This document shows, in pieces, positions 1-64,000 of a stretch of DNA of 64,000 nt. The position numbers and the translations under genes are program-made. Location of the stretch: positions 6,457 to 70,456 of the forward strand of contig CASEVP010000014.1 of the NCBI GenBank assembly GCA_949291345.1, given 5' to 3'. Source of the DNA: an uncultured Ruminococcus sp. (lineage in GTDB: Bacteria; Bacillota; Clostridia; Oscillospirales; Ruminococcaceae). Numbering within the stretch: the stretch's first letter is position 1; each line of letters opens with the position of its first letter. Below the pieces are notes generated by a model. It saw only the letters and a program-made list of their open reading frames with translations, made no database searches and was not told the origin of the DNA.

Positions 1-540
1 TTTATGATAAATCGGTTCTTGACTTCTCGCATATTCCACAATCTGCTTGACTACATCCCAGTTCATTAACGGTTCGCCGCCAAAAAAATCCATTTCCAAA
101 TTGACACGATCTCCAGAGTTATTTAACAGAAAATCGACTGCTTTTTTTCCCGTTTCAAAAGACATGAGCTTTCTGCCCTCACCAAAATCTCCTGTTGATG
201 CAAAACAATACTTACAACGCAAATTGCAGTCATGGGCAATGTTCAGACACATTGCCTTTACCGGAGATGCTACTGCATAATTGGCATATTGTTCATAATC
301 ATCCGGTGAAAACAAGATCCCCGCCTCATATGCCTCCAGTACCTCTGCATAACAAGAACAAATCTCCTCCGGCTCATAAAAACGAGATAGTTTTTCAATC
401 ACTTCTTTCGGACATTCTGGCGAAAACGGCGGTGCAACATTATCCAGCATATCATATGTCAGTTCATCAACAACATGTACACCCCCGCTGTTTACATCCA
501 GCACAACATTATAATCTCCTAATTTATATTTATGGATCAT
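1..540 (-). CDS. scfB: SCIFF/ranthipeptide radical SAM maturase, 5' part only (runs off the window start)
   Basis: Not in the ORF track; manual translation from ATG at 540 gives MIHKYKLGDYNVVLDVNSGGVHVVD...AMCLNIAHDCNLRCKYCFASTGDFG...DFFGGEPLMN (CxxxCxxC and GGEP motifs); adjacent to the SCIFF peptide. Confidence 0.93.
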   Translation of the reverse strand, partial: MIHKYKLGDYNVVLDVNSGGVHVVDELTYDMLDNVAPPFSPECPKEVIEKLSRFYEPEEICSCYAEVLEAYEAGILFSPDDYEQYANYAVASPVKAMCLNIAHDCNLRCKYCFASTGDFGEGRKLMSFETGKKAVDFLLNNSGDRVNLEMDFFGGEPLMNWDVVKQIVEYARSQEPIYHK

Positions 541-607
541 ACGCTATTTCCTCTTTTTCTTCTGCCGCCGCAAAACGGCAGTATTCCAATTGATATTCCC
601 AAAATGT

Positions 608-635
608 AAAAAAAGGGACATGGAACTGTCCCTTT
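608..635 (-). terminator. Intrinsic terminator between scfA and scfB
   Basis: Minus strand AAAGGGACA-GTTCCA-TGTCCC followed by T7. Confidence 0.7.
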
Positions 636-685
636 CCCTATTTTTGCGAATGGCATTTCACATCCGCATTCCGAATCGCACGCAC

Positions 686-823
686 TCAGTGCTCACACTT
701 CTGATTTGCTACGGTGCAAGATGTCTTACATGCGGACTGACAAGACGCCTGGCACTTACCGCAGCCACCCTTTGCAGCAGTCGCCTTCAGATTTGCGGCA
801 TTGATGGTTTTAATGTGCTTCAT
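686..823 (-). CDS. scfA: Six-cysteine ranthipeptide precursor SCIFF (45 aa)
   Basis: MKHIKTINAANLKATAAKGGCGKCQASCQSACKTSCTVANQKCEH; GGAGG RBS before ATG at 823; the 109-aa track ORF is over-extended. Confidence 0.96.
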   Translation of the reverse strand: MKHIKTINAANLKATAAKGGCGKCQASCQSACKTSCTVANQKCEH

Positions 824-853
824 TCGAAACCCTCCCCCAAAAGAATTTTTTTT

Positions 854-882
854 ATTATAACACAATTTTGCACATTTTTCAA
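854..882 (-). promoter_or_regulatory. Sigma-A-type promoter of scfA
   Basis: TTGAAA-17 nt-TATAAT with extended -10 TG. Confidence 0.65.
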
Positions 883-1081
883 GCATTCTATTCTCTTCAA
901 GAAAAAAATTTACAATATTGCACATATTTCTCTTTTTATCATTCTGCATATTGTCTATATTTTCTAATAGTATGACAATTTTTTCTATGGCATTTTTACA
1001 TTTGATGTTTATCAATTACGCTAAAAAATCCGACTTCTTATTCTTATCACATCCATTTTGCGCAACTACCAAAATGATATT

Positions 1082-1489
1082 TTAACGAGGCGGCTTTTTA
1101 TGCTGCCGATTTACACCTACAATACCGCCCCATGTACTAGCCACACAAACGCACAAAATTCGTATCAATCCGCCACCAATCTGCTGCCAAGCCATTCCGA
1201 ATGCCCATAAAATACAACAAAGTATAATTCCACAGAATAGTCCGGTCTGCATTCCTCTTTTTCGCCGATGAAATCCGGAAAAATATCCCATTCCGTATCC
1301 CGACGATACCAGTACTACACCTGCCATCAACGACAGCATCCATTCAGGTGCATCAGAAAATTGCATTAGTCCCGCAACGCCCATCAATCCTGCCGATAAC
1401 ATGCAGCAGCCCACTGCAAGCGCCAGTGGAAGATACGCTATTCTGGATTCCCAGATGCTTCGCCTAGAAGGTATTCGTTTTGTCCGCAT
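1082..1489 (-). CDS. TIGR04086-family membrane protein
   Basis: About four hydrophobic segments, RRKRGMQTG loop, C-terminal GGIVGVN; usual yajC / TIGR04086 / scfA synteny. Confidence 0.75.
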   Translation of the reverse strand: MRTKRIPSRRSIWESRIAYLPLALAVGCCMLSAGLMGVAGLMQFSDAPEWMLSLMAGVVLVSSGYGMGYFSGFHRRKRGMQTGLFCGIILCCILWAFGMAWQQIGGGLIRILCVCVASTWGGIVGVNRQHKKPPR

Positions 1490-1520
1490 TTTATTCTCCT
1501 CCGGTCGCTATACTTTTTTT

Positions 1521-1549
1521 AGCTTATGCATTTTTCTGCACATTTAGAA
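1521..1549 (-). promoter_or_regulatory. Putative sigma-E (mother-cell sporulation) promoter
   Basis: TTCTAAA-14 nt-CATAAGCT upstream of the TIGR04086 gene and downstream of the yajC terminator. Confidence 0.45.
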
Positions 1550-1580
1550 CTTTTACAATATGACATTGCTTGTGCCATAC

Positions 1581-1611
1581 AAAAAAACAGACTGCCTTTC
1601 AGCAGTCTGCT
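1581..1611 (-). terminator. Intrinsic terminator after yajC
   Basis: GCAGACTGC-TGAAAG-GCAGTCTG followed by T7. Confidence 0.75.
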
Positions 1612-1682
1612 CAGATACAAACAAATTCAATTTCCTTTATGTAAAATTAACCCAATTACTGCCATAGCACATATCCAGCATG

Positions 1683-2183
1683 TCATTCCTTTAACATACC
1701 CTTATCATCTTCGGGCTTATCCGTCTCCTCTTTGTCCTTCTTCTTGGTATCCTTCTTCGCCTTTGCAGCAGCAAGTTTTGCTTCTTGTTCCCGCTTTGCA
1801 TTCTCCGACATCGTCACATTTTCTTGAATCGCCCAATTTTTCAGACGAATCTTATTACGGTTTCCAGTGGTTTCAATTACGACAGTATCTTCCTGTACCT
1901 GTACCACCATACCCACAATGCCGCCAATGGTCACAATCTCATCGCCCACCTGTAGGTTGTTCTGCATTGCCTTCGCTTCCTTATCTTTTTTCTTCTGAGG
2001 ACGAATCAGAATGAAATACATTACCGCAAAAAGCAATACCATGAAGATCAAATATCCGACTGTACCCAGACCACCGGCTGATGTACTATTCCCGCTTTCT
2101 GCTGACACACTCATCATGGTCAACACACCTGTCAATGCTGCTACACTAACCGTCAATCCCATCTTTGCAAATCTTCTCAACAT
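1683..2183 (-). CDS. yajC: Preprotein translocase subunit YajC
   Basis: YFILIRPQKKK...LQVGDEIVTIGGIVG motif; N-terminal signal-like extension. Confidence 0.92.
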   Translation of the reverse strand: MLRRFAKMGLTVSVAALTGVLTMMSVSAESGNSTSAGGLGTVGYLIFMVLLFAVMYFILIRPQKKKDKEAKAMQNNLQVGDEIVTIGGIVGMVVQVQEDTVVIETTGNRNKIRLKNWAIQENVTMSENAKREQEAKLAAAKAKKDTKKKDKEETDKPEDDKGMLKE

Positions 2184-2204
2184 TTTTTACCAACCTTTCC
2201 ATTC

Positions 2205-3614
2205 TTACTCTGCGGACATTGCACCGCGAAGCACCTGATCTATTGAAGCAGCAGCCGTTTTTCCGGCACCCATGGCCAAAATTACAGTTGCTGCACCTGT
2301 CACTGCATCACCACCAGCATACACCCGATCTTTTGTGGTTGCCATACGCTCATTTACCACCAAACAACCCCAGCGATTGGTGTCTAATCCCTCAGTTGTA
2401 GAAGAAATCAACGGATTCGGTGATGTGCCAATTGCCATGATAACAGTATCCACATCCAACACAAAAGCACTATCCGGTACTGCAACAGGGCGACGCCTTC
2501 CACTTTCATCCGGCTCCCCTAGTTCCATACGAATACACTTCAACCCATTTACACGCCCATTTTCATCTCCCAAAATTTCAATCGGATTGCACAAATTCTG
2601 GAATTCGACGCCTTCTTCTTTTGCATGGTGCACTTCCTCTAAGCGTGCGGGCATCTCTTTTTCAGAGCGGCGATACACAATATACACATGTTCTGCCCCC
2701 ATACGCAAAGCACTTCTTGCCGCATCCATTGCAACGTTACCACCGCCTACAACAGCCACTGATTTAGACTTAATAACTGGTGTCGCATAACGAGGATCAT
2801 ATCCATGCATTAAATTAATTCGTGTCAGGTATTCATTGGCAGAGCATACGCCTACAAGACCCTCTCCAGGAATATTCATAAATCTTGGCAACCCAGCACC
2901 AGAACCAATAAAGACGGCATCATATCCCGTTTCCATCAACTCATCTACCGATAGAATCTTTCCGATTACCATATTCGGCTGGATATCTACCCCCATAGCC
3001 TTTAACGCTTGTATTTCCTCCTGAACAATCGTCTTCGGCAAACGAAATTCCGGAATGCCATACATCAGTACGCCGCCAGCAACCTGAAATGCCTCAAAAA
3101 CCGTCACCTGATAACCCAATCTTGCCAAATCGCCTGCACAAGTAAGACCTGCTGGACCGCCTCCTACAACCGCAACTTTTTTACCATTTGACTTTATTTT
3201 TTTCTGTACACCGGTATAACCATGTTCTCTGGCGTAATCCGCTACAAATCGTTCCAAACGACCGATCGCAACTGGTTCCCCTTTTTTCCCACGCACACAC
3301 TTTTGCTCGCATTGGTTTTCCTGTGGGCACACACGACCGCAAACTGCCGGCAAACTGTTTGTGGTTCGAATGATATCATATGCCTGTAAAAAATCACCCG
3401 CTGCAATAGCTGCAATAAAATCTGGAATCGGAACACCAACGGGACAACCGCTGACGCATGGTTTCGCCTTACAATTCAAGCAGCGTGCTGCCTCTTCCTG
3501 TGCTTGCTCAGGAGTATATCCCAATGCCACTTCTTCAAACGTTCTAGCACGTGTTTTTGGATCACGTTCCGGCATCGCCACCTTTTCCGGTGCCATATTG
3601 AATTTTCCTGCCAT
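2205..3614 (-). CDS. gltA: NADPH-dependent glutamate synthase small-subunit-like protein / NfnB (electron-bifurcating transhydrogenase large subunit)
   Basis: RCLNC...CVSGCP and CGRVCPQENQCE Fe-S motifs, two Rossmann motifs (GGGPAG, GGGNVAMD); start moved to MAGKF. Confidence 0.88.
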   Translation of the reverse strand: MAGKFNMAPEKVAMPERDPKTRARTFEEVALGYTPEQAQEEAARCLNCKAKPCVSGCPVGVPIPDFIAAIAAGDFLQAYDIIRTTNSLPAVCGRVCPQENQCEQKCVRGKKGEPVAIGRLERFVADYAREHGYTGVQKKIKSNGKKVAVVGGGPAGLTCAGDLARLGYQVTVFEAFQVAGGVLMYGIPEFRLPKTIVQEEIQALKAMGVDIQPNMVIGKILSVDELMETGYDAVFIGSGAGLPRFMNIPGEGLVGVCSANEYLTRINLMHGYDPRYATPVIKSKSVAVVGGGNVAMDAARSALRMGAEHVYIVYRRSEKEMPARLEEVHHAKEEGVEFQNLCNPIEILGDENGRVNGLKCIRMELGEPDESGRRRPVAVPDSAFVLDVDTVIMAIGTSPNPLISSTTEGLDTNRWGCLVVNERMATTKDRVYAGGDAVTGAATVILAMGAGKTAAASIDQVLRGAMSAE

Positions 3615-3616
3615 GT

Positions 3617-4447
3617 TCAGTGATTCCCCTTTCCATGCAGACGGCAATCATGCTCTTCTTCCCGATACGTAGTATTCCGACGCATTAGCTCATCAAAATC
3701 CACTTGATGCCCGTCAAAATCCGGTCCATCTACACAAGCATATTTTACTTTGCCTCCAACAGTAACACGGCATCCGCCGCACATTCCGGTACCATCGACC
3801 ATAATGGGATTCAACGATACAAGCGTTTTAATGCCATAAGGTTCTGTTGTCTTGCAAACAAACTTCATCATCGGTACTGGTCCGATCGCAATAACCAAAT
3901 CATATTTCTTACCATTTTCCAGTTGCTGCTGCAATACGTTGGTAACAAATCCCTTAGTCCCATAAGAACCATCATCTGTACATAAATACAAATTGTCGCT
4001 GCAAGTACGAAATTCTTCTTCCAGAATAACAATATCTTTATTGCGGAATCCAACGATCGTATCCACCTGTAATCCCATTTGATGCAGATGCTTCGCTTGC
4101 GGATAGGCAATTGCACAGCCTACACCGCCGCCAATCACACAAACGGACTGCGTTTCCTCTGGAATCTCCGTTGGCATTCCCAATGGGCCTACCAAATCTA
4201 AAATAGCATCGCCGGCTTTCAGTGCAGCAAAAGCACGGGTACTTTCTCCCGCCAACTGAAATATTAGAGTAATGGTGCCCTTCTCCGGTTCATAGTCTGC
4301 TACCGTCAACGGCACTCGTTCTCCAAACTCATCCAACCGAAATATGATAAACTGACCCGGCTGTACTTTTTTTGCAATGAGCGGTGCCGCAAGTTTGACC
4401 ATACACACCGCATCATTGAGCATTTTCTTTTCTAAAATTTGAAACAA
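3617..4447 (-). CDS. NfnA / sulfide dehydrogenase-like FAD/NAD-binding 2Fe-2S subunit
   Basis: PGQF, ERVPLT, GGGVG, MVDGTGMCGGCRV...CVDGPDF; TTG start after GAGGTG RBS; directly upstream of the NfnB-like gene. Confidence 0.88.
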   Translation of the reverse strand: MFQILEKKMLNDAVCMVKLAAPLIAKKVQPGQFIIFRLDEFGERVPLTVADYEPEKGTITLIFQLAGESTRAFAALKAGDAILDLVGPLGMPTEIPEETQSVCVIGGGVGCAIAYPQAKHLHQMGLQVDTIVGFRNKDIVILEEEFRTCSDNLYLCTDDGSYGTKGFVTNVLQQQLENGKKYDLVIAIGPVPMMKFVCKTTEPYGIKTLVSLNPIMVDGTGMCGGCRVTVGGKVKYACVDGPDFDGHQVDFDELMRRNTTYREEEHDCRLHGKGNH

Positions 4448-4557
4448 TTCTTTCACCTCATGCATTCAGTGATGTAATGAAAAAGCCGACGGCGCCGTCG
4501 GCTTTTCTCACGCATATTTTTGTCAATTCATACTATAAAATGTATGCATATGCTAGA

Positions 4558-5037
4558 TCATTCACCGGCTGGATCTTCAATCGGTACGTCGAATCCCTCC
4601 GGTTCTAGATCTTCATCCATATCACTGTAATCAAATTCCAACATTTCTCCGCAACACGGGCAAGGCATTGTGCCTTCTTCCAGAACAGATTCACTGATGT
4701 TAATTGTACTGCCACAGGAAGGACATACAGTTTCATACAGCACTTCATCGTCATCTGCATCGTCTTCCATATCATCGTCTTCACAATAACAATACGGCTC
4801 GTCATCGCTCTCTTCTTCGAAGACGATATCCTCCAGATCACCCAGATCCTGATCCAACAAGTCACAAACTTCAGTCAATTCATCAACCTGAGTCTGCAGG
4901 TCTGTCACATAAGCGGTCATCTCCTGCATGACATCTAATATCTGTCCTAGCACCTTTCCTTCCTTTGTGCTATTCAGATCCAATTCCATTCCATCAACCA
5001 TACCACGCAGATACGCCATTTTATCCGTCAGATTCAT
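4558..5037 (-). CDS. CD1247-N-domain acidic protein with C-terminal zinc ribbon
   Basis: AYLRGMVDGMEL...KEGK start, acidic coiled coil, CPSC...CPCC; downstream of efp. Confidence 0.75.
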   Translation of the reverse strand: MNLTDKMAYLRGMVDGMELDLNSTKEGKVLGQILDVMQEMTAYVTDLQTQVDELTEVCDLLDQDLGDLEDIVFEEESDDEPYCYCEDDDMEDDADDDEVLYETVCPSCGSTINISESVLEEGTMPCPCCGEMLEFDYSDMDEDLEPEGFDVPIEDPAGE

Positions 5038-5111
5038 ACAGTATACCCTCCTGTTCTGTTCATGGGCTTTTCCTGTTCGTCAAGCCGCACACGCTCTACA
5101 AAGCTGTTGGT

Positions 5112-5669
5112 TTATGCACGTTCCATATATTCGCCGGTTCTGGTATCAATACGAATCTTATCACCCGGATTGATAAACAATGGCACCTTGATCTCTGCAC
5201 CTGTTTCCAGTGTTGCTGGCTTTGTTGCATTTGTTGCTGTATCACCCTTGAAACCAGGATCTGTTTCAGTAACTTCCAGTTCTACAAAATTCGGCGGTTC
5301 TACACCAAATACATTGCCCTTATAGGACAACACTTTTACTTCCATATTTTCCTTTACAAACTGGAACGCAGCACCCAGCTTGGACTTATCAATTGGCTGC
5401 TGTTCATATGTTTCCATATCCATAAAATAATACAAATCACCGTCATTATACAGATATTGCATATCCTTGCGTTCAATATATGCGGTCGGATACTTATCTG
5501 TCGGGTTGAAGGAGCGTTCAACAACAGCGCCAGTGATTACGTTCTTATACTTTGTGCGGACAAATGCAGCGCCCTTACCCGGTTTTACATGCTGAAATTC
5601 GATAACCTGTACCACATTCCCGTCCAGCTCGAATGTGATACCGTTTCTGAAATCGCCTGCTGAAATCAT
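5112..5669 (-). CDS. efp: Elongation factor P
   Basis: [28 protein letters not shown]. Confidence 0.98.
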
Positions 5670-5949
5670 AAATTGAAACCTCCGTTTTTGTTCCTTTGTT
5701 GCAACGATGGGTATCAGACAGCATTTTTACTGCCGAAATCCCGAAAAAAAAGCATTGCTTATTCTTATTATACAACATTTCCTGCAATTTGGCAAGACCT
5801 TATACAAAAAAATTTACAGGGTATCTAGAAAATTATGGCACATTTCAACACACAAACAAAGCAGTATAGTTCAAATACAAACCCATTCATTTTCCAAAAT
5901 TTAATCCCCCATCAGAAACATCCCAACATGGCAGAAATATTCATTTGCA

Positions 5950-7026
5950 CTACAACACAATTAAAGATTTTGTTGCCTTTGTCAAATTTTCACATCCATT
6001 TTCACGGATCACGACAAAATCTTCAATTCGGATGCCAAATTCTCCTGGAAAATATATACCTGGCTCCACCGTCACCACATTTCCCTGCTCCAGCACCGTC
6101 CGGGAACCGGGCGAGGCATTTGGAAATTCGTGAATTTCCAAACCGACGCCGTGTCCCAGCGCATGACCGAAACATTTACCGAATCCGGCTGTTTCAATCA
6201 CTTCTCTCGCATATTTATCAAGATCCTTTCCGGTAATCCCTGCCTTTGCGCCGTCAAGAGATGCTTGCTGTGCCGCCAGCACCACTTCATATACGCTTCG
6301 CATACGACTGGTCGGCTGTCCCACACATACCGTTCTTGTCATATCGCTATGATAACCGTCATACATTGCACCATAGTCCATCAGCACAAAATCGCCCTCT
6401 TTGACGAAACGGTTTTCTGATGGTACACCGTGTGGCATAGAAGTTGCACTGCCAGTTAATGCAATAGTAGGAAAAGACTCCCCTTCTGAACCATTTTCCA
6501 GCATCGTCTGATTCAGCCGCAGCATGATCTGCCGCTCCGAAATACCGGGGCGCAGAAACTGCAGAATATCCTCAAAAGCAATCTCTGCAATACGCTGTGC
6601 CTTCTGAATCTTTTCAATTTCTGCTTCACTTTTGATATTTCGGCAGGCAGTAATGGCATCGCTCAGTGCATCACTGCTGTCAAATTCCACCAAATTACCA
6701 AGAGCTTTTTTCCACTGAGTAAACTGACTCAATGTCATCTGTCTTGATTCAACCGCCAAAAGTCTGGCATTGTGTTTTTCCAGAAGTTCCCGCACTTGTT
6801 CCATCAGATTGTGCTGTTCAATGACTACACAATCTTTTACGCACACTTTTGCTTTTTCAATATATCGAAAATCTATGATCAGATACGCTGCCTCACGAAA
6901 GCACAATACTGTACCGCTAGAAGAATGCATTCCCGTCAAATAAAAGCGATTGATATCCGATTGTATCATTGCTGCATCCACAGATTTTGGCAGTTTTTTT
7001 ATCATTGCAAGCATTCGACTTGTCAT
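5950..7026 (-). CDS. Xaa-Pro aminopeptidase (M24)
   Basis: SDMTRT, HALGHGVGLEIHE, TVEPGIY, GIRIED. Confidence 0.92.
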   Translation of the reverse strand: MTSRMLAMIKKLPKSVDAAMIQSDINRFYLTGMHSSSGTVLCFREAAYLIIDFRYIEKAKVCVKDCVVIEQHNLMEQVRELLEKHNARLLAVESRQMTLSQFTQWKKALGNLVEFDSSDALSDAITACRNIKSEAEIEKIQKAQRIAEIAFEDILQFLRPGISERQIMLRLNQTMLENGSEGESFPTIALTGSATSMPHGVPSENRFVKEGDFVLMDYGAMYDGYHSDMTRTVCVGQPTSRMRSVYEVVLAAQQASLDGAKAGITGKDLDKYAREVIETAGFGKCFGHALGHGVGLEIHEFPNASPGSRTVLEQGNVVTVEPGIYFPGEFGIRIEDFVVIRENGCENLTKATKSLIVL

Positions 7027-7039
7027 ATTTTTTCACCCC

Positions 7040-7471
7040 TTACATTTCCGACAGTGCCTGCATTGCCAGAAAATATCCTTGTATCCCAAATCCAGCAATG
7101 GTACCAGCACAAACTGCACTCAAGACAGAGTGTGCACGAAACGGATCACGAGCATAAATATTGCTGATATGTACTTCAATGCAAGGAATTCGTATATCAT
7201 GAATTGCGTCATGGATTGCATAGCTATAATGCGTATATGCACCGGCATTGATAACCACACCATCAAAAGTATGTCTTGCTGCATGCAGTTTATCAATAAT
7301 GGCACCTTCATGATTGGACTGAAAGATTTCACATTCTAATCCCATTGCCTCTGCCCTATCTAAAATCTGACGATTGAGTTCCTGTAGTGTAGTACTGCCG
7401 TATACGCCGGGTTCCCGTTCTCCCAGCAGATTCAGATTAGGGCCATGAATAACAAGTACTTTTTTTATCAT
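7040..7471 (-). CDS. aroQ: Type II 3-dehydroquinate dehydratase
   Basis: HGPNLNLLGEREPGVYG, QSNHEG, EVHISN. Confidence 0.97.
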   Translation of the reverse strand: MIKKVLVIHGPNLNLLGEREPGVYGSTTLQELNRQILDRAEAMGLECEIFQSNHEGAIIDKLHAARHTFDGVVINAGAYTHYSYAIHDAIHDIRIPCIEVHISNIYARDPFRAHSVLSAVCAGTIAGFGIQGYFLAMQALSEM

Positions 7472-7983
7472 ATTTTCTCAACTCCTTCTTTTTCTTCTTC
7501 ATACACTTTTTTTGGCAAAAATGGAATTTCCATTTTTCGTTTAAATTTGAAAAATTTCGTTTTTTCCATTTCCATGGGAAATACAAAAATGCAGGGTATA
7601 CGAAGCCAATTTGCCCCCAACACATCGGTGAAGATTTGATCTCCTACAACGGCTACCTCACTGCGGGAAAGTCTCATTTTCTGCACACCTTCCCGAAAGC
7701 CTTTCGATAGGGGCTTTTTCCCCTCACAAACATAGTCCACTCCAAGCCGATTTGCGAATGGTGCCACCCGTGGCGAATGATTATTCGACACGAGACAAAG
7801 AGCAATTCCCGCTTCCCGCATTCTTGCGACCCATGCTTCCACACCCGGTGCGGGCACAGGGTTATCGTGCGTTGTCAATGTATTATCAATATCCAAAAGT
7901 AGTCCTCTTACGCCCATTTTTTTCAACAGACGAGGCGTTATGTCACACACACTTCGCAGTGCAACTTTTATGCGAAAGAGCAT
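7468..7983 (-). CDS. yqeG: YqeG-family HAD IIIA phosphatase
   Basis: DIDNTL, VSNN, KKP, VGDQIFTDVLGAN. Confidence 0.9.
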   Translation of the reverse strand: MLFRIKVALRSVCDITPRLLKKMGVRGLLLDIDNTLTTHDNPVPAPGVEAWVARMREAGIALCLVSNNHSPRVAPFANRLGVDYVCEGKKPLSKGFREGVQKMRLSRSEVAVVGDQIFTDVLGANWLRIPCIFVFPMEMEKTKFFKFKRKMEIPFLPKKVYEEEKEGVEKI

Positions 7984-8111
7984 CTATGTTCCTCCTCTTT
8001 GCATTATTCCGCCGTTCCTTCTCGACGGGCAATCCCTTTTTCGCTGTTTTTCCGGCTGCATTCATTATACATCTTCCCCTGCGCCGGAAATGTCGAACGA
8101 AGACATATTGC

Positions 8112-8145
8112 AAAAAAACGGGCGCACTTTTTAAAAGTGCACCCG
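8112..8145 (-). terminator. Intrinsic terminator after rpsU
   Basis: CGGGTGCAC...GTGCGCCCG followed by T7. Confidence 0.75.
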
Positions 8146-8167
8146 CCTGCTGTGTTTCGCAAATTTA

Positions 8168-8341
8168 TCAATACTTGCGCTTACGAGCAGCTTCAGACTT
8201 CTTCTTACGCTTTACAGAAGGCTTTTCATAATGCTCTCTCTTGCGAACTTCAGCAATAACGCCATCCTTCGCACAAGATCTCTTAAAGCGCTTCAGAGCG
8301 GTATCCAAAGACTCGTTCTTACCAACGCGAACTTCTGCCAC
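8168..8341 (-). CDS. rpsU: 30S ribosomal protein bS21 (57 aa, GTG start)
   Basis: Below the ORF-track cutoff; [57 protein letters not shown]; GGAGGG RBS. Confidence 0.97.
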
Positions 8342-8496
8342 TTACATTTCCCTCCCTTTGCCACTACGGCAGAGGCTAATCTTCCGCCCGGTTCATTCAC
8401 CAGGTTTCCAATCTATACCACCAGTTTCCGCATTCGGAATCTGGGTATTCACTCCATCCGTCTGATAAAAGCAAAAACATTTTTACAATGTAATCT

Positions 8497-8525
8497 ATTA
8501 TACCACATATTCCCGCATCTGTCAA
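8497..8525 (-). promoter_or_regulatory. Sigma-A promoter of rpsU
   Basis: Perfect TTGACA-17 nt-TATAAT with TG extension. Confidence 0.8.
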
Positions 8526-8658
8526 GCTTTTTTTCGGTAAATTTCAAACAATTTATACGAATCTTTTACAACAAAATCCCCTTCATTTCAGCAATATATG
8601 GCAAGCCGTTTCAGAAACGAGTCAACTTATATATCCTTCAGAAAATAACTTCAAATTG

Positions 8659-11079
8659 TTATTTTACAACAAAGTTGACCAATTTCTTGGGTACATAGAT
8701 TTGTTTCAACACATTCTTTCCTTCAATTGCTTCTGCAATCTTTGGCTCTGTTGCTGCCTGATTCAGAACGGCATCTTTTTCGGCATCTGCTGCAATTTCC
8801 AGCTTTGCCCGAACCTTACCATTAATTTGCACGACAATCTCAATCATATCATCAATGCAAAGTGCCTCATCATATGTCACCCATTGCTGCTCATCCAGCA
8901 CGCCAGGACAGCCGATAACCTGATATAGTTCCTCAGTAATATGTGGTGCAAACGGATACAACAGGATCAAAAAATCTCGGAATTCCTTTTTGGTGATGCT
9001 GCCAACATCATAAATATCGTTAAGCAGTGTCATCATTGCAGCAATCGCCGTATTAAACTTCATTGCCTCAATATCTTCTGAAACTTTTTTGATGGTCTTG
9101 TGCATTTTAGAGCGCAGCATATCACTATATCCATCGCCATCTGTCATTTTCTCCTGCAATGCCCAAATTCTATCAACGAAGCGTTTACAACCCTTTACAC
9201 TGTTTTCGCTCCAAGGCGCCGCCTTTTCATAGTCACCCATAAACAGCACATACAAACGCAGTACATCAGCACCATATACATCGACAACATCATTGGGGTC
9301 TACAACGTTGCCTCTGGACTTAGACATTTTTTCCCCATCCGGTCCCAAAATCAGTCCCTGTGCTGTTCTCTTCGCATAAGGCTCCGACGTCGGCACCAGT
9401 CCCAGATCATATAAGAACTTATGCCAGAAACGGGAATAGATCATATGGCGTGTTACGTGCTCCATACCGCCATTGTACCAATCAACCGGCATCCAATAGC
9501 GCAATGCCTGCTGAGACGCAAATTCTTTATCGTTATGCGGATCGCAGTACCGTAAGAAATACCAAGAAGAACCTGCCCACTGCGGCATGGTATCGGTTTC
9601 TCTTCTAGCATCACCGCCGCACTGCGGGCATTTGCAGTGAACAAATGAATCAATCTTTGCCAGCGGACTTTCTCCATCAGTACCTGGTTCAAAATTTTTC
9701 ACCTGTGGCAATTTTAACGGCAATTCATCATAAGGTACTGCCACCATACCACACTTTGGACAATACACGATCGGAATCGGTTCACCCCAATATCTTTGCC
9801 GATTAAATGCCCAGTCTTTCATCTTATACTGAACGCCTTTTTCACCGATGCCTTTTTCCTCCAGTAAATCCAGCATCTTTGCAATAGCTTCCTTTTTATT
9901 GGTGATTCCATTAAGAATATCAGAATTAACCATTTCCCCGTCACCGGTATAAGCCTCTTTAGAAATATCGCCGCCTTTAATTACTTCAATGATATCAATG
10001 CCAAATTTTTTTGCAAAATCATAATCGCGGCTATCGTGTGCAGGCACCGCCATGATCGCACCGGTACCATAGCCCATCATAACATAATCAGAAATGTAAA
10101 TTGGAATTTCCTTGCCGGTAATGGGATTAATCGCCGTCAGGCCATCAATTTTCACACCGGTTTTTTCCTTTACTAGCTGTGTTCTCTCAAATTCACTCTT
10201 CTTTGCACACTCTGTTCTATATGCATCCAGCTCAGCAATATTTGCAATGCTATCCCGATACTTCTGAATCATTGGATGTTCCGGTGCAATAACCATAAAT
10301 GTAACTCCATAGAGCGTATCCGGTCTAGTTGTATAGATTCGCAAAGTTTCATCTTGCTCTTTAATAGAAAAGTTGACAAAAGCACCAGTCGATTTTCCAA
10401 TCCAATTTTGCTGCTGCAGCTTGACATTTGGCAGATAATCTACCTCTTCCAATCCCTCCAACAGCTTATCGGCATATTCTGTAATTCGAAGGTACCATAC
10501 TTCCTTAGTCTTTTGAATGATATCACTATGACAAATATCACATTTACCGCCCTGGGAATCCTCATTTGAAAGTACTACCTTACAACTAGGACAATAATTG
10601 ACCAAAGTTTTATCCCGAAATGCCAATCCTTTTTCAAACATTTTCAGGAAAATCCACTGTGTCCATTTATAATACCCTTCTTCTGTAGTATCTATAACTC
10701 TAGACCAGTCAAAAGAAAATCCCACTTTTTTCAGCTGTCCGGTAAACTTAACAATGTTTTCATCTGTTACCTTACGAGGATGCACACCAGTTTTAATTGC
10801 TGTATTTTCCGTAGGAAGCCCATATGCATCGAATCCAATAGGAAACAACACATTATAGCCCTGCATCCGTCTCTTACGGCTGACTACTTCTAATCCGGAA
10901 TAGGCCTTGATATGTCCCACATGCATACCGTGACCAGATGGATATGGAAATTCAACCAGCGCATAGAATTTTGGTTCAGAATATGTTTCCTTCGCACGAA
11001 AAGTACCATGTTCCTCCCAGTATTTCTGCCACTTGGATTCCACAGCAGCAAAATCATATTTATTGTTCATGTATATCAT
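8659..11079 (-). CDS. leuS: Leucine--tRNA ligase
   Basis: FPYPSG..HVGH, NWIGKS, TTRPDT, RQRYWGEPIP, KMSKS; start may be 11070. Confidence 0.97.
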   Translation of the reverse strand: MIYMNNKYDFAAVESKWQKYWEEHGTFRAKETYSEPKFYALVEFPYPSGHGMHVGHIKAYSGLEVVSRKRRMQGYNVLFPIGFDAYGLPTENTAIKTGVHPRKVTDENIVKFTGQLKKVGFSFDWSRVIDTTEEGYYKWTQWIFLKMFEKGLAFRDKTLVNYCPSCKVVLSNEDSQGGKCDICHSDIIQKTKEVWYLRITEYADKLLEGLEEVDYLPNVKLQQQNWIGKSTGAFVNFSIKEQDETLRIYTTRPDTLYGVTFMVIAPEHPMIQKYRDSIANIAELDAYRTECAKKSEFERTQLVKEKTGVKIDGLTAINPITGKEIPIYISDYVMMGYGTGAIMAVPAHDSRDYDFAKKFGIDIIEVIKGGDISKEAYTGDGEMVNSDILNGITNKKEAIAKMLDLLEEKGIGEKGVQYKMKDWAFNRQRYWGEPIPIVYCPKCGMVAVPYDELPLKLPQVKNFEPGTDGESPLAKIDSFVHCKCPQCGGDARRETDTMPQWAGSSWYFLRYCDPHNDKEFASQQALRYWMPVDWYNGGMEHVTRHMIYSRFWHKFLYDLGLVPTSEPYAKRTAQGLILGPDGEKMSKSRGNVVDPNDVVDVYGADVLRLYVLFMGDYEKAAPWSENSVKGCKRFVDRIWALQEKMTDGDGYSDMLRSKMHKTIKKVSEDIEAMKFNTAIAAMMTLLNDIYDVGSITKKEFRDFLILLYPFAPHITEELYQVIGCPGVLDEQQWVTYDEALCIDDMIEIVVQINGKVRAKLEIAADAEKDAVLNQAATEPKIAEAIEGKNVLKQIYVPKKLVNFVVK

Positions 11080-11199
11080 TCCTTCTATTTCTTATTTCAG
11101 CAGCACAGCGCAAAGACCATGCAGCAAATGCATTACAAATTCGCTTTAAACATTCTTTATGCTGTGCTGTTACGACTTTCATTATTTCACTCTCATATC

Positions 11200-11535
11200 T
11201 CACTTCATTTTTGCATGAAAATATGTCTTTACATTTTTTTCAAATACCAAAATAGCTGCTGCCCCAATGTCTAGCAATCCCTCTAGTAAATAGAGCCAAT
11301 TACTAGAAATATTACGGATATTTTCTCCCACATGCAGCAAAAACATAAGTGCCAAAAAAACAGCTACAATATAATTGATATATGGCAAACGATTTAACAA
11401 CAACACCAATGCCACTACACCGACAATCAGCATCATCAAATTAGAAACATTAAAACCCAGAATCAGATTCAAAACGGCTTTCACGATCATATAGAGCCCA
11501 ATAATGAAAGCCCATTGTTTTCCTTTCGCTTCCAT
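11200..11535 (-). CDS. Small hypothetical membrane protein (about 4 TM)
   Basis: Highly hydrophobic 111-aa ORF with GGAGG RBS, co-oriented with neighbours. Confidence 0.75.
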   Translation of the reverse strand: MEAKGKQWAFIIGLYMIVKAVLNLILGFNVSNLMMLIVGVVALVLLLNRLPYINYIVAVFLALMFLLHVGENIRNISSNWLYLLEGLLDIGAAAILVFEKNVKTYFHAKMK

Positions 11536-11628
11536 AGAACAATTCCTCCCTTACTTTCTTTTCCGTCAGCAATGTACAAAGCATAGATTGTCAGATAAAT
11601 TTTGTATGCATTGCCGGATATCACCAGA

Positions 11629-12000
11629 TTATTCTGCACGATTGGGTTTCAGCCACGCAGAAATATCTATTTCTTCCGCATCTGCCCATAGTCGTTCCAA
11701 CTGATAAAATTCTCTTGTCTCTTTATAAAAAATGTGCACAATCACATCAGCATAATCCAAAACGACCCAGTTTGATCCATTTCCTCTGCCCTCTCGATGC
11801 ATTGGCTCAATGCCCTTTTGGGACATCTGATACTCCACTTCATCTGCCAACGTTCGGGTATGTGTGGTACTGGTACCATTGGCGATAACAAAAAAATCAC
11901 CCAAAATCGTCAGATCCCGCACACGCAATACTTTAATTTTTTCTGCACGTTTGCTGTCCAGTGCTTTTACAATCACTTCCAATACTTCTTGCTGCGTCAT
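11629..12000 (-). CDS. rsfS: Ribosome silencing factor
   Basis: ALDSKRAE, DFFVIANG, WVVLDYADVIVHIF, REFYQLERLW. Confidence 0.95.
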   Translation of the reverse strand: MTQQEVLEVIVKALDSKRAEKIKVLRVRDLTILGDFFVIANGTSTTHTRTLADEVEYQMSQKGIEPMHREGRGNGSNWVVLDYADVIVHIFYKETREFYQLERLWADAEEIDISAWLKPNRAE

Positions 12001-12020
12001 ATCCAATTCCTTTCTATATT

Positions 12021-13322
12021 TCAATCCATCTGCTGTCCGTCGTCACTGTCGCCTTTATGAATATCTTCTAGATTTTCCTTTGTATCATCATATACTGTTG
12101 CCTGATATTCTCCTTCTGGCACCAATTCCACAATGGTGCTTTCCTCTGGATAGATTTCATTCTGATACGGTCGAAAATAGGTATTGAGCAAATCAATGGT
12201 GGCTCCCTTATGAATCGAGTATACCGACTGTTGAGAACCATCTCCGGGATAATATGTTGCTCCTTCTCCGGGCACCATAAACACATTCACGGAATCCGTG
12301 GTCAGTCTTTGGGAAGCAAAATCTGCAAGCATACTGATTTGTTCCAGTGACAGATCAGTAGCAATCCACTGATTCTTATAGATTTTCTGCATAGCTGACA
12401 AAAGTTCTGTTTGGCTCATATCCAGCATTTTCTGCATGGCTGCTGCTAGAAAAATACGCTGTGCTTTCACTCGACCAATATCACCTTCCGCATAACCGTG
12501 ACGAAAACGCACGAACCACTCTGCCTGTTCACCATTTAGTACCTGTTCACCTGCAGGCAGTATCTTATCGGCTTCATAAGTAATCCGCTCCGGCAGAGTG
12601 ATTGGAATGCCGTCGATTGAATCCACGATATTGGCAATATCATCACAGTTCAGTTTCACGTAACAGTCAATGTAGATACAGAAATTTTCTTCAATTGCAT
12701 TCACCACACGCTGAATTGGCGTAACGCCTGTTTCCTGTCCACTGTGATAGATACTATTGAATTTACAAGTAGATGGGGATGCATAATCGGGCATAAAGGA
12801 ATCGCGGGGAATCTGTAAAATATTCATTGTACCTGCGATGAGATCAAACTGGAAAACCCAGTCAACATCCGATAGTTCTCCGCTTTCATCCATCCCGAGA
12901 AACAATACAGTATATTGTCCTTCAATCGTTTGATCCAGATCCAATCCATCATCCATATCCGAATCCAAATCACTTTTTAGATTCAATGCAGACAAATCTG
13001 CTGAATCCACCTTTGAAAGAGTTCCTTCCAGTTCTACCAGTGGCTGCTTCATCTTCCAGTACTTAAGTACAGAAACCTGCTGTGTGGTAATTGTGCTGCC
13101 TTTTACCGTCTCAAAATTAATAATCGGAACATTGCACACCATAATGACAATCAGCACTACACTGATCAGAATACTGGTCACAATGATTGCAAGATCCTTT
13201 GGCGTACTTTTCCGTTTTTGCGGTACATAATATCTCTCGTTATTTCTTCCATAATAATCATCGTTTATATAAGATTCTTGTCTCCGGTCATAGCCGTCTT
13301 TTCGAAAATCCTTTTTTTTCAT
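12021..13322 (-). CDS. LCP (LytR-CpsA-Psr) family protein
   Basis: N-terminal TM, LFLGMD, QIPRD, KFNSIY, FVRFRH...GDIGRVKAQR. Confidence 0.9.
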   Translation of the reverse strand: MKKKDFRKDGYDRRQESYINDDYYGRNNERYYVPQKRKSTPKDLAIIVTSILISVVLIVIMVCNVPIINFETVKGSTITTQQVSVLKYWKMKQPLVELEGTLSKVDSADLSALNLKSDLDSDMDDGLDLDQTIEGQYTVLFLGMDESGELSDVDWVFQFDLIAGTMNILQIPRDSFMPDYASPSTCKFNSIYHSGQETGVTPIQRVVNAIEENFCIYIDCYVKLNCDDIANIVDSIDGIPITLPERITYEADKILPAGEQVLNGEQAEWFVRFRHGYAEGDIGRVKAQRIFLAAAMQKMLDMSQTELLSAMQKIYKNQWIATDLSLEQISMLADFASQRLTTDSVNVFMVPGEGATYYPGDGSQQSVYSIHKGATIDLLNTYFRPYQNEIYPEESTIVELVPEGEYQATVYDDTKENLEDIHKGDSDDGQQMD

Positions 13323-13435
13323 AAGGGTGTTTCATCCTTCCCGGCGCACTTGCCACATTCACTCTTCTTTATTCTGATCATCATTCTTTCAAAAAACGTT
13401 CGGCGGCTTAATACGAAATCTATCGCATCGGTTAT

Positions 13436-14020
13436 TTAATCCGCTTTTCGATGCAGATTTGTCAAAACTTCATTATACGCTTCTACAGTGTGATGAGGAA
13501 TATATGCACAACGTTTTACTAATTTTTCCAGAGAATATTCCAGTGCATAATGCATCCCCTCATCCAATCCTCGGTTTGCTTTTTCCCGCATCACATCCAC
13601 ATCCGGATAGTCCCGTTCTTTGGAAATCATATCCGCTAAATACACTATTTTTTCCAACGGAGACATGCCCGCGCGTCCAATGGTATGATATCGTACTGCC
13701 CGAAGAATATCCATATCGGTAACATGAAACTGTTTTCTCAGCATCTCTGCTCCTGCAATACCATGCCACACTTTAAATGATTTCCGTTCTTCCTCGCACA
13801 CATCCATTGTCGATTGCATCATGAGAATATACTGTATCTCTTTCGGTTCTTCCTTACAGATATCATGTACCAGACCAGCAAGTTTTGCCTTTTCGGGACT
13901 AACCCCTCCAAACTGTTTTGCCAGTGCACAACTCGCCGCCGATACATTGACCGAATGCGTGTACCGTTTTGCAGAAAGATGTTCTTTCAGGTATCTCCTA
14001 TACGCTTCCAAATCCATCAT
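13436..14020 (-). CDS. yqeK: HD-domain symmetrical Ap4A hydrolase YqeK
   Basis: KRYTHS, AGLVHDICKE, RYHTIG, LEKIVYLAD; follows nadD. Confidence 0.92.
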   Translation of the reverse strand: MMDLEAYRRYLKEHLSAKRYTHSVNVSAASCALAKQFGGVSPEKAKLAGLVHDICKEEPKEIQYILMMQSTMDVCEEERKSFKVWHGIAGAEMLRKQFHVTDMDILRAVRYHTIGRAGMSPLEKIVYLADMISKERDYPDVDVMREKANRGLDEGMHYALEYSLEKLVKRCAYIPHHTVEAYNEVLTNLHRKAD

Positions 14021-14076
14021 ATCCAGCAGGAACTCCTTTCCCCGATTTGCTTTATAATAATTCAGCACATGTAATG

Positions 14077-14679
14077 CTATTCCAGATACAATTTGTGAGA
14101 TATTATATATTGTACTACTTTTTCCGGCAAATAGCAAGAAAAATCTCCGCCTTTTTTTCGAATTTCCCGAATTTTTGTAGAAGATATTGTGTAGGCTTGT
14201 GCATGGCACAGAAAAATTTTGCCATATTGCAACAAAATTTTACGATGTGCCTCCAACGCTTCCGTATCATCTCCTTCACGTGAAACTACTGCCAACCCAG
14301 CATTTCTTAGAATTTCCTTGTACCGATGCCAACGCTGAAATGATAAAAACATATCACTTCCCACTAAAAGAACCAATTCTGCATTCGGATACTGCCTCCG
14401 AAAATATACAACAGTATCCACTGTATAGCTGACACCATCTCGACGTATTTCACAGTCATCCACAAAACAATACGGCAGATTCTCTACTGCCAGCATACAC
14501 ATGTCATAGCGTTGTGCACCAGACGCAATTCCCGTCATATGCTGCTTAAACGGCGAAATCCCCGCCGGTATAAGCACTACTTTCTCCAAATTCAGTTCCT
14601 GTTTTGCACTTTCTATCAAATGCAAATGCCCATTATGAATTGGATTAAAGCTCCCTCCAAACAATCCAATGCGACTCAT
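14077..14679 (-). CDS. nadD: Nicotinate-nucleotide adenylyltransferase
   Basis: GGSFNPIHNGH, SYTVDT, ISSTKIR. Confidence 0.96.
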   Translation of the reverse strand: MSRIGLFGGSFNPIHNGHLHLIESAKQELNLEKVVLIPAGISPFKQHMTGIASGAQRYDMCMLAVENLPYCFVDDCEIRRDGVSYTVDTVVYFRRQYPNAELVLLVGSDMFLSFQRWHRYKEILRNAGLAVVSREGDDTEALEAHRKILLQYGKIFLCHAQAYTISSTKIREIRKKGGDFSCYLPEKVVQYIISHKLYLE

Positions 14680-14969
14680 CAGAACACAATCACTGGCTCT
14701 TTGGGATTACGCTTAAATAAAATCAGCCGGTTTCCAATCACTTGTACCACTTCTGACGCTGTTTTTTCCGCCAACACCTGTGCCACCTCACGAGCATCCA
14801 TCGGACAATTATCCAGCACATGCATTTTTATCATTTCCCGTTTACGCAGTGCATCTTCCACCTGCTTTACCAGCGTATCGCTAATACCGCTTTTCCCCAC
14901 TTGAAAAATAGTCTCATATGTACTAGCAATTCCACGCAGTACAGCACGCTGTTTACTTGTTAACATCAT
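14679..14969 (-). CDS. yhbY: YhbY/CRM RNA-binding protein
   Basis: [26 protein letters not shown]. Confidence 0.93.
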   Translation of the reverse strand: MMLTSKQRAVLRGIASTYETIFQVGKSGISDTLVKQVEDALRKREMIKMHVLDNCPMDAREVAQVLAEKTASEVVQVIGNRLILFKRNPKEPVIVF

Positions 14970-15591
14970 TATCTACTCCTTCCTTAATTACGATACCGCT
15001 GCCTTCTCCATGCGTTTCCAGATATACCTGAAGCTGCTGCAACGCTTTGCCCCGATGACTGATCTGGTTTTTTTCCGTATCGGTCATCTCTGCCATTGTC
15101 TTTTCTCCGCAGCAAAACACGGGATCATATCCAAACCCATTTTCTCCCACAGGGGCTTCTCCAATTGTACCTTCACAAGTTCCTTTAAAAAAGAGCGTTT
15201 TTCCCTGTGCATCGATATAACACAGCACACACACAAATCTTGCTGTACGCTTTTCCGGTGGCACACCTCGTAACATACAAAGCAATTTTTCCATTCTCTG
15301 GGCATCCGTAGCGCCCTCTCCGGCAAAACGATGGGAAAAAACACCCGGAGCACCGTCCAGTGCATCCACCATCAAACCACTGTCATCAGCAATAACGGGG
15401 CAATGCAGCTTTTCATACACTGCGCGTGCTTTCAGCATTGCATTTTCGGAAAAATTCTTTCCGGTTTCTTCCACCTCTTCGATAAATCCTGCTGCTTTCT
15501 GTGAAACTGCCTCCAACCCAAAGGGTTCCAGTATTGCTTGAATCTCACGTAATTTTCCAGAATTATTGGATGCAATGACTACTTTTTGCAT
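14953..15591 (-). CDS. rdgB: Non-canonical purine NTP pyrophosphatase
   Basis: [31 protein letters not shown]. Confidence 0.95.
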
Positions 15592-15593
15592 GA

Positions 15594-17033
15594 TTATTCC
15601 TCCTCAGGTGATTCAAACAGCGCACGTACAAAATCAACTGCCCGGAATGGCTGCAAATCGTCAATTTTTTCACCGACACCCACCAGTTTTACTGGGATAC
15701 CCAGTTCATTCCGTATCGAAACAATAATACCGCCTTTCGCAGTACCATCTAGTTTAGTCAACACAATGCCCGTAATATCTGCAACTTCTTGAAAAAGTTT
15801 GGCTTGATTGACCGCATTTTGTCCTGTAGTAGCATCCAGCACCAGCAGAATCTCACGGTGACACCCCTCTGCCCGTGTCTCAATAATGCGGTTCATCTTA
15901 GCAAGTTCCTGCATCAGGTTTTTCTTATTATGGAGTCTTCCTGCCGTATCACAGATCAACACATCGCAGTCTCTTGCCTTTGCAGCATCTATAGCATCAT
16001 ACACCACCGATGCCGGATCAGAACCTTCGGTATGTTTTACAATATCCACACCCGCACGCTGTGTCCAAACCTCCAGCTGATCAATTGCCGCTGCACGAAA
16101 CGTATCTGCAGCTGCAACAAGTACTTTTTTTCCCTCAGACTGCAGTTGATAACAAAGCTTTCCAATCGTAGTTGTTTTTCCCGCACCATTGACACCGATT
16201 ACCATAATGACCGTTGGCTTTGTAGGGCACTCCAGTGTTTGATCCTCACCTAACATTTCGGTAATAATTTCCTGAATCATTCCCATGATTTCCTGTGGAT
16301 CTGTCACGCCACGTCCCTTGACACGCTGCCGTAATGTATCACAAATTTGTACTGACGTTTGCGCACCCAAATCACTCATGATCATTGTCTCTTCTAATTC
16401 ATCAAACAGATCATCATCAATTTTTGTAAAATTACCAAGTACCTTCTGCATCTGGGAAACCATAGCATCTTTGGTTTTGCGCAAGCCTTCCCGAATCTTT
16501 ACAAACAGTCCCTTTTTCTCTGCCTTTGCTATGCTGCCCGGTATGCTTTCCTTAAGAACCGACTGTTCAGGTGTCACACAAGCATCTTCGTTTATTTCCG
16601 ATGGTATTTCATCATTGATCATCTTTTCTGATTGCTCCGGTTCTTCCTCCACAATCTTCTCTGGTTCGGCATCTTCTTCAGCGATCAACTGTGCCTCTGG
16701 TTCTTCTGTCACAACAGCACCCGTCGCCTCCAATGCCGCCTGCCGTGCCAGTGCAACCGCCTCTTTTCTCTGCTCTTCTTCCAACATCGCCTGCTGCGCC
16801 GCCTGCCGTGCCCGTTCGATTTCATCTTGTTCCTGCGCCGCCCGTTCCGCAATCGCAGAGGCTGCAATCTCTTCATATTCGTCTGCTTTACCAGCATCGT
16901 TATCTGCGTCTTGATCTATTTGCTCTGAAATCGCTTCTTTTTCTTGGTCTATTTCTAAATCCTCCTGTTTTTCTTTTGCACGTTTCCAAAATGGTACACT
17001 TTTTTCCTTATTCTTTTTTCCGAACAATCCCAT
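15594..17033 (-). CDS. ftsY: SRP receptor FtsY with acidic N-terminal region
   Basis: [32 protein letters not shown]. Confidence 0.97.
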
Positions 17034-17061
17034 CTTTCACACCTGTCCTTTCACTCACTAC

Positions 17062-20000
17062 TTATAATCCTTTTCCTATTTCCGTTGGCTCTGCATCATA
17101 TGCCGAAGATACCAACTCCTCCTGCTCCATACGTAAAAGTCGGGAGACACCATCTTCTTGCATTGTCACACCATACAGTACATTTGCCTCTTCCATAGCA
17201 CTTCGGCGATGCGTCACCAAAATAAATTGTGTTGTATCCGTGAAATGCTGCAAATATTGTGCATATCGTCGAACATTTCCCTCATCCAATGCCGCATCAA
17301 TTTCATCCAGCACACAAAACGGTGAAGGCCGCAGCCGTAATATCGCAAAATAAATTGCAATTGCCACAAAAGACTGTTCTCCCCCTGACAAAGCGATCAA
17401 ATTCTTTATCACCTTTCCGGGCGGTGCAACCTTGATTTCAATACCAGACTCCAAAACATTTTCAGGATCCGTCAATTCCAGATGTGCCTCGCCGCCGCCA
17501 AACAGATCTCGGAAGATTTCACGAAAGTGATCGTTTATCACTGCAAAGCTCTCTGAAAAGATACGCTGCATCTCTTCGGTTAATGACCCGATCAGCGACT
17601 CCAGTTCCTGTTTCGCTGTCTCGGCATCCTGCATTTGTGTTGATAAAAATTGATACCTCTTAGAAACCTCTTCATATTCTGCAATCGCTGCAACATTGAC
17701 TGTCCCCAATCCCCGTATACGGCTTTTTAATGTCTGAAGGGTACGCCCTGCCTCCTGCAAATCTTCCAGAGGCTGAGCGACCCCCTGTGCCTCCGACAGA
17801 GATAGCTCATACTGCTCATACAGTTGTCTCACAACATTATCATAATCTGCCTGCACGGACAACTTTTTCTCTTCAAAACGGCTCATTTCACCAGCATACT
17901 TTTCCCGCGCAGCATTGATTTCCTTCAGACCATTTTGAATCTGCCGTATCTGCTGATCTTGAGATTCATGCACTTTCTGCCAGTGCAGGATCTTTGACTG
18001 ACTTTCCATGCGAAGCTTCCTGCCCTGTTTTATTTTTTCAGCATCAAGAACTTTTTCTGCCTGTTTCTGTGCAATACTATCTTTCTGCACGGAAATATCT
18101 TTGTCTAGCTGTGCCAGCTTCTCCTGCATCAATTGTTGCTGTGATGTCTGTCCCTGCATCTCCTTTGATAACGTTTCAATATCCTTTTCCAACTCTACCT
18201 GTCCCAGTTTTAGCTGTGATCGGCGCTGTGCAAGTTTTTCTTGTTGTATCTGCAAGGCGCTGCGCTTCTCATTTGCAGAATCCAGCATCTGCTGCGTCTT
18301 TGTAATGGAAGTTGAAACTTCTTCCCCCTCTTGTTTTGCAGCACTATTTTTCTGTGTGGTTTCTTCCAATCGTGTCTGCAGCCCTTTGCCTCGTGTTCTT
18401 GCCTCCGACAACCGTTCTTTCGACTGCTGCAACACATAACGGCACTTTTCCATCTGGGCATCTGCTTCAACCGAAACACTCTCTGCCTGACGACAGGATT
18501 CTGTATATTTCTGCATTTGCTGATGTAGGCTGACAGATCGTGCCTGTATCTTTTGCAACGCCTCAAAAGCTGTTTTTTCCTGCTGCTCCAGTACGGCAAT
18601 ATCAGAAGACAATGATTCCAGCTCTGCGCGGCGTGTCAGCATACCGCCGGAACGCTGTGCAGAACCACCGGTAAATGTACCTCCGGCATTGATTACCTGT
18701 CCGTCTAGTGTGACGATCCGGAATCGATACTGATATACCTTAGCAATTTCCGCAGCCGCATCCAGATCTTCTGCAACAACAATTCTCCCTAACAAGTAGG
18801 AAACAATGGCTTCATATTGTGGGGCATACCGCACCAATCCAGATGCCACATTCACATACCCTTGCATTCGTTCCAGTCCCGTTTCACGAAGTGGTCTTCC
18901 CCGCACAGAAGTAAGCGGCAAAAATGTCGCTCTTCCTGCACGATTCTGTGCCAAAAATCGTATCCACTGTTTTGCCGCATTTTCATCAGCCACGATCAAA
19001 TTCTGCATTGCACCACCTAATGCCGTTTCAAGTGCCACACCATATTTCTGATCCGTTGTAATTAGTTGTGCCACTGTACCAAACACACCTCTTGGTGCAC
19101 CGCCTTCTGCTCGAAGGACGGCTTTGACGCTGCCGGAAACCCCCTCCATATTGCGTTCCATATCCTGCAGCAGCTTCTGCCGCTGTCGCTTATCTCGCAA
19201 TGCAAATGATGCCTGTTCCTGTGCTTTTTTCCCCATTTCCAATTCTGCGGTTGCATTCGCGTACCGTTTCTGAAATCCGTCCCGCTGATTCTGCATTTGC
19301 AGTAACGTCTCTTTGGATTGATTGGCGTGCTGCTCTGCCTCCTGATACATTTTCTCTTGTTGATGATAAGCTTCCTCCAGTGCAAGATATCTTATCTGAT
19401 GTTCAGCAATCTGTGCCCGCAATTCTTCCTGCTGTCCTGCTGTCGTTTGCTGCAACACACGCAGTTCACTCTGTCTCACATAAAGCTGCTGCAAAGCCGC
19501 ATGTGTTTGTTCATATTCTTTTCCACGCTGTGATGCTCGATTTTCTAGCGCATGCCAGTCCCTTTCCGCTTGCTCTGCCTGTAAAAGCAATTCCTCTCTC
19601 TTTTGTCGCAGCCGCACAGCCTGCTCTGCCAGCGATGCCGTCCTTTCCTGCATTTCCTTTTTTTGCGCTTTCGTTTCTTCCTTCTGCCTCTCCAAGCTCT
19701 GCTGCATTTGCAGTCCATGACGAATCTCATTTTCACAAACTGCCACTGCTGCTTGCAGTTTTGCGGTTTCCTCTTCCGACCGCTGTATTTTTTCCCGAAT
19801 TGTTTCTATCTGAATTGTGCATTCCTGCATCCGTCGATAACCTTCCTGCACCTTTTGGTCTGCATGATTGATCTCCAGTTCCGCATTCTGATATTCCGCC
19901 TGCACCTGTAAATAACCATCTGTCAGTGACTGCAATTTTTCCCGCAGACCCGCCAGACGCCGCACCCACAGCGAGATTTCCAACTGTTTCTGTTGTTCAG

Positions 20001-20658
20001 CAAGTTCCACATACTGCTTTGCCTTTTCCGACTGCCGGCGAAGCGGTTCTACGCGAGATTCCAGTTCAGATACAATATCCTGCAACCGCACTAAATTTTC
20101 CTGTGCAGCATCCAGCTTTCGCTGTGCCTCCTGCTTTTTATACCGGAACTTTGAAACACCAGCTGCCTCCTCGAAAATATCCCGCCGATCGGCACTCTTG
20201 GCGCTAACGATCTCCGCAATCCTTCCCTGTCCAATGATAGCATAACCATCTCTGCCCATTCCCGTATCCATAAACAGCTCTGTCACATCTTTCAGACGCA
20301 CCTGTTTTCCATTGATGCGGTACTCACTGTCACCGCTGCGATATAGCTTTCGGGTAACACTGACTACGGCACCATAAGTATCGCCCAACTCGCCGGTCTC
20401 ATTATTGATTTCTAAAGTTACGACAGCAAATCCCATAGGTTTTCGGGTCTTTGTACCGGAGAAAATGACATCTTCCATTTTATTGCCCCGGAGTGTCTTG
20501 GTAGACTGTTCTCCCAACACCCAACGAACAGCATCTCCAATATTACTTTTGCCACTGCCATTTGGTCCGACAACTGCCGTCAAACCCTTATCAAATGTTA
20601 GTTTGATCTTATCGGGAAACGACTTGAAGCCTTGCAGTTCTAATGACTGTAGATACAT
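17062..20658 (-). CDS. smc: Chromosome segregation protein SMC
   Basis: GFKSF, GPNGSGKSN, hinge GRATFLP, LSGGE, LDEIDAALD. Confidence 0.98.
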   Translation of the reverse strand: MYLQSLELQGFKSFPDKIKLTFDKGLTAVVGPNGSGKSNIGDAVRWVLGEQSTKTLRGNKMEDVIFSGTKTRKPMGFAVVTLEINNETGELGDTYGAVVSVTRKLYRSGDSEYRINGKQVRLKDVTELFMDTGMGRDGYAIIGQGRIAEIVSAKSADRRDIFEEAAGVSKFRYKKQEAQRKLDAAQENLVRLQDIVSELESRVEPLRRQSEKAKQYVELAEQQKQLEISLWVRRLAGLREKLQSLTDGYLQVQAEYQNAELEINHADQKVQEGYRRMQECTIQIETIREKIQRSEEETAKLQAAVAVCENEIRHGLQMQQSLERQKEETKAQKKEMQERTASLAEQAVRLRQKREELLLQAEQAERDWHALENRASQRGKEYEQTHAALQQLYVRQSELRVLQQTTAGQQEELRAQIAEHQIRYLALEEAYHQQEKMYQEAEQHANQSKETLLQMQNQRDGFQKRYANATAELEMGKKAQEQASFALRDKRQRQKLLQDMERNMEGVSGSVKAVLRAEGGAPRGVFGTVAQLITTDQKYGVALETALGGAMQNLIVADENAAKQWIRFLAQNRAGRATFLPLTSVRGRPLRETGLERMQGYVNVASGLVRYAPQYEAIVSYLLGRIVVAEDLDAAAEIAKVYQYRFRIVTLDGQVINAGGTFTGGSAQRSGGMLTRRAELESLSSDIAVLEQQEKTAFEALQKIQARSVSLHQQMQKYTESCRQAESVSVEADAQMEKCRYVLQQSKERLSEARTRGKGLQTRLEETTQKNSAAKQEGEEVSTSITKTQQMLDSANEKRSALQIQQEKLAQRRSQLKLGQVELEKDIETLSKEMQGQTSQQQLMQEKLAQLDKDISVQKDSIAQKQAEKVLDAEKIKQGRKLRMESQSKILHWQKVHESQDQQIRQIQNGLKEINAAREKYAGEMSRFEEKKLSVQADYDNVVRQLYEQYELSLSEAQGVAQPLEDLQEAGRTLQTLKSRIRGLGTVNVAAIAEYEEVSKRYQFLSTQMQDAETAKQELESLIGSLTEEMQRIFSESFAVINDHFREIFRDLFGGGEAHLELTDPENVLESGIEIKVAPPGKVIKNLIALSGGEQSFVAIAIYFAILRLRPSPFCVLDEIDAALDEGNVRRYAQYLQHFTDTTQFILVTHRRSAMEEANVLYGVTMQEDGVSRLLRMEQEELVSSAYDAEPTEIGKGL

Positions 20659-20698
20659 GGTACACTTCCTTTCCGTTTCAGTTATCGCTAAAGATTTA

Positions 20699-21139
20699 TT
20701 ATTGTACCTGGTACATTAATACCATATTATCTGAAGTCTGAAATCCTTTTCGCTGATAAAATCCTTCTGTTTTCTGCCCTTTTGATGTAATAAGATATAT
20801 ATTGGTAATGCCTTGCCTTTGCAGTACTGTACGCAGTTCATCGAGCAGCAGCGTTCCATACCCCTTTCCCTGTGCATCGACCCCGACACAAAATTCTTGA
20901 ATTTGAAAATGTATTCCTAAATCGTACTGTTCTTTTTGCCCCCATATTAAACCCAACAGTACCCCGTCTCTATACATCGCTTTCCCAACAAAAGTTGATG
21001 TTTTCATCATATTTGCAATCCGTACAGAGGCAGTTTCTACAGTCCAGCTATCATTCCACGGTTCATGGTTAAATACACTCATATACAATTTTGCATATTC
21101 CGAAACTGCACATCGCTTCATTGTTTTTATTATTATCAA
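20699..21139 (-). CDS. GNAT family N-acetyltransferase
   Basis: EPWNDSW, EFCV...QGKGYG, FYQRKGF; TTG start after AGGAGTGAGG. Confidence 0.88.
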   Translation of the reverse strand: MIIIKTMKRCAVSEYAKLYMSVFNHEPWNDSWTVETASVRIANMMKTSTFVGKAMYRDGVLLGLIWGQKEQYDLGIHFQIQEFCVGVDAQGKGYGTLLLDELRTVLQRQGITNIYLITSKGQKTEGFYQRKGFQTSDNMVLMYQVQ

Positions 21140-21823
21140 TGACTGCCTCACTCCTACTTTTCATCTGTAAAAGCCGCACCGCATAAACTTTTCCTCCAAA
21201 CTGTGAAAGCGGTACTAGCCTCTGCAATTCCTCTAGCGGATCCATGCACCAATACTCCCCGTCCTGACTGCTGACAATCAGAACATAGTGATAGCTGCCA
21301 TTTCCGTGCATACGCACCCGAACAATGGGGTAACATCCATCTTCTAAATAGTTATCTAGTTCTTCAACTGATAATTCTGATGCATCCTTTTTCGTTACAG
21401 ATACATCTGCTACCTCCTCCAATACATCCCACTGAAGATTTCCCTCACCGTCATAGATCCCATTCTCTGAAAAAAATGGTTTACTTCCCCAGCGTCAGCA
21501 TCTGTCGCCAGACCATCTACAGTAAAATGTTGCATTTGTAATAATGCGGAAACACAACACGTTAAGCAACCGGAGTCACCCATAGTGTACTGGGAATTCC
21601 CCAGCTTATCAAATTTCCAAGCATTGTCCTTCTGATAAAAATAAACCACGTTTTTCGGATCATATTCCAATGTTGTTTTCACAGAAACAGGCTTTACACC
21701 TTGTCGATAATACAAGACATAACCGGTGCCGAGACCGACAAGCATAACCAGCAACACAGCAACCCCAATTGAAATCATAAGATTTTTGTTATGCACAACT
21801 TTTCCTTTCACACATGCATTCAC
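21069..21823 (-). pseudogene. Membrane-anchored C39-like cysteine peptidase split by a frameshift in a T7 run (21470-21476)
   Basis: 5' part: TM then YFYQKD..W...GDSGCLTCC (catalytic Cys region); 3' part: YHYVLI and MDP (His/Asp); one extra T joins them as NHFFSENGIYDGEGNLQWDVLEEVAD. Confidence 0.75.
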
Positions 21824-21881
21824 TTATCTTTCCTTTGTGCTTTTATGATTAATATATCAAACAAGCCAATATTTCGTTTCA

Positions 21882-22931
21882 TTAACACATATCCCTACTG
21901 TGATTGAAACCATATATAGGATATTGCTTTCCACACACAACAATCTCACCGCTTGCAACTTTCATCGTTTCCATAACTTTCATCGTTATTCCACATTCCG
22001 CCAGCCGCTTTCGATTAATTCCGTGCTGCCCCAGTACCTTGCTCATTGTGCCAAGCGCAGTTTCTACAAACAATTCCGATATTTTGTTTTCCTTTGCCGC
22101 ACGTTCCAAAGCGCGTAGATATAATCGGGATTCCACTAGTTCCCGATATGCCGGATGGTAGTATCCATCCAACATCTTTTCCCTTAAAGACGGCGCATCA
22201 TGCAATCCTAACCGAATCACACGAACGCCCATTTCCGCACAGCGACAAAGAGCATCGGCACAGTACTCCAGTACTTTTTCTTTAGGCAACAGCAGGTAAT
22301 CGCCTTTTGCGTAATATTGCGCCAGTTTAGTTCCCTTCAATATAACCGTGGGGTAAATACGTATGGTATCCGGCTGACACGCCAAGAGTTGTTCAAGTGT
22401 ACTGTATTCGTCTGCCAGCGTACTGCCATACAGCCCCACCATCTGCTGTAATCCCAGAGAAAATCCGCTTTTCCGAATGGCACTGGAAGCGTTCCTCACA
22501 GATTGTGCATCGTGTCCACGTTCATTTTTCTGTAAAACCGCATCACACATGCTCTGTGCACCCAGTTCAATAGCAGTCACATGATATCGCTGTAACTGGG
22601 TGAGTATTGCCGAATCTATGGCATCGGGTCGGGTAGAAATGCGGATACCAGAAAATTTCCCTTTTCCCAAATATGGCTGCACACTTTCCAGCAGTGCCTG
22701 CCGATAGGATGGCTCCACTGCAGTAAAACTGCCCCCAAAAAATGCAACTTCTGCATTTTCCAGCGTACCGCCATAGCGCAGCAGCATTTCTTTGCAAGCT
22801 GCCGCAACTTCCTGCGGTACAGGCGCATGGGTAATGCCGCTAATGGAGGTTTGATCACAAAAACTGCACTGATGGGGGCAGCCCCGATGAGGTATGAAAA
22901 ATGCAAGAGTCTTATGCTTATACTTTGCCAT
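21882..22931 (-). CDS. Radical SAM protein (Elp3/YhcC-like)
   Basis: IPHRGCPHQCSFCDQ, FFGGSFT, ISTRPD, ELGAQS; usual neighbour of rnc in Clostridia. Confidence 0.88.
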   Translation of the reverse strand: MAKYKHKTLAFFIPHRGCPHQCSFCDQTSISGITHAPVPQEVAAACKEMLLRYGGTLENAEVAFFGGSFTAVEPSYRQALLESVQPYLGKGKFSGIRISTRPDAIDSAILTQLQRYHVTAIELGAQSMCDAVLQKNERGHDAQSVRNASSAIRKSGFSLGLQQMVGLYGSTLADEYSTLEQLLACQPDTIRIYPTVILKGTKLAQYYAKGDYLLLPKEKVLEYCADALCRCAEMGVRVIRLGLHDAPSLREKMLDGYYHPAYRELVESRLYLRALERAAKENKISELFVETALGTMSKVLGQHGINRKRLAECGITMKVMETMKVASGEIVVCGKQYPIYGFNHSRDMC

Positions 22932-23628
22932 AGCCCATCAATGACAATGCTTCTTTTGCTGCCATCTGCTCAGCAGCCTTTTTGCTATGCCCAATACCTG
23001 TACCAATCACATTGGAATTGAGACATACTTCCACCCGAAACGCCTTATCATGATCCGGACCGGACTCACTGACCAGTACATATTCCACTTTTTCTTCCGG
23101 ATTCTTTTGTACTACTTCCTGCAGCTGTGTCTTATAATCATGAAATCCCATCGGCTGGTCATGCTCCTCCGGATCTTCCGGGATAAACCGCAAAATGTGC
23201 CGTTTTGCTGCTTTCATTCCGCCATCTAAAAAAATCGCCGCAATAACTGCCTCAAATGCATCCGCTAAAATCGAAGAGCGTTCTCTACCGCCTGTATGCT
23301 CTTCCCCTTTACCCAAAAGCAAGAATTCTCCCAGGTGAATCTGTTTGGCGAATACAAACAATGCCTTTTCACATACCATTGATGCACGGAGTTTTGTCAG
23401 TTCTCCCTCTGGCAGATTCGGGTATTTATGAAACAAAAACTCTGACACTACAATCGATAACACGCTATCTCCTAAAAATTCCAAACGTTCATTGCTATTA
23501 CGAGACTTTCTCTTTTCATTTGCATAAGAGGAATGCGATAATGCCTCCAGTAGCAGATGTTTATTCTGAAAATGATAATGAATATAGGATTCAAATCTTC
23601 CCAGATCCACATATTCCGAATGCTCCAT
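22918..23628 (-). CDS. rnc: Ribonuclease III
   Basis: NERLEFLGDSVL, ADAFEA, dsRBD DYKTQLQE...KKAAEQMAA. Confidence 0.97.
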   Translation of the reverse strand: MEHSEYVDLGRFESYIHYHFQNKHLLLEALSHSSYANEKRKSRNSNERLEFLGDSVLSIVVSEFLFHKYPNLPEGELTKLRASMVCEKALFVFAKQIHLGEFLLLGKGEEHTGGRERSSILADAFEAVIAAIFLDGGMKAAKRHILRFIPEDPEEHDQPMGFHDYKTQLQEVVQKNPEEKVEYVLVSESGPDHDKAFRVEVCLNSNVIGTGIGHSKKAAEQMAAKEALSLMGYGKV

Positions 23629-23633
23629 AATTA

Positions 23634-24644
23634 CTACCTCCCCATATTTGCTTTTTGTGTTTTTCCGGTATTTTCCGCAATAGTCTGTACTACATTGCCT
23701 GCCACACAATCTCTCGCTTGACGAATCGCATTAAAAAAAGCCTGACCATCCGAACTCCCATGTGCCTTGATAACTGGTTTTTGCACACCTAGCATTACTG
23801 CACCGCCAACCGCTTTATAATCCATTTTTTTAGTCAATGCCTTAATTTTCGGCAATATGATCATCGCTGCCAATTTACCACCAACACCAGCAAAAAGGTT
23901 ATTCTTCATCTGATGTGCCATAAACTTTCCCATGCCCTCATACAATTTGAGTGCCACATTGCCGGTAAAACCGTCTGTGACCACCACATCTGCCACACCC
24001 ATGGGAAGTTCACGTGCCTCAACATTTCCGATAAAATGCAACGGTGCTTTTTCTAACTGCGCATAAGATTCCAGTTCCAACTCACGTCCCTTAGTCTCCT
24101 CAGCACCCACATTTAACAGTGCTACACGAGGTTTTTTCACACCCATAACATTCTGCATGTAAGCACTGCCCATAACAGCAAACTGAACCAGCATCTCGGG
24201 ACGACAGTCGTTATTGGCACCACCGTCAATGAGCATGAACGGCGCCTTTTCCGTTGGCAAAACCGGTGCAGCAGCAGCACGCTTAATGCCGGGGATTCGC
24301 TTAACCAGAAATGTTGCCCCAACCAGCAATGCTCCGGTACTTCCGGCACAGACAAAAGCATCACCTTTTCCGTCGTGAAGTGCCTGCATACCGACAGCCA
24401 TAGAGGTATCAGAGTGTTGCTTCAGCAAAGTAGTTGGCTCATCATGAATATCAAACACAGCCGGAGCATGAATCAGTTCCATTCCCTCCAGCGAAAGTCC
24501 ATTTTGTACAGCACAATCCTGAATTTTTTCAGTATCGCCTACCAGCGTCACAGTCACGCCCAGTTCCCTGACGGCTTGCGAACCACCCTTTATCACCTCC
24601 AGCGGTGCGTTATCACCGCCAAATGCGTCAATTAAAATATTCAC
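23634..24644 (-). CDS. plsX: Phosphate acyltransferase PlsX
   Basis: DAFGGDNAP, AGSTGA, DGFTGNVALK, KAHGSS. Confidence 0.96.
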   Translation of the reverse strand: MNILIDAFGGDNAPLEVIKGGSQAVRELGVTVTLVGDTEKIQDCAVQNGLSLEGMELIHAPAVFDIHDEPTTLLKQHSDTSMAVGMQALHDGKGDAFVCAGSTGALLVGATFLVKRIPGIKRAAAAPVLPTEKAPFMLIDGGANNDCRPEMLVQFAVMGSAYMQNVMGVKKPRVALLNVGAEETKGRELELESYAQLEKAPLHFIGNVEARELPMGVADVVVTDGFTGNVALKLYEGMGKFMAHQMKNNLFAGVGGKLAAMIILPKIKALTKKMDYKAVGGAVMLGVQKPVIKAHGSSDGQAFFNAIRQARDCVAGNVVQTIAENTGKTQKANMGR

Positions 24645-24690
24645 GTCTTTTGGATTCCTCCTTATGCGATCTTACATACTGAATAAGGAA

Positions 24691-24736
24691 TTAGAAGTGA
24701 GAAATGATATTCGTTTCGTTCATTTCTCAATTCTAA
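24691..24736. repeat. 17-bp inverted repeat upstream of plsX
   Basis: TTAGAAGTGAGAAATGA-12 nt-TCATTTCTCAATTCTAA (one mismatch). Confidence 0.7.
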
Positions 24737-25199
24737 CACCCAATCAAAATTTTATGTATATTAGGCACGTTACTTATATACCACTATACCACCAAATTTT
24801 ACCCAGCAAATCCTTACGACACATTTCACTGCGTCTGTAACACACCTTTCTCCAATACAAATAGTAACTATACTTTTCCATCTTAAACTATACAGTAGCA
24901 TTCATTTTATTCAGAATGAATATACGTTCATTTTCCCTCAAGACCCATCCTAAAACGGACTGAGGTTTCTTATTCCGTTTAAAAGAAGTCGTAATAGACT
25001 TAAACTATGGCAATCCTTCTTGCGTTCACTCATGATAGTATTCCAGCAGTGCCCGCTCATATGCTTGAGAAGTTTCACAATCTTTCCAAACACTAGATTC
25101 CAGCAGAAAACAAAGAAAAGCAAAAGTCTGATAGAGGCCAGAAATACAAATCCATTAAATGAATTTTGGTTCAATCAGATTTTCAGCTGTTTCCCCCAT

Positions 25200-26507
25200 T
25201 TATCCTAGTTTTTGCAAATATGAATCCAGCACAGCTAACGCCCGATCTGCATATGCCTGATATTTTTCCTGCTTTCCCCGAATCCGTTCCGGCAAATCTG
25301 GCAGAATTCCCATATTAGCTCCCATGGGCTGAAAATTTTCCGTCGGTGCGCTACTAATATAAGCGGCAAGTGCTCCCATCATCGTCTCTCTAGGCAGAAT
25401 CATCGGTGGTTTCCCCTGTAATTTCCTTGCTAGATTTTTTCCGGCAAGAATGCCGCTCGCCGCAGATTCCATATACCCCTCTACGCCCGTCATCTGTCCT
25501 GCAAAATAAACATACTCCGCTCCCCGCAGCGAATAATCCGCATTCAGAAGCCGAGGGCTGTCCAAAAAGAAATTGCGGTGCATCACCCCATAACGATAAA
25601 AATCTGCATGCTGCAAACCTGGGATCATGGAAAAAACACGTTTTTGCTCCGGAAATTTTAGGTTCGTCTGAAAACCTACCAAGTTGTACATGGTTCCTTC
25701 CTGAGTTTCCTTTCTCAGCTGTACTACAGCCCACGGTCGATGACCTGTCCGGGGATCTGTCAATCCCACCGGTTTCAGAGGCCCAAACCGCATGGTATCC
25801 TTTCCTCTGGACGCCAGCACTTCAATAGGCATACACCCCTCATACACCCGAAAAAAAGACTTATCACACTCATGAAGTTCTGCCCGTTCGGCAGTAATCA
25901 GTGCTTCATAAAATGCCTCATATTCCTCCCTGTTCATAGGACAATTGATATAATCGGCATCACCTCTGCCATATCTAGCAGCAAAAAAAATTTTTTCTTT
26001 ATCCAAGCTTTCAAAACTGACAATTGGTGCTGCAGCATCAAAAAAACTCAGCCGACTGCCGCAGCGCCTTTCAATATCCCATGCCATTTTTCCATCAGTC
26101 AGCGGACCTGTTGCAACGATCACCGGTGTATCGGGAATCTCCTCTGCAACTGTTGTCTCCAATGTAATGTTCGGGTGACTACGCACAGCTTTTGTGACAA
26201 GATCCGAAAACTGTTTCCGATCTACCGCCAGTGCACCGCCTGCCGGCACTGCCGATTTTTTGGCACATTGCGTCAAAAGAGACCCCAGACATGTCATTTC
26301 TGCTTTTAAAAGTCCGGCTGCTGAGTTAATCCGATTGGCTTTCAATGAATTCGAACAAACCAGTTCTGCCAATCCTTCATAGTGGTGTGCCGGCGTATAT
26401 TTCAATGGTTTCATTTCCTGAAGACGAACAGAAAACCCCGCCTCCGCCAACTGCCATGCCGCCTCGCAGCCTGCAAGCCCACCGCCAACAACTGTCACAC
26501 AAGTCAT
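25200..26507 (-). CDS. trmFO: tRNA (uracil-5)-methyltransferase TrmFO
   Basis: GGGLAGCEAAWQ, AELVCSNS, FGPLKPVGL, AGQMTGVEGY. Confidence 0.97.
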   Translation of the reverse strand: MTCVTVVGGGLAGCEAAWQLAEAGFSVRLQEMKPLKYTPAHHYEGLAELVCSNSLKANRINSAAGLLKAEMTCLGSLLTQCAKKSAVPAGGALAVDRKQFSDLVTKAVRSHPNITLETTVAEEIPDTPVIVATGPLTDGKMAWDIERRCGSRLSFFDAAAPIVSFESLDKEKIFFAARYGRGDADYINCPMNREEYEAFYEALITAERAELHECDKSFFRVYEGCMPIEVLASRGKDTMRFGPLKPVGLTDPRTGHRPWAVVQLRKETQEGTMYNLVGFQTNLKFPEQKRVFSMIPGLQHADFYRYGVMHRNFFLDSPRLLNADYSLRGAEYVYFAGQMTGVEGYMESAASGILAGKNLARKLQGKPPMILPRETMMGALAAYISSAPTENFQPMGANMGILPDLPERIRGKQEKYQAYADRALAVLDSYLQKLG

Positions 26508-28606
26508 GATGCACCCCCGCCTATCGGTCGAGAATATCCACAGTTTGGCTTTTCACAAACAAGTGTTCCGGATTTTCCACCCTTCTGAAATAATGTGGAA
26601 CCACACTCCGGACATTTTTCCTCAGTTGGTACATTCCATGTCATAAAATTACATTCCGGATACGCACTGCATCCATAGAAACTACGGCCGCGCTTAGATT
26701 TTTTCAAAATGATCTTTTTGCCACAAAGCGGGCATGCCCCTGCGGTTTCTTGAACAATTTTCTTGGTATTCTTGCACTCCGGAAAACCCGGGCATGCCAA
26801 AAACCGCCCAAATTTACCGATTTTAATCACCATTTTTCTACCGCACTGATCACAGACAATATCCGTTTCTTCATCCGGCACCTTAACACGTTTGCCTTCC
26901 ATTTTTTCCTCGGCAGTCTCCAATGTTTTGGAAAAATCGCCATAAAAATCATCCAGTGTCTGTACCCAGCTTTTTTTGCCGCGCTCCACATCATCCAAAC
27001 TATTTTCCATTTCCGCAGTAAATTTTACATCCAGAATATTGGGAAAATGTTCCTTCATGAGTTCAGTTGTCACTTCTCCCAGTACCGTAGGCTTAAGCTG
27101 CTTTCCCTCCCGTTCCACATATAAATGTGATGTAATCGTTGTAATGGTAGGAGCATAGGTACTCGGACGACCGATACCATTTTCTTCAAGTGCCTTAATC
27201 AATGTAGCTTCTGTATAACGAGGCGGTGCCTGTGTGAAATGCTGATTTCCCTCCAGAGATTTTAAGCGAACTTCCATGCCGTTTTCCAATTCCGGCAGGT
27301 TCTTATTCTCACTCTTATCTCCCTTCGCTTCATCGTACAGCACCGTAAAACCATCAAACTTCATGGTAGAACCTGTTGCCTTGAAAATACAGTTATCCGC
27401 CTCGATCTCCACCGATACCGTATCCATCAGTGCATCTGCCATCTGACTGGCGATAAACCGTTCCCAAATCAGTTTATACAATTTATACTGATCGGAAGTC
27501 AAACTGCTTTTTACTCGATCCGGCGTCAGATTTGGCAGAGAAGGACGAATGGCTTCGTGAGCGTCCTGCGCATTTTTCTTAGTCTTATATATTCTTGGCT
27601 CTGACGGAAGATAGCTGCTGCCATACTGTGCAGTAACATAATCCGCCGCAGCCTTCTGTGCTTCTGCAGAAATTCGCAGACTATCTGTACGCATATAGGT
27701 GATCAAACCGACTGCACCCATTTCTTCAATTTCGACGCCTTCATATAATTCCTGTGCCACCTTCATAGTACGCTTAGACTGAAATCCCAAACGATAAGAA
27801 GCGTCTTGCTGTAATGTTGAGGTGATAAACGGCGGAGCAGGATGCCGTTTTGTTACCCTTTTTTTCACATTCTGCACATGATATGCAGCATTTTGCAGTC
27901 TTGCCAGCAATGCATCTGCTGTTTCTTTCTTGGCAATTTCTGTTTTATCCACCTTTTCGCCGTCTACCCGTACCAGTTTTGCTGCAAACACCTTCCGGGA
28001 CGGCGGCGCCGTAAATTTGGCATCAATCGACCAGTACTCTTGGGGAACAAATGCACGTATTTCATTTTCACGATCTACTACTAACCGCACCGCAACCGAC
28101 TGTACTCTGCCTGCTGAAAGCCCACGGCGTACTTTTTTCCATAAAAAAGGACTGAGCTTATATCCTACCAAGCGATCCAAAATCCGGCGTGCCTGCTGAG
28201 CATTCACTAGATCTAGATCAATCTTATGAGGATGACTCATACCTGTCTGAATGCCGCTGCGCGTTATTTCATTAAATTCAACACGATTGTTCTCATTCAT
28301 ATTCAAGCCCAAAATCTGAGCAATATGCCAAGATATGGCCTCTCCTTCTCGATCAGGGTCCGTTGCAAGATATACATGATCGCACTTTTTTGCATGCTCT
28401 TTCAGATGCTTGATCACATCTTCCTTTCCTTTCATATCTGTATACTGTGGCTGAAACCCATGCTCCACATCCACACCCAACTTAGATTTGGGCAGATCAC
28501 GAATATGTCCCATAGATGCGATCACATCATAATCTTTTCCTAAATATTTTTGTATAGTTTTCGCCTTTGCGGGCGACTCCACAATAACTAAATTTGACAT
28601 AGCCAT
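26504..28606 (-). CDS. topA: DNA topoisomerase I
   Basis: IVESPAKAK, DPDREGE, SAGRVQS, ITYMRTDS, C-terminal Zn ribbons. Confidence 0.98.
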   Translation of the reverse strand: MAMSNLVIVESPAKAKTIQKYLGKDYDVIASMGHIRDLPKSKLGVDVEHGFQPQYTDMKGKEDVIKHLKEHAKKCDHVYLATDPDREGEAISWHIAQILGLNMNENNRVEFNEITRSGIQTGMSHPHKIDLDLVNAQQARRILDRLVGYKLSPFLWKKVRRGLSAGRVQSVAVRLVVDRENEIRAFVPQEYWSIDAKFTAPPSRKVFAAKLVRVDGEKVDKTEIAKKETADALLARLQNAAYHVQNVKKRVTKRHPAPPFITSTLQQDASYRLGFQSKRTMKVAQELYEGVEIEEMGAVGLITYMRTDSLRISAEAQKAAADYVTAQYGSSYLPSEPRIYKTKKNAQDAHEAIRPSLPNLTPDRVKSSLTSDQYKLYKLIWERFIASQMADALMDTVSVEIEADNCIFKATGSTMKFDGFTVLYDEAKGDKSENKNLPELENGMEVRLKSLEGNQHFTQAPPRYTEATLIKALEENGIGRPSTYAPTITTITSHLYVEREGKQLKPTVLGEVTTELMKEHFPNILDVKFTAEMENSLDDVERGKKSWVQTLDDFYGDFSKTLETAEEKMEGKRVKVPDEETDIVCDQCGRKMVIKIGKFGRFLACPGFPECKNTKKIVQETAGACPLCGKKIILKKSKRGRSFYGCSAYPECNFMTWNVPTEEKCPECGSTLFQKGGKSGTLVCEKPNCGYSRPIGGGAS

Positions 28607-28677
28607 TTTATCTCTCTATTCTCCATTTTTTTGCAATGCAAATCCACACTGCTTTATGCCTGACTCGTAACCTTTCA

Positions 28678-29952
28678 TTACCGAAGCCGAAACTGCTTCC
28701 CGGGAAGATGATCTAGATATCCATAAATTTCAAGCTCAGTAAGTGCCGCATTAAGATCCTGCATTGATGCCTCCAGCACAGATGCAAGATAATCAAAATG
28801 CACTACAGTATGTTTTTGTAAAATAGCGAGCACTTCCCGGCTCAAAACCTGCAATTCTCTTTCTGATACATCGAGAACGGCAGTCTTTTCAAAATCATTC
28901 AAAGGTTCTTCATGTAACATTTCTGTGGCTTTTACTTTAGAAGGCACCTGCGTTTCTTTTTTCTTCCGTTCATTTACAAACCTTTTTTCATTGGATACTT
29001 CTATTGCCATTACTAAACTGTCTGATTTTCTAAAAGTGTCCTCATACAGCACCGACGCGGTCATCATATGTGCGTGACTGGTGTAATATTCATAAATAAT
29101 ATCCTGACTATGAAAAACCGGAATTGCACCATCTCGCAGATATTTAGCAACACCCATATACCGACGATCAGTAACATCCGCCGGCGGAATACAAAAAACA
29201 TCTCGTCCCTGTTCCATTGCGTTTTCTGCTGTAATCAGCGCACCGCTTCGCAAAGGCGCCTGTATCACAAATGTGCCCATGCTCAGTCCCGACAACACCC
29301 GGTTGCGAAGTGGAAAATTGGAAGAATTAGGCGGTGTACCAGGCAAAAATTCCGACAATATTAGTCCTCGTTTTGCAATTTCCTGTTTCATCGTAGCGTG
29401 CTGATGCGGATAATATTGATCCAATCCACACCCCATCAAGGCAATACTGGGTTTTTCCTGTTCCAAAGCACAGACATTTGCTGCAATATCCACACCTACA
29501 GCAAAGCCAGTAACCGGTACAAACCCCACCTGCACCAAATCATAACAGATCAGCTTTTCAATGCGCAAACTATATTCTGTAGGATTTCTGGTTCCCACAA
29601 CCGTCAGCAGCATATGATTCTGCAACAGTGTGATATTTCCCTGATAAAACAGCAGCACTGGAGGATTTTCAATAGAAAGCAATTGTTCCGGATATGCCGC
29701 ATCGCCATACCACAAAATGGATAATTTTTGCTTTTCGCAAGTTATCAACATTTTATCTACTTGTTCCTGTGTTACCTGTTTCAAGCGACGTCTTACAAAT
29801 TCCGGCAAATGCAGTTCTTCATCTATTTCAGGATGATGCAGAACTTCTGCTGCTTTCTGAGGCGTCTGATGCCGGCGCAATATTTTCCATATTTGTGGAT
29901 TTCCGGCACCAAACACCATAACCATCCAAAGCAAAGTTCGAATTTCCTCCAT
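28678..29952 (-). CDS. dprA: DNA-processing protein DprA
   Basis: VVGTR, TGFAVGVD, FPLRNR, SGALITA, C-terminal wHTH ELEIYG; upstream of topA. Confidence 0.92.
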   Translation of the reverse strand: MEEIRTLLWMVMVFGAGNPQIWKILRRHQTPQKAAEVLHHPEIDEELHLPEFVRRRLKQVTQEQVDKMLITCEKQKLSILWYGDAAYPEQLLSIENPPVLLFYQGNITLLQNHMLLTVVGTRNPTEYSLRIEKLICYDLVQVGFVPVTGFAVGVDIAANVCALEQEKPSIALMGCGLDQYYPHQHATMKQEIAKRGLILSEFLPGTPPNSSNFPLRNRVLSGLSMGTFVIQAPLRSGALITAENAMEQGRDVFCIPPADVTDRRYMGVAKYLRDGAIPVFHSQDIIYEYYTSHAHMMTASVLYEDTFRKSDSLVMAIEVSNEKRFVNERKKKETQVPSKVKATEMLHEEPLNDFEKTAVLDVSERELQVLSREVLAILQKHTVVHFDYLASVLEASMQDLNAALTELEIYGYLDHLPGKQFRLR

Positions 29953-29953
29953 G

Positions 29954-30763
29954 TCATTTCCCTTCTTTCCCACGCTGCATTTCCCACAGGATAATACCAG
30001 CTGCCATTGCCGCATTTAGAGATTCTATCGTTCCATGCATCGGAATGGTGATTCTGCTTGTACAAGCAGACGCCACTTCTGACGGGAGTCCGTTTCCTTC
30101 ATTTCCAATTACCACTGCCATTCCTTTATGAAAAGCAAATCTTCCCACATGCTGCGCGTCTCCGCCGACAACCGCCGCACAAGTTTGTATGCTTGCTTCA
30201 CGACACACTTCCAACACGGGAGCAATCTCCGTCACAGTACACAAAGGAACACGAAAAAGCGAACCCATCGTTGCTCGTACTACCTTTGGACTATATATAT
30301 CGCAGCAAGCACTGTAAATCACACCGTCAATTCCCAGAGCATCTGCCGTACGCAGGATCATTCCTGCATTCCCCGGATCCTGTAACTGATGCAAAATAGC
30401 ATAATTTCCCCCGGGATGAATTAATTCTTCTAAATATGGCTGTTCCGGCATCTTGCAAATGGCATAGACTCCTTGTGAATGCTCCGTCTGTGCAAACTCA
30501 GTTCCAAGCTCATTGGAAAGAAGCGCACAGCTTGTTTCTTTCCAATCAACTTGCACATGTTCCGCTTCCCAGCGGGAGTAGCCGTCCGTTGTCCAGAATA
30601 TATGGGTCAGATGTGCACCGCTTTTCACCGCATCCGTCACAAGCCGGAAGCCTTCAAGCACAAACTTCCCTTCCCTCATACGCTCCTTTCGGGAACGAGA
30701 AAGCTTTCGATATAATTTGACCGCAGGGTTATCTTTTGCAGTAATCTTTCGCAATGTTTCCAT
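29954..30763 (-). CDS. TrmH/SpoU family RNA methyltransferase
   Basis: QDPGNAGMILRTA, GNEGNG, ESLNAAMAA. Confidence 0.93.
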   Translation of the reverse strand: METLRKITAKDNPAVKLYRKLSRSRKERMREGKFVLEGFRLVTDAVKSGAHLTHIFWTTDGYSRWEAEHVQVDWKETSCALLSNELGTEFAQTEHSQGVYAICKMPEQPYLEELIHPGGNYAILHQLQDPGNAGMILRTADALGIDGVIYSACCDIYSPKVVRATMGSLFRVPLCTVTEIAPVLEVCREASIQTCAAVVGGDAQHVGRFAFHKGMAVVIGNEGNGLPSEVASACTSRITIPMHGTIESLNAAMAAGIILWEMQRGKEGK

Positions 30764-30981
30764 GATACATCCTTCCCTTTTTCAGCCCTATCTACATAGG
30801 AAATATGCGCAGACAGGTTTTTACATGGCAGGCGTGATAACAACATTGTACCAAATAAGTTATCATAAAGCGAGCCCATACTTACAAAAACAGGCGCTTT
30901 ATTCTCCATGCAGCAATTTCCTGCGATAATACAACAAAACACGCCCCGTATCTGTTCCAGAGCGTGTTTCTATTTGGTTCC

Positions 30982-31335
30982 TTACAGAGCTGCCTTCGCC
31001 TGTTCTACGATTGCACTAAAGCCTGCTGCATCGTGAATTGCAATTTCAGACAGCATCTTACGATTCAACGTAATGCCAGCCTTCTTGCAACCGTTCATGA
31101 ACTGAGAATAGTTAATACCATTCATCTGACATGCCGCAGAAATACGTGTAATCCACAGCTGTCTGACTTCTCTCTTCTTCTGTTTTCTGCCAATATATGC
31201 ATAATTACCGGACTTCATAACAGCCTGCTTTGCCATCTTAAAGAGCTTGCTCTTGCTGCCCCAGTAACCCTTCGCCAATTTCAGCGTCTTATTTCTTCTC
31301 TTTCGAGTCATCATTGCACCTTTAATACGTGCCAT
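30982..31335 (-). CDS. rplT: 50S ribosomal protein L20
   Basis: MARIKGA...[19 protein letters not shown]. Confidence 0.98.
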
Positions 31336-31372
31336 AATCTTCTACCTCCGTTTTTCTCCGTTATGACCAATC

Positions 31373-31576
31373 TTACAGATAAGGCATAAGTTTCTTCAAT
31401 GCCGGTGCATTTGTTGCATCTGCAATTCCTACCGTACGAGCAATTCTCTTACGCTTTGTAGCCTTCTGTGTGAGTCTATGTCTCTTATTGGTCTTCTGAT
31501 ACTTTACCTTACCGGAAGCTGTCATCTTAAAACGCTTCTTTGCACCAGAATGTGTTTTCGTCTTGATCTTTGCCAT
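31373..31576 (-). CDS. rpmI: 50S ribosomal protein L35
   Basis: [11 protein letters not shown]; between infC and rplT. Confidence 0.97.
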
Positions 31577-31591
31577 GGTGATTCCTCCTGT

Positions 31592-32110
31592 TTACTTCGA
31601 TGCCTTCGGTGAAATGAACATGACCATACTACGGCCTTCCATTTTTGCCGGCTTTTCAACAACGCCCGCTTCCTGACATGCTTCCTGGAAACGTTTCAGC
31701 AGTTCTTCGCCAATTTGCGGATGTGCAATTGCCCGCTTTCGAAATCGTACAGAAACCTTCAGCTTATCTCCACCCTGCAAAAACTTTTTTGCCTGGTTAA
31801 CTTTCGTCTGAAAATCGTGGGTATCGATTGCAGAAAACATTCGAATTTCCTTCACAGACACGACTTTCTGGTTCTTTCGTGCCTCTTTTTCCCGCTTCTG
31901 CTGTTCAAAGCAGAATTTACCGTAATCCATGATTCGGCATACCGGCGGCTTTGCCGTCGGCGCAATTTTTACCAGATCCAAATCGCTGTCATAGGCAATT
32001 TTCTGCGCATCTCTTGCAGACATTGTTCCGAGTTTTTTCCCATCCTGATCGATCACCAGGACCTCTTTATCCCGGATTTCTTCATTGATCTGCAGTTCCT
32101 GCTTGCTGAT
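31592..32110 (-). CDS. infC: Translation initiation factor IF-3 (non-canonical ATC start)
   Basis: In-frame extension ISKQELQINEEIRDKEV after GGAGGTG RBS; PPVCRIMDYGK. Confidence 0.93.
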   Translation of the reverse strand: MSKQELQINEEIRDKEVLVIDQDGKKLGTMSARDAQKIAYDSDLDLVKIAPTAKPPVCRIMDYGKFCFEQQKREKEARKNQKVVSVKEIRMFSAIDTHDFQTKVNQAKKFLQGGDKLKVSVRFRKRAIAHPQIGEELLKRFQEACQEAGVVEKPAKMEGRSMVMFISPKASK

Positions 32111-32139
32111 AAGCCAGCACCTCCAAACATGTTAATTCC

Positions 32140-32300
32140 AAACAAAAAAAAGCGTTCACACCAATTGTGAACACTCCTTCTCCAATCGTCAAAACAACCT
32201 TTTCATCTAATAATTGTATAATAAAACAGGCTTTACTCGACTTTATCGACCGTTTCGACTCTCCGCCAAACGGTGAGAACAGGAATGCTCTTCTTTGTTT
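32140..32300 (-). promoter_or_regulatory. L20 ribosomal-protein leader with terminator hairpin
   Basis: AGAAG...TTCTCACC 5' motif, terminator GAGTGTTCAC...GTGAACGC-T8, upstream of infC-rpmI-rplT; promoter TTGACA-17-TAAAAT at 32310-32338. Confidence 0.75.
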
Positions 32301-32372
32301 ACTTGAAGTATTTTACCACATTTCTATCCGTCTGTCAAGAAGCCACTTTATATTTTACAAAACATTCACATT

Positions 32373-32993
32373 TCATTCCGATTTCTCATCAGAAAACCAT
32401 TTTTTTATCCATTCCAAACATTTTAACTTGACCTGATACTGTTCCGGATGCTTCAAAAGTGCCTGTTCCTCTTTGGCAAAATAAGTCTCTTCTATACTAT
32501 CCTCCGTATCCGTCTCCACAGCGCTTGGTACACACAGTGACGGATACATCACGCACCACCAGTTTTGTCCTTTTGCCTCTCCGATGGTGATCCGCAAAGC
32601 CTCATACTCTCCAGCGGGCATAGTAATCTCCCCATATGTGCGCGCGTCAAATTCCATTGTCACAAGACGAGCATCTACATCATACTGCGCACCTTCTTCG
32701 ACAAGCACCGATCGTGCTACCGTTTCCAGATCCGATAAATGTGCACAAACCAAGTTTTCTGTTTCTTCCAAAGTAGCATCTGAATCACTGAACAAGGTAT
32801 TTGCATATGCCAACACCTTGTCCCGTACCTTCAATTTCAATGCCTGATCATCAATGCTGTCTGAATTTGCCAAGATATGCAGCCGAAGCACAGACTCTTC
32901 CAGATGTCGGTGAGTTTGGGCAGTCTGCCACAACCCCGAACAGCATATGGTTCCCGCCATTCCCAAAAGCAGTGCCACTTCTAATTTTTTCAT
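32373..32993 (-). CDS. spoIIR: Stage II sporulation protein R
   Basis: LRLHILANSDS..DQALKLKVRD, PAGEYEALRITIG, GQNWWCVMYPSLC; true start MKKLEVAL. Confidence 0.95.
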   Translation of the reverse strand: MKKLEVALLLGMAGTICCSGLWQTAQTHRHLEESVLRLHILANSDSIDDQALKLKVRDKVLAYANTLFSDSDATLEETENLVCAHLSDLETVARSVLVEEGAQYDVDARLVTMEFDARTYGEITMPAGEYEALRITIGEAKGQNWWCVMYPSLCVPSAVETDTEDSIEETYFAKEEQALLKHPEQYQVKLKCLEWIKKWFSDEKSE

Positions 32994-33055
32994 CTCGATC
33001 ACCTCGAGAAAATTATGCACCAGCACCACTATATTTATACACTTATTTCCAATTT

Positions 33056-34135
33056 TTATAACAGCTTCGCCAGTATAGAATTGGACACTAAAAATCCTGC
33101 GGGTGTCATGCGGATGCGATTGTTTTGCCGCTGCATCAGCCCTGCGCTGCACATCTGTTCCAAAAAGGATTCTTTTCCAGAAAGCCACTCCAACGGAGCA
33201 CCTTCTGTCATCCGCATTTGCAACATTAATCTTTCTTCTCTGGTACAAGGTGCCGCATCTTCTAATACGGTCGGCTGAACGGAATGCTGCAAAAATCCTG
33301 CAACAGAAGAAGGAACAAAAAATCGTTTTCCATTCCAACAAGAATGGGCAGAAGGTCCGATACCCAAATATGGAACACACCGCCAATACTTACAGTTGTG
33401 ACGACTTTCAAAACCCGGTATTGCAAAATTTGAAATCTCATACTGTAAATAGCCCTTTGCCTGCAGCTGTTCCACCGCATGCAAATACAAATCCGCAGCA
33501 CAGTCTTCATCCGGACAAAAACTTTCGATATGTGCCTTTGCAAAAGGAGTTCCCGCTTCTACTTTCAACAAATATGCTGAAATATGCTGAATCGGAAACG
33601 AGGTCATCTGCCGCAGCGTGGCATTCAATTCGGTTTTTGTTTGTTGTGGCAGTGCCAGCATCACATCACAAGAAATATTATGGAACCCTGCTTTTGCAGC
33701 AAGATCTACTGTTCGTACTGCTTCTTTTGCCGTATGCAGCCGTCCCAATCTGCGCAGCTGTACATCATCTAGGGACTGTACTCCCAACGATAGGCGATTC
33801 ACGCCGATTCTTCGCAGTTCTTGCAGCTGCACAAAGGAAAGCATTGCCGGATTTGCCTCTAAAGTAATCTCGGCATTTTCCGACAATAAAAAAGCCTTAG
33901 AAACAGATACAAGAATCTTTTCGATATGTGACGGCAAGAGGATGGAAGGGGTTCCTCCACCAAAATACACCGTATCAATCGAAACCGGAGCACTATAGTG
34001 AAGGATATTCCGAACCACTGCCTCTGCATATGCATCAAGCGTTCTCGGATTCGATTTTACTGAATAAAAATTACAGTATGGACACTTTTGCATGCAAAAT
34101 GGAACATGGATATACAGTCCTGCGTTTTGCATCAT
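33056..34135 (-). CDS. hemW: Radical SAM heme chaperone HemW
   Basis: YIHVPFCMQKCPYCNF, FGGGTPS, YEISNFA, HNCKYW. Confidence 0.92.
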   Translation of the reverse strand: MMQNAGLYIHVPFCMQKCPYCNFYSVKSNPRTLDAYAEAVVRNILHYSAPVSIDTVYFGGGTPSILLPSHIEKILVSVSKAFLLSENAEITLEANPAMLSFVQLQELRRIGVNRLSLGVQSLDDVQLRRLGRLHTAKEAVRTVDLAAKAGFHNISCDVMLALPQQTKTELNATLRQMTSFPIQHISAYLLKVEAGTPFAKAHIESFCPDEDCAADLYLHAVEQLQAKGYLQYEISNFAIPGFESRHNCKYWRCVPYLGIGPSAHSCWNGKRFFVPSSVAGFLQHSVQPTVLEDAAPCTREERLMLQMRMTEGAPLEWLSGKESFLEQMCSAGLMQRQNNRIRMTPAGFLVSNSILAKLL

Positions 34136-34455
34136 CCAACATCATTCCGTATCGGTTTTTCTAATGGTCCAAAAAACGCATCAAACAAACGACACAACAC
34201 ATAAGCTGCCACAACAGCTGCTGCCATCATAATATAAGACCAATTAGAATTCTCCTGAAAATATACATAGATCACATATACAAACGCCACAATGTACACA
34301 ACAGCACTGAAAATCATAGAACCTTTTCCATTCACACAGTGATGACCACAATTGGTACAAACTCTGCCCTTACTGTTGAGCCCTCCAGTAAAGGCTTTTT
34401 TTATAGGATTAAACGACTTTGCTCCGCAATGGGGACAGGTATAGATTGATTTCAT
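34132..34455 (-). CDS. Hypothetical zinc-ribbon protein with two TM segments
   Basis: CPHCG...CTNCG followed by two hydrophobic helices; AGGAG RBS. Confidence 0.7.
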   Translation of the reverse strand: MKSIYTCPHCGAKSFNPIKKAFTGGLNSKGRVCTNCGHHCVNGKGSMIFSAVVYIVAFVYVIYVYFQENSNWSYIMMAAAVVAAYVLCRLFDAFFGPLEKPIRNDVG

Positions 34456-34753
34456 CGTAAAAAATCTCCTTTTAACATGCGAATTTGATCGACACAAAAA
34501 TAAGCGATATTGCCGCTCTTCGACATTCTACTGCATTTTCAATCTCATAAAGAAACATTTGAAACACTGCTGCATGAATGGCAGAAGCGACAAGTTTTTT
34601 AACATGATATTGTGATAATCATTATACTGCATCCCGTTAAAAAAGTCAAGGAAACGCCTTGAAAACGCTTTGTATCACATAGATGCCGTAATACTAAAAG
34701 TGAAAAAAACCGTCAAAAGAAAATATAACTTCTGACGGTTTTGTCACATTATT

Positions 34754-35365
34754 TTAATATATTACTTTTTTTGCAGTATCCACCACTATGTCCGCACACA
34801 ATTCTAGACCAAGTGCACCACTATTCAGACACATATGGTAATTGTCCTTATCATACCAGTTTCCACCAGTATTAATACTATAGAAAGTCTCACGACGCTT
34901 ATCGGTTTTTCGAAGCATGGCCTCCACTCTGCGTTCATCAACATGATACTCGTTTACTGCACGTTCAGAACGAGATTTGGTATCTGCATATATAAACACA
35001 TTAAACAAATTATTTAGATCACGCAGAATATAACTTGCACAGCGTCCCACAATCACACAATCACTTTTTTCAGCCAGTTCACGGATTATATTTGTCTCAA
35101 TAATATATACCTTATCAGACAAAGGCAGATTTTCTTCGATTGTCCGAGTTGGACTGGAGGTGAGCATCAATGTATACAAAAAACTCTTTGGTGCTGCTTC
35201 TTCCGCTGTCTCCAAATATTCCATGGAAACATTGCAGCGTTCCGATGCCATTTGTAAGATTTCACGATTGTAACACGGTATTCCCAGACGTTGTCCGATC
35301 ATTTCGCCAATTTTACGTCCGCCGCTTGCATATTCTCTTTCAATTGTAATAATTCGATGACTCAT
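34754..35365 (-). CDS. Cytidylate kinase-like family protein
   Basis: IITIEREYASGG, CVIVGRCA, DKRR...Y. Confidence 0.88.
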   Translation of the reverse strand: MSHRIITIEREYASGGRKIGEMIGQRLGIPCYNREILQMASERCNVSMEYLETAEEAAPKSFLYTLMLTSSPTRTIEENLPLSDKVYIIETNIIRELAEKSDCVIVGRCASYILRDLNNLFNVFIYADTKSRSERAVNEYHVDERRVEAMLRKTDKRRETFYSINTGGNWYDKDNYHMCLNSGALGLELCADIVVDTAKKVIY

Positions 35366-35576
35366 ATTAAGTGCCTCCATTCTATGTTCGTCATTCCAGC
35401 AACATCGTATCCACTGCATTCGGTGCATTCTCAGTACGGTGTTTCTTTTATGTTTATACCATTATAACATATTTTGTGAAGTTTTGCATCCTTTGTACGG
35501 ATTTTTTTCATGTTTTGGTGATTTTCTACTTTTTATACATTGATATATTTTAATATTTGTATATATTGCACATATT

Positions 35577-37712
35577 TTAAATTGTTGCATCCAAAATTGC
35601 ATCGATAATCTCTGGATAATACCAACTGCATTTTTTTCGATTTAAAAGTCCGAATCCATCTGTCTGATTGCCGTCATCCCACAAAAAGCACTTGATACCA
35701 TGTGACTTAGCCTCACTGAGATAATACTGACACCATGCAGCACGAGCAGAAGTGTTTCCATTTTTATTTACTGTACCACATTCACCAATAATCAACGGGA
35801 TTCCCTGACTGACAAATTTTTCTTCCAGGTACTGGAACGTCTGGTTCAGTTCTTGTTTATCCGCATCACTTCCCCAATCGGCACGAGTATCATCCGGTCC
35901 ACAAAAATCCCATGGTGCATAGATATGCAATGATACAATGATATGTGCATCGTCCGGAATTTTCAATCCTTCAATCGCCTTTTTTTCCACAGACTGTGCA
36001 TAAGTTGTAACAATTAAAGAACGTTCTGCATTACCTCCTCCAGTACTGCGAACCGTATCTACAAATGCTTGAAACAACTGATTGATGCAGTCATAAGATT
36101 CCTGTGTCCCACCAGTCCATTCCTCTGCCGCACCCACAATACGTGGTTCGTTCATACCCTCAAAAATCAGTCTATGATCATAATCACGAAATGTAGTGCT
36201 AATCTGTCTCCAGATATTTGTAAGCACTGCTTTGTTATTTTCCAGCTTATCTTTGCTCTGCACAAGCCACAAATAGTCGTCATGATGCACATTAATGATA
36301 ACGTACAAGCCCAAATCATAGGCATAATCCACCACTTCTTTAACACGTGCCATCCAGTCGCTGTCGATTGTGCCGTCTGCTGACATATGTTCTCCCCAGG
36401 TAACAGGAATGCGAACGGCGTTGAATCCAGCTTTTTGAACCGTTTCAAACATTGCCTTTGTAGTCTTTGGGTTTCCCCAACCGGTCTCGGTATCATTGGA
36501 ATTGGTATTATAGCTATCCAGTGCGTTACCCAGATTCCAGCCTACCCGAATATCTTCCACGATCTCTACTGAAGTCATGGAATTGACTTCATCGCTAGTT
36601 GGCACATCACCAGAAATCACGACACTGTTATCACTGTTGTTATTCTCCGAATCCACTTCAGAATCTGTTTTTGTCGTAGTTCCCGTTGCATTACTGTAAC
36701 GTACGCTAATCTGATCCAGAGTAACCGTGCCCTGGTCACTCCACCAGTATCCCAGCATCACCACACCGTTGGGATCAATATATGCCTTAATATTATCCGG
36801 TACGATCCATGTCAAAGACAAATTACCGGAATCTGTAAACACACAAACATTTTGAGTTTGATACCAATTTTCATCAGTAGAATATGCTTCTCCTTCGTCT
36901 GTCAGAGAAACACCAAATGCACCGGTAAATTTTCCCAATGCACCATCACTGCTGATATCAAATGTCACTGTCTGCAATGTATCCTCGCTGCCAATCAAAT
37001 CCGCAAGATCAATTTTTGCCGATTTAGAGGACTCATCATTATAGTTCAGATGTACACCTAAATTGGTAGAATTTGTCCCATCTACCGGCACTTCACGGGT
37101 TCTGGTATATGTGCAGACAATGCTCGACAGCTTCACCTGCTCCACATTGCTCCACCAATGTCCAAACAATACTTCCCCATTTGGATCGATCTCCGTCTGG
37201 ATTTCCACCGGCACATTCCATGTAAACTCCGCATAGGCACTATTCTGAGACTGCTCAAAATCAGTCGCCTGATACCAGCCTTCATCGGTAGCGCTTGCAC
37301 AGCTTTCCTTTACCGAAACGCCATAACCGCCCTTATAGCTACCCAGACTTGTAGTACCGTTACCAGAATATACGATAAATGTGAAAGACTGAACAACATC
37401 TCCCTCTTCGATAAAATTACTTAAAGAGGCTTTATAGTGATTGGTATCATCACTTCCCCGATCCAAAATCGCATTGATGTCAGACAGTTCCGCTCCCAAT
37501 GTCGAGCTTACTATTTCTGTTGGGCTTACGTGTACAGTTGTGGTTTCTGTAATGCTTTCTGTTTCTGCCGAAGTGGATTCTGTTGTTTCTTGTACCATTG
37601 TTGATGACAATTTGGCATCATCTTCTGTTTTTCCACAGCCAACAAAAGCAGTTCCCGCCATCACTACCGCCAACATCACTGCCGCCAATTGTTTCCATAT
37701 TTTCATCTGCAT
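35577..37712 (-). CDS. Lipoprotein endoglucanase: two tandem CBM79/DUF5620-like modules plus GH5 catalytic domain
   Basis: Lipobox FVGC, S/T linker, two repeats ending TWnVP...GxWWS, then GWNLGN, RIPVTW, INVHH, FEGMNEP, HIY, IGECG, WDDG. Confidence 0.9.
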   Translation of the reverse strand: MQMKIWKQLAAVMLAVVMAGTAFVGCGKTEDDAKLSSTMVQETTESTSAETESITETTTVHVSPTEIVSSTLGAELSDINAILDRGSDDTNHYKASLSNFIEEGDVVQSFTFIVYSGNGTTSLGSYKGGYGVSVKESCASATDEGWYQATDFEQSQNSAYAEFTWNVPVEIQTEIDPNGEVLFGHWWSNVEQVKLSSIVCTYTRTREVPVDGTNSTNLGVHLNYNDESSKSAKIDLADLIGSEDTLQTVTFDISSDGALGKFTGAFGVSLTDEGEAYSTDENWYQTQNVCVFTDSGNLSLTWIVPDNIKAYIDPNGVVMLGYWWSDQGTVTLDQISVRYSNATGTTTKTDSEVDSENNNSDNSVVISGDVPTSDEVNSMTSVEIVEDIRVGWNLGNALDSYNTNSNDTETGWGNPKTTKAMFETVQKAGFNAVRIPVTWGEHMSADGTIDSDWMARVKEVVDYAYDLGLYVIINVHHDDYLWLVQSKDKLENNKAVLTNIWRQISTTFRDYDHRLIFEGMNEPRIVGAAEEWTGGTQESYDCINQLFQAFVDTVRSTGGGNAERSLIVTTYAQSVEKKAIEGLKIPDDAHIIVSLHIYAPWDFCGPDDTRADWGSDADKQELNQTFQYLEEKFVSQGIPLIIGECGTVNKNGNTSARAAWCQYYLSEAKSHGIKCFLWDDGNQTDGFGLLNRKKCSWYYPEIIDAILDATI

Positions 37713-37987
37713 TTTCTTCCTTTTTCCTATAATATTTCTGGTGCATTCGTCTATGAAAAAACGGCAGATGACGTAATGCTTTTCTGCATTCCACGGCATC
37801 CACCGCAATTTCCTAATATATTTCTTTCAATCAAAACAATACATTGATAACTGCACTGCAACAAAGACTTGCGTTAAAAATGCATCACCTAATCTTTTTC
37901 CGCAAAACATATGCAAGAGTATATTTCCTGCATTGCTGCGGCACGTGGATACATGACAAACAATACTTGTCCGTATCTTACCTTGAA

Positions 37988-38569
37988 TTAATCCAATTTT
38001 ACAATTTCACCCATCAGATCACGTGAAGCACTGATGGCATTGGATTCATCTGTATCAATATGCATTGCTGTTGCATAGCTGGGAGACACACGACAAACAA
38101 CATCACCCAGAATCGCCTTTCTGCCGTCTGTATCAACCTTGACCCATACAACATCTTTATCCTTTACACCAAATTTTTCCGCATCCTCCGGTGTAAAGTG
38201 AATGTGACGTTTTGCCACAATTACGCCTTCAGAAATCTCCAATTGACCCGAAGGTCCAATAATAGTACACGCACCGGAATTTGCAATGTCGCCGGATTCG
38301 CGTATTGGCGCTGCAATGCCAATCGAGCGTGCATCCGTTGCAGACAATTCCACCTGATTTGCACTACGGAACGGGCCCAAAATCGACACATTTGGCAACT
38401 GCTTTTTAGGTCCAACAATGGTCACACGTTCTTCACTCGCAAACTGCCCCGGCTGAGACAGCATTTTTTTGACAGTCAGCTCCTTGCCGGCACCAAATAA
38501 TACTTCAAATGCCTCTTTTGTTAAGTGCACATGTCTTGCAGATGTTTCAACAATAAATTTTTCAGACAT
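37988..38569 (-). CDS. pduL: PduL-type phosphate acyltransferase
   Basis: SARHVHL, LSQPGQF, RESGD, AKRHIH, MHIDTDE. Confidence 0.93.
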   Translation of the reverse strand: MSEKFIVETSARHVHLTKEAFEVLFGAGKELTVKKMLSQPGQFASEERVTIVGPKKQLPNVSILGPFRSANQVELSATDARSIGIAAPIRESGDIANSGACTIIGPSGQLEISEGVIVAKRHIHFTPEDAEKFGVKDKDVVWVKVDTDGRKAILGDVVCRVSPSYATAMHIDTDESNAISASRDLMGEIVKLD

Positions 38570-38728
38570 AACTCATTCCTCCAGATTGAGACAATACGGC
38601 AAAAAGACTTTTTCATCATAAAAGCTATTTGCAGCATTGCCCTAAATATCTTTCCTTCTGTATTGTACTACTTTTTTCCAAATTCGTCAAGGGGGAAACG
38701 GCAAGAAAAAACAAATACGCGCTGCAAT

Positions 38729-39874
38729 TTACATACCAAACAGCAAAATCTGCATTATAAGAAATGCAAATGTCATTAGCATCACCGGTGATGACCAGAA
38801 AATCCTTTGCCGTACCGCCTGTTTCGGCATGGGATATGGCAAAAGTTCTTTCCGCTCTTTGATAACCCAAAAGACAACGCCTGTCACCACCATAGCTAAA
38901 TACAGCATTGAATAACCAATATTCAGAATAAACATAGCCGGACTACCCGCAAATTGTCCAAATATCGAAAAAATGCTTGCGGAAATATTAATCCCCATAT
39001 GTACCAAAATGGATGGCATCAATGAATTGTGACGCACATCAATTTTTCCTAGAAATAGTCCCAAAATTGCACCTAAGATCCCCTGTGAGAAATTTCCGTG
39101 CATCATGCCGAATAGCAGTGCACTAATAACAATACCAAACCGAATACTGATTATGGAAAGAGATTTCATCACAAATCCCCGATACAAGAATTCTTCTGTA
39201 ATTGGTGCCAAAACACAAGTATATATCAAACTTATGACTAGTGCTTTTCCATCCTGGAATTCAAACTGCATTGGTTCAGTCAGTTGTGCTCCATTTCGGG
39301 AAAGGAAGAATTCCAACAGACTGTACACCATTCCAGCAACAAATTGAAGCGCCAATCCAATCCAGATATACTTTATCCCATTCCAAGCGGAAAATGAGGT
39401 GGTATGAAACAAGCTCCCCATCGAAATGTGAGACTGGCGGCAGCCCAACCACGCTGTCAAAACATTTAGCCCCGCAAAAACAATACAATGCAGTGCCATA
39501 AATGCAGAAGAATGTTCCAGCATGCCGTAAGCACCTTCCAATGAAGCAGAAAAATATGATTTTGTTGTACCGTCCATTATTAGCAAGAGCAGAAGCGTCA
39601 TAACTAAGAACAATAGTTGGTTACATAAGCAATTGAGAAATACCCAGAATCCTGTAAGATTTATCTGTCTTCGAATTGCACAGCGTTCCGTTTTTTGGGG
39701 AAAAAATGGCACACAAAAACCAGGAAGCAAAATCTGTGGTAAAATGCGGCGATAATCACGTCGATATGTTCGATTCTCCAAAGGGTTCTCAAATGGATTG
39801 CGGGGATCTGTCAATGGCATTGTCTTACCATTTTCTATTAATTTATCCTGATCAATATCTGGTTCAATCACCAA
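38729..39874 (-). CDS. CPBP/CAAX intramembrane metalloprotease
   Basis: APITEEFLYRG, FGMMH, HMGIN; multi-TM. Confidence 0.9.
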   Translation of the reverse strand: MVIEPDIDQDKLIENGKTMPLTDPRNPFENPLENRTYRRDYRRILPQILLPGFCVPFFPQKTERCAIRRQINLTGFWVFLNCLCNQLLFLVMTLLLLLIMDGTTKSYFSASLEGAYGMLEHSSAFMALHCIVFAGLNVLTAWLGCRQSHISMGSLFHTTSFSAWNGIKYIWIGLALQFVAGMVYSLLEFFLSRNGAQLTEPMQFEFQDGKALVISLIYTCVLAPITEEFLYRGFVMKSLSIISIRFGIVISALLFGMMHGNFSQGILGAILGLFLGKIDVRHNSLMPSILVHMGINISASIFSIFGQFAGSPAMFILNIGYSMLYLAMVVTGVVFWVIKERKELLPYPMPKQAVRQRIFWSSPVMLMTFAFLIMQILLFGM

Positions 39875-40142
39875 TATATCCTCCTTTGCTCATACAGCAT
39901 TATTTTTATTATAGCATATTTTTTTTACTGCGTAAACCTTTTTTTACAGACTCTCACATTTTACACCAATTTTCCCTCTGATGCTGTCGTGTCTGTGTTT
40001 TCTTGCTGGGATTTCAAAAAAATCCTATAGACAAATATCTCAAAATATGCTATACTAAATACAATGTTACATTTTACAGTAAATTGACGTGTCGGTATTT
40101 TAAGTTACTGTACATTCGATTTACAGAAGAAAGGAGATTGCA

Positions 40143-40559
40143 TTGCACATGCAGCATGAAAAATCCTGTGGTGCCATTGTATACCGCAAATCGCATGGAA
40201 ATACAGAAATTTTACTCATCAAGCATATCAATAGCGGGCACTGGTCATTCCCCAAGGGTCATATGGAAAACGGGGAAACAGAAATTGAAACTGCCATTCG
40301 TGAAATTAAAGAAGAAACCTCTGTAGATGTGATCATTGACCCTACTTTTCGGGAAACAGTATCGTATTTTCCCAAACGGGACACACAAAAAACAGTGGTC
40401 TATTTTATTGCCCGTGCTAAAAACTACGATTTCTCCCCACAAGAAGAGGAAATTGCAGAAATACGCTGGGTAGACATTGGCTATGCTTCCACAATTCTTA
40501 CCTACGAAAACGACAAAAATATTGTCAACAAAGCAAAAGCAGCAATTAAAGAGTTTTAA
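40143..40559 (+). CDS. NUDIX hydrolase (asymmetrical Ap4A hydrolase-like)
   Basis: EKSCGA, HWSFPKGHMENGETEIETAIREIKEET Nudix box. Confidence 0.9.
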   Translation: MHMQHEKSCGAIVYRKSHGNTEILLIKHINSGHWSFPKGHMENGETEIETAIREIKEETSVDVIIDPTFRETVSYFPKRDTQKTVVYFIARAKNYDFSPQEEEIAEIRWVDIGYASTILTYENDKNIVNKAKAAIKEF

Positions 40560-40681
40560 AGTATGTTTCGCATTCCCTAACAAATCTCTTTATACTTTGC
40601 TCGAACATCTACAAAAAAGTTACAGAACATGCTCTTAGAAGCGACACTAAACAATAGATCATACAGCAATAATACAACTAT

Positions 40682-40721
40682 AAAAAACCCGGAAAGATGT
40701 TCTTACTTTCCGGGTTTTTTT
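40682..40721. terminator. Bidirectional terminator between convergent genes
   Basis: A6-CCCGGAAAG...CTTTCCGGG-T7. Confidence 0.8.
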
Positions 40722-40755
40722 ATATACTGTTATTTTACTGGGAATGGAATTCTGA

Positions 40756-41133
40756 TCAGAACACATTCCGAAGCAATGGAATTTCACCCGCTCCAAGATG
40801 TTCCAACCAAATACGTGTCTCTGCCAATTCTGCCTTTAGTTCATCACAGTTTTCCACACGCATGGGATTCAAACGTGCAACCGATACGTCTACCTGCTGC
40901 ACCCGATCCCGCCAAACCAAAATGCTAAAAAGCTTCTCCGATTTTTCCCAATGCGCTTCAAATGTTTCAAAAGGTTTCTGTACTGCCTCCAATGCAGAGG
41001 TTTCCATGGCCTGTTCAATTTGTGAAAGTTCCGACAGCAGCACATTTGTCTCATGATATACATACCATTCAGTCGCAATACTAGACAATACCAGCAACGC
41101 CAGTACAATGATGCCGATTCGAATTCGTGTCAT
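40756..41133 (-). CDS. DUF4363-like protein
   Basis: N-terminal TM, helical body, W...L motif, C-terminal PLLRNVF; overlaps the DUF421 gene. Confidence 0.7.
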   Translation of the reverse strand: MTRIRIGIIVLALLVLSSIATEWYVYHETNVLLSELSQIEQAMETSALEAVQKPFETFEAHWEKSEKLFSILVWRDRVQQVDVSVARLNPMRVENCDELKAELAETRIWLEHLGAGEIPLLRNVF

Positions 41134-41813
41134 GATTTTTTCTCCTGTTCTTTAGGAATAATTGTACAGTTGCCATCTGTATCCCCCAGCATCAAAAACA
41201 CCTGCTCTGCCGTCAATCGATGCTCTGCTAATTTTTGTTCCAGCCAGTTTGAATTTTGTTGGATCATCTCCAGTGCATGCTGCATAATACACCCATCCTG
41301 TATCACAGCAACAGGAGGATCCTGCGAGGGATTTTGTAAAGAAACATCTTTTTGTGTCAACGGCTGATACGAAGATTTTTGGTATACCGAAATGGTGCCA
41401 GTTGTCTCCATAATCGCAAACTGTACCTGACTGATGTCAAAAATCTGGTTTCCTCGCAGAGAAGTCATAATATCATCCACAGACAAACGCAGCTCTTTTA
41501 ATGTCTTTTGCTCAAGCTTGCCATCACGAATGAGTATTTTGGGTCGTCCGGAGATTAGGCGCCGCATCCGCAGGGATTTCAATGTCACACCTGACATGAT
41601 GACTTCATAGCATACCAGTGCCAATATGGGAAGTACACCAATTACCAGAGGAATATCTGGATTTTCCAAGGGCAGTGTAGCAATATTTGAAATTAATATG
41701 GTAATTACCAGCTCTGACGGCTGCAATTCCCCGAGCTGCCGTTTTCCCATCAAACGTATCCCAAAAATAACCACAATGTATAAAATCAGCGAACGCAGCA
41801 AGACGATACTCAT
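41130..41813 (-). CDS. DUF421/YetF-family (spore) membrane protein
   Basis: RLMGKRQLGELQPSELV, GRPKILIRDGK, AIMETTGTISV. Confidence 0.9.
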   Translation of the reverse strand: MSIVLLRSLILYIVVIFGIRLMGKRQLGELQPSELVITILISNIATLPLENPDIPLVIGVLPILALVCYEVIMSGVTLKSLRMRRLISGRPKILIRDGKLEQKTLKELRLSVDDIMTSLRGNQIFDISQVQFAIMETTGTISVYQKSSYQPLTQKDVSLQNPSQDPPVAVIQDGCIMQHALEMIQQNSNWLEQKLAEHRLTAEQVFLMLGDTDGNCTIIPKEQEKKS

Positions 41814-41838
41814 AAAAAACGCCTCCTTCCACACCATC

Positions 41839-41867
41839 TAGTATGGACAAAGGCGTTTCAATTATTC
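41839..41867 (-). promoter_or_regulatory. Putative forespore sigma-G/F promoter
   Basis: GAATA-17 nt-CATACTA upstream of the DUF421 gene. Confidence 0.5.
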
Positions 41868-41915
41868 GACCAGCACCACAGTTGCAAAAACCACCCATTT
41901 CTGAATCAATATCAC

Positions 41916-42410
41916 CTATTTCCCGTCGTTTCCGTTTTCACTGGACACTTGATCGCGTTTTTTAAATACAAATAACTTACTGAAAAGATAATTGGACAGC
42001 ACAATAAAGATTTGCGCACAAATTTTTACCCCATAATAATTCAGACCAAGCCACGTTGCAAAAATCAGCATAATGGCAAGTTCCAGAAAATAAGAAACCA
42101 ATCTTGCCCCATAAAATGAAAGGAATTCAATCCAGAACGCCCTCTTGGAATGCGTCTGACTCTTAAACACATATTTTTTATTGGTAAAAAACGCAAAAGT
42201 CACTGCACATATCCAGGAAAATGTTGTACAGAAAACCGTTGCCACCGCACCTGTCCCCAAAAAATATGCCGGAATAAACTGGGTGATAAACGACACAACC
42301 GTGGTCAATCCGCCAAATATCAAATACAGTATTAGAGCTTCATATCGAAAATACAAATTCCGAAGCGATTTTGGCATGTGATTTGCTAGCCACAATATTA
42401 TTTTTTCCAT
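41916..42410 (-). CDS. GtrA family protein
   Basis: YLIFGGLTT, FAFFTNKKYVF, NYLFSKLFVF. Confidence 0.9.
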   Translation of the reverse strand: MEKIILWLANHMPKSLRNLYFRYEALILYLIFGGLTTVVSFITQFIPAYFLGTGAVATVFCTTFSWICAVTFAFFTNKKYVFKSQTHSKRAFWIEFLSFYGARLVSYFLELAIMLIFATWLGLNYYGVKICAQIFIVLSNYLFSKLFVFKKRDQVSSENGNDGK

Positions 42411-42494
42411 ATTTTACAACCTTTCTCTCCGCAAATCAGCCCATGACTCTAACAAAAGCTTTTTGCGAAAAAACAAACATAATCCCCTCCTCAA

Positions 42495-43424
42495 CTACTT
42501 TTTCTTATACTTAAATAGTATAATTGTTACCAGCGCTGTCAATGCTACTGCTACAACTGTCGGAAACCATGTATGTTCCGCTCCAGGCAGATCGTACGTA
42601 TTCATTCCATAAAAACTAAATACCATTGTAGGAATTGCCAAAATAATGGTAATCATGGTCAAACGCCACATGACAATATTCAGATTATTGGAGATGACCG
42701 AACCGAACGCCTCTACAACACCAGACAAAATATCGGAGTAAATACTCGCCATTTCTTGAGCCTGTTTCAATTCAATTAACACATCTTCCAACAGATCTTG
42801 GTCTTCCTCATAAAGTTTGACCACACGTCCACGTAAGATTTTATTCATTGTAACATCGTTGGATTTTAACGAAGTAGAAAAGTAAATCAGTGATTTTTCT
42901 AATTCCAGCATTTGAATAAGTTCTTGATTTTTCATCGCACCATGCAATTTCCGCTGCATCACGCTGGATGTCTTATCAATTTGTTTCAAGTATACTAGGA
43001 ATGAAGAAGTAATGTTCATCATCAGACGCAGCACAAACTGTGTGCGAAACTGCGTCTGAATATTGCGAATTCTTCCGCTGACAGCATCGTCAATCACTTT
43101 ATTTTCACGCAAAGATATCGTAAAAACATAGTGATCCGTCAAAATGATACCAAGTGGCATGGTGTAGAAAATCAGCGTATCATCCTTCTGTACTTCTGAC
43201 ACTGCTGTATCTACGATAATAAGCGTTTGATTTTCTTCTTGTTCCACACGTGAGGATTCTTCTTCATCCAGTGAAGATTTCAAAAAATCGCTGTCCAGAC
43301 CATAATCTTCAATTAACATTTTGCGTTCCTGTGCAGTCGGATCCACTACAGATATCCAACATCCAGGCGAAATTGCATCAATTTCAATCAATCGGTTTGC
43401 CACCGTCTTATAGTATGAGATCAA
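42495..43424 (-). CDS. corA: CorA-family magnesium transporter
   Basis: DEEESSR, SNNLN, YGMN signature between two C-terminal TMs; TTG start after AAAGGTGG. Confidence 0.93.
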   Translation of the reverse strand: MISYYKTVANRLIEIDAISPGCWISVVDPTAQERKMLIEDYGLDSDFLKSSLDEEESSRVEQEENQTLIIVDTAVSEVQKDDTLIFYTMPLGIILTDHYVFTISLRENKVIDDAVSGRIRNIQTQFRTQFVLRLMMNITSSFLVYLKQIDKTSSVMQRKLHGAMKNQELIQMLELEKSLIYFSTSLKSNDVTMNKILRGRVVKLYEEDQDLLEDVLIELKQAQEMASIYSDILSGVVEAFGSVISNNLNIVMWRLTMITIILAIPTMVFSFYGMNTYDLPGAEHTWFPTVVAVALTALVTIILFKYKKK

Positions 43425-43467
43425 ATCGGATACCACCTTTCCGCAAAGGCAGACCGAATACGCCGCA

Positions 43468-43551
43468 TCAGCTGCCCTTACAAATTATCCATGTGTTTTT
43501 CCGGTTGCCGTACATTACTTTGCATGGCAAGGGATACGGGTCAGCGTTCAT
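43468..43551 (-). CDS. Putative proline-rich leader peptide of corA (27 aa, MgtL-like)
   Basis: AGGAGGT RBS, ATG, MNADPYPLPCKVMYGNRKNTWIICKGS; lies between the corA promoter and corA. Confidence 0.72.
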   Translation of the reverse strand: MNADPYPLPCKVMYGNRKNTWIICKGS

Positions 43552-43605
43552 GCTGCACCTCCTACTCTATCATACGATTTATTCGGCAAATTTGCCGTTC
43601 ATTTT

Positions 43606-43634
43606 ATTATAACAGAAAAAACCGCCTTTGACAA
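43606..43634 (-). promoter_or_regulatory. Sigma-A promoter for the corA leader and corA
   Basis: TTGTCA-17 nt-TATAAT with TG extension; -35 lies inside the inverted repeat AAAAACCGCC...GGCGGTTTTT (43616-43644, probable upstream terminator). Confidence 0.7.
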
Positions 43635-43852
43635 GGCGGTTTTTGTAAATTCTCCATTTTTTCTTATAAATTTTAAGCGATGCCAAACAAGATTTACACC
43701 TTAAAATGCAGTCAATTTTTTCAACAAATAAAGCAAAGGCAACACAGATACCTTGACATACATCAGGAAAACTTCAAACAATGTAGTAGAAAAAACACAA
43801 GTATATACTTTTCAAAAAAAGATCGAGAGTCTTTACACATACAACGTTGCCT

Positions 43853-44617
43853 TTAATCGGTATCCTTGTGAATTTCTTCTCGCAGTCGTTCTTTGATACC
43901 TTCCAAAATAATATTTTTTGCCTCTATCGCCTGTTCTTTTGTTGCTGGAGGAACACCCTTTAACGGGTAATCAATCCCTAAATTCTCATATTTCACTTCA
44001 CCCATAGTATGATACGGCAAAACGTCCAATGCTTTCAAATTATCTAGGTCTGCTAGGAATCTCCCCAGTTGATGCAAATATTTTTCATTCAGAGTATATC
44101 CGGGTACCACGACATGACGAATCCAGACTGGTATCTTTTTTTCCTTCAGATACATGGCAAATTCTAAAATATGCTGATTGCTATGTTTGGTCAGTTTTAT
44201 ATGCTCTTGTTCATCAATATGTTTGATATCCAGCATAACCAAATCTGTCACTGCCATTAGCCGATCAAACTCTGCTCGCTTCTCCGACCGATACAGTATA
44301 CCAGATGTGTCCAAACAAGTATGGATTTTCTTTTTCTTTGCCGCCTCAAACAGTTCGGTCAAAAATTCCATTTGTACCAGCGGTTCACCACCAGTTGCTG
44401 TGATACCGCCTCCCTGCAAAAATTCTTTCACGCCATCGTATTCATCCAAAATAGATTGCACCGTCCGCAGATTACCATCGCCACCACCAATTGTCCACGT
44501 ATCCGGATTATGACAGTAAAGACAGCGCATAGGACATCCCTGATAAAATATAACAAATCGTATACCGGGTCCGTCTACGGTACCGAAACTCTCTGTCGAA
44601 TGTATATGCCCTTTCAT
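43853..44617 (-). CDS. pflA: Pyruvate formate-lyase activating enzyme
   Basis: ESFGTVDGPG, GCPMRCLYCHNPDTW, TGGEP, LPYHTMG. Confidence 0.97.
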   Translation of the reverse strand: MKGHIHSTESFGTVDGPGIRFVIFYQGCPMRCLYCHNPDTWTIGGGDGNLRTVQSILDEYDGVKEFLQGGGITATGGEPLVQMEFLTELFEAAKKKKIHTCLDTSGILYRSEKRAEFDRLMAVTDLVMLDIKHIDEQEHIKLTKHSNQHILEFAMYLKEKKIPVWIRHVVVPGYTLNEKYLHQLGRFLADLDNLKALDVLPYHTMGEVKYENLGIDYPLKGVPPATKEQAIEAKNIILEGIKERLREEIHKDTD

Positions 44618-44731
44618 CTGCTTACCCTCCTTTTTTCATTTGATATGACAATGGGCGCACAGCATCTGTACGCCGTACGCCCACTGCAATCATTCAGCAA
44701 TTGTTATATTTCACACAATTTATTTTTCCCA

Positions 44732-44971
44732 TCAAAGACCAGCATGGAATGTTCTGGAAATGACATCATCTTGCTGTTCCTTTGTCAGCTTAATAAAGTT
44801 TACCGCATAGCCGCTGACACGAATCGTCAGTTGCGGATACTTTTCCGGATGCTGCTGTGCATCCAGCAATGTTTCACGATTCAAAACATTTACATTCAGA
44901 TGATGACCACCTTTTTCAGCATAGCCGTCCAACAATCCTACCAGATTTTCAATTTGCTTTTCGTTTGCCAT
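44732..44971 (-). CDS. Stand-alone glycyl-radical domain of PFL (79 aa; GrcA/YfiD-like)
   Basis: [18 protein letters not shown]...[16 protein letters not shown]; own strong RBS AAAGGAGG. Confidence 0.93.
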
Positions 44972-45028
44972 GATAAACTCCTCCTTTAAGAATTTACAAC
45001 AATAGCTGCATTTTTGAGCAAAAAAGTT

Positions 45029-45238
45029 TTACTCATCTTCTATAAATTCAGTCGGCTGACAACATGCCATGTTTCCTTTTGAGCAATCCATACTCCGATA
45101 AGTCTTTACACTCATGCCGTCACTCATCAGTTCATCTTCTGAAATGGTCAAATGACCGCTGCCATTTTCCATCAGCTTTTCAATCATATCGACCAATTCA
45201 TCAGACTTATCCTGATCTTTCAGTTCATGTTGTGCCAT
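45029..45238 (-). CDS. Small acidic Cys-containing protein inside the pfl operon (69 aa)
   Basis: AAGGAGG RBS; fills the gap between pflB and the radical-domain gene; N-half resembles the radical-domain N-terminus. Confidence 0.82.
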   Translation of the reverse strand: MAQHELKDQDKSDELVDMIEKLMENGSGHLTISEDELMSDGMSVKTYRSMDCSKGNMACCQPTEFIEDE

Positions 45239-45282
45239 GACACTCCGCCTCCTTCCAAAATTTTAAAACCTTTTGCGTTTGA

Positions 45283-47370
45283 TTATTCTTTTTCCATTGC
45301 TTCACGAATGGAGGCAATATCGATATCACCTGCAAATACAGAAGAATCCTTACCTAAAGCATCCGGAATAATGGTAAATGTATTCGAAATGCCATCCTGT
45401 GCATTCTTCCATGGCAGTTTCGCAACAGACGCCATAGATGCTGCTGCACCGTGTGTATCACGACCATGCATCGGGTTTGCACCAGGAGCCAACGGCTGAC
45501 CCTTCTTACGACCATCCGGTGTGTTACCGGTCTTTTTACCGTATACTACGTTGGAAGTAATAGTCAGGATAGAAGTTGTCGGAACACCGTTTCTATAGCA
45601 ATAATTGCTGCGGATCATATCCATAAACTTATTCAGGATTTCTACTGCAATGCTGTCTACACGGTCATCATTGTTGCCATACTTCGGGAAATCGCCTTCA
45701 ACTTCAAAGTCTACTACTACACCATATTCATCACGAATGCACTTTACCTTTGCATACTTAATTGCAGACAAGGAATCAGCAACAACGGACATACCAGCGA
45801 TACCAGTTGCAAAGTAGCGCTTGACATCTCTATCATGCAGTGCCATTTGCAATGCTTCATAACAATATTTATCGTGCATATAGTGAATGCAGTTGAGCGT
45901 ATCTACATATAGCTTTGCCAGCCATTCCATCATATCGATGTACTTTTCCATTACATCGTCATAATCCAGATAATCGCCTTCTACTTTGCGATACTTTGGA
46001 CCCACCTGATTATGCTTGCCGGTCTTTGCATCGATTCTTTCATCAACACCGCCGTTAATTGCATACAGCAAGCACTTCGCAAGATTTGCACGAGCACCAA
46101 AGAATTGCATTTCCTTACCAACACGCATAGAAGATACACAACAAGCAATCGCATAATCATCGCCGTGTGTCACACGCATCAAGTCATCGTTTTCGTACTG
46201 GAATGAAGAGGTGTTGATAGACAACTTTGCACAATAATGTTTAAACGCTGTCGGCAATCTCTTAGACCACAGTACAGTCAGGTTCGGCTCCGGAGCAGTA
46301 CCTAGGTTTTCCAGTGTATGCAGATAACGGAAACTGGTCTTAGTAACCAGCGTTCTGCCATCGATACCCATACCGCCGATAGATTCAGTTACCCACTGCG
46401 GATCACCGGAGAACAATGCGTTGTATTCAGGTGTTCTAGCAAACTTTACCATACGCAGCTTCATAATAAAGTGGTCAATATATTCCTGTGCCTGTTCTTC
46501 TGTCAAAATGCCATTTTCTAGGTCACGCTGAATATAGATATCCAAGAATGTGGAAGTACGACCGAGGCTCATTGCTGCACCGTTCTGATCCTTTACTGCT
46601 GCAAGATATGCGAAATATGTCCACTGGATTGCTTCCTTCGCATTGGCAGCCGGCTTAGAAATATCATATCCATACTTGGAAGCCATGTTCTTCAAAGCCT
46701 TCAGTGCCTTAATCTGATCTGCCAATTCTTCACGCAAACGGATCTTTTCTTCTGTCATCGTACCACAAACTGTAGACTTCTGATACTCCTTGTCTGCAAT
46801 CAGACGATCTACACCATACAATGCAACACGACGATAATCACCAATAATACGACCACGGCCATACGCATCCGGCAAACCAGTGATAATTGCATTATGACGA
46901 GCAGAACGCATCTCTGGTGTATATACATCAAATACACCCTCGTTGTGTGTCTTTCTATAGTGCTTGAAAATGTAACTAATCTCCGGATCTACTTCATAGC
47001 CATAAGACTTACATGCCTCTTCTGCCATACGGATACCGCCAAACGGCTGCAACGAACGCTTGAGAGGCTTATCTGTCTGCAAACCAACGATCTGCTCCAG
47101 ATCTTTGTGAATATAGCCTGCATCATGTGAATCTACTGTAGATACGATTTTGGTGTCCATATCCAGGACGCCGCCATTTTCACGTTCCTGCTTAAACAGC
47201 TCCATTACTTCGTTCCACAGTGTCTTTGTTGCTTCTGTCGGTCCTGCCAGAAAACTCTCATCGCCCTCATACGGGGTATAGTTCTTCTGAATAAAATCCC
47301 GTACGTCGATCGACTTTTCCCATGCACCGCCGACGAAACCTTCCCATGCGTTTGCCATAGTATCTGCCAT
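45283..47370 (-). CDS. pflB: Pyruvate formate-lyase lacking the C-terminal glycyl-radical domain
   Basis: [23 protein letters not shown], active-site IACCVS, PGANP, DGISNT; stops 20 aa after ALGKD with no RVSGY. Confidence 0.95.
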
Positions 47371-47511
47371 TTTTTTAATCTCCCCTTTGCTGGAAATCCA
47401 GCGGAATTTATATTGGATTTTTTGCAAATCACAGCTGACTTTTAACAGAAAACCGCATCACATTTCTGTCGCTTTTTTTCTTATCTTCCAGCTGTGTTTT
47501 GATCTGTCTTA

Positions 47512-47540
47512 ATAATAACACATCTCAACTAGGATGTCAA
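47512..47540 (-). promoter_or_regulatory. Sigma-A promoter of the pfl operon
   Basis: TTGACA-17 nt-TATTAT with TG extension. Confidence 0.7.
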
Positions 47541-47822
47541 TAGCTTTTACGCAATTTCCCAATATTTTTTTTTACGAAACCTTATTTTTTTATCTGTGTG
47601 TCCAAATTTTGCTTGCCATATTAAAATAAAAACAAGTAAAAATGGCTGTTTATTTTTTTTTATAAAATAATTACCCCGTTTTGCATTGACATCTGACTTC
47701 TCTCATGCTATACTGTTTCTGTTTTTCAAGCATATCACAAAATACAATATATTGTTCTTAATGCAACTTGAAACACATGCATATTGCAACGATATACTAT
47801 TATTATATGGAGAAGATACATT

Positions 47823-48674
47823 ATGATTTTACATCCAAATTCTACTGTTGCCTTAATCGGTTGCTCTAATGGTGTTTCCATAAAAAGTTCAGTACCTGCA
47901 CAGTTAGGGCACACATTTTCCACTTTGCCTTTAAAAACAAAAATATACAGCAGTCTCTACTGCACCACAGATGGTAAAACTGCCGATCCACAATTACGTG
48001 CCGCCCATCTGATGGATGCCTTTCGCACACCGGAAATCAAAGCAATTTTTGACATTACCGGCGGAGATGCCGCCAATGCAATGTTACCTTACCTTGATTT
48101 TTCCGAGATTGCGCAACACCCGAAGCCTTTTTTCGGTTACAGCGACTTATCTGTTCTATTAAATCCACTGCAAGATCTTGCACACATTCCGGTATATTAT
48201 TTTCAAGCACGCTTTTTAATGGATTCCAAAACAATTTACTCGCTATTTCAAAAATGGATATTTCAAGAAGATCCATCTCTTTTGCAATGGAATTATACCT
48301 TTTTGCAAGGAACACATCTAGATGGTGCCATTTGCGGCGGCAACATCCGTTGTACGCTGAAACTTGCCGGTACACCTTGGCAGCCAAATTTTACTGATCG
48401 AATTTTATTTTTGGAAAGTTACTCCGGAAATCTTTCACGCATTGAAACCATGCTGTATCAATATCGGCATATTGGTGCATTTCGTCAATGCAAAGGCATT
48501 CTTCTAGGAAATTTTTCAGAGCTTGCCGCCTTCGGCCAGTTACCAAATCTTTATGCTCTTGTCTTAACAGTTGCAGACAATCCAAAATTGCCCATTATCT
48601 ACACCACACAGCTTGGACACCAGCCAAATGCCAAAATACTTTCATATCAAATAACACATCATTTTTCAATATAA
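47823..48674 (+). CDS. S66 family peptidase (LD-carboxypeptidase/MccF-like)
   Basis: GGD, PKPFFGYSD (Ser), GGN, ILFLES (Glu), GH (His). Confidence 0.88.
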   Translation: MILHPNSTVALIGCSNGVSIKSSVPAQLGHTFSTLPLKTKIYSSLYCTTDGKTADPQLRAAHLMDAFRTPEIKAIFDITGGDAANAMLPYLDFSEIAQHPKPFFGYSDLSVLLNPLQDLAHIPVYYFQARFLMDSKTIYSLFQKWIFQEDPSLLQWNYTFLQGTHLDGAICGGNIRCTLKLAGTPWQPNFTDRILFLESYSGNLSRIETMLYQYRHIGAFRQCKGILLGNFSELAAFGQLPNLYALVLTVADNPKLPIIYTTQLGHQPNAKILSYQITHHFSI

Positions 48675-48860
48675 TCTCCTTTTTTTACATGCACAACTGC
48701 ACAGCGATTGTGCAGCAAACACACACAATGAGATTTCTCATCAGATAGGACAAAAATGATGCGGGCATATCAGTCATATGTCAAGAAATTTTTAATCATT
48801 ATAATAGCATTTCAAATCATTCAGATGGTCGTTTTATGGTGCTGCCTATCATACGAATAC

Positions 48861-49985
48861 TTAATATAATAATTCCTGCACAAAACCAAGTGCCAAAAGC
48901 GGCAATAAAAGTCCGAAATTAACAGCCGAAAACACCGCAAGATAGTAGCCGGGCTTGGCGTGAGAGGATTTACTATAAAATTGATAGGAAATCAGACTTG
49001 CCAGAGAAGCAATAAGCGTACCCAGACCACCAATATTGACACCCAGCAACAACGATTGTGCATCCTGGGTAAACCCGGAAAGCATCACCGCAGCAGGCAC
49101 ATTACTAATGCACTGGGATAAAAGTACAGATACGATCAATTCTCTTCCCTGCATCAAATTTTCAAAAAATGTTCGAACCACTTCCACTCTTGCAATATTT
49201 CCCACAAACACAAAAAAACAAACAAACGTAGCAAGCAACGCATAGTCTACCTTTGCAAAGAGACGATGATCACCGATCAGTGTCATGATTACTGTTACAA
49301 TAAGGCACAACCAATCCGGCATCACCCGAAATACTGTAGCAATGCAGCATACAAACATGATACTATATATCACAACTTGCCGCTTTGCTGCAACTCGAGT
49401 AACTGGCGTCTCCGATGCTGTGCATTTTTTCTTAGGCAGTTTCAAAGACAATAGACACAAACATAGATAACTAACAAGACCTGCCGGCAGCATCACCCAC
49501 AAAAATGTCTCAGCATGAAGTGCATATGTGGCATAAAGATACAAATTCTGCGGATTGCCGATTGGTGTCATCATACTTCCCAAATTAGCAGCTGCCGTTT
49601 CAAGCACAATCACCCAAACCAAACTACGAGTATCGCAGATTCTGCGGAAAAGAAGCAGTGTTAGCGGTACAAAAGTAAGCAGCGCCACATCATTGGTCAC
49701 CAGCATGGCACTGAAAAAACAAAGCTGTATAAAAAAGATACCCACACGGCGAACTGTGCCTGCATACTGCAAAAGCAGCCTTGTCACCGATTCAAATACA
49801 CCAACGCTGCGAAAACCTGCCACCGCAAGCATCAGACAAAATAATTGTATTAGTACCGCACGATTACAATATGTAGCATATTCCCTATCCGGCGGTACCG
49901 CTGCCATAGACAGTATTGCCGCTAAAAAAGCAGCACATAATACTGGCTGCCCTTTGCACCAAGCCCAGATCCGACCCATTTCCAT
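48861..49985 (-). CDS. SLC13/ArsB-NhaD type anion permease
   Basis: TNDVALLTFVP, AANLGSMMTPIGNPQN, SNVPAA, NIGGLGT. Confidence 0.88.
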   Translation of the reverse strand: MEMGRIWAWCKGQPVLCAAFLAAILSMAAVPPDREYATYCNRAVLIQLFCLMLAVAGFRSVGVFESVTRLLLQYAGTVRRVGIFFIQLCFFSAMLVTNDVALLTFVPLTLLLFRRICDTRSLVWVIVLETAAANLGSMMTPIGNPQNLYLYATYALHAETFLWVMLPAGLVSYLCLCLLSLKLPKKKCTASETPVTRVAAKRQVVIYSIMFVCCIATVFRVMPDWLCLIVTVIMTLIGDHRLFAKVDYALLATFVCFFVFVGNIARVEVVRTFFENLMQGRELIVSVLLSQCISNVPAAVMLSGFTQDAQSLLLGVNIGGLGTLIASLASLISYQFYSKSSHAKPGYYLAVFSAVNFGLLLPLLALGFVQELLY

Positions 49986-50350
49986 TTCTCCTTTTTTTAT
50001 ACTTCGTTCCGCAGATCTCTATCCATTCTGCTGCAAACACAACTTCTATCAGTATAACACAATTTCAAAAAATGTCAATTCTTTGAAATGGCAACGCGAT
50101 AAACGACGCTTCTTGACAACTTTTTCAATCTCTAGTATACTTAAAGATGGCAACACCACGCAAAAATTGTACACAAATTGCATTACCGTATTTTCTTTCA
50201 GATACAACAAAAACAGAATGCATACTTTGTAGATTCACAAACATTTTTTAGAGTATAATAACTCTGAAACAAAATGTGTACAATGCCATTTGGCAGTATT
50301 CATGGAAAGTTGCCTTACACATATCGTGCATTTTTGCAAAGGAGGATACC

Positions 50351-51433
50351 ATGAAAAAAGCATTGATTGCCATGAGCGGCGGTGTTGACAGTTCTGTTGC
50401 CGCCTTTCTCATGCAGCAAATGGGATACGACTGCATCGGTGTTACCATGAAATTGTTTGAAAAATCACATATTACAGAAATACAAGAAAAAACCTGTGGT
50501 TCTTCCCAAGATGCAGAAGACGCCAGATTGATAGCCAAACGACTTGGTATGCCATTCTATCTGTTCGATTTTACTGATATATTTGAAGAAAAAGTCATAA
50601 AACGGTTTACAAACGCATATGAACATGGCTGGACGCCTAACCCTTGCATCGACTGCAACCGCCATCTGAAATTTGATCAGCTTTTCCTTCGCATGCAGGA
50701 AATGCAGCTAAATACAATCGTTACCGGACACTATGCACAGGTTGTCTATGACGCACCCTCCGGAAGATATTTACTGAAAAAAGGTGCGGATCAAAGCAAA
50801 GATCAGAGCTACGTACTCTATAACCTAAAACAAAATCAATTAGCACATATCCAATTTCCAATAGGAAAATTGCCCAAAACACAAGTACGGAAAATTGCAG
50901 AACAAAACGGATTTGTCAATGCAGCAAAACCAGACAGTCAAGACATTTGCTTTATTCCAGACAATGATTATGCCGGTTTTATTGAACGATACACCGGAAA
51001 AAAATCGGAACCAGGCAATTTTCTTAATACTGCCGGAGAAGTCATCGGCACCCATAAAGGCGTTATTTACTACACCATTGGACAACGCCGGGGACTCGGG
51101 ATTTCTGCGCCGGAGCCACTGTATGTATGCAGTATCTCTCTGAAAGACAACACTGTGACATTGGGCTATCGGGAAGACCTTTATGCGACGGGACTAACAG
51201 CAACAGATGTCAATATGATCTCCTGCGAAACCCTTCCAGAACCAACGGCAGTAGAAGCCAAAATTCGATACCGTCAGCCAGCACAGCCGGCTACAGCATG
51301 GCAGTCAGAAGACGGATGTCTGCATGTAAAGTTTCAACAGCCTCAGCGTGCCATCACATGCGGACAAGCGGTTGTCCTGTACCAAGGCGATACGGTCGTG
51401 GGCGGCGGCACCATTTGCAATGTACATTCCTGA
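50351..51433 (+). CDS. mnmA: tRNA 2-thiouridine(34) synthase
   Basis: AMSGGVDSS, TPNPCIDCN, TGHYA, KDQSY, DSQDICF, TIGQRRG. Confidence 0.97.
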   Translation: MKKALIAMSGGVDSSVAAFLMQQMGYDCIGVTMKLFEKSHITEIQEKTCGSSQDAEDARLIAKRLGMPFYLFDFTDIFEEKVIKRFTNAYEHGWTPNPCIDCNRHLKFDQLFLRMQEMQLNTIVTGHYAQVVYDAPSGRYLLKKGADQSKDQSYVLYNLKQNQLAHIQFPIGKLPKTQVRKIAEQNGFVNAAKPDSQDICFIPDNDYAGFIERYTGKKSEPGNFLNTAGEVIGTHKGVIYYTIGQRRGLGISAPEPLYVCSISLKDNTVTLGYREDLYATGLTATDVNMISCETLPEPTAVEAKIRYRQPAQPATAWQSEDGCLHVKFQQPQRAITCGQAVVLYQGDTVVGGGTICNVHS

Positions 51434-51505
51434 CAGCAACAGAATGCAACCTTCTGCGAAATGACAGAATTTCGCAAAATAAATTGAAGAAAGCGTGTAA
51501 CAAGC

Positions 51506-53854
51506 ATGACATTAAATGAATTAAAACGTGGAAAATCTGCGTATGTGGTATCAGTGGGCGGTAACGGTGCATTACGGCAGCATTTTCTGGATATGGGCAT
51601 CATTCCTGGTGCTGAAATCACTATGGTAAAACTGGCTCCCATGGGGGATCCCATGGAATTACGAATTCACAGCTATGAACTGACGCTCCGGCTTGCAGAC
51701 GCCGCACAAATTAAAATAGAAAATGTGCATGATGCAAAGGCACCAAAAGGACAAAACATTCGAAAAAAAGTGGTAAACCATCCCGGTTTGGGCGAAGGCG
51801 GTAAATTCCACGTTAAAGCGGATGAACATCCCCTTCCGGAAGGAACAACAATCACATTTGCTCTTGCCGGCAACCAAAACTGTGGAAAAACTACATTGTT
51901 TAACCGCTTAACAGGATCCAATCAACATGTAGGAAATTTCCCCGGCGTAACAGTGGATCGTAAAGACGGGGAAATCCGTGGACATGAAAATACACTAGTA
52001 ACTGACTTGCCTGGAATATACTCTATGTCCCCCTATACCAACGAAGAAATCGTTACACGGCAATTCGTTCTGGAAGAAAAACCAAAAGGCATCATCAACA
52101 TTGCTGATGCCACCAATATTGAACGAAATCTTTATCTAACTATGCAGTTGATGGAACTGGATATTCCTATGGTGCTGGCATTAAACATGATGGACGAAGT
52201 TCGTGAAAACGGCGGTTCAATTCTTGTCAATGAAATGGAGGCACGGCTGGGGATCCCAGTGGTTCCCATCTCTGCCGCAAAAAACGAAGGAATTGATGAA
52301 CTGATTGATCATGCCATTCATGTAGCACAATACCAAGAACGGCCCGGACGCATTGACTTCTGCCGAGAATCGGATGACGGCGGTGCAGTACACCGTTGTC
52401 TCCATGCCATTATGCACACGATAGAAGACCATGCCAAATTTGCCGGCATACCTGTTCGTTTCGCTGCTGCAAAACTGGTCGAGGGAGATACGTTAATCAT
52501 GGAAAAGCTCGACCTTACCCAGAACGAAAAAGAACTGCTTGAACACATTATTGTTCAAATGGAAGAAGAACGCGGTCTGGACCGAGCTGCTGCCATCGCT
52601 GATATGAGATTCAAATTTATTGAAAGCATCTGCAGCGAAACGGTCATTAAACCGCAGGAGAGCAAAGAGCACATACGAAGCACCAGAATTGACAAAATTC
52701 TTACCGGAAAATTCACCGCTATTCCCGGTTTTATTCTAATCATGGCACTGGTATTCTTTCTCACTTTCCATGTCATAGGTGCCGCACTCTCCAGTGTTCT
52801 GGAATGGTTAATTGATTTTGCAACAGATAAAGTAGATGCTCTCCTAACTGCATCGAATGTCAATGATGTGCTCCACGCACTCATTATTGACGGCATTTTT
52901 AATGGTGTAGGCAGCGTTTTAAGCTTTTTACCCACCATTGTCACTCTCTTCTTCTTCCTCTCTCTTTTGGAAGACAGCGGTTATATGGCACGTGTTGCGT
53001 TTGTTATGGACAAACTTCTGCGAAAAATTGGACTTTCTGGTCGCAGCATTGTTCCCATGCTGATTGGTTTCGGATGCACAGTGCCAGGTGTAATGGCAAC
53101 TCGAACACTTCCTTCTGAACGAGACCGCAAAATGACCATTCTCCTGACTCCGTTCATGAGTTGTTCTGCAAAACTGCCGATATACCTCTTCTTTACTGCG
53201 GCATTCTTTCCCAAATGGGGTGGACTTGTTATGGTCATTCTCTATTTTGGGGGTATATTATTGGGAATTCTTACTGCTCTTCTCATGAAAAACACACTTT
53301 TTAAAGGAAATGCGGTTCCCTTTGTCATGGAACTACCAAACTATCGTATGCCAAGTTTAAAAAATGTGGGGCAACTGCTGTGGGAAAAAGCAAAGGATTT
53401 CTTACAACGTGCCTTTACTGTAATATTTATTGGCACAATCGTTATCTGGTTCCTACAAACCTTTGATTCACACTTGAACGTTGTATCTGATTCACAAAAC
53501 AGTCTACTCGCCTCTGTCGCTGGCATCGTTGCACCGATTTTTCAGCCACTTGGATTTGGCGACTGGCGAATCTCTACCGCTCTTATCTCTGGTTTTATCG
53601 CTAAAGAAAGCGTGGTTTCTACACTCTCTGTCTTATTTGGATCTACTTCCAGTTTGATGGAAGTACTCACGCCGCTCGCCGCTGTCTCTCTTCTGGTCTT
53701 CTGCCTGCTGTATACCCCATGCGTTGCCGCTATTGCCGCCATACGCCGGGAACTTGGCAGCAAATGGGCTATTTTTGTTGTAGTCATGCAATGCGTCATC
53801 GCCTGGGTGGCTGCATCTGTTGTGCATCTGATCGGACTTCTTATTGTGGGGTGA
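51506..53854 (+). CDS. feoB: Ferrous iron transporter, FeoA-FeoB fusion
   Basis: N-terminal FeoA (DMGIIPG, APMGDP), GNQNCGKT, GNFPGVTV, DLPG, NMMD, LEDSGY, PFMSCSAKL. Confidence 0.96.
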   Translation: MTLNELKRGKSAYVVSVGGNGALRQHFLDMGIIPGAEITMVKLAPMGDPMELRIHSYELTLRLADAAQIKIENVHDAKAPKGQNIRKKVVNHPGLGEGGKFHVKADEHPLPEGTTITFALAGNQNCGKTTLFNRLTGSNQHVGNFPGVTVDRKDGEIRGHENTLVTDLPGIYSMSPYTNEEIVTRQFVLEEKPKGIINIADATNIERNLYLTMQLMELDIPMVLALNMMDEVRENGGSILVNEMEARLGIPVVPISAAKNEGIDELIDHAIHVAQYQERPGRIDFCRESDDGGAVHRCLHAIMHTIEDHAKFAGIPVRFAAAKLVEGDTLIMEKLDLTQNEKELLEHIIVQMEEERGLDRAAAIADMRFKFIESICSETVIKPQESKEHIRSTRIDKILTGKFTAIPGFILIMALVFFLTFHVIGAALSSVLEWLIDFATDKVDALLTASNVNDVLHALIIDGIFNGVGSVLSFLPTIVTLFFFLSLLEDSGYMARVAFVMDKLLRKIGLSGRSIVPMLIGFGCTVPGVMATRTLPSERDRKMTILLTPFMSCSAKLPIYLFFTAAFFPKWGGLVMVILYFGGILLGILTALLMKNTLFKGNAVPFVMELPNYRMPSLKNVGQLLWEKAKDFLQRAFTVIFIGTIVIWFLQTFDSHLNVVSDSQNSLLASVAGIVAPIFQPLGFGDWRISTALISGFIAKESVVSTLSVLFGSTSSLMEVLTPLAAVSLLVFCLLYTPCVAAIAAIRRELGSKWAIFVVVMQCVIAWVAASVVHLIGLLIVG

Positions 53855-53860
53855 TATTTT

Positions 53861-54001
53861 ATGTCTGCAGGTGATGTTATACTTATTCTGTCTCTTATAG
53901 TGGCAGTTATTGCTGCCATAAGGTGTATTTTAAAAGGTAAAACCGGCTCCTGTACCCGCTGTACCGGCAATTGCAGTAATTGTCGGCGCCATTCCAAATA
54001 A
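53861..54001 (+). CDS. FeoB-associated Cys-rich membrane peptide (46 aa)
   Basis: Not in the track; MSAGDVILILSLIVAVIAAIRCILKGKTGSCTRCTGNCSNCRRHSK starting 6 nt after the feoB stop. Confidence 0.82.
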   Translation: MSAGDVILILSLIVAVIAAIRCILKGKTGSCTRCTGNCSNCRRHSK

Positions 54002-54091
54002 CAAACCCAAAACATCCACACAGTACGTGAGACATATGACAAGCTATGTTCGCATACTATAAAGCAACGTGGATATATGGCAAAGAAGTGC

Positions 54092-54127
54092 AAAAAAGCG
54101 ATATGGTATTAAAACCATATCGCTTTT
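54092..54127. terminator. Bidirectional terminator between the feo genes and gap
   Basis: AAAAAAGCGATATGGT...ACCATATCGCTTTT. Confidence 0.8.
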
Positions 54128-54178
54128 GAAACAGATTTTTATAAATCTGCATAGCTTTGTATTGCCATACACGAAAAC

Positions 54179-55216
54179 TTATGCCAACTCTGCAAAATAC
54201 TTGATTGTACGAACCATCTGGCTGGTATAGCTGTTTTCGTTGTCATACCAAGAAACAACCTGTACTTCATACAGATCATCAGAAATCTTGGAAACCATAG
54301 TTTGTGTTGCATCAAACAACGAACCATAGCGCATGCCGATTACGTCAGAAGAAACAATTGGCTCTTCGTTATAACCATAAGACTCTGTAGCAGCAGCCTT
54401 CATTGCAGCGTTAATACCATCAACAGTTACGTCTGCGCCCTTTACAACAGCAGTCAAAATTGTAGTAGAACCAGTCGGAACCGGTACACGCTGTGCAGAA
54501 CCAATCAGCTTACCATTCAGTTCCGGAATAACCAAACCAATTGCCTTAGCAGCACCAGTGGAGTTCGGAACAATGTTTGCAGCACCTGCTCTTGCTCTTC
54601 TCAGATCGCCCTTTCTGTGCGGACCATCCAAGATCATCTGGTCGCCGGTATAAGCGTGAATGGTGCTCATAATGCCGCTCTGGATCGGAGCATAATCATT
54701 CAGAGCCTTAGCCATCGGAGCCAGACAGTTTGTCGTACAGGATGCAGCAGAAATAATCTTATCATCAGCTGTCAGAGTTTCATGGTTTACATTGTAAACG
54801 ATTGTCGGCAGATCATTGCCAGCCGGAGCAGAAATAACAACCTTCTTTGCACCTGCATCAATGTGTGCCTGTGCCTTAGCCTTAGAAGTATAAAAACCGG
54901 TGCACTCCAGAACAACATCTACACCAATTTCACCCCACGGCAATTCTGCAGCGTTAGCCATAGCATAAATCTTCAGAGTCTTGCCATCTACCGTAATTGT
55001 GCCTGCTTCATCATCAGCAGTAACAGTGTGCAGATTTTCACCGATTCTGCCTGCATAACCACCCTGTGCAGTATCATACTTCAGCAGGTGCGCCAGCATA
55101 GAAGGCTTTGTCAGGTCGTTAATTGCAACAACCTCATAACCTTCTGCACCGAACATCTGACGGAACGCAAGACGACCAATACGGCCAAAACCATTAATAG
55201 CAACTTTTACTGACAT
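54179..55216 (-). CDS. gap: Type I glyceraldehyde-3-phosphate dehydrogenase
   Basis: [25 protein letters not shown]. Confidence 0.98.
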
Positions 55217-55699
55217 TGGAATTACCTCCTAAATTTTTATACTCTTATTTTACACCATATTGAAGAGAAATTCAAGCACTTTCTGAAAAAAAGCTATTGT
55301 TCTTTCTACAAGTTCTCCTATTTTATACATTTTGAGCAAAATATCGATTTATGTTTTGTTTATTTTACACAAATCGAAGAGATGAAACAAAAATATTGGA
55401 TTTTTTATTTTCATATTCCCAATTATGTAGTATAATATAATAGTAAAATTACGCTCTGCGCAAGGCAAGCGCAATCACTTTAGAAATTTCCCATGCAGAA
55501 GAATCTCCGGTCATTTCCAATATTTACCGGTAACAATCTTGCATCTCGAAATCAATTCAGCACAGTGATACCGTATGGTCAAAATCGGCGATTGAACATT
55601 TTTTATAATAGTTATGGCATTATATGGCATATGGAAAAAACCATGACCATGTGATGCTTTTGTAAAGTGTCAAATAATAGCAGAGCAGGGAGGCGGCAT

Positions 55700-56776
55700 A
55701 TGCAGCAATCAGAATTACAATGGTTTCAAAAATGGTATCAAGATTCCATGGATCACATTTTACTCTACGACAATTCCGAACATCCTGTCTGTGTATGGAA
55801 AAATCGAAATTTTCCTTTTCAATCTGTACTTTTTAACATTCTCACCAACACAGATATCCACAAATCTTCTTCTACATTACACCCTTTCGGCGGCAATTTG
55901 CACAATCTCACCATACATCCATGTACGCTGGATCAGGTCTCCTATCGCTTTGTACAGGTCAACGCTCTTCCGTTGCAGCAGCTCCAGTGGCAGAGCACAG
56001 ACTGGCGACATCAGACTGAAAACAAAATTGCAGCCATGCGACAGCAGATTTTTGGCATTTCTAACGCTGTTTCTGCATTATACGAAGGGCTTGACGACTG
56101 CAAGGATGAAGGCGCTTCTATGCTTTTGGAAGAACAATGGCAGCAACTCAACATTATCAAGGGAAATTGTTGCAGATTGATGCAGCCCACTGTTTACCTA
56201 TTGGAGCAGTGTAAATACTACCATCATCAAGAAATTACCGGAGAGGTTATTTTTCTTGACCATGAATTGTCGAATTTTGTCGTTTCTTGTCGAAATGTGT
56301 TGGGGAATTTTTTAAAAATGTCCATCATAAGCGATAAACATCTCTGCATTTATACCAACCGAAAGCGCCTACAGAATGTTTTGCTCTGTCTTATACTACA
56401 AAGCAGAGCAGAGCATCCAAACATCACACAAATGCAATGGAAGGCTTCTACAGAGGACGAATCCGTGCTACTGCATTGTACTTGTGCAGCAACGGGAGCG
56501 GAAGCATCAGTTTCACGGCACAGCACAGCTGAAGTACTGTATCAAACCAATCTCGCAGAACCGTATCAGACAATTATTTCCTTGTTCTGTCAAACGTATC
56601 ATGTTTCCATTTTGTATGCAAACACAGATGATTCATATATTTTCACCTTACGGTTTCCAAAGCATCAACCCGGAAAATCATTTACTTTACAAAGTTCTGC
56701 TTCGATCATTCAGCATGAGTCTTTTTCTCCTTTTCAAATCTTTTTATCAGACATTTCTGGTTACCGTTTTTACTAA
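55700..56776 (+). CDS. Hypothetical protein, possibly a degenerate histidine-kinase fold
   Basis: Long ORF with GGAGG RBS; weak resemblance to HisKA/HATPase spacing without the catalytic motifs. Confidence 0.6.
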   Translation: MQQSELQWFQKWYQDSMDHILLYDNSEHPVCVWKNRNFPFQSVLFNILTNTDIHKSSSTLHPFGGNLHNLTIHPCTLDQVSYRFVQVNALPLQQLQWQSTDWRHQTENKIAAMRQQIFGISNAVSALYEGLDDCKDEGASMLLEEQWQQLNIIKGNCCRLMQPTVYLLEQCKYYHHQEITGEVIFLDHELSNFVVSCRNVLGNFLKMSIISDKHLCIYTNRKRLQNVLLCLILQSRAEHPNITQMQWKASTEDESVLLHCTCAATGAEASVSRHSTAEVLYQTNLAEPYQTIISLFCQTYHVSILYANTDDSYIFTLRFPKHQPGKSFTLQSSASIIQHESFSPFQIFLSDISGYRFY

Positions 56777-56809
56777 AGCAAAACATTACAAAATTTATAA
56801 TATTATAAT

Positions 56810-56861
56810 AAAAAGCAGTACCGTATGGAAAAACTAACGTCTTAAACGGTACTGCTTTTTT
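56810..56861. terminator. Bidirectional terminator
   Basis: AAAAAGCAGTACCGT...ACGGTACTGCTTTTTT between convergent genes. Confidence 0.75.
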
Positions 56862-56954
56862 ATGATATTTAAAATGACAGGCAAGCGAACTGCTTTCTAT
56901 TTGAAAAAGCCTAATCGAAGATCTGCATATCTATTTATTTTATGTATGCAAACT

Positions 56955-57830
56955 CTAATTAGAATCCGATTCATTGGTTGTACCAGTGTTATCCGTACTA
57001 TTGGTATCAGACGGAACATCGACCAAAATAGATGAATCAGAAGAAACCACATTAGGATATTTTCCATCCCATTTTTCTATCTGTTGATAACGCAAAACAT
57101 TTTCACTTAATGACTCATTAAGTTTTTGATTGGCTTCTGCTTCTGCTTCGGCTTTTTGACGGATAGCATCAGCCTCTGCCTGTGCTGCAATCACTTTTCT
57201 CTCTGCTTCTGCCTCAGCCTCTATGATTTTCTGTTCCTTTTCTGTTTCTGCACGTAGCTTATTTTGTTCTGCCACCTGTTTTTGTTCAATTGCAGCATTA
57301 AATTCTTCTGAGAAGTCAAAGTTCACAATATTAAATTTATCAATAATAATGCCGTATTCTGATACCTTCTTTGACAACGTCTGGCCAATCTCGTCACCCA
57401 CTGCAGAACGTTTTGTGATCAATTCTTCTGCGGTATACTGTGCAGTTACTGCCTTAACCGCCTCTTGAATGGCGGGCTGCAGCACTGTATCTGCATATTG
57501 TTCTCCAATCCTCTTGTATATTTTGGCAGATGCATCCTGCGTTACATGATAATTGATTGCCACACCGCTGGAAACCGTCTGCAAGTCACGGGACACGCTA
57601 TTGGAATTGATTTCGGTTTTCTGAATCTTATTATTCATAACAACCACTTGCTGCGCAAACGGAATTTTGAAATGCAACCCCTCTGACAAAACCCGATCAC
57701 TTACTTTACCCACTGTAACCACTACGCCGGTATGTCCTGCCGGTACAATAGTTAGTGCACTGCACAAAACCACTACAATCACCAAAACAATCGCTGCTGC
57801 CGTAATCCAAATTTTTGTTTTTCTTTTCAT
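56955..57830 (-). CDS. SPFH/prohibitin family protein
   Basis: TM then IVPAGHTGVV, EGLHFKIPF, SRDLQ, FNAAIEQKQVAEQ. Confidence 0.92.
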   Translation of the reverse strand: MKRKTKIWITAAAIVLVIVVVLCSALTIVPAGHTGVVVTVGKVSDRVLSEGLHFKIPFAQQVVVMNNKIQKTEINSNSVSRDLQTVSSGVAINYHVTQDASAKIYKRIGEQYADTVLQPAIQEAVKAVTAQYTAEELITKRSAVGDEIGQTLSKKVSEYGIIIDKFNIVNFDFSEEFNAAIEQKQVAEQNKLRAETEKEQKIIEAEAEAERKVIAAQAEADAIRQKAEAEAEANQKLNESLSENVLRYQQIEKWDGKYPNVVSSDSSILVDVPSDTNSTDNTGTTNESDSN

Positions 57831-57891
57831 CAAGCCGCATACCCCCAAAACAATATTTTTTATATTTTACCCTATTATAATTATCTATAGA

Positions 57892-58707
57892 TTATTCCCA
57901 CTCTGGTGATTCTCCAGAGGACTGCATCGCATAATATCGCAGCGTTTTGAATGCATCCAATGTATCTGCTTCTCCATCCTTGTTCACATCTGCCGCAGCA
58001 AATGCGGCATTTTCCGCTTTCAGAGAAGTTCCGTCTGTGAACATAACATCTGTATATCCAGCCGCCTTTTGTGCATAATACTCCAAAACTGCAAATGCAT
58101 CAAATGTGTCGATATTTCCATCGACGTTTATATCCCCCAGTGTATAGGATAAATATGTTAGCTTTACTTCTGCACTGCCCTGCCATACCTTCGGTTCACT
58201 GTCGATAGTTGTCGTTTCAGTTGCAACTTCTGTCACATTTCTGGACTCTCCTTCTTCAGAAGTTACCGTCAGCTCATATGCCGAAGTTCCATATTCCAAA
58301 GAAAATCCCGGATCCAACACAATAAATGCCGGTGCCGTATATTGGCACTGACTGTCCTTTTCATCTATCACAGTAAAGGTAAAGGAAGATACATAAGGCA
58401 TTTCACTACCCTGCTGTTCTATATTAAATTCACAGCTGTCCAGTGAAAAAGCATATGTACCGCTTTCCTCCAGCAAAGTATTGTAATAAGCAATAACACC
58501 ATCCGGCGTATGTTTTTCCACAATCACTCGAATCTCTCTGTCACCAGTTATTGTAACTTCCAGCATACCGGCATGATCCGATAAATACGCACTGTCCGGA
58601 ATCAAAATACTTTCTCCCGCCTGTGCCGATACTTGAGCCGTTGGCAACATCCCACCAAGTATTGCAGCTGTCAAAATACACGCTAGTTTTCGATATGTTC
58701 TTTTCAA
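57892..58707 (-). CDS. Secreted protein with C-terminal dockerin
   Basis: Signal peptide (QVSA), duplicated Ca-binding loops GDINVDGNIDTFDA...YYA and ADVNKDGEADTLDA...YYA. Confidence 0.88.
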   Translation of the reverse strand: MKRTYRKLACILTAAILGGMLPTAQVSAQAGESILIPDSAYLSDHAGMLEVTITGDREIRVIVEKHTPDGVIAYYNTLLEESGTYAFSLDSCEFNIEQQGSEMPYVSSFTFTVIDEKDSQCQYTAPAFIVLDPGFSLEYGTSAYELTVTSEEGESRNVTEVATETTTIDSEPKVWQGSAEVKLTYLSYTLGDINVDGNIDTFDAFAVLEYYAQKAAGYTDVMFTDGTSLKAENAAFAAADVNKDGEADTLDAFKTLRYYAMQSSGESPEWE

Positions 58708-59002
58708 TTATTTTCCCTCCGCATTCTATTCGTTACCCATATGGGACTATATACACGACACATACGGCAACAAGAACTGCGCATATCGGAGCTAGATACG
58801 CACTTTTCGAATGTTTTTTAGAATTTTCTATTATAACGTTATCATATTTTAAATCTTTTGTCAAGAGAAATGATAAAGAATCCCCATTTTCATATTAGCA
58901 ACGGCTTAATTATTCTGATTCGTTCAAATAAACAATTTTTAATCCAAAAAAGCTTAACAAAAGAGATTCCATAGTTCTTGCCATGTTCGAAAGAAACTAC
59001 AA

Positions 59003-59031
59003 TTGACATTTCAGACAAAACCTCCTATAAT
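59003..59031 (+). promoter_or_regulatory. Consensus sigma-A promoter about 330 nt upstream of the HAD gene
   Basis: TTGACA-17 nt-TATAAT. Confidence 0.75.
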
Positions 59032-59366
59032 AAGTGTTAGAGTCGCTATTTTTCGTCTTATATGCAGTTTTTCGAACATCATTGCGTGACTGAAAAGACA
59101 AAAAACCACAGGCAGTCTGCTGCCCGGCAACGGTATTCCACGCAGTTCAACAAAAATAATCTCTGTAAATTGTGCGTACGGAAAGAATATTGAACAGGTT
59201 TTTATCACATAACCATATCTTATAAAATCAAAGACGAAATCGTGTCATGATGTACATACATATCTATTTTTTTTGCTCCATCCATAGGAAACACTCGAAA
59301 AACAGACTCAACACGTAAGTTTTAATCAAATTCGTTTGGCGGCACTAAAATAAAGGAGGATGCCAT

Positions 59367-60017
59367 ATGTATCAGCTTGCCATTTTTGATCTGGACGGAA
59401 CGCTGATCAATTCTATTCAGGATTTGGCGAATGCCATAAACTTTTCCCTAGAACAAATGCACTATCCCACCCACCCGCTTAATGCCTTTTATCATTTTGT
59501 AGGAAACGGCGTGCCAAAACTATGCCAACGTGCATTGCCTGACAGTGCATCGCCTGAAGATATTGCAGATCTGCTGAACCGGTTTAATACATATTATCAA
59601 GCACATTGCATGGATTGTACCCGCCCCTATGACGGAATTCCCGAAGTACTGGAGCAATGCAGAAAAAATGGAATTCTTCTTGCTGTAGCATCGAATAAAT
59701 CAAATCCTTTTGTGCAAAAAATTGTAAACACGCTCTTCCCAGGCAACCCATTTGACTTGATTCTGGGAGCATCAAATGAACGTCCCAAAAAGCCGGCACC
59801 AGACATGGTCCTTCATATTATGAACACCTTTCATGTCTCTCCTGCACAAACCATCTACATTGGTGACTCCAACGTCGACATCCAGACTGCGAAAAATGCC
59901 GGTGTTACTTCTGTGGGATGTGTCTGGGGGTTCCGCGGAAAAAATGAACTGGTACTTGCAGGTGCTGACCTGCTGGCGGATACTCCCTCTAATTTGTCAC
60001 AATTCCTGTTATCATAA
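59367..60017 (+). CDS. HAD family hydrolase (phosphoglycolate phosphatase-like)
   Basis: FDLDGTL, ASNK, KKPAP, IGDSNVD. Confidence 0.92.
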   Translation: MYQLAIFDLDGTLINSIQDLANAINFSLEQMHYPTHPLNAFYHFVGNGVPKLCQRALPDSASPEDIADLLNRFNTYYQAHCMDCTRPYDGIPEVLEQCRKNGILLAVASNKSNPFVQKIVNTLFPGNPFDLILGASNERPKKPAPDMVLHIMNTFHVSPAQTIYIGDSNVDIQTAKNAGVTSVGCVWGFRGKNELVLAGADLLADTPSNLSQFLLS

Positions 60018-60067
60018 CCCATTTCGACATTTCTTTTTCTTCTCTTTCGGAGTAATTCGAAAAATAC

Positions 60068-60096
60068 TTGACACATTTTCCTTTTTTCGTTATAAT
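60068..60096 (+). promoter_or_regulatory. Consensus sigma-A promoter with no downstream CDS
   Basis: TTGACA-17 nt-TATAAT. Confidence 0.75.
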
Positions 60097-60101
60097 GAGG
60101 A

Positions 60102-60372
60102 ACAGGATTGCGATTTTGCAGGGAATCCGGAGAACGGTCTCGTGTTCCGCAGCATTCAATTTCGGCAATCCCTGTGATCGCTGTGTAGCGCCGATTTCAT
60201 CCAATAATTGAGAGGAATTGATGACATAATCGTCTTTACGCAGGATTTTTCCTGCTGTGATTCCTTGGAATTCTAAAAAAATTTTTGTTCTACACCGGAA
60301 TCCGCTCTATACAGAAACACAGTGTTTCAAATTATTTTAAAAGCCTTGCCTATCATGACAAGGCTTTTTTTC
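60102..60372 (+). ncRNA. Candidate structured small RNA
   Basis: Bounded by a perfect promoter and the terminator AAAAGCCTTG...CAAGGC-T7; several hairpins; no credible ORF. Confidence 0.45.
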
Positions 60373-60556
60373 TTGCATTTGATCAATTTTCTACTCCTAC
60401 TGCATAAATTGAAAAAGAGAATTCTAAAATTTTTTTCTATTTCAAATTTTTTTAGATAGTAAATTTTGTAATTTTAGTTTTTTAAGCTATTCTTTTATAA
60501 AAATTCTATCTGTAGATTTGCATTTGAAGAAAATAAAATTTCCTGTCACTTTTGCA

Positions 60557-60585
60557 TTGAAAAAAGTTGTATTATGTTGTATAAT
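60557..60585 (+). promoter_or_regulatory. Sigma-A promoter of gdhA
   Basis: TTGAAA-17 nt-TATAAT. Confidence 0.6.
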
Positions 60586-60676
60586 ATTTATTGTCTGAAG
60601 TTCGTGTACAATTGTTTGAAGGAAAAGTACAGACAAACGACATGCGACATCTTTGTGAGGATAAAAAAATCCATGA

Positions 60677-62080
<1,404 letters not shown>

Positions 62081-62128
62081 ACAAAAGCGTTTGATAAATT
62101 TGTTTAAATAACATTCCTATAGGAAAAC

Positions 62129-62174
62129 AAAACAGTCTGTTTCCAGTAAAAAATCTTGGAAACAGACTGTTTTT
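62129..62174 (+). terminator. Terminator after gdhA
   Basis: AAACAGTCTGTTTCCA...TGGAAACAGACTG-T5. Confidence 0.8.
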
Positions 62175-62461
62175 CATTCCAATTTTTTAATTACTTTCAC
62201 AAATCCGGTAAAACAACATGGCTCTGCTTCAGAAAAATCTTCATCTATCCACAGACTGGTATAAATTGCATCAAGCGGTAAACAACATCCCACAAAAAAG
62301 CTTTCGTATCCGCTTTATCAGCTAGCAATTGCAAAAAGGAGCATCTGATACTTCATAAATCAATGGTTTCATAACAGATGCTTTCTATCATTTTATAGAA
62401 ACCATTCACATAAAAAGAAATAAACATTTGAATTTGAAACAGTTTCTAGTAAAACGCCCTC

Positions 62462-63031
62462 TTAATTATCACTCAAATCAAGCAATTCTTCCTTATTCGA
62501 AAAAGCCGCTTCCAAAATTTTTCCGTAAAATCCAGCAGGATTCAACATAATCTGTTCTCCAAGATATTTTGCCTGGGTATAATCGGGCGCATACAGTTTC
62601 AAATCCAACAAATCCACCTGTACATCCAAACACCGTACATGCACATAATATCCCTTTTCAAGTGGAATATAGTTGATCTTCACTTCATTTTCCCGCTTAA
62701 TTCGAGCAAAATAGCGCAGTGCGGCAGACACCAGTTTGTCCCGGTAGGCCTTCCCCACATAATTACGCAATTCTTTTGCAGTCCGAACGCCATTTTCTGT
62801 TAGAGTATAATATTCTGTACCGTCATCTTGTCGTACCACTACCACAGATTGATGCTCTGTCAAATATACAATGGATTCCTGATAGGCAAAATAATTGATA
62901 ATATCATTGCTCACCGCAATATCATATAAATGGGTCACTCGTACTGGCTTATCGATTTTATACAAAAGATAACATATCAAAATATTTGCCGTATGGGGAT
63001 CCATAATTGGCGGCGTTGCCATTTTCGACAT
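62462..63031 (-). CDS. DUF4364-family winged-helix protein
   Basis: ILICYLL, INYF, Y.LTENG, LKLYAP, NPAGFY; start uncertain. Confidence 0.75.
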   Translation of the reverse strand: MSKMATPPIMDPHTANILICYLLYKIDKPVRVTHLYDIAVSNDIINYFAYQESIVYLTEHQSVVVVRQDDGTEYYTLTENGVRTAKELRNYVGKAYRDKLVSAALRYFARIKRENEVKINYIPLEKGYYVHVRCLDVQVDLLDLKLYAPDYTQAKYLGEQIMLNPAGFYGKILEAAFSNKEELLDLSDN

Positions 63032-63204
63032 TTTTAACAAATTTTCCTCTTGCAAAACAGCCACCTCTCTCCATCCATATCCGACTGTCATATGATTTTC
63101 CTTACGATGCTGCACAGATAGTCGGTATCTATTGTGTATCATCACTTTTGGCTGTACAAAACCATTTGTAACACTTTTGCACCACTTTGTGCTGCATTCT
63201 TCAT

Positions 63205-64000
63205 TCAAAAATTGGGATAATCCAGCATATGCGACAATAGTGCAATATTCACTGCGGATTCCACACAGGGAACGGCACGAGGTACAATACACGGATCATG
63301 TCTGCCATGAATTTGCAGAGTTTCATTGGTTTTAGCTCGAAAATCTACAGTTTCCTGTTTTTTGGCAATAGAAGAAGTTGGTTTTACAGCCACATTCAGA
63401 ATAATGGGCATACCCGACGAGATACCCCCTAATATTCCACCATGATTATTGGTTTTCGTCTTCACATGCCCTACATCATCAATATAAAAAGGATCATTAT
63501 TTTGACTGCCAACCATCTCTGCCACCTGAAATCCGGCACCAAACTCAATGCCTTTGACAGCCGGTACACCAAACACCAGTTGGGCAATGGTATTTTCCAA
63601 TCCTTCAAACATAGGAGAACCAACACCAGCTGGAACATTAACAACAGCACATTCAATAATACCGCCTAAAGATTCGCCTCCATGACGTGCATTACGGATG
63701 TCCTCCCGCATCAATTCACCCTGTGCATCATTGATTACCGGAAACTCCTTTTCCCGCACTGCTAAGATATCTTCCTTTGTCACTTTTGTATGGCTGAACA
63801 TATCGTCATGAATTCCATGCACCGATGCCACATGAGCACCAGTATAGATACCACGGCGCTCAAGAATTTGCCCGCAAATTGCACCAGCAAAACACAAAGG
63901 TGCCGTTAAGCGACCTGAAAAATGTCCGCCGCCTCGAATATCATTAAACCCACGATACCGCATTGCACCTGTATAATCAGCGTGACCGGGACGCGGAAGG
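63205..64000 (-). CDS. aroC: Chorismate synthase, 3' part only (5' end beyond the window)
   Basis: RPGHAD, RGGGHFSGRLTA, NNHGGILGGIS, KPTSS, GRHDPC. Confidence 0.96.
   Translation of the reverse strand, partial: LPRPGHADYTGAMRYRGFNDIRGGGHFSGRLTAPLCFAGAICGQILERRGIYTGAHVASVHGIHDDMFSHTKVTKEDILAVREKEFPVINDAQGELMREDIRNARHGGESLGGIIECAVVNVPAGVGSPMFEGLENTIAQLVFGVPAVKGIEFGAGFQVAEMVGSQNNDPFYIDDVGHVKTKTNNHGGILGGISSGMPIILNVAVKPTSSIAKKQETVDFRAKTNETLQIHGRHDPCIVPRAVPCVESAVNIALLSHMLDYPNF

Follow-up and report, generated by a model that had tools for sequence, protein, structure and literature searches.

What is the function of the short open reading frame (ORF) that precedes a corA gene in an uncultured Ruminococcus sp., and does the RNA around it control how much of the transporter is made? 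The gene lies in a stretch of 64,000 nucleotides (assembly GCA_949291345.1, contig CASEVP010000014.1, positions 6,457 to 70,456), which is referred to here as the window. An earlier reading of this DNA (the original prediction) held that four RNA segments form a switch, coupled to translation of the leader ORF, with the Shine-Dalgarno (SD) sequence of corA as its output. Our results support that proposal in everything but the identity given to segment 1. The leader and switch element is real and conserved, and we consider it probable, at roughly 65%, that the conserved leader peptide and the predicted four-segment switch set CorA translation by the progress of the ribosome, with low Mg2+ as the presumed signal.

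The product of the gene matches Pfam PF01544 (E 2e-47; 162 bits, cut-off 27) and its translation contains FYGMN, with the GMN signature; against TIGR00383 it scored 110.9 bits (E 7.5e-32), the equivalog cut-off being 200.75. Records named Ruminococcus callidus contain CorA orthologues that are about 90% identical and are preceded by the same leader. Eleven sequencing runs were listed, all in the form of contigs, and four were compared: contigs from two of them span the whole element and show no difference from the window there, and one RNA run yielded nothing. The locus is made up of the following parts:

43606..43634, minus strand: predicted sigma-70-type promoter (TTGTCA, 17 nt, TG-TATAAT), called from 11/12 consensus matches only
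43557..43563, minus strand: strong SD of the leader ORF, AGGAGGU, seen in the sequence, with GGAGG conserved throughout the genus alignment
43538..43558, minus strand: revised segment 1, composed of the SD-AUG spacer, the AUG and codons 2-5, with its core GCUGACCC at 43545-43538; predicted partner of segment 2 and of the linker behind segment 2
43468..43551, minus strand: leader ORF of 27 aa with the N-terminus MNADPYPLP, defined by the ORF and an alignment of 34 loci
43527..43533, minus strand: segment 1 of the original prediction, CCCUUGC, leader codons 7-9; clade-limited and at most an auxiliary pairing
43460..43481, minus strand: segment 2, formed by the last leader codons (43481-43471) and an extension over the stop codon (43469-43460); it includes GUAAGGG (43481-43475) and AAGGGCAG (43479-43472)
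43443..43457, minus strand: segment 3, the anti-SD, with its core CUGCCUUU at 43452-43445
43426..43440, minus strand: segment 4, the corA SD AAAGGUGG (43440-43433) and the closing arm of the 3:4 hairpin
43457-43426, minus strand: 3:4 hairpin, ending one base before the UUG at 43424
42495..43424, minus strand: gene for a CorA-family transporter of 309 aa with a UUG start (Pfam PF01544, GMN signature)

A check of the sequence found all four segments named in the original prediction at their minus-strand places, once each, and the hairpin that covers the corA SD does end one base upstream of the UUG start. The segment at codons 7-9 (43533-43527) also belongs to a predicted hairpin within the leader ORF. 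The element forms the 5′ leader of corA, preceded by a promoter-like site and a terminator-like hairpin; it is located neither between mgtC and mgtB nor before mgtB. The -35 box of the predicted promoter lies inside the loop of the terminator-like pflA hairpin (43644-43617) upstream, an overlap shared by several of the close relatives (L003, L006 and L011 among them). Upstream of pflA there is a 714-aa pyruvate formate-lyase-like ORF (45283-47427, minus strand), which is followed by a separate 79-aa glycyl-radical-domain-like ORF (44732-44971, minus strand). Downstream of corA, genes of the GtrA family, DUF421 and DUF4363 (40756-42410, minus strand) follow on the same strand after a gap of 84 nt.

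The leader peptide was compared within the genus. Each of the 36 relatives searched has a corA orthologue, and 33 of them have an M[NR]ADPYP leader together with segments 2-4, which with the window gives 34 loci. The locus of L020 was lost to a contig end. In L036 and L037 a divergent corA (60-62%) is accompanied by neither leader nor hairpin, and a promoter-like site is present about 30 nt ahead of the corA start; it is likely that corA of these two is unregulated at the level of the leader. Residues A3-D4-P5-Y6-P7 are invariant in all 34 loci; the tail of the leader is variable, Pro9 being retained in merely 10 of the 34, and its length ranges from 13 to 82 aa. An in-frame stop more than 18 nt ahead of segment 2 was found at 0/34 loci, compared with 57/68 for the other frames (32/68 when early stops were counted after codon 7), the 18-nt limit and the peptide motif having been defined post hoc on data already seen. 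The leader region of L002 (from 307 to 44 nt before corA) exceeds that of its closest relatives by some 165-180 nt, which extends the ORF to 82 codons, and its stop still falls 6 nt ahead of segment 2, so that this locus is a natural test of the geometry. L022 and L095 have no leader stop any more, and their ORFs, of 50 and 62 codons, overrun the corA start in a different frame; similar overlaps past the corA start occur in L189, L192, L193, L196, L203 and L233.

Neither Pfam nor NCBIfam gave a match to the leader peptide. A search of window positions 41000-46000 against Rfam, with E up to 1, returned no relevant leader match; there were three chance matches on the terminator hairpin, far below the gathering score. 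One explanation of the conservation would be that the RNA itself binds Mg2+ in the manner of a riboswitch and that the ORF arose incidentally from sequence retained for pairing. This possibility is consistent with the observation that leader codons 2-4, which lie within helix 1:2, are nearly fixed at the nucleotide level. However, all four Pro codons are used at position 5, both Asp codons and both Glu codons occur at the acidic position, and the reading frame of the leader stays open although the sequence between the segments diverges. Together with the absence of an Rfam family that matches the leader, these observations leave us giving almost no credence to a direct RNA sensor at this locus.

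The evidence for the RNA part of the switch is comparative. The check on covariation among orthologues that came with the original prediction bore out helices 2:3 and 3:4, both of which are conserved with two-sided changes across the 34 loci. Counted on a MAFFT alignment that was not fitted to the structure, helix 3:4 has 84.3% of 439 cells paired, with two-sided change at 6 of 13 pairs (slid controls 40-60% paired), and helix 2:3 has 89.0% of 272 cells paired, with two-sided change at 4 of 8 pairs (slid controls 36-62%). For both helices, the percentage and cell measures were better than 500/500 shuffles. The number of pairs with two-sided change was not above that in the shuffles (164/500 for 3:4, 237/500 for 2:3) and the sequences compared are kin, so the covariation evidence for these two helices is good but not formal; segment 4, moreover, is conserved because it is an SD. 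Taken alone, the whole leader of the window folds modestly better than shuffles (z -1.87; 8/200 equally good), and the case against chance therefore rests on the comparison.

The identity of segment 1 had to be revised. The original prediction placed it at the codons for Pro7-Leu8-Pro9, and base-by-base pairing of these with GUAAGGG is possible. However, at least 6 of the 7 pairs are kept in only 11/33 loci, all in the nearest clade, and in the window the state that combines this 1:2 register with 3:4 lies 8.2 kcal/mol above 2:3, for which reasons it was rejected as the main upstream helix. The idea that segment 1 is dispensable was rejected as well, since the start region of the leader pairs with segment 2 across loci. 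By sequence comparison, segment 2 has its conserved partner in the spacer and codons 1-5, which puts segment 1 about 12 nt further upstream and includes the AUG. With L015 omitted as an outlier, the spacer and codons 1-5 outpair codons 6-14 for the segment-2 region in 33/33 loci. The median duplex is -22.7 kcal/mol for the revised segment 1 versus -9.8 kcal/mol for codons 6-14, and z is below -2 in 28/33 loci versus 1/33; own-species segment 1 partners give -22.5 kcal/mol versus -17.4 kcal/mol for foreign partners. The revised helix is formed in the nascent-RNA fold of 31/33 loci, a count to be read with the tendency of per-sequence folding to favour pairing. In the window, a transcript that has not yet reached segment 3 has this helix as its minimum-energy fold, and the state in which the leader start region holds segment 2 lies 3.0 kcal/mol above 2:3. 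The wobble position of Ala3 pairs as U-A, A-U or G-C and that of Asp4 as C-G or U-A, and alternative pair types are also found in the non-coding spacer. Because the whole-leader alignment A2 puts segment 2 out of register, the 1:2 pairs were counted by script instead; the fixed-register core has 113 of 136 paired, as opposed to 12-39 when slid. At the level of sequence, then, the comparison demonstrates that the leader ORF exists, that some of its residues never vary, that it extends as far as segment 2 and that the strands of the three helices are complementary.

The three RNA states themselves are predictions, for which the ribosome was modelled as a 30-nt footprint that masks the RNA. Naked RNA is predicted to be in 3:4 in 31/34 loci, and its segment 2 to be paired with the first codons of the leader in 30/34. 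A ribosome at the end of the leader likewise leaves 3:4 in 31/34 loci. With the ribosome at codon 5, 2:3 is predicted in 15/34 loci and 3:4 persists in 18/34 at equilibrium, and a clean flip of states is seen in 14/34; the dominance of 3:4 at codon 5 in 18 of the 34 loci implies that the effect would be graded or kinetic in many of them. The median cost of opening the corA SD across the 34 loci is 7.7 kcal/mol in naked RNA, 4.4 with the ribosome at codon 5, 8.7 with the ribosome at the end and 8.1 with segment 2 scrambled. Opening at codon 5 is cheaper than in naked RNA in 24/34 loci, than at the end in 30/34 and than with segment 2 scrambled in 26/34. Of the 50 order-level loci with a leader that are described below, 33 have an SD that becomes easier to open on masking and one has an SD that becomes harder to open. 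When 30 nt upstream of 150 random genes were masked, opening became at least 1 kcal/mol easier in 21 and harder in 11, and masking eased 14/45 of the random genes with a closed SD; since masking eases random genes too, the 24/34 and the 33/50 carry a non-zero background. Overall, the folding predictions for the 34 loci support the proposed polarity, in which an early ribosome means an open SD and a finished ribosome a closed one.

For the window itself, constrained folding, a check named with the original prediction, predicts a codon-dependent change between 2:3 and 3:4 and puts the originally proposed 1:2 plus 3:4 state at the 8.2 kcal/mol given above. The predicted probability of 3:4 is at most 0.02 with the ribosome at codons 1-12 and at least 0.6 from codon 16, in all nine settings. 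Its naked RNA favours 2:3 by 2.4-3.0 kcal/mol, a default found in only 3/34 loci. SD opening in the window costs 2.9 kcal/mol with a ribosome at codon 5 versus 2.4 in naked RNA, i.e. it is not easier, and the SD is about half unpaired even in the 2:3 state.

The default of the window raises a rival explanation with three segments, in which 2:3 is the ON state by default, translation is aborted at D-P at low Mg2+, completed translation masks segment 2 and turns the gene off, and segment 1 is incidental. The naked RNA of the window, which folds as 2:3, fits such a drop-off mechanism, and the leader ORF reaches segment 2 in every locus. There is also a precedent in MgtL, the translation of which aborts within MEPDPT, that is inside its first six residues, and does so more at low Mg2+, according to the available part of the preprint (bioRxiv 10.1101/2021.02.02.429294). 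However, helix 1:2 is conserved, and in most relatives the predicted default is OFF, with segment 2 paired to the first codons of the leader. A ribosome that departed would leave corA off in those relatives; simple drop-off would therefore have the wrong sign, unless new ribosomes started at the strong SD so quickly that segment 1 stayed covered. We think this explanation unlikely, and its wrong sign is the reason for which stalling or cycling is preferred.

In the preferred four-segment reading, segment 2 would be held by the leader start region (1:2) when no ribosome is present, and would be covered when a ribosome nears the end of the ORF. With segment 2 unavailable, segment 3 would pair with the corA SD (3:4), which is the OFF state. 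A ribosome that lags, stalls or cycles between initiation and abortion at Asp4-Pro5-Tyr6-Pro7 would cover segment 1 and leave segment 2 free, whereupon 2:3 could form and the corA SD would be easier to open, the ON state. By analogy with MgtL and MgtQ, D-P would slow or destabilise the ribosome at low Mg2+, and Mg2+ would relieve the effect.

As for the output of the switch, translational attenuation through the corA SD is the best reading of the models. The switch might instead act on transcription or mRNA stability, by pausing, cleavage or a non-canonical terminator, with SD occlusion as a secondary effect. An untranslated corA message would decay faster too. MgtL and CorL, the leaders of mgtA and of enterobacterial corA, act through Rho, according to the accessible portion of PMC11552253. 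Here, however, a site scan found no terminator-like site between the leader and corA, in agreement with the absence of a U-tract terminator noted originally, and segment 3 pairs directly with the corA SD. In addition, rho was over the cut-off in 0/6 genomes, namely the source genome, which is 80% complete, and five relatives that are 98-99% complete. It is therefore very improbable, in our view, that transcription or mRNA stability is the primary target, and we retain occlusion of the SD as the output.

Similar leaders occur beyond the genus. The order-level set consisted of 68 corA loci: 60 of 91 corA matches, seven from a search for corA orthologues, and L046, which itself came from a leader-pattern search. 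An SD-led M-x(1,2)-[DE]-P leader is present at 50/68 of these loci versus 6/1123 genes of the source genome, one of the six being the corA locus of the window. The acidic-proline motif has [DE]-P at codons 3-5, and outside the genus nothing more than [DE]-P is retained, without consecutive prolines. At class level, M-x(1,2)-[DE]-P was found in 10 of the best 29 of 61 corA matches, mostly as MDxDP. An MDADPYP leader is located upstream of mgtE in L109 and L116. A genome-wide scan for the leader pattern yielded 101 loci, of which 37 were tied to corA by tblastn and two to mgtE; most of the others, which lie inside long ORFs of unrelated taxa, were treated as chance. The leader is present in L132 and L143, the loci of which are incomplete. 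Among the best 30 order-level mgtE loci, one of which was incomplete and was dropped, 18/29 have leaders of the MDAxGSS type. MDAxGSS or G-R-S leaders are seen at the mgtE loci L146-L175 and in many of the corA leaders L177-L236, and their serine is very often AGU, which hints at a constraint at the codon or RNA level.

The regulatory context of these genes differs between lineages. The M-box (RF00380) was found neither in the source genome (80% complete) nor in any of five near-complete relatives. No mgtE was found in the source genome at that completeness, and an MgtA/B-type ATPase was over the cut-off in 0/5 genomes (the source genome and four near-complete relatives). Elsewhere, M-boxes lie upstream of orthologous corA in 4/20 loci scanned and upstream of mgtE in 4/20, and an M-box and a leader occur in tandem in five cases (mgtE in L146, L150 and L155; corA in L039 and L261). 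Rfam searches of 20 + 20 other loci returned M-boxes and tRNAs only.

This distribution bears on whether Mg2+ is the signal. The same switch could respond to charged tRNA-Pro, to the supply of EF-P or to general translation stress, any of which might set the speed at P5/P7. Within the genus, P5 and P7 never change although their codons vary synonymously, EF-P is present in 5/5 genomes checked, and CorA of the window falls below the TIGR00383 cut-off. MgtP, moreover, responds to charged tRNA-Pro, as is stated in the part of PMC8092293 available to us. All of this would fit such an input, but outside the genus it is [DE]-P alone that is conserved, and consecutive prolines are absent. The motif is, furthermore, linked to both corA and mgtE, which encode two unrelated Mg2+ channels, and orthologous genes carry M-boxes. 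An input other than Mg2+ is thus decidedly unlikely, and the same genomic context supports Mg2+ as the presumed signal shared by the corA and mgtE leaders. On a wider view, we tentatively raise the possibility, short of calling it probable, that the Clostridia have a class-wide, Rho-independent, ribosome-based Mg2+ sensor, in which M-x-x-[DE]-P/MDAxGSS leaders and SD-hiding switches act on CorA and MgtE and either replace the M-box or are stacked behind it. On that view, given a default of OFF and a 1:2 helix that buries the leader start, a single Asp-Pro would need to hold the ribosome at low Mg2+ and not eject it, a behaviour different from the abortion described for MgtL.

The element resembles MgtQ and MgtL in its working but differs from each by location, output or homology. 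The contrast that had been drawn with the Rho-dependent mgtL-mgtA system is correct, yet the translational output is not unprecedented, because Salmonella mgtQ-mgtB has one (Choi et al. 2021, PMC8092293). As described in the accessible text of that paper, 1:2 and 3:4 alternate with 2:3, 3:4 hides the mgtB ribosome-binding site (RBS), the effect is on translational and not on transcriptional fusions, and the acidic codons are needed; the mgtQ mutants were tested at low Mg2+, and the Mg2+ response of the switch itself was not isolated. On the same partial text, both systems have a short SD-led ORF over stem 1, encoding an acidic residue near the start as well as a proline, and the same 1:2/3:4 versus 2:3 logic, with the RBS of a Mg2+ transporter in 3:4 (computational in our case). 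In both, a ribosome in region 1 favours 2:3, and poor translation of the ORF raises translation of the transporter (as predicted here). In contrast, MgtQ has 8 aa, is encoded between genes of mgtCBRU, covers no stem but stem 1 and acts on a P-type ATPase, whereas the clostridial leader has 13-82 aa, is located in a 5′ leader, extends to segment 2 and has its start codon within 1:2, and its targets are CorA and MgtE rather than MgtB. Since the clostridial ORF runs to segment 2, completion of translation would itself mask that segment.

MgtL acts through a Mg2+-dependent destabilisation or stalling of the ribosome that is sensitive to bL31. MgtL of E. coli and Salmonella, as far as the available parts of the sources describe it, shares with the clostridial leader an Asp-Pro at codons 4-5, a position before the gene of a Mg2+ importer, alternative leader structures, and an inverse relation between leader translation and gene expression, which for the clostridial leader is predicted. 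In the same sources MgtL has EPDP, with two acidic residues, compared with a single one in the clostridial genus leader, and its output is Rho-dependent termination, where the clostridial output would be an SD-hiding hairpin in genomes in which rho was not found (six examined). MgtL precedes mgtA, whereas the clostridial leader precedes corA and has no match in Rfam, Pfam or NCBIfam. CorL is alike in that a Mg2+-responsive upstream ORF is coupled to control of the same transporter family, but it is Rho-dependent, unlike the clostridial leader (PMC11552253, available portion). The 'corA motif' of Stav et al. 2019 is, in the part of PMC6429828 available, reported only from Gammaproteobacteria and metagenomes; the text of its supplement contains the gammaproteobacterial motif only, and nothing was found in the supplement of Brewer 2021. 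The leader of PMC13009471 is, according to the accessible part of that paper, an arginine-sensing one. In Gram-positive bacteria it is the M-box (ykoK, RF00380) that has been described as controlling corA, mgtE and mgtA in response to Mg2+, according to the available text of PMC4072509. The M-box differs in that its RNA senses Mg2+ directly and in most cases is coupled to a terminator; it was not found in the source genome or five relatives, and in some other Clostridia it stands in tandem, upstream of a similar acidic leader. Our literature search, from the scope of which most subscription papers were excluded, found no description of a Gram-positive leader of this kind.

Control of Mg2+ uptake has so far been described for the M-box in Gram-positive bacteria and for leader peptides in enterobacteria. 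Our results suggest that a common gut lineage without a detected M-box or rho would gauge Mg2+ by means of the ribosome and respond at the level of translation alone. Natural variants of the element have leaders of 13-82 codons, a default of ON or OFF, and a position alone or behind an M-box. Short, rich in such variants and without a Rho step, it would be a clean system in which to distinguish stalling from drop-off at acidic-proline leaders.

Follow-up and report, generated by a model that had tools for sequence, protein, structure and literature searches.

A conserved Asp-Pro leader peptide upstream of corA in Clostridia as a likely ribosome-operated attenuator of a CorA channel gene

Sequence comparison places a start codon, a strong ribosome binding site and an Asp-Pro pair at a fixed codon position upstream of corA across many genera of the Clostridia. 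This short upstream open reading frame (uORF) is likely to be a ribosome-operated translational attenuator of corA, and the condition that it senses is probably low Mg2+; the probability of this reading is put at about 0.72. The uORF was analysed in a stretch of 64,000 nucleotides from an uncultured Ruminococcus sp. (hereafter the window), in which 27 codons on the minus strand encode the leader peptide MNADPYPLPCKVMYGNRKNTWIICKGS. The ribosome itself is likely to be the Mg2+ sensor, since the conserved Met-x-x-Asp-Pro uORF lies within RNA that is predicted to hide or expose the Shine-Dalgarno (SD) sequence of corA. The folds are predictions, and the Mg2+ signal and the behaviour of the ribosome are inferred by analogy with MgtL, mgtQ and corL.

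Results

The corA locus and its leader

The leader peptide begins MNADPYPLP, with proline at residues 5, 7 and 9, and its ORF lies with a textbook ribosome binding site between a predicted promoter and corA, exactly where the first-pass annotation had located it (Table 1). Transcription of the leader would start near position 43599. In 48 of 54 relatives a -10-like box occurs no more than 170 nt 5' of the uORF, a count made without a control. The overlap between the -35 hexamer and the terminator-like hairpin of the preceding pfl/pflA genes is also seen in several loci of the same genus. The pyruvate formate-lyase at 44732-47427 (minus strand) appears as a 714-residue body, a 69-residue ORF and a separate 79-residue glycyl-radical-like piece, followed by the activase.

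Translation of corA most likely begins with the TTG at 43424 rather than the GTG at 43436, because the latter falls inside the SD sequence and the starts of the orthologues align at the TTG. The product does not reach the curated cut-off of TIGR00383, the corA equivalog, and it is the sole CorA found in the window's genome. In that genome, which is 80% complete, no MgtE and no over-cut-off MgtA were found, the Rho RNA-binding domain was not found, and EF-P is encoded. The earlier assignment to a Ruminococcus-like organism agrees with the 91% identity of corA to that of Ruminococcus callidus ATCC 27760 (a named record), in which the leader likewise begins MNADPYPLPC.

Pfam and NCBIfam hold no family for the leader peptide, and an exact look-up in a protein collection gave no entry for the peptide or for CorA as read from the TTG. 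No Rfam family reached its gathering score in the window, and nothing meaningful appeared at E ≤ 5 around the leader. Eleven sequencing runs match the locus, at the level of contigs; one of them is recorded as RNA and spans 162 nt within corA, while three more (probably DNA or not on record) extend over the leader and show no differences. Transcription attenuation by an intrinsic terminator was considered and rejected, since no terminator-like site lies between the uORF and corA.

Table 1. Features of the corA leader region in the window
Feature	Position	Strand	Remarks
Predicted sigma-70-type promoter, TTGTCA-17-TATAAT, extended -10	43606..43634	-	11/12 consensus match; best promoter-like site of the region
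Terminator-like hairpin ending the upstream pfl/pflA genes	43617..43644	-	Contains the -35 hexamer of the corA promoter
SD sequence of the leader ORF, strong, AGGAGGT	43557..43563	-	5 nt 5' of the ATG
Leader ORF, 27 codons, MNADPYPLP...	43468..43551	-	N-terminus alone conserved; tail and length variable
Asp4-Pro5 codons, conserved core, putative pause or abort site	43537..43542	-	Synonymous changes only in codons 3-7 of 23 same-genus leaders
RNA segment 1	43526..43541	-	Codons 4-9 here; predicted OFF-state partner is segment 2
RNA segment 2 (anti-anti-SD)	43461..43484	-	Last uORF codons and stop; predicted to pair with segment 1 or 3
RNA segment 3 (anti-SD, core 43452-43445)	43441..43460	-	Predicted to pair with segment 2 (ON) or the corA SD (OFF)
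RNA segment 4, SD sequence of corA	43432..43440	-	
corA, CorA-family channel, YGMN motif, 309 residues from TTG	42495..43424	-	PF01544, E 2e-47

Conservation of the uORF upstream of corA

Regions upstream of corA orthologues were scored for an SD sequence and a start codon, with Asp-Pro among the first five codons. Such a uORF was found in 23 of the 24 same-genus loci that have upstream DNA (the window's genome included). Outside the genus but within the family the count is 43 of 80 loci, namely 30 of the 40 closest corA orthologues and 13 of the 40 next. Beyond the family it was found in 1/4 corA loci from other families of the order and in 8/29 from other families of the class. The same test picked out 5 of 1207 genes in the window's own genome, corA being one of the five, and none of 68 reverse-complemented leaders. 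A GGAGG-like motif lies 6-9 nt 5' of the start in 53 of 54 leaders, the SD sequence being part of the selection. Across the whole genome, sites with an SD sequence and a start codon carry Asp4-Pro5 in just 9 of 7852 cases, which, together with the conservation of the element, argues that the leader ORF is not a chance occurrence.

A pattern scan of a genome collection in which corA itself was not used returned at least 119 loci. Among the matches listed, 43 of the 46 with Clostridia or Bacillota in their record titles, from which the grouping was taken, precede corA, as against 1 of the 73 others; these and the conservation counts are not independent events, since the genomes are kin and corA leaders served as the basis of the pattern. 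One listed match, titled Alistipes (L222), has a clostridial leader and corA, possibly through a mis-binned contig or transfer. As judged from these comparisons, the ORF is a real, conserved leader peptide of corA across many genera of Clostridia.

What is conserved in the peptide is narrower than had been claimed. The first-pass annotation, which gives the start of E. coli MgtL as MEPDPTPLPR, had described the leader as proline-rich and as sharing the DPxPLP register of MgtL. The family-wide consensus is (M/V)-(N/S)-(P/A/T)-D-P, in which Asp4-Pro5 is the sole general feature, so that 'proline-rich' does not describe the leader in general. The Asp-Pro start is indeed shared with MgtL and is kept among relatives together with the ribosome binding site and the start codon, whereas Pro7 (25/54 leaders) and Pro9 (10/54) are features of the genus or of a subclade. 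Pro3 is present in 23 of 54 relatives and Glu2 in none. Consistent with this, a search of 151 family genomes for the exact motif MxxDPxP with an ATG start matched the corA leader in the window's genus alone; family-wide, the uORF is often GTG-started and without Pro7. Variants with Gly-Pro, or without proline, also exist among the uORFs.

In the 23 same-genus leaders codons 3-7 spell ADPYP and change synonymously alone, all four proline codons are used for Pro5, and divergence begins at codon 8. Moreover, in two relatives (L072 and L028) the Asp-Pro pair is displaced by one whole codon. Synonymous-only changes and whole-codon shifts point to selection of the coding type on the leader codons. 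Part of the codon conservation operates at the RNA level, since the Asp-Pro codons double as RNA segment 1 and GAC is favoured for the aspartate (47/54 leaders, compared with 26% in the long ORFs of the genome). The tail sequence and stop position of the uORF are free to vary, and its length is 13-37 codons apart from two longer outliers. In the closest relative (L002, genome G006) the leader carries an insertion of ∼180 nt that gives a uORF of 82 codons, with both ends and segments 2-4 kept.

A predicted four-segment RNA switch

Folding predictions suggest that pairing of segment 1 with 2 and of segment 3 with 4 hides the corA SD sequence, and that pairing of segment 2 with 3 exposes it. This predicted switch, missing from the first-pass annotation, would supply the output. 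In most relatives segment 1 is made up of the spacer, the start and codons 2-5. About 20 base pairs are possible between segment 2 (43484-43465) and segment 3 of the window leader, the fold of which is stronger than that of shuffled sequences (z = -2.9).

With a drop of more than 2 kcal/mol as the threshold, masking of a ribosome on Pro5 lowered the computed cost of opening the corA SD sequence in 32 of 51 leaders, compared with 27 of 204 shuffles, and the cost returned once the modelled ribosome had passed codon 9-11. The full 1:2/2:3/3:4 topology was present in 46 of 64 leaders and in 100 of 640 shuffles. Cognate segments paired better than swapped ones for 1:2 and 3:4 (0/5000 permutations); the swap test for 2:3 was modest (37/5000), the segment picks are noisy, and GC content and kinship are uncontrolled in these tests. 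A cruder measure, a rise of more than 0.3 in SD accessibility, gave a weak signal (10/51 leaders versus 12/255 shuffles); the mean unpaired probability of the SD sequence is a poor discriminator, and the opening-energy and topology tests were therefore used instead. Masking of the whole ORF opened the SD sequence in 15 of 51 leaders, which is of the reverse sign; in most of these the uORF ends no more than about 20 nt from where corA begins. The folding counts leave out L002 (the long insertion), L068 (no stop before corA) and L073 (a long spacer); L015 has no upstream DNA.

The window leader itself does not pass the coded topology test: even with no ribosome its fold is 2:3, favoured by 5 kcal/mol. 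Its opening cost shows no drop (3.8 versus 4.2). In the model its corA SD sequence is unpaired with a probability of 0.47-0.49 both without a ribosome and with a ribosome on Pro5, and of 0.12-0.16 with a ribosome at the stop. It is thus predicted to be an atypical variant in which the SD sequence is open also without a ribosome. In typical leaders the modelled ON state needs a ribosome that dwells on codons 1-7, whereas in the window variant a ribosome that has aborted would suffice; both are predicted to close when the ribosome reaches segment 2. The earlier proposal of ribosome-based control of a CorA channel is plausible, with the qualification that the Pro7 and Pro9 codons to which it appealed also base-pair in the predicted fold.

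M-box riboswitches on the same gene

The M-box is the usual explanation for Mg2+ homeostasis in Firmicutes. As had been noted, there is no M-box here: none was detected at the Rfam gathering score in the window, nor in the 80% complete genome. Within the family the M-box occurs in just 16 of 151 genomes, as against a uORF leader before over half of the corA orthologues surveyed, and in none of the 40 genomes with the closest corA. In one genome of the set (G158), an M-box lies 170 nt 5' of the corA orthologue and, at the level of the class, 6 of 20 loci have an M-box 5' of the orthologue. Since a validated Mg2+ sensor precedes the same orthologue in relatives, the corA gene is tied to Mg2+. 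In two of these six loci (L355 and L356) an Asp-Pro uORF follows the M-box, and in one an acidic variant does so. The uORF does not strictly replace the M-box, and the two elements can, from their arrangement, alternate or stack on the same gene. Tandems of an M-box and then an acidic or Asp-Pro uORF, before corA or mgtE, were seen at L355, L356, L357, L287 and L325.

Other Mg2+ transport genes

None of 25 mgtE genes is preceded by a strict Asp-Pro uORF. By eye, and without a control, about 15 of these loci have an SD-led uORF that starts Met-Asp or Met-Glu, often with proline near codon 5. SD-led Met-Asp uORFs are numerous in the mgtE upstream regions (L311-L340), and one of them (L319) combines Asp2 with Pro-Tyr-Pro at residues 5-7, as in the window peptide.

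Among CNNM/CorB-type proteins 8 of 50 start with Asp-Pro as judged by eye, and one such protein is encoded in the window's genome, which thus has both the corA leader and an Asp-Pro-starting CNNM gene; 6 of 1252 genes of that genome start in this way. The CNNM protein in question (L090; contig C82 of the window's genome, G000, from 1825, plus strand) starts Met-Glu-Ile-Asp-Pro and is among the nine genomic sites with an SD sequence, a start codon and xxDP. Before a second CNNM gene (L089; contig C59, upstream of 1250, minus strand) lie an Asp-rich ORF of 34 codons, the SD sequence of which is poorly spaced, and a hairpin with a U-run; the folding model found no SD switch in this leader. Of five exporter uORFs modelled, two have reverse polarity and three have no switch. 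At L035 and L110, where acidic uORFs precede CNNM genes, the SD sequence is modelled as closed (about 10 kcal/mol) until the ribosome is past codon 10-16 and open (about 3) thereafter. An N-terminal intrinsic ribosome destabilization (IRD) sequence on an exporter has already been proposed for E. coli ybeX/corC. An acidic N-terminus before a membrane helix, as in CNNM genes, may also be topological.

These observations lead to a tentative proposal, somewhat more likely to fail than to hold in full, that Clostridia possess a ribosome-run Mg2+ regulon with one short N-terminal acidic/proline code of both polarities. Through their uORFs the importers (corA and, with looser motifs, mgtE) would be turned ON when the ribosome falters, and CNNM/CorB-type exporters, through their own N-terminus or a reverse-wired uORF, would be OFF. 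The single Asp-Pro would be the minimal sensor, in some lineages stacked behind an M-box.

Discussion

In the mechanism proposed for the corA leader, a ribosome at low Mg2+ would dwell, stall or repeatedly abort at Asp4-Pro5. Held early, it would cover segment 1 and never reach segment 2, so that the 2:3 stem would form and CorA would be made. When Mg2+ is ample the ribosome would run through segment 2 to the stop, the 3:4 stem would form and corA translation would be shut. The output is likely to be translation initiation rather than Rho termination, and the peptide itself is likely to have no role after release.

The most serious competitor, to which a clearly smaller but real share of the probability is given, is that the same uORF and RNA switch sense a general slowing of early translation (a shortage of prolyl-tRNA or EF-P, limitation of phosphate or ATP, or ribosome-targeting antibiotics), with Mg2+ as one input at most. 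In the model it is enough for a ribosome to be held anywhere on codons 1-7 to open the SD sequence, Pro5 looks more constant than Asp4 once variants with K-P-G-P and D-x-G-P starts are counted, and the genome encodes EF-P. Against this, the element is linked to genes for Mg2+ transporters (43/46 among the scan matches listed), and these genes are shared with the M-box; moreover, neither this peptide nor the conserved N-terminus has a Pro-Pro pair, the consecutive proline codons of an EF-P-dependent polyproline stall, which makes EF-P dependence doubtful.

The two remaining explanations dispense with sensing by the ribosome or with sensing altogether, and both are improbable. If the leader were an RNA-only, riboswitch-like Mg2+ switch, the ORF would be a by-product of conserved paired nucleotides, as the pairing of codons 2-9 in the OFF fold, the GAC bias and the freedom of the uORF tail and stop position might suggest; such a switch does not account for a strong SD sequence and start codon at fixed spacing, for third positions that vary while residues stay constant, or for whole-codon shifts of Asp-Pro. 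In addition, a MAFFT alignment of the leaders (mean identity 41%), in which segment 2 is unaligned across leaders of variable length, shows no conserved aptamer-like core, and there is no Rfam match. Slightly less probable again is that the uORF sets the basal level of CorA constitutively, as a standby or coupling device. In about a quarter of the leaders the uORF does end close enough to corA (20 nt or less from its start) for the 3:4 stem to be melted by a terminating ribosome, but most uORF stops lie 27-76 nt upstream of corA, and coupling needs neither Asp-Pro at codons 4-5 nor the conserved 1:2 helix. A ribosome-operated attenuator that probably senses low Mg2+ thus remains the preferred reading.

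A search of openly available full-text literature found no such leader described in Clostridia, although an earlier listing may exist elsewhere, and control of this type has, as far as found, been tested only in E. coli and Salmonella. Surveys of small ORFs and RNA motifs (PMC5737381, PMC11109978, PMC6429828, PMC8040213, PMC13009471) contain no such leader in term searches of their main texts, and none appears in the supplementary files covered from PMC8040213 and PMC8632094. If confirmed, ribosome-based Mg2+ sensing would not be an enterobacterial speciality; abundant gut Clostridia would use it as a main route, with translation initiation and not Rho as the output. The dozens of natural variants around one conserved Asp-Pro offer a ready series with which to separate proline stalling from acidic destabilization, a question shared with MgtL and corL, and Ruminococcus callidus ATCC 27760 (L200) is a cultured organism that carries the leader.

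Comparison with known systems

The closest likeness in logic is to mgtQ of Salmonella, an 8-codon uORF before mgtB in which, as reported in PMC8092293, a 2:3 stem frees the mgtB ribosome binding site. The two share a uORF before a Mg2+ importer, control of translation initiation and an acidic residue near the N-terminus; in mgtQ a ribosome on region 1 permits the 2:3 stem, which captures the anti-RBS, and this is matched here by prediction. The uORF of mgtQ is, by contrast, intergenic, encodes 8 residues and needs Asp2 and Glu5, its proline codon being dispensable in the account given there, whereas the corA leader is a 5' leader in Clostridia, mostly of 13-37 residues, with conserved Asp4-Pro5.

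In MgtL, EPDP after the initiator methionine causes translation to abort, an effect that is stronger at low Mg2+ (10.1101/2021.02.02.429294). The peptide shares with the present leader the Met-x-x-Asp-Pro start (MEPDPT in the same source), many relatives here having Met-Asn/Ser-Pro-Asp-Pro, and also mutually exclusive stems by which poor elongation turns the importer ON (PMC11552253). MgtL differs in its target, the P-type ATPase mgtA, in Rho-dependent termination and in PhoP/PhoQ (PMC11552253). The clostridial uORF, too, is a short ORF in the 5' leader of an importer gene, that of the CorA channel and not of MgtA, and has NADP in place of EPDP, with one acidic residue fewer; it has no match to the Mg_sensor RNA family in Rfam, Rho was not found in the 80% complete genome, and the predicted output is SD sequestration. 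An IRD sequence is rich in D/E/P over the six residues that follow the initiator methionine, and its hallmark is Pth-sensitive accumulation of peptidyl-tRNA, which low Mg2+ or loss of bL31 enhances. The density used for DE/P-rich segments is four in six (10.1101/2021.02.02.429294), and the clostridial motif is weakly acidic by comparison; residues 2-7 of this peptide and of 44 of 54 leaders contain three, below that threshold, and four occur in just 3 leaders, whereas residues 4-9 of this peptide reach 4/6.

The corL uORF of E. coli and Salmonella (PMC11552253) also precedes corA, is Mg2+-responsive and is translated inversely to corA expression; corL and the gammaproteobacterial 'corA motif' (PMC6429828) are, in these sources, described for Gammaproteobacteria alone, with Rho dependence and rut sites (PMC11552253), and no Rfam family matches the clostridial leader. 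The M-box (ykoK) riboswitch, RF00380, does the same job on the same genes and precedes the corA orthologue in relatives; it differs as an aptamer that binds Mg2+ directly, usually with a terminator (PMC4072509), and no RF00380 match is present at this leader. Overall, the mgtQ-like logic and the MgtL-like start are known, and what appears to be new is their combination before a clostridial corA, in an element that is neither MgtL, as defined by EPDP and Rho, nor an M-box.

Follow-up and report, generated by a model that had tools for sequence, protein, structure and literature searches.

[quoted passage not shown] The canonical enzyme is a single chain that O2 cleaves at its radical Gly, and E. 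coli repairs it with the spare-part protein YfiD/GrcA. The closest described systems, E. coli PflB with GrcA/YfiD (2PFL/1H16, 6OWR) and phage T4 Y06I, share with the locus described here the same barrel, the Cys-Cys loop and activation by PflA. A two-chain enzyme has also been engineered: in the accessible parts of Andorfer et al. 2021 (PMC8683613), E. coli tPFL(1-695) with truncated YfiD reaches the wild-type turnover rate once activated, binding of the two is too weak for ITC and activation is 32-fold less. The same parts of that paper give PFL residues 696-733 as a recognition element and name exchangeable radical modules for other glycyl radical enzymes as an engineering aim. A 2026 review of glycyl radical enzymes (GREs; PMC13450708), in the sections available, treats YfiD as a spare part; the small subunits that it lists belong to HPAD, BSS and MASS only, with BSSβ and MASSδ touching the glycyl radical domain (GRD; section 4.2). 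A natural split PFL is not mentioned in the available parts of PMC13450708, PMC12288474, PMC9403272 and PMC4300822, and full-text searching, with most subscription papers outside its reach, found no paper describing one.

We analysed a window of 64,000 nucleotides of DNA from an uncultured Ruminococcus sp., in which the original prediction had placed a naturally split PFL. We consider it probable that the locus is an intact operon in which PFL is made as two chains, a truncated body (PflB*) and a small glycyl-radical subunit (GrcA3), which likely share one active site, and in which a third gene probably encodes an accessory radical-free stand-in.

Anatomy of the split enzyme

The operon has four genes, all on the minus strand: pflB, a 69-aa ORF (the middle gene), a 79-aa ORF (grcA3) and pflA, each behind a ribosome-binding site (RBS) of the AGGAG/GGGGAG type (Table 1). 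The part missing from PflB had been assigned to a 79-aa gene about 310 nt downstream with its own RBS and pflA behind it, and this was confirmed: grcA3 starts 311 nt past the pflB stop in a different frame, and the two downstream genes match GrcA3 and TIGR02493. The other gene said to lie between them is the 69-aa ORF.

Table 1. Coordinates of the features of the split PFL operon within the window
Feature	Coordinates	Strand	Basis or remark
Sigma-70-like promoter	47512..47540	-	TTGACA, 17 bp, TG-extended TATTAT, 11/12 matches; consensus match only
pflB* (695-aa PFL body without β10 and glycyl loop; E. coli 1-676 plus tail)	45283..47370	-	TIGR01255 match
Active-site Cys410-Cys411 codons (E. coli C418/C419)	46138..46143	-	sequence
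21-residue acidic PflB* tail with F-x-G-D motif	45286..45348	-	diagnostic of tailed split PFLs
Middle gene, 69 aa: radical-free GrcA3 helix/β10 paralog (residues 8-35), then D-C-x6-A-C-x2-P-T	45029..45238	-	
grcA3, 79-aa glycyl-radical subunit: helix, β10, Gly loop, C-terminal helix	44732..44971	-	NF038360 match
Strong RNA hairpin, grcA3-pflA interval	44641..44692	-	z -4.4 vs shuffles
pflA, PFL-activating radical SAM enzyme, 254 aa	43853..44617	-	TIGR02493 294.7 vs cut-off 231.75
Intrinsic-terminator-like hairpin 3' of pflA	43617..43644	-	consensus only

An RNA-library contig from an independent run covers 44678-47489, and with it pflB, the middle gene and grcA3, with 8 substitutions and no gaps. 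It independently confirms the DNA sequence, as contig-level evidence and not as proof of transcription. RNA-library contigs from two studies start at 47489 and 47479, near the putative promoter (a weak hint), and one contig stops at 44678, inside the hairpin between grcA3 and pflA. A similar stem was present in 19/19 genus loci folded, and the hairpin likely attenuates pflA or stabilises the upstream mRNA. Rfam gave no match at E 0.1 within 43400-47800.

PflB had been predicted to keep the active-site ACC yet to end early, and it does both. Cys410/Cys411 in the ACC loop are intact, the pair being invariant across 33 aligned split PflB, and the 695-aa protein spans positions 1-665 of the 744 of TIGR01255, scoring 1114.6 bits (cut-off 994.2) and closing with ALGK, a 21-residue acidic tail and TAA. 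An AlphaFold model of PflB* alone has the PFL barrel fold (TM 0.93 against 2PFL); it is unconfident at 628-641 and 660-683, adjoining the missing strand, a weak sign with only 33 sequences aligned. PflB* is a PFL by its TIGR01255 score, barrel fold, Cys-Cys loop and an adjoining PflA above the TIGR02493 cut-off, and it lacks the glycyl radical domain in the same chain as the barrel, the remainder being a separate gene. In alignment to E. coli PFL its core ends at K676, and the Pfam Gly_radical model is divided, with positions 2-49 on PflB* and 50-106 on GrcA3. By these alignments the cut falls inside the barrel and the small gene takes strand β10, leaving no clean domain boundary; the proposal of a split exactly at the domain boundary does not stand.

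GrcA3 belongs to an already named NCBIfam family (NF038360, 165.9 bits, cut-off 158). It covers TIGR01255 positions 663-742 and corresponds approximately to E. coli PFL 676-759, comprising helix 681-694, barrel strand β10, the Gly loop and the last helix. HLNVNV and RVSGY are both present, Gly54 is equivalent to E. coli G734, and the GRD fingerprint RVxG[FWY]x6-8[FL]x4Qx2[IV]x2R (PMC13450708) is complete in residues 51-73. The protein is free-standing, as is the ~78-aa family, with its own RBS and start. It is rare across the phylum, with 4/401 genomes over the cut-off, its own included. The extra helix predicted ahead of the YfiD-like segment was found as well: GrcA/YfiD matches begin at residue 18-20, and the GrcA/YfiD model TIGR04365 matches only from residue 19, at 97.6 bits, under its cut-off of 170.

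E. coli YfiD, like GrcA3, is a free small protein bearing β10 and the Gly loop, and by analogy the split PFL is best read as working like PflB plus YfiD, an arrangement whose feasibility the tPFL-YfiD precedent supports. E. coli PFL is made whole and YfiD repairs it, whereas here no whole PFL was found. The system would therefore not be a GrcA spare part, and GrcA3 would be obligate, since no whole PFL to repair was found in its own assembly (80% complete) or in the single-contig genome G002 of the genus. YfiD (~127 aa) has a disordered 60-residue N-half; GrcA3 lacks that half and has PFL helix 681-694 instead. Given the weak tPFL-YfiD binding and the 32-fold lower activation in E. coli, the split enzyme would need a better interface, for which the extra GrcA3 helix is only a plausible source. 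A radical-free third paralog is present here, unlike in the E. coli PflB/YfiD system. The NCBIfam label for NF038360 says autonomous cofactor, and NCBI gives the Collinsella ortholog the name GrcA3.

The two best PDB matches of PflB* are 38LA (687 aa) and 38LB (739 aa), both called formate acetyltransferase. 38LA stops one residue past LGKE, as tail-less split PFLs do, and 38LB runs on into an F-G-E/D, Cys-bearing tail, as tailed split PFLs do; both chains are without the Gly domain, GrcA3 queries match neither, and the PDB file contains no GrcA3 or middle-protein chain. Literature searches on the two entries turned up unrelated papers only. From where the two chains stop, we infer that their ends are natural and that they were studied as split enzymes. 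They are probably newer entries, since they are absent from a fold library ending 2026-04-08, and they suggest that others are already at work on truncated bodies. Novelty is limited accordingly, with GrcA3 already named by NCBI and two PFLs in the PDB ending at the same points.

An Actinomycetota locus of the GrcA2 type (NF008341; L263), the one locus over that cut-off in 301 genomes, likewise has a split PFL with the small radical gene directly behind. Its cut comes after the helix, near E. coli 695, and its small protein has its own N-terminal extension; it is probably an independent split.

Spread and history of the split

The survey suggested with the original prediction, for PFLs without a Gly_radical domain beside a stand-alone Gly_radical gene, found the arrangement in 22 of 24 genus genomes and in 11 other families. 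All 22 have a full 79-aa match in a short frame together with truncated pflB and the middle gene; the two exceptions are a fragment at a contig start and a 76%-complete genome without a match. Each genus genome has a single match except G007, whose second match is its middle gene, and no second PFL C-terminus was found in any of the 24, including the 99%-complete G002. In the assembly of origin (123 contigs), tblastn and a PF02901 search found no second PFL-like gene. The check proposed with the prediction, for a full-length pflB elsewhere in the genome, came out negative in this 80%-complete assembly and in G002.

In a class sample of 400 genomes, 242 had a match. Among the 150 matches listed (118 were not listed), at least 19 are split loci, from 11 other families and each the sole match in its genome, and the majority are fused. 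Scanning GTDB for the tail motif gave 120 loci, and the stored stretches that carry it are estimated at ~3000; the pattern was derived from split tails, so it gauges how widely they are spread and not what proportion they make up. Fused genes are absent from the 120, of which 55 have the three-gene layout, 17 have a PflB tail bearing the Cys motif and 48 belong to the C. aerofaciens type with neither. grcA3 is visible in 96, the remaining 24 being mostly short or contig-end loci, and named hosts include Ruminococcus albus, C. aerofaciens (Collinsella) and Lachnospiraceae.

Long Gly_radical frames in five genomes, including C. aerofaciens and R. albus, were considered as second PFLs and rejected as NrdD-like; the long matches in G439, G440 and G442 gave no alignment to PflB* (E 0.3-0.4) and have NrdD-like ends. 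One class-sample match (G157) is a fused gene interrupted by a contig end, and another locus (G243) sits at a contig edge.

Against 13 genus relatives, omega was 0.030-0.064 for the pflB* body, 0.009-0.044 for grcA3 and 0.030-0.256 for the middle gene (8 unsaturated pairs). The split is conserved and under purifying selection, with no gene decay.

GrcA3 also occurs away from pflB. A viral scan gave 36 loci, 22 matching from the helix and the other 14 of the Y06I/GrcA type. Of the 22, 17 are short genes standing alone, the flank examined showing no pflB (on the upstream side it is short in two); a tail-less split pflB adjoins another 3, and in the last 2 the PFL is fused. Three of 16 viral proteins pass the GrcA3 cut-off and the other 13 score 151-158, just below. 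Two near-identical viral loci (L325, L332) have the reversed order, with grcA3 upstream of pflB*, the L325 pflB* being 675 aa if TGA is read as Trp. One genome, G442, has a second, orphan chromosomal grcA3. The 17 viral loci and the orphan copy suggest that an extra GrcA3 subunit is worth carrying, and together with the two reversed loci they speak for action of GrcA3 in trans.

We built a PflB-body tree of 70 rows (quick LG+G4, midpoint root) after ~35 near-duplicates had been removed by hand and 9 rows had failed the start-motif filter; Collinsella is represented by only 2 rows. All 45 split rows fall within one 49-row group (SH-aLRT 99) that also has 4 fused rows, and the fused L200/L202 are nested deep among split rows, behind three branches with SH-aLRT 96-99. 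Layouts were set before the tree, and AU tests were picked after it was inspected; they reject the monophyly of all split rows (p 1.2e-8), of tailed rows to the exclusion of L200/L202 (p 0.0066) and of Cys-tail rows (p 2.8e-12). On the simplest reading, the gene was split once, long ago, was probably re-fused in some lineages, and the Cys motif became attached to the PflB tail more than once. With fused genes lying within the split clade, the claim that the arrangement is permanent fails on an evolutionary timescale.

By the same nesting the split can be undone and is perhaps close to neutral. The split enzyme might work without any oxygen benefit as a tolerated fission, with the middle gene a duplication remnant and a stability patch only. 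We regard this as possible, if somewhat unlikely. L200/L202 and the rejected monophyly speak for it, as do the several coexisting junction layouts and the fused majority of the PFL matches listed in the class sample. It sits less easily with the stand-alone GrcA3 of 17 viral loci and the orphan chromosomal copy, with the second, differently placed split at L263, and with a Cys motif that survives repeated rearrangements.

The middle gene

Neither Pfam nor NCBIfam has a family for the middle protein, which is 'hypothetical' in every source name found. Searched against PDB sequences it gave no match below E 0.25 and no similarity to solved small subunits. The ESM Atlas returned unnamed Bacillota clusters only, and a weak match to Pfam PFL-like (E 0.077, model 381-435), present in 2 of 38 family members, was treated as chance. 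Its homology is to the start of GrcA3: residues 8-35 align with GrcA3 residues 3-30 (hhalign 94%, E 1.5e-7), and NF038360 is matched by 17 of the 38 members (best E 1.2e-4). The middle-gene profile matches in 40 of 42 genus genomes and has a weaker second match in 25, which is the grcA3 start wherever coordinates could be compared. The family forms 323 clusters at 50% identity.

Conservation was scored in the 138 representatives of 55-100 aa among 146 new ones. D20 is conserved in 97%, G28 in 92%, H29 in 87%, N31 in 81%, C52 in 88%, C59 in 96% and P62 in 98%, and the Gly motif is absent from all 138. D20, H29 and N31 correspond to GrcA3 D15, H24 and N26, which are invariant in GrcA3 and have equivalents in 37 of 38 fused PFLs; the second Asn of GrcA3 β10 (N28), invariant there, is not retained. 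An AlphaFold model of the middle protein alone (pLDDT 59) has a helix at 8-25 and a strand at 27-31, both at low confidence. Since the polar residues are kept without the radical loop, docking in the same β10 slot would best explain them. Judged from its alignments, the middle gene is part of the system, a conserved radical-free paralog of the GrcA3 N-half, and its product is probably a placeholder or helper for GrcA3. Both the gene and the Cys motif are absent from the 48 C. aerofaciens-type loci among the 120 with a tail motif and from 4 tail-less loci; because these split loci do without it, the middle gene would be accessory. In one locus (L070) the middle gene is fused to an unrelated frame and there is no grcA3, and the contig may be chimeric. 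No middle gene was found by tblastn inside the 36 viral GrcA3 loci.

The Cys-bearing half of the protein recalls other GRE systems. The small subunits of BSS, HPAD and MASS, like the middle protein, are small and Cys-bearing, and some contact the GRD (PMC13450708, available sections). They are HiPIP- or rubredoxin-like with four ligands, whereas the middle protein is derived from the GRD flank and has two conserved Cys and no four-ligand Cys motif, 65 of the 138 representatives having just two Cys. It might accordingly be a regulator and not a chaperone, a competitive decoy or a thiol/metal module that turns PFL off, either by pushing GrcA3 out or by quenching the radical, much like the BSS and MASS small subunits that touch the GRD; we hold this to be doubtful but worth weighing. 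A docking motif without a Gly loop and the high conservation of C52 and C59 fit such a role, as does the contact of BSSβ and MASSδ with the GRD in the accessible review text. At least three separate lineages, moreover, have the Cys motif as part of the PflB* C-terminus, so it probably acts near that spot; other lineages lack it. Against a regulator, two conserved Cys would not make up a four-Cys metal site within one monomer, the solved small subunits show no similarity, and a place in the same operon with a strong RBS of its own would suit a constitutive partner equally.

Proposed mechanism and significance

We propose that the helix and strand of GrcA3 dock into the open β10 slot of PflB*, that PflA would place the radical on Gly54, and that catalysis would proceed via Cys410/Cys411, as in E. 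coli. Oxygen would cut only the 9-kDa GrcA3, and fresh GrcA3 would take its place. The middle protein, with docking residues D20, G28, H29 and N31 kept and no Gly loop, would most likely fill the β10 slot when no intact GrcA3 is bound, so that the barrel stays folded or GrcA3 is exchanged more easily. The least certain step concerns its two cysteines, which may form a redox element or a metal-dependent one. In a fuller and more speculative version, which we offer tentatively, GrcA3 would be, across a large lineage of gut anaerobes, an obligate swappable radical subunit with a dedicated radical-free mimic plugging the β10 slot, the Cys pair would time the exchange, and phages would stock the radical subunit, keeping host fermentation running.

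Taken together, the two pieces run in the same order as an ordinary PflB, and a full-length protein could in principle be restored by recoding or splicing over the 311-nt gap. This is very improbable: the distance from the pflB stop to the grcA3 stop ranges over ~226-722 nt among relatives, the gap encodes a selected protein, Rfam has no match, no joint was seen here in four runs (contigs only), and L325/L332 have the gene order reversed. That pflB is decaying or mis-assembled, with the 79-aa ORF as its orphaned end and the gene intact in close relatives, can be dismissed even for an 80%-complete genome in 123 contigs: 22 genus genomes share the split, as do isolates, R. albus and C. aerofaciens among them, omega for pflB* is at most 0.064, and the independent contig runs over all three genes without gaps.

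For the two-chain PFL, the natural split is a ready test of GRD movement and activation and of what makes a spare part bind, and exchangeable radical modules for other glycyl radical enzymes could be modelled on it. It also matters for annotation, as screens demanding a C-terminal Gly motif would miscall split PFLs as broken (~3000 GTDB stretches, an estimate). An accessory protein for PFL would be new, given that the available sections of the review (PMC13450708) list small subunits only for HPAD, BSS and MASS. If the proposal is true, the radical-free mimic would be the first PFL accessory subunit and a natural 'dummy cartridge' for a glycyl radical enzyme.

Truncated and full-length pyruvate formate-lyases

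Two PDB entries named formate acetyltransferase, 38LA (687 aa) and 38LB (739 aa), comprise chains missing the glycyl radical domain, and their C-terminal ends resemble those of the natural split pyruvate formate-lyases (PFLs). A literature search found no publication linked to either entry. A second cut layout occurs at a locus of GrcA2, another small radical-protein family (L263, G663:C4:259386-262622), where the PFL is cut past the helix, near E. coli residue 695, similar in position to the engineered E. coli tPFL, and the small radical gene lies immediately 3' of it. This split is probably a natural, independent event. Full-length PFLs from two genomes (L200 in G307 and L202 in G329) were placed inside the clade of split sequences, and their C-termini share 82% identity with GrcA3, the separate glycyl-radical subunit; they are likely re-fusion products.

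Variation among cellular split loci

In Collinsella-related Actinomycetota genomes (L268-L277), several of the PFL bodies (PflB*) keep a short Cys-x2-Cys-type tail, whereas the C. aerofaciens-type PflB* has lost it. Genome G442 carries a second, orphan grcA3 distant from pflB (L259:3034-3307), downstream of a gene that, judged by eye, we take to resemble a Crp/Fnr-type regulator. At L070, the middle gene, a radical-free GrcA3 paralog, is joined to unrelated sequence in the same reading frame, and grcA3 is absent from the locus; this contig is possibly chimeric.

GrcA3-type genes on viral contigs

GrcA3-type genes also occur on IMG/VR viral contigs (L311-L332), 17 of which have no pflB in the available flank. 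Two contigs (L325:2995-5267 and L332) show reversed gene order, with grcA3 preceding split pflB; the L325 pflB is interrupted by three TGA codons that table 4 translation reads through, yielding 675 aa. In L315 and L319, nrdD-like and nrdG-like genes flank the GrcA3-type gene. Viral contigs of ~93 kb (L329:930-3231 and L330) carry a fused, full-length PFL.

Surroundings of the split locus

Features within and neighbouring the split pflB locus in the window
Feature	Position	Strand	Remark
CorA transporter gene	42495-43436	(-)	family scan; ordinary neighbour
Hairpin, grcA3-pflA intergenic	44641-44692	(-)	kept across genus, sequence varies
S66 LD-carboxypeptidase gene	47784-48674	(+)	family scan; ordinary neighbour
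MnmA-like gene (presumed)	50276-51433	(+)	sequence motifs; ordinary neighbour
FeoA-FeoB fusion (presumed)	51506-53854	(+)	sequence motifs; ordinary neighbour

The hairpin preceding the activase gene pflA may set a low level of PflA.

Follow-up and report, generated by a model that had tools for sequence, protein, structure and literature searches.

A small cysteine-bearing protein encoded within the split PFL operon of Ruminococcus and related Clostridia

PFL has a central place in the fermentation of gut and rumen anaerobes and is destroyed by O2. In the window, the whole stretch of 64,000 nucleotides of Ruminococcus DNA that was analysed, the minus strand carries an operon in the order pflB (truncated)-orf69-grcA3-pflA, with a 69-residue protein encoded between the two parts of a PFL. 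The PflB protein corresponds to positions 1–665 of the 744 positions of TIGR01255. The 79-aa protein corresponds to positions 663–742 of the same model and is recognized by NF038360, the NCBIfam model for GrcA3, with 165.9 bits against a cut-off of 158. Since both PFL halves match known models, the split itself is already half-annotated. The truncated PflB is the sole PFL found in the genome of the window, which is 80% complete; its close relatives have titles that name Ruminococcus, among them R. callidus at 87–90% identity. The orf69 protein matched no family in Pfam or NCBIfam, and its relatives, where the sources name them, are called "hypothetical protein". The coordinates of the features are given in Table 1.

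Table 1. Features of the split PFL locus, in positions of the window
Feature	Position	Strand	Basis or remark
orf69, 69 aa, GrcA3-like docking half and Cys module	45029..45238	-	ORF list, homologues, dN/dS
orf69 residues 11-34, helix and G-x-G-H strand	45137..45208	-	homology to residues 6-29 of GrcA3 and, in ordinary PFL, to strand 10 and the helix that precedes it
orf69 residues 44-69, Cys module (V44, T46, C52, A58, invariant C59 and P62, acidic end)	45032..45109	-	homologous to cis-type PflB tails
RBS of orf69, AAGGAGG	45248..45254	-	9 nt before ATG; sequence
pflB catalytic body, 695 aa, without glycyl-radical domain, active-site Cys410/Cys411	45283..47370	-	
PflB C-terminal extension, F-x-G-D-I/L-D motif, without Cys here	45286..45354	-	in cis-type relatives the Cys module follows the motif
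grcA3, 79-aa autonomous glycyl-radical subunit, Gly54 in RVSGY	44732..44971	-	
pflA, PFL-activating radical SAM enzyme	43853..44617	-	TIGR02493 over cut-off
sigma-70-like promoter upstream of pflB	47512..47540	-	11/12 match; consensus match only
18-bp stem hairpin between grcA3 and pflA	44648..44687	-	z -5.1, 0/200 shuffles fold as well

The small open reading frame is a real gene. Homologues were found in 32 of 36 same-genus genomes. Of 33 matching loci, the best 30 all keep the order pflB-orf69-grcA3 (30/30), and 29 of these also showed pflA. When all genomes were scanned, the split-PFL operon surrounded the orf69 homologue at 49 of 50 loci. Comparison with 17 relatives yielded dN/dS values of 0.02–0.06 in seven pairs and 0.22 in one, the other nine being saturated at synonymous sites, and a pN of 0–0.08 over residues 44–64. 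As the first-pass annotation had stated, orf69 lies inside the PFL operon and has its own RBS. Its place is between pflB and grcA3, and an SD-like word also precedes 30 of 34 starts in the family, by a loose test with no background. RNA-library contigs from two studies (4 of the 20 listed runs) span orf69 and both its junctions; such contigs cannot prove a single transcript or its level, and uncovered flanks were left out as evidence. Read-through of the orf69 stop into GrcA3 was considered as a candidate and rejected: here the two are in frame with one TAA, but the spacing shifts the frame in relatives.

The hairpin between grcA3 and pflA received no U-tract call, and two RNA contigs of one study end inside it; it may set the ratio of pflA to pflB. 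Elsewhere in the window are ORFs that we take to encode a PduL-type phosphotransacylase (37988–38569, minus strand), a family-5 glycoside hydrolase lipoprotein (35577–37808, minus strand) and FeoAB (51506–53854, plus strand).

The extent of the family depends on the profile used. Single-sequence and genus-only profiles miss most distant members, with matches in 0/24 other-family genomes and, among 300 genomes of the order, one true match and two chance matches. With a broad profile, 311 clusters at 50% identity were matched; the listing covers the best 150. Five of the 400 genomes of the class that were scored have a full orf69 gene, each time beside grcA3.

The first-pass annotation described orf69 as a radical-less paralogue of the PFL module, on the basis of an ungapped alignment with the 79-aa protein. 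For the single pair this alignment is weak (6/28 identities, BLASTP E 0.007, with 13 of 5000 shuffles scoring as well), and it is marginal because this clade replaced two of the best-conserved residues of the family; in the orf69 of the window, Glu and Thr stand in place of the conserved D and N. At the family level the alignment is firm. HHalign of the orf69-family profile against the GrcA3 profile gave 95.1% with E 3.4e-8, and a second run gave 95.8% with E 6.8e-9 over 32 columns. Weak matches to NF038360 at E≤0.05, the best being 1.5e-6, were obtained for 80 of 149 family members, and none of the other NCBIfam models (18,950 in total) was matched by more than one of the 149. A search of the frames of the window's genome (22,239-entry database) with an HMM of the N-terminal half retrieved orf69 and GrcA3 alone at E<0.01; built without GrcA3, this HMM recovered 63/64 GrcA3 proteins at E<0.01. 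In the whole genomes of the family sample, its weak matches fell on GrcA3 and also on ordinary PFL frames of 740–800 codons, in the same places as the matches of the GrcA3 model, a pattern repeated in the class sample.

The docking positions that correspond to GrcA3 invariants are kept at D15 (98%), G21 (89%), H24 (85%) and N26 (81%; 95 rows), as are L10 and the hydrophobic pattern, while the invariants N9, G16, H23 and N28 of GrcA3 are lost in the family. The missing radical loop is a family trait, since RVxGY is absent from orf69 and from 146/146 representatives. HHalign, the N-half HMM and the NF038360 matches thus agree that the N-terminal half of orf69 is, judged from sequence, a radical-less paralogue of the helix and strand 10 of GrcA3. 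The structure model of orf69 (pLDDT 58.6) comprises a helix at residues 3–25, strands at 29–31 and 45–47, and a coil end; Foldseek with this weak model returned no match at E≤0.001. PDB sequence searches, PHROGs and the ESM Atlas gave nothing informative on orf69, the last returning "hypothetical protein" clusters only.

In the C-terminal half, the conserved unit is C-x4-6-A-C-x-x-P. Among the 146 representatives, C59 and P62 are present in 100%, A58 in 93% and C52 in 89%; the G-x-G-H strand is conserved as well. All 146 have at least two cysteines; just two occur in 76, mostly spaced by 4–6 residues (range 1 to 9), and three to five in the other 70. The proteins are acidic, with a median net charge of −10. 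The first-pass annotation also took the ACC of this half as an echo of the IACCVS active site of PFL. This resemblance was rejected, given that the second Cys of the ACC (C60) is found in 17% of the representatives and that the C-half HMM matched no active-site region in 71 PflB proteins. A PFL-like Pfam match of orf69 (E 0.077) was likewise discarded, being present in only 2 of 43 members.

Split loci picked with the GrcA3 model, independently of orf69, fall into three types. In the trans type there is a separate orf69 gene and the PflB tail has no Cys; in the cis type there is no orf69 gene and PflB ends in a Cys tail, e.g. CSNGACSSPTLFEGLD; in the minimal type PflB stops right after LGK/LGR, with neither extension nor Cys module. 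The 51 re-fetched split loci included 23 trans, 24 cis, none with both and four with neither at the locus, a count that leaves out the trans loci of the window itself, G011, G480, G411 and G840 and the minimal locus of G768. One of the four, G435, which has an extended tail, lacks both an orf69 gene and tail cysteines in its split-PFL operon and has a full orf69 homologue on another contig (L220:3264-3467, G435:C5), directly behind a gene that is presumably dCMP-deaminase-like. In the 201-genome family sample, 37 genomes (18%) were positive for GrcA3, 25 of them with the gene, 12 with the tail and none with both, and no full-length orf69 match was found in genomes of this sample without GrcA3. 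The proposed co-occurrence with split PFL was thereby borne out. The description of the system as a three-part enzyme fits roughly half of the split operons. The others consist of two parts, and the module is missing from four minimal splits.

Cis and trans forms are intermingled on the PflB tree, and the cis form needs at least five changes on well-supported branches, with no direction assigned. The Fisher p of 1.6e-12 overstates the complementarity of the two forms because there are only four independent pairs; the phylogenetically independent test on these pairs, all on well-supported branches, gives p 0.125. The F-x-G-D-I/L-D extension of PflB occurs in 24/24 cis, 35/36 trans and 1/4 other tails, so the extension and the Cys module travel together. 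This extension and the G-H-V/L-N-V strand share a G-x-hydrophobic-x-hydrophobic pattern, and the extension may also form a strand, one that would attach to a cartridge or to the slot. At nine of the 36 trans loci (L102-L104, L141, L148, L153, L155, L159, L160) there is no pflA in the fetched stretch, some stretches being short or at a contig edge.

Matches of the C-half HMM at E<0.01 were confined to 13 of 24 cis tails, with 0/35 trans, 0/8 fused and 0/4 other PflB. By this similarity, the C-terminal half of orf69 is homologous to the Cys tails fused to PflB. Ten of the 24 cis tails were unmatched even at E<1 and have other Cys clusters (CAC, CGCC, CPSC, CC). One cis tail was matched by 885 PFL-length clusters, and the 120 listed all have two or three tail cysteines. 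The Cys region is a low-confidence coil in the models of both orf69 and a cis PflB, and in the latter the tail residues 654–699 have a pLDDT under 50. In the trans form the distance from the strand His to the Cys has a median of 29 residues (range 20–53; 115/146 parsed), and in the cis tails the distance from the strand-9 Phe to the Cys also has a median of 29 (range 27–40; 18/24 parsed); in GrcA3, His24 and the radical Gly54 are 30 residues apart. Given linkers of 20 to 53 residues, this 29/30 register may be loose.

No Cys module was found in the four minimal split PFLs (G659, G841, G870 and G768), and a cis-tail profile had no match in five genomes (these four and one with a fused PFL), in a run without a positive control. 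In the two minimal loci with ORFs listed (among L190, L191, L193 and L136), pflA lies upstream. The three minimal splits that were placed on the tree group with the fused PFLs, in a separate well-supported clade, and perhaps represent an independent split event. A one-chain PFL of 788 aa with a CxxC insert in the linker (G471, L172:308-2671) falls within the split clade on a long branch and may have arisen by re-fusion. A search for longer fused forms gave one match among 7991 candidates, a single-contig fusion with an ABC-ATPase, which is weak evidence. It and two similar hybrids, likewise on single contigs (P0070, P0036 and P0345 in all), join part of an orf69-like protein to the C-half of GrcA3, to a ParB-like piece or to an ABC ATPase; the three are probably assembly chimeras.

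Among known systems, the closest likeness is to E. coli GrcA/YfiD (TIGR04365), GrcA2 (NF008341) and GrcA3 (NF038360), which are also small free proteins with the barrel-completing helix and strand. In contrast to these cofactors, orf69 has no RVxGY loop and no C-terminal helix and thus cannot carry the radical; it has instead a Cys module, and a homologue of this module can form part of the PflB tail by fusion. In the accessible part of PMC11528403, the glycyl-radical motif is defined as RVXG[FWY], and the absence of this motif in all 146 representatives sets orf69 apart from the GrcA cofactors; with no NCBIfam match, it also stays below the GrcA-family cut-offs.

A second likeness is to the alpha tail of class I/II RNRs, which, as orf69 and the cis PflB tail, is a flexible C-terminus with two variably spaced cysteines in a ten-stranded barrel radical enzyme. 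According to the accessible text of PMC9669993 and PMC11903788, a disordered tail of class I and some class II RNRs re-reduces the active-site cysteines and is recharged by thioredoxin, with variable spacing in class II. RNR needs its Cys tail in every turnover, whereas PFL would need the module only after damage, and the module, unlike the RNR tail, often comes as a free-standing protein that includes a docking half. Neither the tail profile nor the family profile matched RNR chains in PDB sequences at E≤10, a search with little power for so short a motif. The Fe-S small subunits of glycyl-radical enzymes (HPAD gamma, BSS beta/gamma) are also small Cys proteins encoded with their enzyme, for which a redox role is described as proposed and unproven in the available portion of PMC13450708. 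They resemble HiPIP or rubredoxin and have four metal ligands, while orf69 has two conserved cysteines and derives from the enzyme's own C-terminus; four conserved ligands were not found in the orf69 family, in which 76/146 members have only two Cys.

We lean, at somewhat less than an even chance, to the reading that orf69 occupies the strand-10 slot left vacant in PflB, where its dithiol would protect or re-reduce Cys410/411 after O2 damage, by analogy with the Cys pair of the RNR tail. Strands 9 and 10 of the parallel half-barrel end on the same face. By their titles, the studies of Reddy in 1998 and Zhang in 2001 reportedly deal with an O2 attack on PFL that involves Cys419 and sulfinyl radicals. 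In glycyl-radical enzymes, the Gly loop comes after the second half-barrel and touches the Cys loop at the centre (PMC13450708), and O2 inactivation of PFL leads to cleavage at the glycine, as given in the accessible text of PMC12288474. O2 would cleave GrcA3 at its glycyl radical and so empty the slot, to which the helix and strand of orf69 would bind. C59 of the A-C59-x-x-P unit, about 29 residues past the strand His, would enter by the Gly-loop route and either form a mixed disulfide with Cys410/411 or reduce their sulfenic or disulfide form, with Cys52 as the resolving residue. Thioredoxin, of which the window's genome has two over the cut-off, would re-reduce orf69, and fresh GrcA3 would take its place. 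In cis operons, equivalent chemistry would be performed by the tail tethered at the end of strand 9. As cis operons have no docking half, the constant requirement would be the cysteine pair delivered to PflB, and we infer that the docking half is the address label of the trans form.

This dithiol reading is favoured by the complementarity of the loci (23 trans, 24 cis, none with both), by the invariant C59 and P62, and by the similar distance of the reactive residue downstream in GrcA3 and in the trans and cis forms. Against it stand the one-chain PFLs and the four minimal splits, which have no module; the divergent Cys pattern of 10/24 cis tails; the 70/146 members with three to five Cys, compatible with metal binding; the lost N9, G16, H23 and N28, along with the Glu/Thr substitutions of this member; and the failure of either profile to match an RNR chain. 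In addition, the cysteines of PFL, unlike those of RNR, are not oxidised during turnover, and thiols would not reduce a sulfinic end product. Of the roles first listed for orf69 (plug, inhibitor or redox guard), protection or reduction of the cysteines is the one now favoured, and any plug or inhibitor function based on the docking half can be dispensed with, since 24 split loci have the Cys tail without it.

The other explanations were weighed against the same observations. That orf69 is a functionless decaying duplicate or a spurious ORF, as its weak single-pair similarity and the lack of a Pfam or NCBIfam family might suggest, is refuted by the dN/dS of 0.02–0.06 in seven pairs, the 311 clusters, the invariant residues and the retention of the gene after relocation. 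A metal clasp or placeholder is possible, although on the unlikely side: orf69 would fill the open barrel of apo-PflB, and its cysteines, in a monomer, in a dimer or in a bridge to Cys410/411, would be ligands of Zn or Fe, which would make PflB more stable to proteolysis and ease the loading of GrcA3. The representatives with three to five Cys, some with a CxxC plus AC, and the acidic character of the protein point to this explanation, as does the binding of Fe-S by other small subunits of glycyl-radical enzymes (accessible part of PMC13450708). E. coli PFL cut at residue 695 speaks in the same direction: in the text available of PMC8683613, its binding to YfiD is undetectable by ITC and its activation 32-fold less, and cleaved PFL is protease-sensitive. 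However, the 76/146 members with only two Cys at a spacing of 1 to 9 do not resemble a fixed metal site, and the cis forms, without a docking half, make a placeholder dispensable.

A redox-gated inhibitor that competes with GrcA3 for the slot, its disulfide state setting the affinity so that PFL is off under oxidising conditions, would account for a docking half conserved without the radical loop and for a gene kept after leaving the operon in G435. We consider it unlikely, as orf69 is encoded in the operon beside the enzyme to be blocked and the cis forms keep the cysteines without the competing helix and strand. Little credence is given to a radical quencher or O2 guard acting on assembled PflB-GrcA3, in which thiols would give H to the glycyl or peroxyl radical and leave the chain uncleaved, as a deactivase would. 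The cis tail can coexist with bound GrcA3, and the topology would place the invariant Cys on a flexible tether near the Gly-loop face, but the docking half of the trans form would go into GrcA3's own slot, so that both could not share one protomer, and glycyl-radical domains lie at the dimer periphery (PMC13450708). Equally improbable to us is a partner other than the PflB barrel, namely PflA or GrcA3, as would be the case if orf69 kept the activase cluster Cys reduced or chaperoned free GrcA3. Although pflA is adjacent in 27/36 trans loci, the nine without it in the stretch keep orf69 between pflB and grcA3, the RVxGY loop that PflA recognises is missing from orf69, and the Cys module fuses to PflB.

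The literature on GrcA3 and split PFL, searched with most subscription journals and supplements outside its scope, yielded no description of the orf69 protein, and we regard orf69 as a genuine and undescribed third component of a split PFL that is annotated in part. To our knowledge, only the radical end of PFL has known spare parts. A 2026 review, in its accessible part, lists small subunits for HPAD, BSS and MASS only, and spare parts of the YfiD type only (PMC13450708). E. coli PFL cut at the point where the PflB of the window ends is poorly rescued (PMC8683613), which lends interest to a PflB that is naturally truncated and has helpers. Tentatively, and as a possibility more than an expectation, split-PFL Clostridia might run a two-cartridge maintenance cycle, in which a disposable GrcA3 and a dithiol cartridge that repairs the catalytic cysteines use the same slot. 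In the sampled family, 18% of the genomes (37/201) use a truncated PFL, always with a Cys module. If such a maintenance cycle is real, no glycyl-radical enzyme before this one would have had a thiol-repair subunit; orf69 would be a case of convergence with the RNR tail, and the cis and trans versions would be natural controls. As a 69-residue protein with two key Cys and natural fused versions, it is directly testable and could inform the engineering of O2-tolerant PFL.
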